Shown here: piece after piece, positions 1-569 of the stretch
Numbering within the stretch: the stretch's first letter is position 1
Layout of the letters: every line of letters begins with the position of its first letter
From: Escherichia coli
Lineage (GTDB): Bacteria; Pseudomonadota; Gammaproteobacteria; Enterobacterales; Enterobacteriaceae
DNA: 569 nucleotides
Assembly: GCF_003334335.1 (NCBI RefSeq)
Contig: NZ_QOWQ01000170.1
Reading direction: 5' to 3' (one strand)
The notes under the pieces: generated by a model
Databases searched by the model: none
What the model saw: the letters and a program-made list of their open reading frames with translations, nothing else
Told to the model about the DNA's origin: nothing
Made by a program: the position numbers and the translations under genes

Positions 1-569
1 CCGGACCACCCGGACCACAGGGTCCGGCAGGGCAAACCGGCCCGAAAGGGGATAAAGGTGAACCCGGCGCAACAGGTCCGGCAGGTCCCGCAGGCCCTCG
101 GGGAGAAACCGGCCCCGCAGGTCCTGCGGGTCCCGCAGGCAGTGTCGCCAGTGTTCCGGATGCCAGCACATCGCAGAAGGGTGTGGTGCTGTTGAGCAGT
201 GCCACAGACAGCGCTGAGGAAAACAAGGCCGCCACGCCGAAAGCGGTGAAGGCAGCAATGGATGCGGCAAATGCAGCGAAACAGCGTGCAGAAGAGGTGG
301 CGAAGGCTGGGGCATCAGGCAGCAGTATGCCGGGACCCAAAGGCGATCAGGGGCCACCGGGGCCGAAAGGTGAAAAAGGTGAACCGGGAGCAACAGGCCC
401 CGCAGGAAAGGATGGTGCCGCCGGAGCGGAAGGTAAGGCAGGTCCGGCAGGGCCACGAGGTGAAAGGGGACCAGCGGGGGCGCAGGGTGTTCCGGGGCCA
501 CAGGGCCCTGCCGGAGGGCGAGGGCCGATGGGACCGCCCGGGTTGGATGGTAAAACCGGACCACAGGGA
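1..569 (+). CDS. Partial (5' and 3' truncated) phage/prophage tail fibre protein with collagen-like Gly-X-Y repeats; codon phase begins at nt 3
   Basis: Frame 3 (nt 3-569) is open for all 189 codons, while + frames 1 and 2 contain stops (TGA 193-195, TGA 247-249; TAA 53-55). Translation: [189 protein letters not shown]. Strict Gly every third residue over 15 and 26 consecutive triplets cannot arise by chance. Product call rests on recalled similarity of the central motif to phage tail fibre repeats; not verified by search. Confidence 0.85.
3..140 (+). repeat. Collagen-like triple-helix tract 1: 15 uninterrupted Gly-X-Y triplets plus closing Gly (coding repeat inside the CDS)
   Basis: Codons at 3-140 read [46 protein letters not shown]. 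Pro is enriched at X, and charged residues (K, D, E, R) occur in X/Y positions. Confidence 0.9.
141..332 (+). other. Non-collagenous interruption (64 aa) containing a phage tail-fibre-repeat-like motif (core about nt 177-263)
   Basis: Translation [64 protein letters not shown]. The core [11 protein letters not shown]...[12 protein letters not shown] matches my recollection of the consensus of the short repeat in lambdoid side tail fibre proteins (Pfam 'Phage tail fibre repeat'). Family assignment is from memory. Confidence 0.65.
333..569 (+). repeat. Collagen-like triple-helix tract 2: 26 uninterrupted Gly-X-Y triplets plus Gly, continuing past the window end
   Basis: Codons at 333-569 read [79 protein letters not shown], with no break in Gly periodicity. 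Confidence 0.9.

What the first reader, a model, noticed from the sequence alone, without database searches (positions are those of the whole stretch)
1..569. Modular tail-fibre shaft: collagen tract, conserved fibre repeat, collagen tract
Two long, perfectly periodic Gly-X-Y tracts (15 and 26 triplets) bracket a 64-aa Ala/Lys-rich non-collagenous module. Collagen triple helices are obligate trimers, matching the trimeric nature of phage tail fibres, so this is probably a rigid, length-setting shaft segment. Collagen-like tracts in prophage tail fibres are known, so this is a recognisable architecture rather than a new system.
Basis: partly seen in the sequence, partly recalled or inferred. 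Interest (0 to 1): 0.45.

Follow-up and report, generated by a model that had tools for sequence, protein, structure and literature searches.

The report
Collagen-like shaft of prophage tail fibre
The window is the middle of a side tail-fibre gene of a lambda-like E. coli prophage, in which two collagen-like stretches flank one conserved "phage tail fibre repeat"; this layout was described in 2012, so the finding is real but ordinary.

Summary
Frame +3 is open across all 569 nt. It encodes 15 Gly-X-Y triplets (nt 3-140), a 64-aa non-collagen module (nt 141-332) and 26 triplets (nt 333-569). Pfam finds a full-length Phage_fiber_2 repeat (E=3e-15) between Collagen matches.

The window is 100% identical to an IMG/VR contig and to a 341-kb NCBI genome contig. 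There it is residues 209-397 of an intact 500-aa gene. Both collagen tracts are cut by the window edges; the real tracts are 39 and 29 triplets.

The protein starts with the lambda Stf-type N-terminal domain. That domain matches the solved Ur-lambda Stf collar domain. The gene sits directly after tail-tip gene J.

It belongs to the EPclC class of E. coli prophage collagen-like proteins (Ghosh 2012; type example P-EibA ORF-401). The locus also carries the ORF-191 and Eib-like genes of P-Eib prophages.

Relatives with the same head and tip carry 19-68 triplets. Published EM and cryo-EM work describes such stalks as flexible.

One added detail: the Pf2 cassette in the window (about nt 159-398) is a recombinant patch. 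Nothing here is new in kind.

The parts
1..569 (+). Internal segment (codons 209-397 of 500, reading frame 3) of a lambdoid prophage side tail-fibre gene of the EPclC / ORF-401-like type.
   Evidence: All 569 bases are identical to L003 (IMGVR_UViG_2563366825_000027) 2750-3318, minus strand. The full ORF is L003:2438-3940(-), 500 aa. The exact protein is also on NCBI GCA_000407805.1 contig KE136653.1.
3..140 (+). Last 15 of the 21 triplets of collagen tract Col1b, plus the closing Gly. The tract is truncated by the left edge of the window.
   Evidence: Tract scan; Pfam Collagen aa 1-47, E=1.4e-8. The full Col1 is protein aa 136-254, made of 18+21 triplets around a GDPGGPPG break.
141..332 (+). 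64-aa non-collagen module (protein aa 255-318): a Pf2 repeat followed by an Ala-rich helical extension and a short Gly/Ser linker.
   Evidence: This module variant is 98% identical to that of P0009 but only about 70% identical to the modules of relatives that share this gene's N- and C-termini.
165..290 (+). Phage tail fibre repeat (Phage_fiber_2, PF03406), one complete copy.
   Evidence: Pfam E=3e-15, model positions 1-42 of 42. It aligns to residues 109-151 of phage Mu tail fibre protein S (PDB chains 5yvq, 9ki1, 8ju3): single sequence E=1.4e-7, profile E=1.3e-19. 958 representative protein clusters carry the repeat.
237..317 (+). Predicted alpha-helix of 27 residues ([27 protein letters not shown]). 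One heptad register puts V-A-A-A-A-V at the a/d positions, so it is a candidate short trimeric Ala-zipper coiled coil.
   Evidence: AlphaFold2 monomer model of the module: helix at residues 33-59, block pLDDT 86-92 for residues 31-50, mean pLDDT 74. Heptad read-out. For the homologous phi24B gp61, AlphaFold predicts a 'short coiled-coil motif' interrupting the collagen-like shaft. Trimer formation is inferred, not shown.
333..569 (+). First 26 of the 29 triplets of collagen tract Col2. The tract is truncated by the right edge of the window.
   Evidence: Tract scan; Pfam Collagen matches at aa 109-153 and 138-189.
159..398 (+). Recombinant patch covering the Pf2 cassette and the start of Col2. 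It comes from a different lineage than the rest of the gene. Boundaries are good to about +/-30 nt.
   Evidence: In 60-nt bins, identity to phage PhiR5_1 is 100% up to window nt 158, 78/65/60/58% across nt 159-398, 98% at nt 399-458, and 95-100% in the C-terminal domain. At protein level the patch matches P0009 (98%), which has a different C-terminus.

Best explanation
The window encodes the central stalk of a trimeric side (lateral) tail fibre of a lambda-like siphophage integrated in an Escherichia genome. The full 500-aa protein has six parts: a Stf-type N-terminal collar domain; a 40-aa Ala-rich coiled-coil stretch; collagen tract 1 (39 triplets with one register break); one Pf2 repeat with a helical extension; collagen tract 2 (29 triplets); and a 94-aa beta-rich tip domain.

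The proposed mechanism is as follows. By homology with Ur-lambda Stf, three chains join into one fibre, and the N-terminal domains of four fibres form a 12-mer collar at the junction of the tail tube and the tail tip. The two Gly-X-Y tracts fold into collagen triple helices. They are Pro-rich in the X position and have about 19% charged residues. Together they give roughly 58 nm of thin stalk. This stalk holds the small C-terminal domain away from the tail, where it can make the first, reversible contact with the cell surface and speed up adsorption.

The Pf2 module between the tracts most likely forms a compact trimeric node made of short beta elements and a three-helix Ala-zipper. Such a node would keep the chains in register, could help nucleate the triple helices on either side, and would act as a joint.

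Because the Gly-X-Y DNA is repetitive and keeps the reading frame, the tracts also tolerate in-frame expansion, contraction and crossover. This would explain both the length variation and the swapped Pf2 cassette seen here.

Shown here: sequence anatomy, homology, genomic context and mosaicism. Taken from the literature on homologues: trimer formation, triple-helix formation and the collar. Inferred: the role of the Pf2 node, receptor binding by the tip domain, and collagen tracts as recombination substrates.
For: Anatomy. The tracts, the Pf2 repeat and the open frame are confirmed.

N-terminal domain. PF08400 matches in full, E=3.6e-42. Residues 1-91 match PDB 9e7m/9mgh 'Tail fiber protein', E=2e-28. 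These are the Ur-lambda entries: Stf residues 1-91 form a dodecameric collar and each of the four side fibres is a trimer (PMC12617516).

Context. The gene lies directly downstream of a full-length lambda TipJ (2272 bits against a cut-off of 1950), with L, K and I upstream.

Relatives in real phages. The same N- and C-terminal domains (99% identity) occur in plaque-forming phages PhiR5_1 and PhiR12_x, in the position after J and Lom and followed by a 'tail fiber assembly protein'.

Known class. P-EibA ORF-401, the named EPclC example, is nearly identical over residues 1-270. The neighbouring ORF-191 (65% identity) and Eib (69% identity over the C-terminal 263 aa) are conserved too. [quoted passage not shown]

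Experiments on homologues. EPclA forms trimers and a collagen triple helix with Tm 42 C. EPclB appears as three globules (PfN, Pf2, PfC) joined by two flexible stalks. Antibody to the Sp5 homologue labels tail ends.

Composition. Pro fills 53% of X positions and 19% of residues are charged, matching the stabilisation features discussed by Ghosh et al.

Pf2 module. AlphaFold2 predicts two short strands and a 27-residue helix.

Tip domain. The model is all-beta (pLDDT 74). Its best matches are predicted C-terminal parts of tail fibre proteins from Aeromonas and Pseudomonas phages (Foldseek E 8e-6 to 1e-3, TM 0.5-0.62).

Plasticity. Relatives with the same ends carry 19-68 triplets, always in whole triplets. 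P0017 joins Col1 directly to the end of Col2 and lacks Pf2. A 56-nt, 82%-identical direct repeat links Col1 and Col2 at a spacing of 321 nt, which is in frame.
Against: No experiment exists on this protein or on any EPclC-type fibre. Triple-helix formation, trimer state and presence in virions are extrapolated from EPclA/EPclB, lambda Stf and phi24B gp61.

The 3D structure of the Pf2 repeat could not be tied to a solved structure. Foldseek of the module model against the PDB found nothing significant, and I could not tell whether the matching residues of Mu protein S are ordered in 5yvq or 9ki1. The structure models are monomeric and of moderate confidence (pLDDT 74).

The downstream gene is DUF4376, not a recognised Tfa chaperone (Caudo_TAP).

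P0017 shows that a fibre can apparently exist without the Pf2 node, so the node may not be required.

Whether this prophage is inducible is unknown.
Confidence: 0.9

Rival explanations
1. The collagen-Pf2-collagen segment is a rigid rod whose job is to set a defined fibre length.
For: Collagen triple helices are extended, at about 0.29 nm per residue, and stiffer than unstructured linkers. The tracts here are uninterrupted inside the window and rich in Pro at X, 22 of 41 triplets. EPclA's collagen domain melts cooperatively at 42 C.
Against: Relatives that share at least 90% identical N- and C-terminal domains have 19, 45, 48, 50, 59-64 or 68 triplets. Across the 120 closest homologues the range is 19-89. 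Length is therefore not conserved. EM shows variable bending and 'flexible stalks'. The collagen-like part of phi24B gp61 was not resolved by cryo-EM and is described as flexible. Ur-lambda side fibres are hinged.
Confidence: 0.15
2. It is a non-phage collagen-like surface adhesin or exosporium-type protein (Scl1/Scl2, Lcl or BclA type) that merely lies near prophage genes.
For: NCBIfam reports similarity to SclB, SclA and Lcl with E between 1e-37 and 1e-30. BclA appears among the PDB matches.
Against: All of these matches are confined to the Gly-X-Y region and lie far below the curated cut-offs: 127/325, 106/400 and 104/500 bits. The N-terminus is a complete PF08400 phage fibre domain homologous to the Ur-lambda Stf collar. 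The top PHROG matches are tail fibre families, phrog_366 with E=8e-130. The gene sits in the stf slot after J.
Confidence: 0.01
3. The gene is an intact-looking remnant of a defective prophage, or has been co-opted by the lysogen, and no longer builds a functional fibre.
For: lom is absent from the source locus and a hok-like toxin gene sits between J and the fibre gene. The contig shows morons and rearrangements relative to E. coli relatives; no complete E. coli genome covers at least 80% of the 13.7-kb locus. Many E. coli prophages are cryptic (general knowledge).
Against: The ORF is uninterrupted over 500 codons, although Gly-X-Y repeats shift frame easily. P0021 looks like a frameshifted relative. 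L, K, I and J are full-length. Near-identical head and tip domains occur in phages that form plaques on E. coli C and K-12.
Confidence: 0.1
4. The real feature is a gene on the opposite strand, since the minus strand is also stop-free across the window.
For: Minus-strand frame 3 has no stop in the window. A 383-aa antisense ORF exists in L003 at 2686-3837.
Against: Its translation is Pro/Leu/Arg-rich and matches no PHROG family. The sense frame carries three Pfam families and has G at 105 of 189 first codon positions. Long stop-free antisense frames are an expected by-product of GGN-CCN periodicity. Rfam finds no RNA family; the best match has E=0.33.
Confidence: 0.01

Closest known systems
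EPclC-type E. coli prophage collagen-like protein; type example ORF-401-like protein of prophage P-EibA (AAF63232, AF151091); Ghosh et al. 2012, PMC3368898
   Same: The domain order is the same: PfN, Col with a GxPGGPxG break, Pf2, Col, then a C-terminus that is not PfC. Residues 1-270 are nearly identical. The locus order is also the same: J, fibre, ORF-191, eib.
   Different: The Pf2 cassette is a different allele, about 70% identical and 4 aa longer. Col2 has 29 triplets, against the 75-aa second collagen domain listed for ORF-401. The C-terminal domain belongs to a different sequence class (about 19% identity, sharing only the PG-W and LFQR motifs). In the source locus lom is replaced by a hok-like gene.
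[not shown]
   Same: Two collagen domains are separated by a Pf2-type repeat. EM shows three globules joined by two stalks. [quoted passage not shown]
   Different: Those fibres belong to short-tailed phages. They have a long PCoil (109 aa) and a PfC (PF06820-type) C-terminus. The EPclA PfC sequence shows no significant similarity to this tip domain (E=0.026 over 30 aa).
Bacteriophage lambda side tail fibre Stf (Ur-lambda; PDB 9e7m/9mgh; PMC12617516)
   Same: The N-terminal collar domain is homologous (E=2e-28). The gene occupies the same slot downstream of J, and Pf2 repeats occur in the shaft. The function to be expected is a trimeric, non-essential accelerator of adsorption.
   Different: The Ur-lambda paper describes the Stf shaft as coiled-coil domains joined by a hinge and does not mention collagen. 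Its gp37-like distal tip binds OmpC and needs Tfa. Here the shaft is mostly collagen, the tip is a 94-aa beta domain, and the downstream gene is DUF4376.
Phage Mu tail fibre protein S (PDB 5yvq, 9ki1, 8ju3)
   Same: It carries one Pf2 repeat (residues 109-151) that aligns with the module in the window.
   Different: Mu is a myophage and the match to protein S is confined to the Pf2 repeat; the rest of the protein did not match here.
Bacterial collagen-like surface proteins (Scl1/Scl2, Lcl, BclA)
   Same: They have Gly-X-Y tracts that form triple helices without hydroxyproline, flanked by trimerising non-collagen domains.
   Different: The fibre does not reach the curated thresholds of those families; an anchor or signal peptide was not examined. 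This is an analogy of building material, not membership.

Membership tests
Lambda-type side tail fibre (Stf / 'prophage tail fiber N-terminal domain-containing protein') | N-terminal PF08400 (phage_tail_N) domain homologous to the Stf collar domain | tested here: met
   PF08400 covers model positions 1-134 of 134, E=3.6e-42. PDB 9e7m_Ta matches residues 1-91, E=2e-28.
Lambda-type side tail fibre (Stf / 'prophage tail fiber N-terminal domain-containing protein') | The gene lies at the distal end of a lambdoid tail operon, downstream of J (and lom) | tested here: met
   L, K, I and J (lambda_TipJ, 2272 bits) lie upstream on the same strand. lom itself is absent here but present in relatives.
Lambda-type side tail fibre (Stf / 'prophage tail fiber N-terminal domain-containing protein') | A cognate tail fibre assembly chaperone (Tfa-like) is encoded immediately downstream | tested here: inconclusive
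   A 191-aa gene follows 19 nt later. It matches DUF4376 (E=6e-18) and phrog_1141 'tail fiber protein', not Caudo_TAP. Its PhiR5_1 counterpart is annotated 'tail fiber assembly protein'.
Lambda-type side tail fibre (Stf / 'prophage tail fiber N-terminal domain-containing protein') | The protein is a trimer on the virion and increases adsorption rate | not testable with these tools
   Known for Ur-lambda; no data exist for this protein.
EPclC architecture (Ghosh et al. 2012) | [quoted passage not shown] | tested here: met
   Col at aa 136-254, Pf2 at aa 263-303, Col at aa 319-406.
EPclC architecture (Ghosh et al. 2012) | [quoted passage not shown] | tested here: met
   GDPGGPPG at protein aa 187-194. 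It lies outside the window.
EPclC architecture (Ghosh et al. 2012) | The C-terminal region is not homologous to PfC of EPclA/EPclB | tested here: met
   BLASTP against the C-terminus of an EPclA fibre from Stx1 phage EH1995 gives only E=0.026 over 30 aa. PF06820 did not appear in the current Pfam-A scans (no C-terminal family hit), so no HMM test was possible.
EPclC architecture (Ghosh et al. 2012) | Sequence relationship to the named member, P-EibA ORF-401 | tested here: met
   BLASTP E=1e-148, 64% identity overall and nearly identical over residues 1-270.
Collagen triple helix (PF01391) | Uninterrupted Gly-X-Y periodicity over many triplets | tested here: met
   15 and 26 triplets in the window; 18+21 and 29 in the gene. 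The in-register Gly run of 27 compares with a maximum of 9 in 20,000 shuffles.
Collagen triple helix (PF01391) | The tract actually folds into a trimeric triple helix | not testable with these tools
   Shown by CD, AUC and SEC-MALS for the EPclA homologue only.
Phage tail fibre repeat (Phage_fiber_2, PF03406) | Full-length match to the 42-residue repeat model, including the AATPxAVK core | tested here: met
   E=3e-15, model positions 1-42 of 42. G14, L18, A31, T32, V36 and K37 are invariant in 45 diverse copies.
LPXTG/Scl-type or Lcl collagen-like adhesins | Score above the curated NCBIfam cut-off | tested here: not met
   127 bits against a cut-off of 325 (SclB), 106 against 400 (SclA) and 104 against 500 (Lcl). 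The matches cover the collagen region only.

The most novel reading that the evidence does not exclude
The collagen tracts may be more than a spacer. They may be the preferred in-frame crossover and slippage substrate that lets the head, the Pf2 node and the tip of these fibres be exchanged and the shaft resized. On this reading the Pf2 cassette is an independently swapping functional unit, for example a docking site for the ORF-191/DUF4376 protein or a tunable joint. The window would then contain one such exchanged cassette, with both breakpoints in or next to Gly-X-Y DNA.
Probability: 0.25. Interest if true: 0.35.

Novelty: already known. Interest (0 to 1): 0.12.

Why it matters
The value is mainly practical.

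Annotation. Long Gly-X-Y tracts in enterobacterial genomes are usually prophage side tail fibres, not host-mimicking adhesins. The Col-Pf2-Col signature identifies them from a fragment as short as 569 nt.

Assembly. Many database homologues are partial proteins that end in the collagen region, so these repeats appear to break draft assemblies.

Phage engineering. Natural variants with the same ends but 19-68 triplets suggest that shaft length and the Pf2 node can be changed without destroying the reading frame.

None of this opens a new biological question. The unknowns that remain are the receptor of the tip domain, the structure and role of the Pf2 node, and the function of DUF4376 in the tfa position. 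These are ordinary gaps in tail-fibre biology.

Tried and rejected
1. An exact 51-mer scan of one genome per GTDB species found nothing. The source was found in IMG/VR and by exact-protein look-up.

2. tblastn of the whole protein against phages aligned only the N- and C-terminal domains, because the low-complexity filter removes collagen. The collagen and Pf2 parts were therefore compared by domain-wise BLASTP with the filter off, and by MAFFT.

3. I tried to link the C-terminal domain to the PfC trimerisation domain of Ghosh et al. BLASTP gives 26% identity (E=1e-6) to the C-terminus of the 652-688-aa E. coli relatives. That class is not found in the phage collection. The genuine EPclA PfC from a Stx1 phage shows no significant similarity. 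The idea that the tip is a PfC homologue was dropped. The tip instead belongs to a family of at least four divergent classes that share the PG-W and LFQR motifs.

4. PF06820 did not appear in the Pfam-A scans, so no HMM test was possible.

6. The top 149 Pf2-containing representative proteins are mostly tandem Pf2 arrays without collagen; only 5 have collagen tracts. This ranking favours multi-copy proteins, so it does not measure how common Col-Pf2-Col is.

7. The antisense ORF and an RNA element were rejected.

8. Tandem Repeats Finder sees only three trivial 9-nt, two-copy repeats in the window. The periodicity is at the protein level, not a DNA satellite.
Full report
OBSERVATION

The 569-nt window is 67% G+C and has one frame (+3, nt 3-569) with no stop codon. 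That frame reads three parts:
- 15 perfect Gly-X-Y triplets plus a closing Gly (nt 3-140);
- a 64-residue non-collagen module (nt 141-332);
- 26 further perfect triplets plus a closing Gly (nt 333-569).

The longest in-register Gly run is 27. In 20,000 shuffles of the same residues the maximum was 9 and the mean 3.5.

Pfam on the translation gives a complete Phage_fiber_2 repeat (PF03406, aa 55-96, model 1-42 of 42, E=3e-15). It is flanked by three Collagen (PF01391) matches.

The module is Ala/Ser-rich (17 Ala, 10 Ser, 6 Lys of 64) rather than Ala/Lys-rich. The minus strand also has a stop-free frame. This is the expected by-product of GGN-CCN periodicity: the corresponding 383-aa antisense ORF matches no PHROG family, and Rfam finds nothing.

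WHERE THE WINDOW COMES FROM

A 51-nt exact scan found one IMG/VR contig, IMGVR_UViG_2563366825_000027, held here as locus L003. All 569 bases are identical to L003 2750-3318 on the minus strand.

The window is codons 209-397 of an intact 500-codon gene, L003:2438-3940(-). The exact 500-aa protein is on record once more, on a 341.5-kb contig of NCBI assembly GCA_000407805.1. The element is therefore a prophage in a bacterial chromosome.

The 13.7-kb locus is 94-96% identical in pieces to E. coli chromosomes, but no complete E. coli genome covers at least 80% of it. A scan of one genome per GTDB species found no exact match.

THE WHOLE PROTEIN

- Residues 1-134 match 'Prophage tail fibre N-terminal' (PF08400, full model, E=3.6e-42).
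- Residues 1-91 match the 'Tail fiber protein' chain of PDB 9e7m/9mgh (E=2e-28). These are the Ur-lambda entries.
- Residues 96-135 are an Ala-rich helical stretch.
- Col1 spans residues 136-254: 18+21 triplets around a one-residue register break, GDPGGPPG.
- The Pf2 module spans residues 255-318.
- Col2 spans residues 319-406: 29 triplets.
- A 94-aa C-terminal domain with no Pfam family closes the protein.

GENOMIC CONTEXT

On the same strand, in order, lie:
- minor tail protein L (TIGR01600, E=1e-109);
- a moron cluster (ClpP-like, Arc-like, Ant);
- K, I and a full-length lambda TipJ (2272 bits against a cut-off of 1950);
- a 46-aa Hok/Gef-family ORF (PF01848, E=2.5e-11), in the position where relatives carry lom;
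- the fibre gene;
- a 191-aa DUF4376 gene;
- a 424-aa YadA-anchor protein.

This is the layout of the P-Eib prophages. Compared with P-EibA (AF151091):
- the fibre is nearly identical over residues 1-270 (64% overall);
- ORF-191 is 65% identical;
- the YadA-like protein is 69% identical to the immunoglobulin-binding protein EibA over its C-terminal 263 residues.

Isolated, plaque-forming phages PhiR5_1 and PhiR12_x carry a fibre with 99% identical N- and C-terminal domains. It sits after J and Lom and is followed by an annotated tail fibre assembly protein.

WHAT IS ALREADY KNOWN

Ghosh et al. 2012 (PMC3368898) classified E. coli prophage collagen-like proteins into types EPclA to EPclD.
- EPclC lacks the PfC C-terminus, and its named example is P-EibA ORF-401.

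All of these features are met here. The tip shows no significant similarity to a genuine EPclA PfC domain.

Their experiments showed the following:
- EPclA is a trimer with a true collagen triple helix (Tm 42 C) and a separate trimeric Ala/Ser-rich coiled coil (Tm about 52 C);
- PfC nucleates refolding;
- EPclA looks like a dumbbell with a semi-flexible, hinged stalk;
- tentatively, EPclB looks like three globules (PfN, Pf2, PfC) joined by two flexible stalks.

Other published work agrees:
- Antibody against the Sp5 homologue labels tail ends (PMC5155283).
- The phi24B preprint resolves only the N-terminus of gp61. [quoted passage not shown]
- For Ur-lambda (PMC12617516), each of the four side fibres is an Stf trimer. 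Residues 1-91 form a dodecameric collar at the gpV-gpM junction, joined to the fibre by flexible linkers. The fibres are hinged and make the first contact with the cell. They speed adsorption 10-30-fold and are not essential.

HOW IT MOST LIKELY WORKS

By homology, three chains form one fibre anchored through the N-terminal collar domain. The Gly-X-Y tracts form triple helices. Pro occupies 53% of X positions and 15% of Y positions, and 19% of residues are charged. This is the hydroxyproline-independent composition that Ghosh et al. discuss.

At 0.286 nm per residue (standard collagen geometry), Col1 is about 34 nm and Col2 about 25 nm. The window itself encodes about 13 and 23 nm.

An AlphaFold2 monomer model of the module was built from 45 diverse Pf2 copies. 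It gives two short strands and a 27-residue helix, with mean pLDDT 74 and 86-92 over residues 31-50. One heptad register places V-A-A-A-A-V in the core positions. This fits a short trimeric Ala-zipper and agrees with the phi24B description.

I infer that the module is a compact trimeric node that keeps the chains in register between the two triple helices and acts as a joint. This is inference. No solved fold could be matched. The only PDB chains carrying the repeat are phage Mu protein S.

The shaft is neither length-conserved nor demonstrably rigid. Among relatives with at least 90% identical N- and C-terminal domains, the total triplet count is 19, 45, 48, 50, 59-64 or 68 (this gene). That corresponds to roughly 16-58 nm. 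The 120 closest homologues span 19-89 triplets, always whole triplets. One natural variant, P0017 (287 aa, 11 member sequences), joins Col1 directly to the end of Col2 and lacks Pf2 altogether. Together with the EM and cryo-EM descriptions of flexible or hinged stalks, this favours an adjustable tether over a ruler.

MOSAICISM: THE ONE ADDED DETAIL

Domain-wise comparison gives the following identities:
- the head and coiled coil are 99-100% identical to many relatives;
- Col1 is 97% identical to the P0011 group;
- the Pf2 module is 98% identical to P0009, which has a different C-terminus, but only about 70% identical to relatives that share this gene's tip;
- the tip is 90-99% identical to the P0001-P0013 group, which includes a Citrobacter farmeri protein.

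At DNA level, identity to PhiR5_1 runs as follows:
- 100% up to window nt 158;
- 78/65/60/58% across nt 159-398;
- 98% at nt 399-458;
- 95-100% in the tip.

The window therefore contains an exchanged Pf2 cassette. Its right breakpoint lies inside Col2 and its left breakpoint lies at the Col1/module boundary. A 56-nt, 82%-identical direct repeat (the [11 protein letters not shown] motif) links Col1 and Col2 at an in-frame spacing of 321 nt. This is the kind of substrate that could produce P0017-like deletions. Whether collagen DNA is a preferred crossover site was not tested statistically.

RIVALS

- Non-phage collagen adhesin: excluded by sub-threshold, collagen-only NCBIfam matches together with the phage N-terminal domain and the context.
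- Dead remnant: cannot be excluded, but the ORF and its tail-gene neighbours are intact, and near relatives are in viable phages.
- Antisense gene and RNA element: rejected.

VERDICT

The feature is real and correctly interpreted, and it belongs to a kind that is already described, annotated by PGAP and abundant. The homologue search returned 1,853 proteins with E<=1e-20 among the scored candidates, and all 120 listed carry PF08400 and PF01391 (nearly all also PF03406). This allele is a new mosaic combination, but not a new kind. Interest is low.

Noticed in passing
L003 4083-4223 (minus strand); also L007 2718-2858: A 46-aa Hok/Gef-family toxin ORF (PF01848, E=2.5e-11) sits between J and the fibre gene, where P-EibA, PhiR5_1 and E. 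coli LZSFT34 carry lom. This looks like a type I toxin moron inside the tail operon. No Sok-like antisense RNA was searched for.
   Followed up: partly
L003 89-1363 (minus strand): A 424-aa YadA-anchor trimeric autotransporter lies downstream of the fibre. It is 69% identical to the immunoglobulin-binding protein EibA over the C-terminal 263 residues, but its N-terminal passenger region did not align, so it may be a new Eib allele.
   Followed up: partly
L003 1843-2418 (minus strand): The gene in the tfa position is a 191-aa DUF4376 protein (phrog_1141; 65% identical to P-EibA ORF-191A), not a Caudo_TAP-type Tfa chaperone. Its role (chaperone, distal adaptor or other) is unknown.
   Followed up: partly
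L003 2438-2719 (protein aa 407-500), outside the window: The C-terminal tip belongs to an unnamed family with no Pfam model. At least four classes, 19-30% identical to each other, all follow a collagen tract directly and share invariant PG-W and terminal LFQR motifs. The predicted all-beta fold resembles predicted tail-fibre C-termini of Aeromonas and Pseudomonas phages but no solved structure.
   Followed up: partly
L003 about 3359-3382 (protein aa 187-194), just left of the window: A single one-residue register break, GDPGGPPG, splits Col1 into 18+21 triplets. [quoted passage not shown]
   Followed up: no
Protein P0017 (287 aa, 11 member sequences) compared with window nt 3-569: This natural in-frame variant has the same head and tip but only 19 triplets and no Pf2 module. 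It looks like a Col1-Col2 recombination product that removes everything in the window.
   Followed up: partly
window nt 46-101 and 367-422 (L003 3234-3289 and 2913-2968): A 56-nt direct repeat, 82% identical, encodes G[DE][11 protein letters not shown] in both collagen tracts. The copies are 321 nt apart, which is in frame.
   Followed up: partly
L003 12564-13727 (minus strand): A 387-aa ORF (phrog_410, E=5e-193) lies upstream of tail gene L. Matching E. coli prophage regions carry an annotation 'ompC: porin OmpC', which suggests a prophage-encoded porin. That is notable because lambda Stf uses OmpC as its receptor. That this ORF is the porin was not verified.
   Followed up: no
L003 9601-11613: A moron cluster lies between tail genes L and K: a ClpP-like protease and an Arc-like protein on the opposite strand, plus a second Arc-like ORF and an Ant anti-repressor on the tail-gene strand. 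E. coli LZSFT34 has the same arrangement.
   Followed up: no
L003 about 3955-3990 (minus strand), just upstream of the fibre start codon at 3940: A GC-rich imperfect hairpin followed by a run of seven T ends about 12 nt before the fibre ATG. It looks like a terminator but was not scored by the consensus scan. It would imply that fibre expression depends on late-operon antitermination or read-through.
   Followed up: no
Homologue lists: Many database relatives are 'partial' proteins that begin or end inside the Gly-X-Y region and come from short contigs. The collagen repeats seem to break short-read assemblies, so copy number and length of these fibres are probably under-reported.
   Followed up: no
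window 1-569, minus strand frame 3; L003 2686-3837 (+): A stop-free antisense frame gives a 383-aa Pro/Leu/Arg-rich ORF with no PHROG match. This is an artefact of collagen codon periodicity that gene callers could mis-annotate.
   Followed up: yes

Follow-up and report, generated by a model that had tools for sequence, protein, structure and literature searches.

The locus examined here raises the question of whether a short peptide lying between two collagen-like tracts marks the encoded protein as a phage tail fibre rather than as a generic bacterial collagen-like protein. The window (the whole stretch of 569 nt of Escherichia coli DNA that was analysed) has a G+C content of 67%, and its frame +3 is open over nt 3-569, i.e., over its entire length. 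The original prediction had singled out nt 177-263 as carrying the signature of the short repeat found in lambdoid side tail fibre proteins; on the plus strand, these nucleotides translate exactly to the 29-residue peptide that had been flagged. When the 189-aa translation of the window was searched against Pfam with hmmscan, the family PF03406 (Phage_fiber_2, "Phage tail fibre repeat") was matched at nt 165-290 (aa 55-96) over the full length of the model (positions 1-42 of 42), with a score of 55.9 bits and an E-value of 3e-15. The proposed identity of the peptide was borne out by this significant match. It was the only PF03406 match in the window, as had been anticipated, and it fell, again as predicted, between two Gly-X-Y runs (nt 3-140 and 333-569). 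The coordinates 177-263 captured the core of the repeat but not its full extent, given that the unit starts with the residues D-A at nt 159-164 and that the Pfam match ends at nt 290. The following features were assigned within the window:

3-140, plus strand: C-terminal part of collagen-like tract 1, with 15 Gly-X-Y triplets and a final Gly (regular expression); Pfam Collagen PF01391, E=1.4e-8
141-332, plus strand: non-collagen insert of 64 aa (window aa 47-110) between the Gly-X-Y runs
141-158, plus strand: linker SVASVP (translation), not Gly-X-Y and outside the conserved columns of the family
159-290, plus strand: single copy of phage tail fibre repeat 2 (Pf2), 44 residues, assigned from Pfam, the Mu S match, the family alignments, and the shuffle test
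173-400, plus strand: mosaic cassette comprising the Pf2 core, the helix, and the start of collagen-like tract 2, with an ancestry that differs from that of its flanks
237-317, plus strand: predicted alpha-helix running from (T)PKAVK through the next 22 residues (AF2 models)
333-569, plus strand: collagen-like tract 2, uninterrupted Gly-X-Y (regular expression); two Pfam Collagen matches, E=4.6e-7 and 7.9e-7

The sole entry of the ORF listing for the window was a 45-aa ORF in frame +1 (nt 58-195), which overlaps the true frame and is spurious. On the minus strand, frame 3 contained no stop codons and frames 1 and 2 contained one stop each; these open frames are accounted for by the GGN/CCN-rich codons of the collagen tracts, and there was no evidence of antisense genes. 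An Rfam search of both strands of the window gave no meaningful match.

To obtain a measure of the repeat that did not depend on the window, an independent HMM was built from the copies of lambda Stf, K-12 StfR, Mu S, and P2 H, with window-derived sequence excluded. This model scored 59.2 bits on the window, compared with a maximum of 6.7 bits and a mean of -1.9 bits for 2000 composition-preserving shuffles of the insert; chance resemblance as the origin of the motif was rejected by this wide margin. Moreover, when the insert was compared by itself with PHROGs, many tail fibre and tail protein families were matched (best match phrog_988, E=1.5e-15), and a search of PDB sequences matched Mu tail fibre S aa 108-151 to the window repeat with an E-value of 3e-7. 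A protein homologue search with the insert (62 aa) recovered only 2 partial E. coli proteins, the query being short for the E-value of a 5.8-billion-sequence collection. A tblastn search of the phage collection with the insert gave no match, almost certainly because of the low-complexity filter, and hundreds of relatives were found by DNA and locus searches. At the level of sequence, nt 159-290 is thus confirmed to be a single copy of phage tail fibre repeat 2 (Pf2, PF03406).

The original prediction had named a set of 16 residues as characteristic of the repeat family. To examine these, known copies of the repeat were aligned, namely those of Ur-lambda Stf (aa 351-393, reconstructed), StfR (aa 456-503), Mu S (aa 109-151), and P2 H (aa 167-206 and 210-250). 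In an alignment of 7 copies, D-A, K-G, L, S, T, S, E, A-A-T, and K-A-V-K were invariant. When 35 diverse copies with pairwise identities below 80% were aligned, K16, G17, L21, T25, E30, A33, A34, T35, K37, A38, and K40 were invariant (K16 corresponding to window nt 177), and D10, A11, Q20, S22, A24, S27, P36, V39, and D44 were conserved in at least 90% of the copies. The residues named beforehand proved to occupy invariant or near-invariant columns. From D-A through K-G and the 27 residues that follow, the window copy retains all 11 of the invariant and 8 of the 9 near-invariant residues; the exception is a Leu (CTG, nt 189-191, within VVLLSS) at the position where Gln is found in at least 90% of the 35 copies and in 119 of 124 DNA copies. 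By manual count, the cores of lambda Stf and of the window are identical at 20 of 29 positions. PF03406 was not reported in StfR (gene stfR, L005:4050-7412) by a default Pfam scan; when the filters of phmmer were switched off (--max), a clear copy was recovered at aa 456-503 (34 bits). Absence of the family from StfR was accordingly rejected; the filtered scan had missed the copy, probably because of composition bias.

The gene from which the window derives was located by a 50-nt exact search of IMG/VR, which returned one contig (L003). The whole window is identical to L003:2750-3318 (minus strand) and lies within a 500-aa ORF at 2438-3940 (minus strand), in which the PF03406 match scored 54.0 bits (E=1.3e-14). 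Collagen-like tract 1 extends upstream beyond the window to ORF aa 136, and collagen-like tract 2 extends downstream beyond it to about aa 406. Along this ORF, the following parts were recognized:

ORF aa 2-133, outside the window: PF08400 phage_tail_N (Pfam, E=2.6e-41)
ORF aa 136-254: collagen 1 (Pfam and regular expression)
ORF aa 262-302: Phage_fiber_2 (Pfam)
ORF aa 319-406: collagen 2 (Pfam and regular expression)
After collagen 2: C-terminal domain of about 90 aa, without a Pfam match

In addition, Pfam gave a weak match to Alanine_zipper at ORF aa 104-137 and no match to PF06820 (PfC) in the 500-aa ORF. Collagen 1 is interrupted by the sequence GDPGGPPG, which lies between Gly-X-Y runs at ORF aa 136-192 and 194-256.

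The genes upstream of the fibre ORF encode a minor tail protein resembling gpK, a tail assembly protein resembling gpI, and the central fibre gpJ (1155 aa; L003 4421-7888, minus strand). Downstream lies a 191-aa ORF whose product is 90% identical to an annotated "tail fiber assembly protein" of phage PhiR5_2 and unrelated to lambda Tfa (E=0.085); in E. coli genomes, the gene at the corresponding position 3' of the fibre gene is annotated as DUF4376. Further downstream of the fibre genes, the contig carries a gene for a YadA-like (Eib-type) trimeric autotransporter (L003:89-1363, minus strand); an OmpC-family porin gene (L003:12564-13727, minus strand; 496.5 bits versus an NCBIfam cut-off of 484) lies upstream of the tail genes. 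E. coli prophages with a matching gene set align to 70-78% of the length of the contig at 94-96% identity; in E. coli LZSFT34, the fibre gene likewise follows J. All DNA relatives of the window were annotated as tail fibre or as "prophage tail fiber N-terminal domain-containing protein", and they included E. coli prophages, PhiR phages, and orf-401 of P-EibA. As judged from its sequence, the gene thus has the features of a lambda-type side tail fibre, i.e., a PF08400 N-terminus and a location downstream of J in a lambdoid tail module.

The repeat itself is widespread. When 1.84 billion representatives of 50%-identity clusters were searched with a profile, 5889 proteins were recovered at E<=0.001, and at E<=1e-10 the number was 1782; in viral contigs, at least 553 loci were confirmed by scanning. 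Of the 80 best ORFs, one, two, three, four, or five copies of the repeat were present in 22, 26, 30, 1, or 1 ORFs, respectively. Collagen runs were found in 18 of these 80, and most of the 18 carried, as does the window, a single Pf2 between two runs. The expectation that full-length fibres often carry several copies therefore held for fibres of the P2-H type (58 of the 80 sampled loci, with 2-5 copies), in which the repeats follow one another with a tandem period of about 44 aa, but not for lambda Stf, StfR, Mu S, and most fibres of the collagen type, each of which has one copy. Three long arrays (P0012, P0011, and P0003) contained 22 matched stretches in 3377 aa, 17 in 1746 aa, and 12 in 846 aa, respectively.

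Comparison of the window with its nearest relatives revealed a mosaic structure. Nucleotides 1-172 and 401-569 are 97-100% identical to the tail-fibre genes of PhiR5_2 and E. coli LZSFT34 (99-100% for nt 1-172 taken alone), whereas identity to the same genes drops to 63-70% over nt 173-400. Conversely, the cassette (nt 165-400) shares 98.7% identity with the tail-fibre gene of E. coli JNEC-KY176 and 97.0% with that of E. coli 2013C-3033. This contrast in identity between flanks and cassette indicates that the fibre gene arose by recombination between known alleles. On the left, the breakpoint falls at about nt 172/173, where the Pf2 core starts, and the cassette (nt 173-400) includes the first ∼22 residues of collagen 2. 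Relative to PhiR5_2, 45 nt and 36 nt, both multiples of 9, are missing from collagen-like tract 2 at nt 365/366 and 499/500; this absence of whole Gly-X-Y triplets fits the collagen length polymorphism described by Ghosh et al. 2012 (PMC3368898). A 56-nt direct repeat (nt 30-85 and 351-406; 82% identical; 321 nt apart and in frame) brackets the Pf2 insert and encodes GxxGPKG(D/E) followed by 11 further residues in each collagen tract. Recombination between the two copies would remove Pf2 in frame and leave a fibre with a single collagen domain.

What kind of protein the window encodes, and what in it is being preserved, can be decided from these observations. A generic bacterial collagen-like surface adhesin of the Scl/Lcl type, in which the likeness to the tail fibre repeat would be incidental, might be suggested by NCBIfam matches to SclB, Lcl, and SclA. 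However, these arose from the Gly-X-Y tracts and remained far below the curated cut-offs (68.3 of 325 bits for SclB, 63.4 of 500 for Lcl, and 56.6 of 400 for SclA; NCBIfam NF038329, NF038330, and NF046116). LPXTG or signal-peptide evidence was absent, the insert alone matched PHROGs tail fibre families, and the ORF contains PF08400 and adjoins gpJ; we regard the adhesin interpretation as extremely improbable. The original prediction of a tail fibre, as opposed to a generic bacterial collagen-like protein, was supported by this N-terminal domain and by the position of the gene just downstream of gpJ. The annotation is thus settled, with the window coming from the interior of a side-tail-fibre gene of a prophage. 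It has also been considered that Pf2 might be kept mainly as a patch of DNA homology for the swapping of distal fibre modules, with its peptide being of little importance. Such a role would suit the position of the left breakpoint at the start of the Pf2 core, the location of the Mu repeat just before the boundary of the invertible G-segment, and that of the lambda repeat just before a segment common to P2 H. However, at the DNA level the Pf2 core shares only 70% identity with its nearest relative, and the key peptide has been retained through synonymous changes. When the 44 codons of Pf2 were compared with those of the closest full-length relative, 14 were identical, 17 differed only synonymously, and 13 differed in the encoded amino acid; AATPKAVKA was unchanged despite 8 synonymous changes. 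Moreover, among 124 distinct DNA copies, every synonymous codon occurred at the invariant columns. Because the peptide was kept while synonymous codons turned over, these codon comparisons show purifying selection to act on the peptide and not on the DNA. The DNA-patch proposal is largely refuted by these data and appears quite improbable, and recombination at module borders can still be a by-product. The best explanation for the locus, and one in which we have high confidence, is that the window carries one Pf2 copy in a side-tail-fibre gene of a lambdoid (P-Eib-like) Escherichia prophage with EPclC/EPclB architecture.

The structure of the insert was modelled with AF2. For a monomer comprising ORF aa 252-318 (67 aa, 35-row alignment), the mean pLDDT was 66 and the N-terminal half was unstructured; the only confident part was a helix at residues 36-62 (∼27 aa, beginning at PKAVK; block pLDDT 75-91). 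When three copies were joined by 40-residue Gly/Ser linkers, the same helices were predicted at lower confidence (mean pLDDT 41.5). Given these models, the helix is probably a short trimeric Ala-rich coiled coil, for which we infer the trimeric state, and a disordered N-terminal half in the monomer would be expected if folding occurs only in the trimer. In the arrangement that we propose, the Pf2 units of three chains would meet as a small non-collagenous node, in which the N-terminal half (DAS..KGxVQLSSATxS) would be extended and would pack on the helix beginning at TPKAVK. Such a node would link two rod segments, would keep the chains associated and in register, and would supply the fibre with a knob or flexible joint. 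Pf2 would then be a structural element of the shaft, neither catalytic nor receptor-binding.

Several observations point to this arrangement. In Ur-lambda, whose side tail fibres are trimeric and are carried on the tail tip of the virion, the proximal rod (aa 102-393) is followed by a hinge (aa 394-422) with an angle of about 107-134 degrees (Yu et al. 2025, PMC12617516), and the lambda Pf2 (aa 351-393) is the last element ahead of this mapped hinge. The Mu S repeat lies where the constant part of the fibre gives way to the variable part, the middle globule of EPclB has been provisionally assigned to Pf2 (PMC3368898), and the one confidently predicted helix starts at PKAVK. On the other side, the AF2 models are of low confidence for both the monomer and the linked trimer, and the proposal leans on the lambda position and on micrographs in which EPclB was aggregated and seen at low resolution. 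Yu et al. 2025 (PMC12617516) model lambda aa 102-393, Pf2 included, as a coiled-coil rod; the tandem arrays of 2-5 or more copies in fibres of the P2-H type are more in keeping with a bead that builds up the shaft than with a dedicated hinge; and the window copy has Leu in a column that is Gln in at least 90% of copies. Alternatively, Pf2 may serve for docking or recognition, with a chaperone or assembly protein, another fibre component, or a glycan on the host surface as its partner. Residues of the surface type (S, T, D, E, and K) are strongly conserved over thousands of fibres whose tips are otherwise unrelated, a DUF4376 or "tail fibre assembly" gene lies directly 3', and both the structure and the function of Pf2 were stated to be unknown by Ghosh et al. 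2012 (PMC3368898). However, docking has no known partner; copy numbers of 1 to 22 and tandem arrays favour a structural bead; the mid-shaft position is distant from the distal receptor-binding tip; and the downstream protein is unrelated to lambda Tfa, yet lambda has the same repeat. On balance, we consider docking unlikely. For Pf2 as a trimeric junction node that provides a knob or flexible joint in the fibre shaft, the evidence tips somewhat in favour, and it is this reading that we infer. The more specific proposal, that Pf2 serves both as a mechanical joint and as a nucleus that initiates folding and sets the register of the neighbouring collagen triple helices, is put forward only tentatively; if true, one conserved 42-aa module would account for the "jointed" side fibres of the lambda type. 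Any such trimeric form and hinge role of Pf2 would concern the whole family rather than the window specifically.

The repeat and the collagen-Pf2-collagen layout were already known, the former as a curated Pfam family and the latter as an arrangement in E. coli prophages published in 2012. The comparison with known systems begins with fibres that share the repeat but differ in their surroundings. Like the window ORF, lambda Stf (in Ur-lambda, orf-401 and orf-314) has PF08400, is encoded after J, and has one Pf2. In contrast, the rod ahead of its Pf2 is a long Ala/Ser-rich coiled coil instead of collagen, its Pf2 is followed by the hinge and a gp37-like distal rod, and its C-terminal domain and chaperone are unrelated to those of the window locus. 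P2 gpH and Mu gpS/gp49 carry the same repeat as the window; unlike the window ORF, they are contractile-tail baseplate fibres that lack both collagen and PF08400. By sequence and profile searches, Mu gpS was the only carrier of the repeat among PDB sequences (5YVQ, 9KI1, and 8JU3). The Mu Pf2 (gene S, L006:2459-3973) is separated by ∼18 aa from the G-segment inversion boundary that follows it, at about aa 170, and sits where the constant, baseplate-proximal part meets the exchangeable distal part of the fibre.

The closest counterparts are the collagen-like proteins of EHEC prophages catalogued by Ghosh et al. 2012 (PLoS One 7:e37872; PMC3368898). In that work, recombinant EPclA (PfN-PCoil-Col-PfC) was found to be a thermostable trimer; EPclB was described as PfN, PCoil, Col, Pf2, Col, and PfC, and its electron micrographs were read as three globules (PfN, Pf2, and PfC) joined by two stalks, the middle one being Pf2, a reading given by the authors as provisional; and EPclC, among which ORF-401 of P-EibA is listed, has two Col separated by Pf2, another C-terminus, and usually no PCoil. 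The domain order PfN, Col, Pf2, Col, C-terminal domain of EPclC and EPclB is that of the window ORF, which agrees with EPclC in lacking both the long PCoil and the PF06820 C-terminus. At the DNA level, P-EibA orf-401 (EPclC) matched window nt 1-261 at 89%, and L0121 of 933W (Z1483/L0121) matched the Pf2 region of the window at 82%. Relative to these EPclC/EPclB relatives, the window differs as an allele: its cassette is 63-70% identical to that of the nearest full-length relatives, its collagen lengths are off by multiples of 9 nt, and it has Leu for Gln. Given the domain order and the presence of GDPGGPPG at the matching site of collagen 1, the present gene is, by sequence comparison, assigned as an EPclC-type allele.

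Follow-up and report, generated by a model that had tools for sequence, protein, structure and literature searches.

The window, by which we mean the whole 569-nucleotide stretch of Escherichia coli DNA analysed here, comes from a lambdoid E. coli prophage, in which it covers codons 209-397 of an stf-like side tail fibre gene. We think it highly probable that the short direct repeats in this part of the fibre shaft are 9-nt Gly-X-Y codon triples that have been reused, that they act as substrates for insertions and deletions of which those keeping the Gly-X-Y register survive, and that they serve as crossover sites for the exchange of cassettes as well. Judged by its architecture, the window would come from mid-shaft in a side tail fibre of the EPclC type, expected to be a trimer; it holds the end of one collagen-like tract, a Pf2 fibre repeat and most of a second collagen tract.

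Gene identity and domain architecture

Frame 3 of the + strand is open throughout the window, and its translation runs from one (Gly-X-Y)n stretch through a non-collagen segment into a second (Gly-X-Y)n stretch. In a scan of viral contigs, the window was matched at 100% by IMGVR_UViG_2563366825_000027 (L004 hereafter), in which it occupies positions 3999-4567, and this contig supplied the full gene. The best PHROG family for the full protein is phrog_366, tail fiber protein (E 8e-130). The earlier note, made from the window's letters alone, had taken the repeats to encode a collagen or fibre-repeat shaft, which they do; both PF01391 and PF03406 are found within the window. PF01391 matches the full protein three times in Pfam. 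Collagen tract 1 begins immediately after PfN, at residue 136, with PCoil absent, and the remaining domains follow in the order given in Table 1. PF06820 (PfC) has no match in the Pfam scan of the full protein, and on this ground a PfC domain and membership of EPclB were rejected.

The fibre gene of L004 has J upstream, and tfa followed by a YadA/Eib-like gene downstream. E. coli prophage regions match the locus at 95-97% identity, the gene order in related E. coli prophages and phages is J, lom, fibre, tfa, eib, and phage P-EibA is among the window's BLAST matches. The whole window at high identity is absent from the complete E. coli genomes of the collection that we searched; the fibre gene is a new mosaic allele, as described below.

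Upstream of the fibre gene, at L004:2897-3376 (620-1100 nt upstream of the window), lom is absent and a hok/sok-type type I toxin-antitoxin module is present instead. Rfam RF01794 (sok) matches L004:2948-3105 with 59.6 bits, the gathering score being 59, and a Hok-like open reading frame of 46 aa (MSQKPLKTTVICITVVLIIWITHSSLCEFRFRIAGAEIAAFLQCKQ, L004:3094-3234) overlaps a mok-like one of 69 aa (3018-3227). Downstream of tfa, L004:5954-7228 encodes a 424-aa protein with the C-terminus of a YadA-like trimeric autotransporter, at the place where P-EibA-like prophages have their Eib-type cargo.

Table 1. Coordinates of domains, repeats, the mosaic segment and indel events in the fibre protein, its gene and the window (window positions in nucleotides)
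Feature	Position	Strand	Basis or remark
stf-like side tail fibre gene, 500 codons, 1503 nt	L004:3377-4879		full ORF
PfN domain (PF08400)	residues 1-134, full model length		E 3.6e-42, Pfam scan of full protein
Collagen tract 1, one GDPGGPPG break	residues 136-256 (136-192 plus 194-256)		tract parsing, PF01391
GDPGGPPG interruption	aa 187-194		common to all aligned relatives
Pf2 repeat (PF03406), single	residues 263-303		E 1.3e-14
Collagen tract 2, 30 triplets	residues 319-408		tract parsing, PF01391
C-terminal domain, 92 residues	after tract 2		without PfC match
Reading frame, gene codons 209-397	window 3..569	+	translation, 100% match to L004
Distal part of tract 1, GPPGPQ to GPAGPAG	window 3..140	+	PF01391, window residues 1-47, E 1.4e-8
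Phage_fiber_2 / Pf2 between both collagen tracts	window 165..290	+	PF03406, window residues 55-96, E 3e-15
Collagen tract 2, ending 39 nt beyond the window	window 333..569	+	PF01391, tract parsing
Perfect tandem CCGGACCAC array, 2 of 3 units (GPP-GPP-GPP) in window	1..18	+	Tandem Repeats Finder
13-mer CCGGACCACAGGG, copy 1, where the (GPP)3 array joins GPQ	10..22	+	exact match
13-mer CCGGACCACAGGG, copy 2, first unit of the (GGACCACAG)x2.9 = (GPQ)3 array	556..568	+	exact match; array L004:4556-4581
13-mer GGTCCGGCAGGGC (GPAG), copy 1	21..33	+	first 5 nt are the left endpoint of the L072 63-nt deletion
13-mer GGTCCGGCAGGGC, copy 2, within collagen tract 2	441..453	+	exact match
11-mer core GGTCCGGCAGG, further copy	75-85		exact match
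GGTCCCGCAGG, 10/11 copy of the 11-mer	84..94	+	right endpoint of the L072 deletion
56-nt imperfect direct repeat, 19 residues each	30..85 and 351..406	+	82% identity; partner copy in tract 2
Mosaic cassette, Pf2 and start of tract 2	179..417	+	informative-site runs, segment BLAST
Event 1, one CCGGACCAC unit gained or lost			3 copies in 3 distinct genes, 2 in 17; alignment with L007
Event 2, 45-nt deletion in L033 and L034	73-117	+	7-nt direct repeat CAGGTCC at 73-79 and 118-124
Event 3, 63-nt deletion in allele L072	GGTCC of the 11-mers at 21-31 and 84-94		microhomology 5
Event 4, 36-nt (4-triplet) indel	492/493	+	window CGGGGCC at 493..499
Event 5, one GGACCACAG (GPQ) unit gained or lost			3 vs 2 copies among alleles

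Repeats in the window

All of the exact repeats listed in the earlier note were recovered where it had placed them. Its reading of both CCGGACCACAGGG copies as PGPQG holds for the GPQG that they have in common, but the copy at 556-568 encodes T-GPQG (ACC GGA CCA CAG GGA). The 25/30 match of 57-86 to 378-407, with the same 10-residue peptide on both sides, was likewise confirmed, and it is the core of the longer 56-nt imperfect repeat. Tandem Repeats Finder places the (CCGGACCAC)3 array at L004:3990-4016 (3.0 copies at 100%), starting 9 nt upstream of the window, and the (GGACCACAG)x2.9 array extends 14 nt beyond the other end.

We compared the number of repeats with two null models. The first keeps the protein and its codon usage fixed and permutes synonymous codons inside the collagen tracts, per residue and X/Y position; the second shuffles the 9-nt Gly-X-Y codon triples as units. 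Under synonymous permutation, the window has more exact repeats than expected, both of at least 11 nt (7 against 2.5, P=0.017) and of at least 13 nt (3 against 0.6, P=0.027), and so does the whole shaft (18 against 8.3, P=0.01). There is no excess over the triplet shuffle, in which 6.5 repeats of at least 11 nt are expected where the window has 7 (P=0.42). The combination of an excess over permutation with none over the triplet shuffle indicates that the repeats reflect the reuse of identical 9-nt codon triples, with no need for any higher-order arrangement. The 11-mers to 13-mers would thus be the DNA image of the recurring triplets GPQ, GPA, GPP, GEP and GAT written in the same codons. Such reuse fits descent by duplication or homogenisation, and the tracts may have grown in this way from 9-nt units or small multiples of them. 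The sole multi-triplet signal above the null is a 6-triplet in-register block common to both tracts, with 44/54 positions identical where the triplet shuffle gives 38.7 +/- 1.5 (P=0.01).

Tract 2 also contains a perfect 12-nt inverted repeat, TCCGGCAGGGCC / GGCCCTGCCGGA, at window positions 443-454 and 504-515, one of eight inverted pairs, which is probably a consequence of the near-palindromic coding of GPAG. On the minus strand, an antisense open frame of 383 aa (L004:3480-4631) spans the whole window, and there are several other long spurious open reading frames. We set the 383-aa frame aside, since most likely it merely results from the composition of DNA that encodes Gly and Pro, which is GC-rich and poor in stops; the window's inverted repeats and its long antisense frame are both expected from the GGN-CCN-GCN composition. 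A structured RNA was also considered and rejected: no Rfam family is significant within the window, and a permissive Rfam search returned a miRNA match at chance level (22 bits, gathering score 82).

Length variation among natural alleles

Fibre genes were taken from 82 loci and their architecture was parsed. Each gene has an N-terminal module of either 135 aa or 229/243 aa and one or two Pf2 units; the C-terminal domains fall into at least seven kinds, whose distribution is independent of the other parts. The collagen tracts differ widely in length: in alleles sharing the ends of the gene studied here, the count is 30 to 39 triplets for tract 2 and 16 to 21 for the second part of tract 1.

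For the indels themselves, 57 distinct complete genes were compared pairwise with a stringent gap penalty and with at least 33/36 identical bases on each flank. Global DNA alignment with cheap gap extension had given noisy, out-of-frame gaps in diverged segments and was replaced by protein-guided and stringent-gap pairwise alignment. Of the 31 distinct clean collagen-tract indels found among these genes, 30 have a length divisible by 9, the shortest being 9 nt and the longest 198 nt. The only exception, a 40-nt event between L012 and L016, lies in a stretch in which these alleles are diverged and probably reflects misalignment. The earlier note's proposal that the shaft expands and contracts in multiples of 9 nt is therefore supported, although selection for the Gly-X-Y register yields such multiples under any mechanism, and thus the periodicity alone is no proof of slippage. 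Microhomology at the indel endpoints has a median of 6 nt, as opposed to 3 nt at in-register control positions (Wilcoxon p=0.0016); the excess is modest, as many events have 5-8 nt and the events are partly non-independent.

Five events, all with otherwise identical flanks, map to short direct or tandem repeats (Table 1), in agreement with the in-frame changes between repeats for which the earlier note had suggested that alleles be compared. Four of the five lie within the window, the other at its 5' edge; repeats listed in the earlier note take part in three. The region of the 45-nt deletion (73..124) overlaps the 11-mer at 75-85, as does one of its two CAGGTCC copies. At the 36-nt indel, L007, L002, L014 and L084 carry the additional 36 nt between two copies of CGGGGCC. 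The two perfect head-to-tail arrays, CCGGACCAC and GGACCACAG, vary in the manner of a VNTR, with 3 or 2 copies inside identical flanks. Arrays of only three units would nonetheless be expected to slip rarely and to change slowly. Some of the relatives are short-read assemblies, in which repeats may have been collapsed, but complete genomes and phage genomes show these events as well.

The collagen tracts of relatives contain perfect tandem duplications of 45, 90 or 99 nt. With a 99-nt (11-triplet) duplication, seen in the comparison of L017/L026, L019 and L037, the affected part of tract 1 has a length of 10, 21 or 32 triplets. A 45-nt duplication (GPQGPKGDTGAAGPA) accounts for 47 versus 52 triplets in the comparison of L036 with L039.

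Larger rearrangements are seen elsewhere in the family. The fibre gene of a close relative, that of E. coli 2013C-3033 (L083:1742-3301), has a second Pf2 after tract 2 and a different C-terminal domain; with this Col-Pf2-Col-Pf2 order, the family includes members that reiterate the Col-Pf2 unit. A 552-nt (184-codon) indel consisting of a Pf2 repeat and a globular insert of about 138 aa (KADGCLEKAKNGDD...) is seen among fibre genes with two Pf2 units (L063, L065, L066, L070 and others). This indel has Pf2 repeats at both ends and a junction microhomology of 11-14 nt, suggesting that it was gained or lost by recombination between Pf2 units.

Mosaic structure of the window

In a three-way comparison, the window follows the L003/L033 lineage up to position 125, follows the E. 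coli 2013C-3033 lineage from 179 to 417, and returns to L003/L033 from 419 onward. The 2013C-3033 allele matches window positions 129-499 at 97%. The centre of the window (about 179-417) is thus derived from another allele lineage. The crossovers lie within 126-178 and 394-418, in sequence common to both lineages: one at the end of tract 1 with its 12-residue junction, and the other inside tract 2.

Mechanism and alternatives

On the reading that we prefer, replication slippage could add or remove units at the two perfect 9-nt tandem arrays, while short-homology or unequal recombination could act between the dispersed repeat copies; together these would be the most economical sources of the indels. 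Only changes in multiples of 9 nt would survive, since they keep the Gly-X-Y register, and the outcome would be natural variation in shaft length of roughly 0.9 nm per triplet. Conserved sequences of the collagen tracts and junctions would be the crossover sites at which the central Pf2 cassette is exchanged between fibre alleles, and recombination between the fibre genes of co-resident prophages would contribute as well. The earlier note had called the repeats substrates for recombination; the natural alleles speak for this.

The earlier note had also pointed out that one and the same 13-mer occupies positions 10-22 and 556-568, and had seen in this a hint that the window is one period of a collagen/fibre-repeat module of about 546 nt, reiterated along the gene. 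Reiteration as such does occur in relatives, as the collagen-Pf2 unit is repeated with a period of 429 nt in L083 and others carry the 552-nt indel flanked by Pf2 repeats, but the two Pf2 units of L083 share just 59% DNA identity. The full gene studied here has a single Pf2, and its tract 2 passes directly into the C-terminal domain. Self-identity of the full gene at offset 546, which is a multiple of 3 and not of 9, is 0.363, slightly under the mean of 0.370 +/- 0.064 for other in-register offsets. No further copy of the 13-mers was found on either strand of the 8.5-kb L004 locus, and none of the compared alleles has a 546-nt indel. The match stops at 13 nt, and the two CCGGACCACAGGG copies belong to different local arrays, thus the coincidence of start and end comes from where the window was cut. 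We regard the 546-nt module as refuted for this gene, with next to no probability left to it.

Two other explanations deal with the repeats and the length differences themselves. The repeats might be a passive by-product of Gly-Pro-rich coding with biased codons, playing no role in variation. The triplet shuffles reproduce the repeat counts (P=0.42) and generate a 13-mer repeat in 83% of cases, and the antisense open frames and inverted repeats are composition effects too. The codon choice of the repeated peptides is, however, more uniform than the protein demands (P about 0.02), the copy number of the perfect tandem arrays varies, and the endpoints of indels in natural alleles fall on repeats with an excess of microhomology, so that we consider a pure by-product unlikely. 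It is considerably easier to believe, though still somewhat short of an even chance in our estimation, that the main source of the length differences is not intragenic slippage but homologous or ectopic recombination, as cassette exchange or gene conversion, between diverged fibre alleles that co-resident prophages carry. The window itself is a three-part mosaic, there are up to 7 matching places per genome (median 2), the N-terminal, Pf2 and C-terminal modules assort independently among the 82 loci, and Ghosh et al. invoke recombination between prophages. Against this as the main source stand several events with otherwise identical flanks that are more simply explained within one gene: changes of a single 9-nt unit in the perfect arrays, and the deletions of 45 and 63 nt, whose junctions show exact microhomology. 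The intragenic and inter-allele mechanisms are not mutually exclusive, and some of the variation in length may have entered through recombination with diverged alleles instead of being generated in place.

Comparison with known systems

The protein shows the features of EPcl type C: PfN, two collagen domains split by Pf2, a GDPGGPPG break, neither PfC nor PCoil, and the position of a lambdoid tail fibre gene. Published examples of EPclC are the ORF-401-like protein of phage P-EibA and ECED1_2081 (Ghosh et al. 2012, PMC3368898). As in that group, the domain order is PfN, Col, Pf2, Col and a non-PfC C-terminus, with no PCoil in this protein; its collagen lengths of about 120 and 90 aa are within the published range, and the fibre gene is near an eib (YadA-like) gene, as in P-EibA. 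The GDPGGPPG-type interruption has been described for EPclC, and the lengths of collagen domains in EPcl proteins have been reported to differ by multiples of three residues (PMC3368898), which is also how Col lengths vary between the alleles compared here. The L004 locus differs in having the hok/sok module in place of lom. The Ghosh paper treats length variation at the protein level only, whereas the present analysis maps its endpoints in the DNA. Experiments have shown EPclA to be trimeric, with a hinged stalk and a collagen triple helix (Ghosh et al. 2012, PMC3368898). By analogy, the present protein would be a trimer with triple helices of about 35 nm (tract 1) and 26 nm (tract 2), computed at the literature figure of 0.29 nm per residue, with Pf2 joining the two.

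A literature search joining stf, lambda and collagen found nothing. To our knowledge, the shaft of lambda Stf is non-collagenous. Lambda Stf (orf-401/orf-314) with Tfa is nevertheless similar in having a homologous PfN and Pf2 repeats and in the position of its gene between J and tfa; it differs in its C-terminal receptor-binding part, which is unrelated, and in that PMC3368898 lists no collagen domain for it. Pf2 of the present protein also resembles tail fibre protein S of phage Mu (PDB 5yvq), query residues 256-301 aligning to residues 106-151 of the chain (E 5.5e-6), with similarity detected in the Pf2 stretch only.

Strain-to-strain differences in the number of Gly-X-Y repeats are also a property of Legionella Lcl, the streptococcal Scl1 and Scl2 and Bacillus BclA, and in Lcl a change in GXY repeat number alters binding properties (PMC6460258). 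NCBIfam models for Scl and Lcl match the collagen tracts of the present protein, under their cut-offs. Outside the collagen tract, however, these proteins are unrelated to it, and they serve as adhesins on the cell surface, not as fibres of a virion. Long perfect tandem units are frequent among their repeats; most of the repeats described here, by contrast, are dispersed and imperfect, and there are only two perfect arrays, both short.

Significance

The observation made in the earlier note is correct, and the feature is an ordinary and largely known one: the protein family, its architecture and length variation in multiples of a triplet were described in 2012 (PMC3368898). What the present analysis adds is small, namely the mapping of indel endpoints at the DNA level and the refutation of the 546-nt module.

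Going beyond this, one might propose that gene conversion, or selection for evolvability, keeps the codons of the triples uniform, allowing fast tuning of shaft length in steps of 0.9 nm to the depth of O-antigen or capsule, together with crossovers that exchange Pf2 and receptor-binding cassettes. We rate this a long shot; if it were true, the repeats would be a built-in length-tuning device for host range, doubling as swap sites for the Pf2 and receptor-binding cassettes. A change in shaft length might also affect adsorption.

Side tail fibres give lambdoid phages, including carriers of virulence genes, faster adsorption and a wider host range. The in-register change of length at short repeats that double as crossover points helps in reading tail-fibre diversity in prophage surveys, and the mapped repeats and crossover points may be useful for fibre engineering.

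Follow-up and report, generated by a model that had tools for sequence, protein, structure and literature searches.

Mixed synonymous codons do encode the Gly-Pro-Ala (GPA) triplets at positions 75-140 of the 569-nt stretch of Escherichia coli DNA analysed here (the window), but their variety does not exceed chance and by the measures used is smaller. We consider it highly probable that the codon differences arose as triplet blocks were duplicated and deleted and then drifted neutrally at synonymous sites while purifying selection acted on the protein, with no need for selection that diversifies codons. The gene from which the window comes carries repeats of all ages, namely perfect 9-nt arrays of variable copy number, a 21-nt block with 19 matching positions and a block with 82% identity.

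Gene identity, reading frame and mosaic structure

The window matched exactly positions 2499-3067 of a locus (L005) from IMG/VR contig IMGVR_UViG_2563366825_000027 and covers codons 209-397 of a prophage gene for a side tail fibre of 500 residues (ORF L005 1877-3379). Frame 3 on the plus strand, with codons counted from position 3, was open through all 569 bases and its translation runs from Gly-X-Y repeats through a non-collagen insert to Gly-X-Y repeats again (Table 1). Significant Collagen (PF01391) matches numbered three in the translation of the window and three in the full protein, in line with a collagen-repeat protein. In the full protein, Pfam placed phage_tail_N (PF08400) at residues 1-134 (E = 3.6e-42) and Phage_fiber_2 at residues 263-303 (E = 1.3e-14) in the order Collagen, Phage_fiber_2, Collagen, and the overall layout reads PfN, putative coiled coil, collagen, Pf2 repeat, collagen, C-terminal domain. 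Between PfN and Col lies an Ala/Glu/Lys-rich stretch (around residues 105-134) whose sole Pfam match was to Alanine_zipper at a non-significant E value of 4.7. Upstream of the window, at about 2435-2458 of L005, the Gly-X-Y register of the first collagen domain is broken once, by G-D-P-G-G-P-P-G.

The best PHROG of the full protein was a tail fibre family (7.8e-130), and the closest GenBank/RefSeq matches were E. coli phage and prophage genes annotated as ‘tail fiber protein’ or ‘prophage tail fiber N-terminal domain-containing protein’. Upstream in L005 lies an ORF matching lambda_TipJ (E = 4.2e-189), of which the locus end leaves only a C-terminal fragment, and the downstream ORF matches tail-fibre PHROGs and is tail-fibre assembly-like. 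This order of gpJ-like, tail fibre and tail-fibre assembly genes is annotated in the loci L002 and L004 as well. The gene itself encodes a collagen-like side tail fibre of a lambdoid prophage. A Pfam search of its C-terminal ~90 residues (about 410-500; nt ~3105-3376 of L005) returned no match and did not find the PfC domain (PF06820) there. The C-terminal domain (GRLVPGEIYSIGTYIIAAL...FQRAY), which is presumably receptor-binding, is common to L005 and the tail fibre of phage PhiR5_2 (L001).

Differences between alleles numbered 406, 476 and 1245 at codon positions 1, 2 and 3 of frame 3, and dN/dS between alleles was 0.1-0.45 (blastn-based). The third-position excess together with these dN/dS values identifies frame 3 as the real coding frame, and the protein it encodes is under purifying selection. 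Long stop-free ORFs overlap the collagen DNA at L005 1980-3131 (-), 1862-2533 (-), 2170-2838 (-) and 2223-2693 (+), the longest having up to 383 residues. We set aside these ORFs of the opposite strand and of other frames; they look like artefacts of the periodic GGN-CCN composition, and allele differences concentrate on the third positions of frame 3.

The surroundings of the gene held a further ORF, located downstream of the tail-fibre assembly gene at L005 4454-5566 (+), with a signal peptide and running past the fetched locus. Pfam and NCBIfam searches of this ORF gave nothing significant and it was identified by direct comparison with an annotated YadA-like protein in L002, to the stalk of which its last ~110 residues are 76% identical; a DNA match to phage P-EibA was also found. 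These similarities suggest that the prophage carries an Eib-like trimeric autotransporter as cargo.

The tail-fibre gene has a mosaic structure. In 16 otherwise differing loci, which include the GenBank phages PhiR5_2 and PhiR12_3 and one RefSeq E. coli chromosome, the 66 nt of positions 75-140 were base-identical, and positions 1-160 as a whole were 100% identical to this 16-locus group. From position 401 to 569 the window was again shared at 98-100%, with the group of L001, L002, L003 and L008, and the L005 protein combines an N-terminus of L002 type with a C-terminus of L001 (PhiR5_2) type, the collagen tracts lying between the exchanged modules. Identity over 66 nt in loci that differ otherwise marks the segment as a module of the mosaic that was shared recently, and no allele-specific product of diversification. 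When the peptide at the Col-Pf2 junction was used as an anchor to see how distant homologues encode the GPA tract, only five close variants were recovered, the distant homologues having other junctions.

Table 1. Features of the window. Positions refer to the window, with positions in locus L005 in brackets where given.
Feature	Position	Strand	Basis
Coding frame 3	3-569	+	Open frame; Pfam phage_tail_N, Collagen, Phage_fiber_2; third-position excess
End of first collagen (Gly-X-Y) domain, 15 consecutive triplets (3-137) and final Gly	3-140	+	Pfam Collagen, window residues 1-47, E = 1.4e-08
Pf2 phage tail fibre repeat (PF03406), non-collagen insert between both collagen domains	165-290	+	Pfam, E = 3e-15, window residues 55-96
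Second collagen domain	327-569	+	Pfam Collagen, window residues 109-189
GPA region under study, two GPA blocks (GPAGPAG at 75-95; second at 111-140) separated by GPR-GET	75-140	+	Codon table; exact-match scan; region-only statistics
21-nt direct repeat, first copy (GPAGPAG)	75-95	+	19/21 nt match 120-140, 45 nt downstream
21-nt direct repeat, second copy	120-140	+	Region-only statistics; allele indels
3' two-thirds of perfect (CCGGACCAC) x 3.0 tandem array, GPP-GPP-GP	1-18 (L005 2490-2516)	+	Tandem-repeat scans
Start of perfect (GGACCACAG) x 2.9 tandem array, GPQ x 3	558-569 (L005 3056-3081)	+	Tandem-repeat scan
Perfect 2 x 9-nt tandem, AAAGGTGAA (KGE-KGE)	366-383	+	Tandem-repeat scan
Diverged 82% copy of 56-nt block 30-85 (GxxGPKG[DE]...)	351-406	+	Repeat family D1
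Mosaic segment	161-400	+	Binned identity: 95-98% to L004, 55-82% to loci matching 1-160 at 100%

GPA codons against synonymous shuffles

An earlier note on this DNA had pointed out that repeated GPA units are written with varying codons. In frame 3 the codons are exactly as it stated, GGT CCG GCA GGT CCC GCA GGC CCT at 75-98 and GGC CCC GCA GGT CCT GCG GGT CCC GCA at 111-137, and the variation it described is borne out. For a null expectation, synonymous codons were shuffled inside the window with protein and codon usage fixed. Against this null the 10 GPA units of the window gave 6 distinct 9-mers where 9.1 were expected (P(null ≤ observed) = 0.003), and repeated 9-mers were in excess (31 vs 12.2 expected, P = 0.004). 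The longest exact repeat in the window was 13 nt, compared with 12.3 +/- 2.0 nt in the shuffles. The same note had held that codon mixing keeps exact nucleotide repeats short; the codon variety stands, but an effect beyond chance does not, with a longest repeat equal to the null and GPA units less diverse than it.

Within positions 75-140, comparison of the five GPA units gave 15 matching third positions out of 30 (9.8 +/- 3.0 expected), two of the units being identical (GGTCCCGCA), and a 12-nt exact repeat links 84-95 with 129-140. The two copies of the 21-nt direct repeat share 5 of 7 codons where 2.2 are expected (P = 0.03). Elsewhere in the window, the perfect 2 x 9-nt tandems at 1-18 and 366-383 mean that identical peptides are not consistently placed on different codons.

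In the collagen genes, codon homozygosity was 0.26 (Gly), 0.30 (Pro, X position) and 0.38 (Ala, Y position). Because the codons of these three residues are used fairly evenly, two independent GPA units coincide at all 9 nt only ~3% of the time, and mixed codons are therefore the default. Since the shuffle null is conditional on the codon usage of the gene, evenness was compared between collagen and non-collagen parts of the same genes. Homozygosity was 0.259 vs 0.256 for Gly, 0.29 vs 0.50 for Pro and 0.37 vs 0.28 for Ala, and its product over a GPA unit was about the same in both parts (0.028 collagen, 0.035 non-collagen). The shift towards evenness for Pro points in the direction of a diversifying pressure, that for Ala is opposite and Gly is unchanged; with such mixed signs, a diversification hidden in flattened codon usage was discarded. 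Among Pro codons, CCG made up 0.42 in collagen parts and 0.68 elsewhere (76 related genes).

The excess similarity of the GPA units could come partly from codon-context bias instead of shared ancestry, and in the collagen parts of the 76 related genes Ala is indeed strongly biased to GCA (55% at collagen positions vs 36% elsewhere in the same genes) and the codon preferences of Pro differ between triplet positions, CCA and CCT being rarer in Y than in X. As the source of the excess in place of shared ancestry, such a bias (for example a preferred GGT-CCG-GCA or GCA-GG context) is nevertheless unlikely. A position-specific identity chance of 0.030 would give ~1.3 identical pairs among 45 in the window against 5 observed, the similarity spans multi-triplet blocks (19/21 nt at 45-nt spacing and 82% across 56 nt), and perfect multi-triplet duplications are present in relatives.

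Repeats of different ages, length variation and related genes

The perfect arrays of the source gene span 27 nt and 26 nt, and the window shows neither of them whole because its ends cut inside them. Among the adjacent identical tripeptide pairs of L005, 2 of 6 were nucleotide-identical, compared with 0.23 expected. The pair of blocks at 30-85 and 351-406 is an older intragenic duplication. The old diverged duplications that the earlier note had proposed as one alternative fit the finding that GPA units and larger blocks, including the 56-nt block at 82%, are more similar in nucleotides than independent codon draws.

Comparison of alleles showed that length changes in steps of whole triplets. 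The CCGGACCAC array is present in 1, 2 or 3 copies in 33, 17 and 3 loci, and a single 9-nt CCGGACCAC unit is the sole difference between L005 and both L002 and L008 across about 190 nt, the flanks being identical. The GPQ array likewise differs by a clean 9-nt indel, with two copies in L001, L007 and L008 and three in L003, L005, L034 and L035. Inside positions 75-140, L034 and L035 are without 45 nt, the GPA unit at 75-83 being joined to that at 120-128 via a shared CAGGTCC, and the absent 45 nt are exactly the interval between both copies of the 21-nt repeat. A further locus (L073) is without 63 nt, with the GPA unit at 21-29 joined to 84-92, and in L004 GET is followed by a single GPA in place of the three of the window, the absent 18 nt being flanked by CCCGCAGG. 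On these data, the indels of 18, 45 and 63 nt may be either deletions or duplications. Repeat units and observed indels (9, 18, 45 and 63 nt) are all multiples of 9 nt and the reading frame is always kept. Mixed codons do not prevent length change; the earlier note had held that they limit instability without removing it, and in-frame indels among alleles that end in GPA units agree with this. A simple-sequence contingency locus, with phase variation by slippage, was ruled out, as only length varies and there is no on/off switch.

To these observations we would fit the following mechanism. The segment would code for a stretch of the collagen-like, triple-helical stalk in the side tail fibre of a lambdoid prophage, and blocks of Gly-X-Y triplets would be duplicated or deleted via slippage or short-homology recombination. 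Each new copy would at first be nucleotide-identical to its source, and the third positions of Gly, Pro and Ala codons, being four-fold degenerate, would then drift neutrally with the protein held under purifying selection, until copies are lost again through deletion between short homologies. Slippage or short-homology recombination as the mechanism, the direction of the indels and the neutrality of synonymous change are the parts of this scheme that we infer.

The shuffle test was extended to related genes. From 83 loci (L001-L083) we obtained 76 distinct collagen-like tail-fibre ORFs of 19 to 107 triplets, of which 69 had at least 30 triplets and entered the test. On no repeat statistic did any of these 69 genes show repeat avoidance at z < -2 under synonymous shuffles. 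Repeated 9-mers reached z > 2 in 57% of them, a percentage that is indicative only because the genes share segments and are not independent, so that family-wide percentages overstate the effective sample size. Identical tripeptides were nucleotide-identical 667 times vs 443 expected in the same non-independent set, and adjacent identical tripeptides 6 times vs 6.3 expected. After dereplication, adjacent GPA-GPA pairs remained in 21 distinct contexts, with 0 identical (0.63 expected) and a mean of 2.19 differences (2.06 expected).

The earlier note would have counted its reading as refuted by long, perfectly identical repeat units in orthologues, as a sign of recent expansion with no codon diversification, and such units are found in relatives as perfect tandem duplications with periods of 45-117 nt. 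They have periods of 45 nt (71 nt identical; L037 and L039), 63 nt (68 nt; L046), 90 nt (107 nt; L018), 99 nt (107 nt; L027), 108 nt (107 nt; L074) and 117 nt (48 nt; L072). In phage PhiR12_3 (L003), 63 nt are repeated exactly at a spacing of 282 nt, and this repeat includes part of the GPA segment studied here. Eleven unrelated IMG/VR contigs were found to carry perfect (GGTCCGGCA) x 3-6 arrays, in several cases within long collagen-like ORFs.

Selection against replication slippage, which the earlier note had put beside old duplications, would keep neighbouring identical tripeptides on different codons and the length of the stalk stable. It would account for the lack of nucleotide-identical pairs in the 21 GPA-GPA contexts, for a 66-nt tract that is invariant in 16 loci while the adjoining perfect array varies in copy number, and for the more even use of Pro codons in collagen parts compared with the rest of the same genes. 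Yet 0 of 21 and the mean number of differences are what chance gives, the window's GPA units show less variety than chance would give, Ala codons are used less evenly in collagen parts and repeat depletion was seen in 0 of 69 genes. The same gene moreover tolerates perfect 27-nt arrays, relatives carry perfect duplications sharing up to 107 identical nt, and the GGTCCGGCA arrays occur in other phage contigs. With no statistic below the null in the window or in the 69 genes, GPA-GPA pairs at chance and perfect arrays of 27 and 26 nt in the same gene, this half of the earlier proposal is unsupported and we regard such selection as very unlikely. We find it just as hard to believe that the mixed codons would form a stabilised core flanked by perfect 9-nt arrays (GPP x 1-3, GPQ x 2-3) acting as fast in-frame length adjusters, which would tune the reach of the receptor-binding tip through different O-antigen or capsule layers, with the contrast between the two kinds of repeat kept by selection.

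GPA-coding DNA is quasi-palindromic, CCC-GCA-GG being the reverse complement of CCT-GCG-GG. That codon choices were shaped by nucleic-acid structure, with positions 66-150 folding as single-stranded DNA or mRNA into a long imperfect hairpin, is scarcely credible and was rejected: folded as DNA the segment has a minimum free energy of -25.7 kcal/mol (z = -3.5 vs dinucleotide shuffles) and arms (69-103 and 114-148) that are 71% complementary, but this signal vanishes under synonymous-codon shuffles (null -23.9 +/- 3.8, z = -0.48, P = 0.30), the hairpin being a by-product of encoding GPA because GGN-CCN-GCN-GG is quasi-palindromic whatever the third bases.

Relation to known collagen-like proteins and meaning

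Collagen-like proteins of E. coli prophages (EPclPs), their domain layout and the architecture of EPclB were described by Ghosh et al. 2012 (PMC3368898), who found GPK, GPQ and GPA to be the commonest triplets and Col domain lengths to differ by multiples of three residues. In the same work EPclA was characterized as a trimeric triple helix by circular dichroism, ultracentrifugation and electron microscopy, and collagen Gly-X-Y repeats were described as absent from laboratory strain K-12 (PMC3368898). The L005 protein shares with EPclB the PfN domain, the short Ala/Glu/Lys-rich linker and two collagen domains split by a Pf2 repeat; GPA, GPK and GPQ are among the commonest triplets of both, Col lengths vary by whole triplets, and both genes lie in the tail region of a lambdoid prophage downstream of gpJ. 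EPclA and EPclB are defined by PfC (PF06820), whereas the C-terminus of the L005 protein is without Pfam match and PhiR5_2-like instead. With no PfC match in its C-terminus, we therefore call the protein EPclB-like with a different C-terminal module and no strict member of EPclB. By analogy with the experiments on EPclA, the tract would belong to a trimeric stalk with a triple helix, which would keep the receptor-binding C-terminal domain at a distance from the tail.

Phage lambda Stf has the PF08400 N-terminus, the Pf2 repeat and the place between gpJ and a tail-fibre assembly gene in common with the L005 gene; unlike lambda Stf, the L005 stalk is made of collagen Gly-X-Y repeats. The Gly-X-Y tracts of BclA and Scl vary in length. 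Bacillus BclA, streptococcal Scl1 and Scl2, S. thermophilus phage antireceptors and virophage ORF8 all resemble the L005 protein in having Gly-X-Y tracts with in-frame indels in the number of triplets. For BclA and Scl the sequence similarity lies in the collagen part only, and across all these proteins the non-collagen domains are unrelated. Membership in Scl1, Scl2 or Lcl was rejected, NCBIfam scores being far below curated cut-offs and reflecting collagen composition only, and PDB matches to vertebrate collagens were set aside as composition only.

Collagen-like repeats have been suggested as recombination hotspots in phages, and a virophage collagen-like gene was reported with an in-frame 81-nt deletion across 27-nt repeats (PMC7242381). 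More generally, low complexity or repetitiveness of a protein and of its DNA are poorly correlated (PMC10124876). The L005 gene agrees with the literature on low complexity and ‘codon purity’ in that a repetitive protein does not need repetitive DNA, although that literature deals mostly with eukaryotic homopolymer tracts and the unit in L005 is a collagen tripeptide in a phage gene. The codon pattern, the type of protein and the whole-triplet length variation are of an already known kind, with no departure from the published picture.

Taken as a general point, any Gly/Pro/Ala-rich repeat in a gene that uses its codons fairly evenly will by default show mixed codons, which give no evidence of selection, and the synonymous-codon shuffling used here is a worked null for judging claims of codon diversification. 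As for the biology of these phages, whole-triplet indels and the exchange of modules in an E. coli prophage stalk, both already described for this protein family, bear on phage host range.

Follow-up and report, generated by a model that had tools for sequence, protein, structure and literature searches.

Features of the window

The DNA that we analyzed is a single stretch of 569 nucleotides (the window), and it can be translated throughout in frame +3: nucleotides 3-569 give 189 codons with no stops. The Gly-X-Y register of this translation is broken, with a run of 16 triplets (nt 3-146) and a run of 26 complete triplets (nt 333-569) on either side of 62 residues that are not collagen-like. 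The features of the window are:

nt 3..146, + strand: C-terminal 16 triplets of the first collagen-like domain (Col1); Gly-X-Y run, window residues 1-48, fiber residues 209-256
nt 30..85, + strand: internal repeat, copy 1 (19 residues); 46 of 56 nt shared with nt 351-406
nt 147..332, + strand: non-collagen interruption of 62 residues (SVPDAST...GSSMP) between Col1 and Col2; window residues 49-110
nt 165..290, + strand: one complete copy of Pf2 (Phage_fiber_2, PF03406); window residues 55-96, model positions 1-42 of 42, E = 3e-15
nt 237..311, + strand: Ala-rich predicted alpha-helix (25 residues, from AlphaFold2), which overlaps the end of Pf2
nt 333..569, + strand: first 26 triplets of the second collagen-like domain (Col2); Gly-X-Y run, window residues 111-189, fiber residues 319-397
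nt 351..406, + strand: internal repeat, copy 2 (19 residues); 46 of 56 nt shared with nt 30-85

A preliminary description of this sequence had reported charged Gly-X-Y triplets over nt 3-569. The triplets are there: all 14 of the charged triplet types that it named are found in register (GPK three times, GEP and GPR twice each, and the others once). Their continuous extent did not hold up, as nt 147-332 are non-collagen sequence with a Pf2 repeat, and the glycine periodicity is absent from window residues 49-110, or about one-third of the span. Overall, 18 of the 42 complete triplets in the window have at least one charged residue, and these are unevenly distributed: they account for 5 of the 16 triplets of the first run and for 13 of the 26 of the second.

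The pattern of a glycine at every third residue is far above chance, so the repeats are real: when we shuffled the nucleotides 2,000 times and considered three frames, the longest Gly-X-Y run was 6, as compared to the observed runs of 16 and 26. Pfam's collagen family (PF01391) matches window residues 1-47 (E = 1.4e-8), 109-153 (E = 4.6e-7), and 138-189 (E = 7.9e-7). A search of the window against Rfam gave no match. Both of the collagen-like domains continue outside the window. Col1 starts upstream, at fiber residue 136, and Col2 extends another 3-4 triplets, to about residue 407 (Pfam's collagen match in the full open reading frame [ORF] is at 318-406).

In phage Mu tail fiber protein S (PDB 5yvq/8ju3), residues 109-151 align to the Pf2 repeat within the interruption (E about 1.5e-7). 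When the full ORF is searched with Pfam, Pf2 is found at residues 263-303 (E = 1e-14). Our search for literature on the Pf2 fold via PDB 5YVQ turned up nothing specific. A single-chain AlphaFold2 model of the window had a mean pLDDT of 58 (a trimer is outside the scope of such a model), and the sole confident region was a helix at about window residues 80-100 (pLDDT 86-87). The model also draws Pf2 as a helix, at low confidence, and this part of it is unreliable. The Ala-rich helix has three heptads with V-A-A-A-A-V at the a and d positions, and going by the predicted helix and its heptads, it is probably a short trimeric coiled-coil connector.

A tail fiber gene in a lambdoid prophage

A 60-mer from the non-collagen center of the window has a single exact match in IMG/VR, and the entire window is 100% identical to nt 2750-3318 (- strand) of an IMG/VR contig (L003). 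There it lies within an ORF of 500 codons (nt 2438-3940, with an ATG start), of which it encodes residues 209-397. The exact 500-amino-acid protein is also encoded on a 341-kb contig of NCBI assembly GCA_000407805.1, and the host flank (btsS-btsR-yehS-yehR) is 100% identical to that of E. coli K-12. Because of the exact protein match and the K-12-identical flank, the source is an E. coli chromosome with a lambdoid prophage. This bears out the prokaryotic or phage origin that the preliminary description had favored, and the taxonomic assignment that it had proposed as a check refutes a eukaryotic source.

Upstream of the fiber gene are the genes for tail proteins L, K, and I and then the central fiber J (1,155 amino acids), all of them intact; the fiber gene is directly after J. 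Downstream are, in order, a 191-amino-acid DUF4376 protein (PF14301), a 424-amino-acid adhesin with a YadA anchor, DinI, and then host genes. The 191-amino-acid protein matches PHROG 1141 (“tail fiber protein”) and is homologous to ORF-191A of prophage P-EibA. No Tfa-type fiber chaperone can be recognized downstream, and the PHROG matches included no Tfa family. In related prophages that have an identical tail protein L, the virion module is complete, from portal to fiber.

The full ORF matches PHROG 366 (“tail fiber protein”) with E = 8e-130. Its layout is PfN (phage_tail_N, PF08400) at residues 1-134, Col1 at 136-256, Pf2 and the Ala-rich helix at 257-318, Col2 at 319-407, and a C-terminal domain of 93 residues. 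PfN, which is outside the window, covers the entire Pfam model (positions 1-134 of 134, E = 3.6e-42), and residues 1-91 match residues 1-91 of the collar domain of Ur-lambda Stf (PDB 9e7m, a 94-amino-acid chain; E = 2.1e-28). Before Col1 there are only about 35 Ala/Glu-rich residues (100-134), which are inside the PfN model, and a long PCoil is absent. In the Pfam search of the full ORF, C-terminal residues 408-500 matched no family, and PfC (PF06820) was absent. Eight isolated E. coli phages (PhiR5_x and PhiR12_x), whose hosts on record are E. coli C, K-12 MG1655, or ECOR13, carry a C-terminal domain with 93-99% identity to that of the fiber.

Ghosh et al. (2012) grouped the E. coli prophage collagen-like proteins (EPclPs) into EPclA to EPclD (PMC3368898). 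EPclC proteins have two Col domains that are split by Pf2, they usually lack PCoil, and their C-terminus is unrelated to PfC; the type example is ORF-401 of P-EibA (AAF63232; PMC3368898). The fiber described here begins with PfN, and its Gly-X-Y runs (136-256 and 319-408) flank Pf2 (263-303). It has no long PCoil, and its C-terminus is not PfC. The conserved G-X-P-G-G-P-X-G break of Col1 is present too: at residue 187, which is upstream of the window, it reads GDPGGPPG. The gene is in the side-fiber slot after J in a lambdoid prophage of E. coli, as is expected of EPclPs in E. coli and Shigella, and the protein has the positional residue preferences of EPclPs, with a minor deviation in K/R at X and D/E at Y (see below). 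At the level of sequence, all of the defining features of EPclC are present. We are highly confident that the product is a side tail fiber of 500 residues from a lambdoid, P-Eib-type E. coli prophage, with the EPclC architecture, and that the window accounts for residues 209-397 of it. This type of protein is already known: it was catalogued and biochemically characterized in 2012. Relatives in complete E. coli genomes are labeled “prophage tail fiber N-terminal domain-containing protein” or “tail fiber protein,” and since annotation pipelines already name them as prophage tail fiber proteins, the value of our assignment as a discovery is small.

Mosaic structure and purifying selection

Different parts of the gene have different close relatives. 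Residues 1 to about 273 (window nt 1-199) share at least 96.5% DNA identity with P-EibA ORF-401, E. coli LZSFT34, and PhiR5_2, and the Col1 codons within the window have just 0-2 nucleotide differences from these three. Window nt 129-499 (Pf2, the linker, and early Col2) have their match in a prophage of E. coli 2013C-3033, with 97% identity. Across Pf2 and the linker, there are 52 nucleotide differences in 58 codons from P-EibA ORF-401, LZSFT34, and PhiR5_2 (pN/pS = 0.28). From window nt 394 onward, and through the C-terminal domain, the gene matches PhiR5_2 at 96-98%. In the diverged segments, pN/pS in the sense frame is 0.28-0.44, which indicates purifying selection.

We had also considered that Col1 had diverged from P-EibA mostly by synonymous changes, with the protein strongly conserved, given about 89% DNA identity across window nt 1-261. 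We rejected this, as Col1 is near-identical; the figure of about 89% is due to a sharp allele break inside Pf2.

Judging from these alignments, the gene is a three-way recombinational mosaic, with a P-EibA-type front, Pf2 and Col2 of the 2013C-3033 type, and a tip of the PhiR5/PhiR12 type. We searched 5,426 complete genomes of E. coli and 50,697 records of phages; none had the exact combination in the window, and there were only mosaic matches (80-98%). Just 39 of the 5,426 genomes had a megablast match. As a side observation that is mildly interesting, the three-way mosaic is a clean one, and its junctions fall in shared collagen or Pf2 sequence.

We suggest, tentatively and with some doubt, that Col and Pf2 might serve as in-frame recombination joints, by which prophages swap receptor-binding tips while the attachment to the tail is kept. 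If this were true, then part of the selection on Gly-X-Y would be for a linker that tolerates recombination, as exchanges in multiples of three would leave a working rod. It is more speculative that the collagen rod might also contact mammalian host factors, beside the neighboring Eib immunoglobulin-binding adhesin.

Alternative explanations for the gene

The gene could be a decaying remnant in a defective prophage, with an ORF that is intact by chance or by recent descent and with no functional fiber in this strain. Many of the lambdoid prophages of E. coli are cryptic. Also, in one related prophage (L008), J is split into many small ORFs and the fiber is truncated to 268 amino acids, and another (L007) has a fused ant-K ORF. 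Nevertheless, we think that decay is unlikely, although it deserves some weight. The ORF is full length, at 500 amino acids, with every domain intact, and J, I, K, and L are intact on the same contig. Furthermore, the diverged segments show purifying selection, and the same C-terminal domain is found in E. coli phages that form plaques. This explanation bears on the strain and leaves the encoded product unchanged.

It is very improbable that the product is a bacterial surface adhesin similar to Scl1/Scl2, Lcl, or BclA, which would attach to the host and would not be part of the virion. NCBIfam's models for SclB, Lcl, and SclA do match, with E values from 1e-15 to 1e-19; BclA is among the PDB matches; and the next gene but one encodes an Eib-like adhesin with a YadA anchor. 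However, the NCBIfam scores are 68.3, 63.4, and 56.6 bits versus curated cut-offs of 325, 500, and 400 bits, respectively, so they fall short by 4-8-fold, and these matches are confined to the Gly-X-Y repeats. At its N-terminus, the product has the phage collar domain PfN in place of a secretion signal or a variable domain, and the gene occupies the fiber slot after J.

Even less probable is that the other strand is the coding one. Antisense frame -3 is free of stops across the window, and there is an ORF of 383 amino acids with an ATG start on the strand opposite the fiber ORF (nt 2686-3837, + strand, of L003). Open antisense frames are a frequent by-product of GC-rich repeats that have few stop-forming codons. 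The 383-amino-acid ORF matches no PHROG family, versus E = 8e-130 for the sense ORF. Moreover, G is the first base of 105 of the 189 codons in the sense frame, as expected of glycine codons, and pN/pS is below 1 in the sense frame.

Residue composition and charge pairs

The composition of the two collagen-like domains also bears on whether they belong to a phage tail fiber, as we believe, or to an animal collagen. The preliminary description had taken the charged triplets as support for a prokaryotic origin. Charged residues make up 26.2% of the X and Y positions when the window is considered and 28.6% when the whole protein is. By comparison, Table 4 of PMC3368898 gives a share of 33.5% in EPclPs, of about 26.7% in the fibrillar collagens of humans, and of about 17% in the collagens of Gram-positive bacteria. 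Since 26.2% is so close to the human value, the abundance of charged triplets fails to separate animal from prokaryotic collagen, and this part of the argument for a prokaryotic origin is weak and cannot stand by itself.

The real discriminators are the placement of proline, the ordered K/R-Gly-D/E pairs, the embedded Pf2, and the genomic context. Proline is found at 52% of X positions and 14% of Y positions in the window, as compared to 31% and 33.5% in human fibrillar collagens and 48% and 7% in EPclPs (PMC3368898). An animal collagen is expected to have at least as much proline at Y as at X, since proline at Y is what prolyl 4-hydroxylation acts on, and the window has the opposite. We can dismiss with near certainty that the window comes from an animal (eukaryotic) gene or cDNA for collagen. 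The full ORF does have its strongest PDB matches in the collagen chains alpha-1(I) and alpha-2(I) (E about 1e-70), and the charged share of X and Y equals that of human fibrillar collagen. But those matches reflect the repeat and the composition only, and the window sits among phage tail genes in an E. coli chromosome with host genes flanking them, has a phage Pf2 repeat inside it, and belongs to an ORF that starts with the phage domain PfN.

In the whole protein, the X positions are 50% proline and 23% D/E, and the Y positions are 24% K/R and 14% proline. Considering both the window and the full protein, proline accounts for 50-52% of X positions, and Y positions are 21-24% R/K, 21-29% Ala, 12-14% Gln, and 12-16% Thr. 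Cys, Phe, His, Trp, and Tyr, and also Ile and Asn, are absent from the positional counts for the full protein. The deviation from EPclPs is that K/R accounts for 6-7% of X positions and D/E for 4-7% of Y positions, versus 0.3% and 0.1%, respectively.

The charged residues are also ordered. In the window, all seven of the D/E residues at X positions are preceded by K/R at the Y position. Seven K/R-Gly-D/E pairs were observed in the window versus 1.4 expected (15 versus 3.7 in the full protein), and none of 20,000 shuffles equaled the observed count; this test assumes that the triplets are independent, and the internal duplication supplies two of the seven pairs. This ordering supports selection for ion pairs from Y to X' (the X position of the next triplet). 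K-G-E and K-G-D count among the most stabilizing sequences in studies of host-guest peptides.

The preliminary description also held that proline and charges stabilize such helices without hydroxyproline. This fits with Ghosh et al., who attribute the stability without hydroxyproline mainly to proline at X and who mention charged residues (PMC3368898). Of all of the residues in the window, 17.5% are charged, which is below the 22% in EPclPs and the 30% in Scl2 (PMC3368898), so electrostatics may contribute less than proline at X does. The circular dichroism and melting experiment that the preliminary description proposed has already been published for a relative, EPclA, which is a trimer with a collagen signature in circular dichroism, a melting temperature of 42 C for Col, and a dumbbell shape with a hinged stalk (PMC3368898). 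The protein in those experiments has a single Col domain and a long PCoil, and its C-terminus is a different one (PMC3368898).

Proposed working of the fiber

Starting from the domain order and the homologies, we infer the rest of the mechanism from homologs of the fiber. By homology, three chains would form one fiber. The two Gly-X-Y segments would fold as collagen triple helices and form a thin, stiff shaft. The window would correspond to this shaft, with two triple-helical rods that are joined by Pf2 and the short Ala-rich helix. The Pf2/helix segment might be a trimeric node, and possibly a hinge, that holds the chains in register between the rods. Since E. coli is not known to have a prolyl hydroxylase, the triple helix would owe its stability to the proline that fills about half of the X positions and to ordered ion pairs from Lys/Arg at Y to Asp/Glu at X'.

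The 93-residue C-terminal domain is probably the tip, which would trimerize and bind a receptor; the receptor role is suggested by its position. By binding a receptor on the host's surface, the tip would speed up adsorption. In Ur-lambda, 12 N-terminal copies of Stf form a collar at the gpV/gpM junction, there are four trimeric side fibers, and adsorption is faster (PMC12617516).

The tips of this mosaic family of fibers set which strains of E. coli are adsorbed to by temperate phages, which often carry virulence genes. As recombinant biomaterials, collagen rods that lack hydroxyproline and have a melting temperature above that of the body are also of interest. As for how to recognize them, counts of charged Gly-X-Y triplets are uninformative about origin, and the asymmetry of proline between X and Y, the K/R-Gly-D/E pairs, and phage domains are informative.

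Comparison with known systems

Streptococcal Scl1/Scl2 and other Gram-positive collagen-like proteins have Gly-X-Y helices without hydroxyproline, and stabilization by charge has been proposed for them (PMC3368898). Unlike the fiber, proteins of the Scl1/Scl2 type are adhesins that are anchored in the cell wall, and the domains that flank their helices are different ones. Gram-positive collagens differ in composition as well: Thr occupies 48% of their Y positions, and they have fewer charges than the fiber (PMC3368898).

The tail fiber protein S of phage Mu shares the Pf2 motif DAS..KG.V.L.SATDS....AAT.KAVK.AMD.ANA, with 43 residues aligned. It has no collagen repeats, and it is a myovirus fiber with a different N-terminus and a different tip, so the likeness is to one repeat.

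The side tail fiber of lambda (Stf, P03764) has a homologous N-terminal collar domain (residues 1-91), and its gene is likewise in the slot downstream of J. Stf also contains Pf2 repeats, and it is a trimeric accessory fiber that speeds adsorption. The shaft of Stf is made up of coiled-coil domains (PMC12617516), whereas the shaft of the fiber described here is collagen-like. The gp37-like tip of Stf binds OmpC (PMC12617516) and is unrelated to the tip described here: searches of PDB and Pfam with the full ORF gave no match to gp37 or to the C-terminus of Stf, and the tip matches solely fibers of the PhiR5/PhiR12 type. Also, stf is followed by the gene for the chaperone Tfa, whereas the downstream gene here encodes the DUF4376 protein.

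EPclA and EPclB of E. coli O157:H7 (ECs2717 and Z1483) have PfN and collagen domains in common with our fiber, and EPclB has the Col-Pf2-Col arrangement as well. Their positional preferences match (Pro and D/E at X; K/R, Ala, Gln, and Thr at Y). Unlike the fiber described here, EPclA and EPclB carry a PCoil of 109-116 residues and a PfC (PF06820) C-terminus. In addition, Col2 of our fiber has some K at X and some D/E at Y (in GKD, GAE, GKA, GLD, and GKT), which are nearly absent from EPclPs.

P-EibA ORF-401 has the same architecture as our fiber (PfN, no long PCoil, Col, Pf2, Col, and a C-terminus that is not PfC), and it too has the G-X-P-G-G-P-X-G break in Col1. Up to about residue 273, the two genes are almost the same in DNA sequence (at least 96.8% identity). 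From the middle of Pf2 onward, ours is a different allele. Our fiber has a linker that is 4 residues longer, a Col2 of about 89 residues instead of 75, and a total length of 500 instead of 479 amino acids. The C-terminal domains are strongly diverged, and the only motifs that they have in common are PG-S/T-W and LFQR. The published gene order in P-EibA (J, lom, ORF-401, ORF-191A, eibA) matches the order that we found, and the proteins are 64% identical for the fiber and ORF-401, 65% identical for the DUF4376 protein and ORF-191A, and 69% identical for the adhesin and EibA.

Mosaic structure of the fibre gene

Judging from DNA-level comparisons with related genes, the side tail fibre gene (positions 2438-3940 of the IMG/VR contig L003) is a three-way recombinational mosaic. 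The window, which corresponds to nucleotides 623-1191 of the gene, contains parts of all three segments:

Window 1-199: front half, of the P-EibA/LZSFT34 type
Window 129-499: Pf2, linker and early Col2, of the E. coli 2013C-3033 type
Window 394-569 (Col2 part): late Col2 and C-terminal tip, of the PhiR5_2 type

The junctions lie within shared Col (collagen) or Pf2 (tail-fibre repeat) sequence. The two collagen domains also share an internal repeat, which codes for GPKG(D/E) and the 11 residues that follow, and which could mediate in-frame length changes in the collagen rods:

Window 30-85 (Col1 copy) and 351-406 (Col2 copy): 46 of 56 nucleotides identical

Charge orientation in Col2 and the antisense frame

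Within the Gly-X-Y triplets of Col2, lysine is found in X and aspartate or glutamate in Y:

Window 390-440 and 540-560: GKD, GAE, GKA, GLD and GKT triplets

Among E. coli prophage collagen-like proteins (EPclPs) overall, these two placements are almost absent (0.3% and 0.1%), but Col2 of the window has both. Two of the three acidic Y residues in Col2 are followed by a lysine in X' (E-G-K, D-G-K), forming pairs of reversed polarity.

On the minus strand of the window, frame -3 is open over all of 1-569, as part of a longer antisense ORF:

L003 2686-3837, plus strand: 383-aa ORF with an ATG start

No PHROG family matched this ORF, which the GC-rich repeat probably produces as a shadow ORF.

Apparent insertions and decay in the tail region

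In the neighbourhood of the fibre gene (L004), two stretches within the tail gene cluster are apparent moron insertions:

L004 214-1377 and 2328-4340: tail cluster insertions, including a porin gene (387 aa) that precedes tail gene L
Lying between tail genes L and K: genes for a ClpP-like protease, for two Arc-like repressors and for an Ant/Bro-N antirepressor, plus a P22-type sar antisense RNA that scores 69 bits

This layout is kept in two related prophages (L007 and L008), in which the porin gene lies between M and L. The related prophages show signs of decay:

L007 11854-13326: fused Ant-K ORF of 490 aa
L008 14385-17874: J fragmented into numerous small ORFs, alongside a truncated fibre of 268 aa

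Comparison with P-EibA

The genes around the fibre gene can be compared with those of the published prophage P-EibA (J, lom, ORF-401, ORF-191A, eibA):

L004 9572-9858, after J and before the fibre gene: hok, coding for a 46-aa toxin (PF01848), with a sok antitoxin RNA
L004 11523-12098 (L003 1843-2418, minus strand): DUF4376 protein gene, next after the fibre gene
L004 12578-13852 (L003 89-1363, minus strand): YadA-anchor adhesin, 424 aa

The hok/sok pair (sok scores 59.6 bits in Rfam, with a gathering score of 59) fills the slot that is occupied by lom in P-EibA. The gene following the fibre gene encodes not a Tfa-type chaperone but the DUF4376 protein, a homologue of ORF-191A (65% identical) with a variable N-terminal part and a conserved C-terminal half; it may be an assembly partner of the fibre or a distal fibre component. 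Across its C-terminal 263 residues, the adhesin is 69% identical to the immunoglobulin-binding protein EibA, whereas its N-terminal passenger region differs from that of EibA. It looks like a prophage-borne variant of the Eib family.

What the first reader, a model, noticed from the sequence alone, without database searches (positions are those of the whole stretch)
1..569. Both gene termini and the specificity-determining context are outside the window
There is no start or stop codon in the coding frame, so the N-terminal tail-attachment domain, the C-terminal receptor-binding tip and any downstream fibre-assembly chaperone or invertible segment are not visible. Whether the fibre belongs to an intact prophage, a tailocin or a remnant, and whether anything here is novel, can only be decided from flanking sequence.
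Basis: inference. Interest (0 to 1): 0.3.

Follow-up and report, generated by a model that had tools for sequence, protein, structure and literature searches.

The report
Mid-shaft of a prophage side tail fibre
The window is the middle of an ordinary, already described type of collagen-like side tail fibre gene from a lambda-like E. coli prophage, and the missing ends and neighbours were recovered and hold nothing unexpected.

Summary
Frame +3 is open across all 569 nt and encodes collagen (Gly-X-Y) – Phage_fiber_2 repeat – collagen.

The window is 100% identical to two public assemblies: an IMG/VR contig and NCBI GCA_000407805.1 scaffold KE136653.1. There it forms codons 209-397 of an intact 500-aa gene. 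The start codon lies 622 nt upstream and the stop ends 312 nt downstream.

The full protein reads:
- lambda Stf-type N-terminal collar domain (PF08400)
- collagen
- Phage_fiber_2 (Pf2)
- collagen
- a 92-aa C-terminal tip with no Pfam match

This is the 'EPclC' architecture of Ghosh et al. 2012, whose archetype is ORF-401 of prophage P-EibA.

The gene sits directly after gpL-K-I-J of a lambdoid tail module. It is followed by a 191-aa DUF4376 protein (a known class of tail-fibre chaperone), an Eib-like YadA-family gene, DinI and the host gene btsS. No invertase or invertible segment is present, and the locus is not an adhesin or exosporium operon.

Whether this strain's prophage is intact cannot be decided, because both assemblies end about 10 kb upstream. 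Relatives range from complete virion modules to decayed copies. Interest is low.

The parts
1..569 (+). Internal part of the stf-like side tail fibre CDS, frame +3 with the first full codon at nt 3. It covers residues 209-397 of a 500-aa protein.
   Evidence: No stop codon in frame +3. 100% identical to L002 3318..2750(-) inside ORF 2438..3940. The same protein is encoded on NCBI KE136653.1.
3..146 (+). C-terminal 16 Gly-X-Y triplets of the first collagen-like triple-helix segment (Col1). In the full protein Col1 is residues 136-256, with a GDPGGPPG break upstream of the window.
   Evidence: Pfam Collagen hit at window aa 1-47, 1.4e-8. Gly-X-Y run at aa 1-48.
165..290 (+). Phage_fiber_2 (Pf2) repeat, a non-collagenous knob between the two collagen segments.
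   Evidence: PF03406 at window aa 55-96, 3e-15, covering the full model. Aligns to residues 109-151 of phage Mu fibre protein S (PDB 5YVQ/8JU3, about 1.5e-7).
291..332 (+). Ala/Glu-rich linker ([18 protein letters not shown]), probably a short helical stretch leading into Col2. This allele differs from the commoner TKAEEAATRAAV form.
   Evidence: Read directly from the sequence. Comparison with relatives is in alignment A2. The helical nature is inferred.
333..569 (+). First 27 of the 30 Gly-X-Y triplets of the second collagen-like segment (Col2, residues 319-408 of the protein).
   Evidence: Pfam Collagen hits at window aa 109-153 and 138-189. Gly-X-Y run at aa 111-189.
1..18 (+). Part of a perfect 9-bp x3 tandem repeat, (CCGGACCAC)3 = Gly-Pro-Pro repeats. 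The window starts inside it.
   Evidence: Tandem Repeats Finder: L002 3301-3327, 3.0 copies, 100% matches. Alignment. Relatives have one unit fewer.
558..569 (+). Part of a perfect 9-bp x2.9 tandem repeat encoding Gly-Pro-Gln repeats. The window ends inside it.
   Evidence: Tandem Repeats Finder: L002 2736-2761, 100% matches. Alignment.
58..195 (+). 45-aa out-of-frame ORF (frame +1), judged spurious.
   Evidence: It is the only closed ORF listed. It overlaps the Pfam-supported frame +3, and its product is an Arg/Pro/Gln-rich frame-shifted reading of the collagen codons.

Best explanation
The window encodes the central shaft of a trimeric side tail fibre (a lambda Stf homologue) of a lambdoid siphovirus prophage of E. 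coli. The fibre has the collagen-containing 'EPclC' type of architecture.

How it most likely works:
1. The N-terminal domain, outside the window, joins eleven others in a collar at the tail-tube/tip junction, giving four trimeric fibres as in Ur-lambda.
2. A short Ala-rich helical stretch leads into collagen triple helix 1. This is followed by the Pf2 knob and linker, then collagen triple helix 2. The window covers the end of helix 1, Pf2 and most of helix 2.
3. The fibre ends in a 92-aa tip that presumably binds a cell-surface receptor.
4. The 191-aa DUF4376 protein encoded immediately downstream most likely acts as the tip's folding chaperone or cap.

The window segment is therefore a spacer and hinge. 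It sets the fibre's reach and keeps the three chains in register; it does not determine specificity. Its length changes in whole triplets between alleles through recombination or slippage in the Gly-X-Y-coding repeats.

Shown here: sequence identity, domain content, gene order and allele variation. Inferred: trimer and triple-helix formation, collar attachment, receptor binding and the chaperone role.
For: - Identity and position in the gene.
- Domain content of the full protein: PF08400 at 1-134 (3.6e-42), Collagen, PF03406 at 263-303, Collagen, and no hit on the last 92 aa.
- PHROG 366 'tail fiber protein', 7.8e-130.
- Solved relatives: Ur-lambda Stf N-domain 9E7M at 2e-28. PMC12617516 shows it as a 12-copy collar carrying four trimeric fibres. 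The Pf2 motif matches Mu fibre S.
- Gene order: porin-gpL-[ClpP-like/arc/sar/ant]-gpK-gpI-gpJ-hok/sok-stf-DUF4376-eib-DinI-btsS. The lambda_TipJ model scores 2272 bits against a cut-off of 1950.
- The arrangement J-lom-ORF401-ORF191A-eibA is the same in P-EibA. ORF-401 is nearly identical over residues 1-270 and 64% identical overall.
- The architecture, including the G-X-P-G-G-P-X-G break, matches EPclC of Ghosh et al. 2012. That paper showed trimers and collagen circular-dichroism spectra for EPclA; EPclB aggregated and its trimeric state was only presumed.
- An EPclB homologue was localised to tail ends by immuno-electron microscopy (PMC5155283).
- DUF4376 proteins are experimentally supported fibre chaperones in Alteromonas phages V22 and A5.
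- The tip and the first ~75 aa of the DUF4376 protein co-vary across 5 loci.
- Complete relatives carry full lambdoid virion modules.
- Collagen lengths differ between alleles by whole triplets, and some alleles lack the window region altogether.
Against: - There is no experimental evidence for this allele. The receptor is unknown.
- The tip could not be modelled (AF2 mean pLDDT 44). It has no detectable relatives outside a group of E. coli sequences at least 91% identical to it.
- Whether the prophage in this strain still makes virions is unknown. Both assemblies end about 10 kb upstream of the gene.
- The nearest complete-genome prophage at the same chromosomal site (strain EC2) has a frameshifted capsid gene, a frameshifted DUF4376 gene and an IS1 insertion.
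- The co-variation rests on five loci and three tip types only.
Confidence: 0.9

Rival explanations
1. The gene is a fibre gene of a defective (cryptic) prophage. It is intact as an ORF but is no longer assembled into infectious particles. It persists because of the linked cargo genes (eib, porin, hok/sok) or as a recombination reservoir for other lambdoid phages. This changes the element's status, not what the protein is.
For: The closest complete-genome prophage at the same btsS-side site (strain EC2) has a frameshifted major capsid gene, a frameshifted DUF4376 gene, an IS1 insertion and other pseudogenes. The strain's genome carries at least two prophages sharing the porin region. hok/sok can stabilise a locus after it stops functioning as a phage.
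Against: Every visible gene from the porin to DinI is an intact ORF of the expected length: L 232, K 245, I 193, J 1155, Stf 500, DUF4376 191 and Eib 424 aa. A relative (DETEC-S792) has an apparently complete terminase-to-J module. Isolated phages PhiR5_2 and the PhiR12 series, recorded with E. coli K-12 or C as host, match the window at about 91-98% identity. The one checked in full, PhiR5_2, also carries the same tip type (92% identical) and a downstream DUF4376-type gene.
Confidence: 0.3
2. The fibre belongs to an F-type (flexible, lambda-tail-like) tailocin rather than a phage.
For: Only tail-tip genes, with no head genes, are visible on the about 21 kb recovered for this strain. F-type tailocins are built from lambda-like tail genes (general knowledge).
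Against: Near-identical modules in complete genomes are contiguous with terminase, portal, protease and capsid genes and with lambdoid early and lysis regions. The cluster carries typical temperate-phage inserts such as ant/sar/arc. It also has the P-EibA layout described for inducible prophages.
Confidence: 0.03
3. The protein is a bacterial cell-surface collagen-like adhesin or exosporium-type protein (Scl/Lcl/BclA-like) unrelated to a phage tail.
For: The collagen repeats give sub-threshold NCBIfam hits to SclB, SclA and Lcl, and a PDB hit to BclA.
Against: All these scores are far below the curated cut-offs (127 against 325, 106 against 400, 104 against 500), and the matches cover only Gly-X-Y stretches. 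The N-terminus is a lambda Stf collar domain, not a signal peptide. The gene lies between gpJ and a fibre-chaperone gene.
Confidence: 0.01

Closest known systems
ORF-401-like protein of prophage P-EibA (E. coli ECOR-9; AF151091), the EPclC archetype of Ghosh et al. 2012 (PMC3368898)
   Same: Same architecture: PfN - Col (with GxPGGPxG break) - Pf2 - Col - non-PfC tip. Residues 1-270 are nearly identical. Same neighbourhood: J ... fibre - 191-aa DUF4376 protein - eib.
   Different: The sequences diverge from the middle of Pf2 onwards. Col2 has 30 triplets here against 25. The tips are only about 20% identical. The first ~75 aa of the downstream protein are about 30% identical. hok/sok stands in place of lom. 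The Eib passenger region differs.
Bacteriophage Ur-lambda side tail fibre Stf (PDB 9E7M; PMC12617516)
   Same: Homologous N-terminal collar domain (2e-28). Same gene position, after J. A Pf2-type repeat also occurs in lambda Stf according to Ghosh et al..
   Different: The lambda shaft is a long coiled coil or beta structure with a gp37-like distal part and no collagen. Lambda has a different tip (it binds OmpC) and a Tfa (Caudo_TAP) chaperone rather than DUF4376.
EPclA/EPclB collagen-like fibres of O157:H7 prophages (for example ECs2717; Z1483/ECs1228 of Stx2 phages)
   Same: Collagen triple-helix shaft on a PF08400 N-domain. EPclB also has the Col-Pf2-Col arrangement. EPclA was shown experimentally to be trimeric with a collagen-type melting transition, and an EPclB homologue was localised to tail ends.
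   Different: Those proteins carry a long PCoil segment of about 110 aa and the PfC (PF06820) C-terminal trimerisation domain. Here there is only a short Ala-rich stretch and no PF06820 hit.
DUF4376 tail-fibre chaperones of Alteromonas phages V22 (gp27) and A5 (gp9)
   Same: The downstream 191-aa protein has the same layout: a variable N-part with a C-terminal DUF4376 domain (residues 72-180, 6e-18). It lies immediately after the fibre gene.
   Different: There is no detectable similarity outside the DUF4376 domain, and the hosts and fibre types are different. A chaperone role here is inferred, not tested.

Membership tests
Lambda Stf-type side tail fibre | N-terminal 'prophage tail fibre N-terminal' collar domain (PF08400) | tested here: met
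   PF08400 at residues 1-134, 3.6e-42. Residues 1-91 match Ur-lambda Stf 9E7M at 2e-28. This domain lies outside the window, in the identical flank.
Lambda Stf-type side tail fibre | Gene located just downstream of the central fibre gene J in a lambdoid tail module | tested here: met
   gpL (TIGR01600, 365 bits), gpK, gpI and gpJ (lambda_TipJ, 2272 bits against a cut-off of 1950) lie upstream. stf starts 481 nt after J.
Lambda Stf-type side tail fibre | Assembled as trimeric fibres on the virion | not testable with these tools
   Known only for homologues: Ur-lambda by cryo-EM and EPclA by ultracentrifugation and light scattering.
EPclC collagen-like prophage fibre (Ghosh et al. 2012) | PfN - Col - Pf2 - Col order with a C-terminus unrelated to PfC (PF06820) and a short or missing PCoil | tested here: met
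   Pfam scan of the 500-aa protein: no PF06820 hit, and collagen starts at residue 136, directly after PF08400. Definition taken.
EPclC collagen-like prophage fibre (Ghosh et al. 2012) | Single G-X-P-G-G-P-X-G interruption in the first collagen segment | tested here: met
   A GDPGGPPG break splits the Gly-X-Y runs 136-192 and 194-256. The feature is described.
EPclC collagen-like prophage fibre (Ghosh et al. 2012) | Formation of a genuine collagen triple helix | not testable with these tools
   Only the sequence periodicity can be shown: 70 Gly-X-Y triplets, with Pro the commonest residue at X (35 of 70).
DUF4376-type fibre chaperone partner | A small protein with a C-terminal DUF4376 domain encoded immediately after the fibre gene | tested here: met
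   PF14301 at residues 72-180, 6.1e-18. The gene starts 20 nt after the stf stop codon.
DUF4376-type fibre chaperone partner | Required for folding or activity of the fibre tip | not testable with these tools
   Indirect support only: the tip and the N-terminal ~75 aa co-vary (99/99, 92/95, about 20/30 and 18/16 % identity), while the C-terminal part stays at 78-99%.
Invertible fibre-switch (Gin/Cin/Pin type) | Site-specific invertase gene plus inverted crossover sites flanking alternative fibre C-termini | tested here: not met
   No recombinase Pfam hit among the called genes within 10 kb either side. Only short, imperfect inverted repeats were found (21 nt or less, 75-93% complementary).
Gram-positive/Legionella surface collagen-like adhesins (SclA/SclB/Lcl, BclA) | Score above the curated family cut-off, secretion signal, and a non-phage operon | tested here: not met
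   127 against 325, 106 against 400 and 104 against 500 bits. The N-terminus is a Stf collar domain and the locus is a phage tail module.
Tailocin (F-type) | Tail module without head, packaging or replication genes | tested here: inconclusive
   This strain's contigs end upstream of the porin gene. Related loci in complete genomes include head and early genes.

The most novel reading that the evidence does not exclude
The 92-aa tip has no Pfam family, no solved relative and no detectable homologue outside a narrow E. coli group. It may be a new receptor-binding fold. Together with the first ~75 residues of the downstream DUF4376 protein it may form a contiguous, exchangeable specificity cassette. 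The crossover point would lie inside the chaperone gene, so the tip-specific part is the chaperone's N-terminal part and the conserved part is its C-terminal DUF4376 domain. From memory, not checked here, this is the reverse of classical Tfa chaperones, whose C-terminal part is the tip-specific one. The N-part might stay on the fibre as a cap or adhesin.
Probability: 0.2. Interest if true: 0.4.

Novelty: new member of a known kind. Interest (0 to 1): 0.12.

Why it matters
It matters little beyond correct annotation. The window is a spacer segment of a known fibre family. Its repeats explain why such genes are so often fragmented or labelled 'partial collagen-like protein' in draft assemblies. 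The modest open questions lie outside the window. The receptor and fold of the 92-aa tip are unknown. How DUF4376 proteins pair with fibre tips is also unknown; this bears on host-range prediction and fibre engineering for lambdoid and Stx-type phages that spread eib, porin and toxin genes.

Tried and rejected
A pairwise alignment was used instead.
- The protein search with the translated window was swamped by generic collagen hits and partial E. coli fragments. It gave no full-length match.
- Searches with the tip alone found only E. coli sequences at least 90% identical. Among 1.84 billion representatives they also found a few weak, multi-stretch matches to long Ser/Thr/Gly-rich repetitive proteins. 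I judged these to be compositional, not homologous.
- AlphaFold2 on the tip with a 7-sequence alignment gave a mean pLDDT of 44, so no fold search was run.
- Extending L002 past the porin gene failed, because no further sequence is stored.
- The NCBI scaffold also ends there. Integrase, attL and head genes of this strain were therefore not seen.
- A literature search for the PhiR5/PhiR12 phages returned nothing usable.
- I considered and rejected the antisense frame -3 (open throughout) and the 45-aa frame +1 ORF as genes. Both follow from the G+C-rich triplet periodicity.

Full report
**Observation**

The 569-nt window has 67% G+C. Only frame +3 and the antisense frame -3 lack stop codons.

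Frame +3 reads as 16 Gly-X-Y triplets, then a 62-residue non-collagen stretch, then 27 Gly-X-Y triplets. Pfam finds Collagen at aa 1-47, 109-153 and 138-189, and a full-length Phage_fiber_2 repeat at aa 55-96 (3e-15). PHROGs assigns this frame to tail-fibre families.

The statement that no stop codon occurs is correct. The statement that no start codon occurs is not literally correct: there are nine in-frame ATG/GTG/TTG codons, all internal.

An open 569-nt frame is not significant by itself at this base composition. In mononucleotide shuffles, 22% had at least one open frame. The coding call rests on the domain hits and on the match described next.

**Recovering the flanks**

A 60-mer from the non-repetitive part hit one IMG/VR contig, IMGVR_UViG_2563366825_000027 (15,180 nt), of which 13,727 nt are held as locus L002. 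The whole window aligns to it without a mismatch, at L002 3318..2750 on the minus strand.

There the reading frame is a 500-aa ORF (2438..3940). The window is residues 209-397. The ATG is 622 nt upstream of the window, and the stop codon ends 312 nt downstream.

The exact 500-aa protein is also encoded on NCBI assembly GCA_000407805.1, scaffold KE136653.1 (341 kb). This gave 10 kb on each side, held as L017.

No complete E. coli genome among 5,426 holds an identical copy of the window. The best matches are either 83% identical over 88% of it, or mosaics of pieces at 92-97%. The shaft allele is therefore a recombinant of segments seen elsewhere.

**The whole protein**

Pfam on the 500 aa gives:
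- phage_tail_N (PF08400) at 1-134, 3.6e-42
- Collagen
- Phage_fiber_2 at 263-303
- Collagen
- nothing on the last 92 residues

The Gly-X-Y runs are 136-192 and 194-256, separated by a GDPGGPPG break, and 319-408.

Against solved structures, residues 1-91 match the N-terminal domain of the Ur-lambda side fibre (9E7M, 2e-28). In the virion that domain forms a 12-copy collar at the gpV/gpM junction, from which four trimeric fibres emerge (PMC12617516). The Pf2 stretch aligns with residues 109-151 of the phage Mu fibre protein S (5YVQ/8JU3).

This is the EPclC architecture defined by Ghosh et al. 2012 (PMC3368898): PfN-Col-Pf2-Col with a C-terminus unrelated to PfC, PCoil often missing, and the conserved G-X-P-G-G-P-X-G interruption in the first collagen segment. 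Its listed archetype is ORF-401 of prophage P-EibA.

ORF-401 is almost identical to the present protein up to about residue 270 and then diverges (64% identity overall).

For the related EPclA, trimer formation and a collagen-type circular-dichroism spectrum with a melting transition were shown experimentally. EPclB aggregated, and its trimeric state was only presumed. An EPclB homologue was localised to tail ends by immuno-electron microscopy (PMC5155283).

**Context**

On the gene's strand the order is:
- OmpC-like porin
- gpL
- a ClpP-like gene and an Arc-like gene on the opposite strand, a second small Arc/YlcI-like gene, the sar antisense RNA and ant
- gpK, gpI, gpJ
- a hok/sok locus
- the fibre gene
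- a 191-aa DUF4376 protein
- a 424-aa YadA-anchor protein
- two small ORFs
- DinI (opposite strand)
- the host genes btsS/btsR (yehU/yehT) and onward

The YadA-anchor protein's C-terminal two-fifths are nearly identical to EibA. P-EibA has the same J-(lom)-fibre-ORF191A-eibA layout.

The locus is thus the right arm of a lambdoid prophage of the Eib-carrying kind. It is not an adhesin or exosporium operon.

No recombinase gene is called within 10 kb on either side. Only short imperfect inverted repeats occur around the fibre's 3' end. An invertible host-range segment is therefore not present.

**Intact prophage, tailocin or remnant**

Both assemblies of this strain end just beyond the porin gene, which is repeated in the genome. 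Head, early and integrase genes could not be seen.

All visible genes are intact.

In complete genomes the same kind of module is contiguous with full lambdoid head and tail genes (DETEC-S792). This argues against a tailocin.

At the same btsS-side site in strain EC2, however, the prophage has a frameshifted capsid gene, a frameshifted DUF4376 gene and an IS1 insertion. The status evidently varies from strain to strain and remains open here.

Isolated phages (PhiR5_2 and the PhiR12 series, recorded with K-12 or E. coli C as host) match the window at about 91-98% identity. For PhiR5_2 I checked the full fibre: it carries this tip type on a different N-terminus.

**Specificity end**

The 92-aa tip occurs with the downstream gene as a unit. 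At least 134 complete genomes match this tip-plus-DUF4376 region, 28 of them over at least 80% of its length, with up to 99% identity.

Three unrelated tip types were seen on otherwise near-identical fibres.

Across five loci, the tip and the first ~75 residues of the DUF4376 protein co-vary, while the C-terminal DUF4376 domain stays at 78-99% identity. In PhiR5_2 the downstream protein is chimeric. Its N-part matches this locus (95%) and its C-part matches P-EibA (97%). That places a crossover inside the gene.

DUF4376 proteins are documented fibre chaperones or 'caps' in Alteromonas phages (PMC7289586 and PMC10579305).

The tip itself has no Pfam family and no remote homologue. AlphaFold2 gave an unusable model (pLDDT 44). 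Its fold and receptor remain unknown.

**Role of the window segment**

It is the shaft: the end of collagen helix 1, the Pf2 knob with an Ala-rich linker, and most of collagen helix 2.

Alleles differ by whole triplets:
- Col1: 19+21 triplets here, against 19+20 in two relatives, 19+5+14 in ORF-401, 29+24 in PhiR5_2 and 22 in the 426-aa allele
- Col2: 30 triplets here, against 33, 30, 25 (twice) and 38

One natural allele of 287 aa joins Col1 directly to the tip and lacks the whole window region.

The window begins and ends inside perfect 9-bp x3 tandem repeats. A 13-nt direct repeat, CCGGACCACAGGG, sits at nt 10-22 and again at nt 556-568. Relatives have one GPP unit fewer at the first repeat.

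These repeats are plausible sites of slippage and unequal recombination. They also explain why most database relatives are 'partial' proteins from short contigs.

**Verdict**

This is an ordinary member of a described family in a described kind of prophage. Nothing in the window itself is novel. The only mildly open matters are the uncharacterised tip and its DUF4376 partner, and both lie outside the window.

Noticed in passing
L002 4083-4369 (-) ; L017 9718-9858: A hok/sok type I toxin-antitoxin locus occupies the gpJ-stf gap where P-EibA and other relatives carry lom. It consists of a 46-aa Hok-family ORF (Pfam HOK_GEF; NCBIfam HokA 1e-9), an overlapping 69-aa mok-like ORF, and an Rfam sok hit (59.6 bits against a gathering score of 59).
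   Followed up: partly
L002 9601-11613: A P22 immI-like insert sits inside the tail gene cluster between gpL and gpK. It holds the anti-repressor Ant, sar antisense RNA (Rfam RF00262, 69 bits), Arc-like repressors and a ClpP-like protease gene.
   Followed up: partly
L002 12564-13727 (-) ; L017 214-1377 ; L011 7582-7649: An OmpC-like porin gene (NCBIfam 'porin OmpC', 497 bits against a cut-off of 484) lies just upstream of gpL; in related complete prophages (L001, L018) it sits between the gpM-position 'phage tail protein' gene and gpL. Both assemblies of this strain break just beyond it, and its 5' end recurs in a second contig of the same genome. From memory, lambda Stf and phage PA-2 use OmpC and PA-2 encodes a replacement porin. 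A link to this fibre's receptor is speculation only.
   Followed up: no
L002 89-1363 (-) ; L017 12578-13852: The downstream 424-aa YadA-anchor protein is nearly identical to EibA over its C-terminal ~150 residues but differs in the N-terminal passenger part. It is an Eib-family variant of a length I do not recall matching any named Eib protein (not checked).
   Followed up: partly
window 1-22 and 556-569: The window starts and ends inside perfect 9-bp x3 tandem repeats, and the same 13-mer CCGGACCACAGGG occurs at nt 10-22 and nt 556-568. This looks like an assembly-graph or repeat-bounded fragment. The repeats are also sites of allele length change.
   Followed up: partly
window 1-567 (-), frame -3: The antisense frame is open across the whole window and matches PHROG 23612 ('unknown function', 1.4e-8). 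That family is probably built from miscalled shadow ORFs on the opposite strand of collagen-like fibre genes. In L002 the antisense ORFs reach 383 aa.
   Followed up: partly
L004 6958-7539 (PhiR5_2) compared with L002 1843-2418 and L003 2661-3236: The DUF4376 protein of phage PhiR5_2 is a chimera. Its N-part is 95% identical to this locus and its C-part is 97% identical to P-EibA. The fibre tip follows the N-part. This suggests that the tip plus the chaperone N-part move as one cassette.
   Followed up: partly
P0132 (287 aa), P0133 (426 aa): Natural alleles with the same N-domain and the same tip either lack the entire window region (Col1 fused to the tip) or have a shortened Col1. The Col-Pf2-Col shaft is therefore dispensable at the ORF level.
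   Followed up: no
L018 (E. coli EC2, NZ_CP058571.1 1743500-1793400): The related prophage at the same btsS-side chromosomal site is visibly decaying. It has a frameshifted major capsid gene, a frameshifted DUF4376 gene, an IS1 insertion and several partial genes.
   Followed up: no
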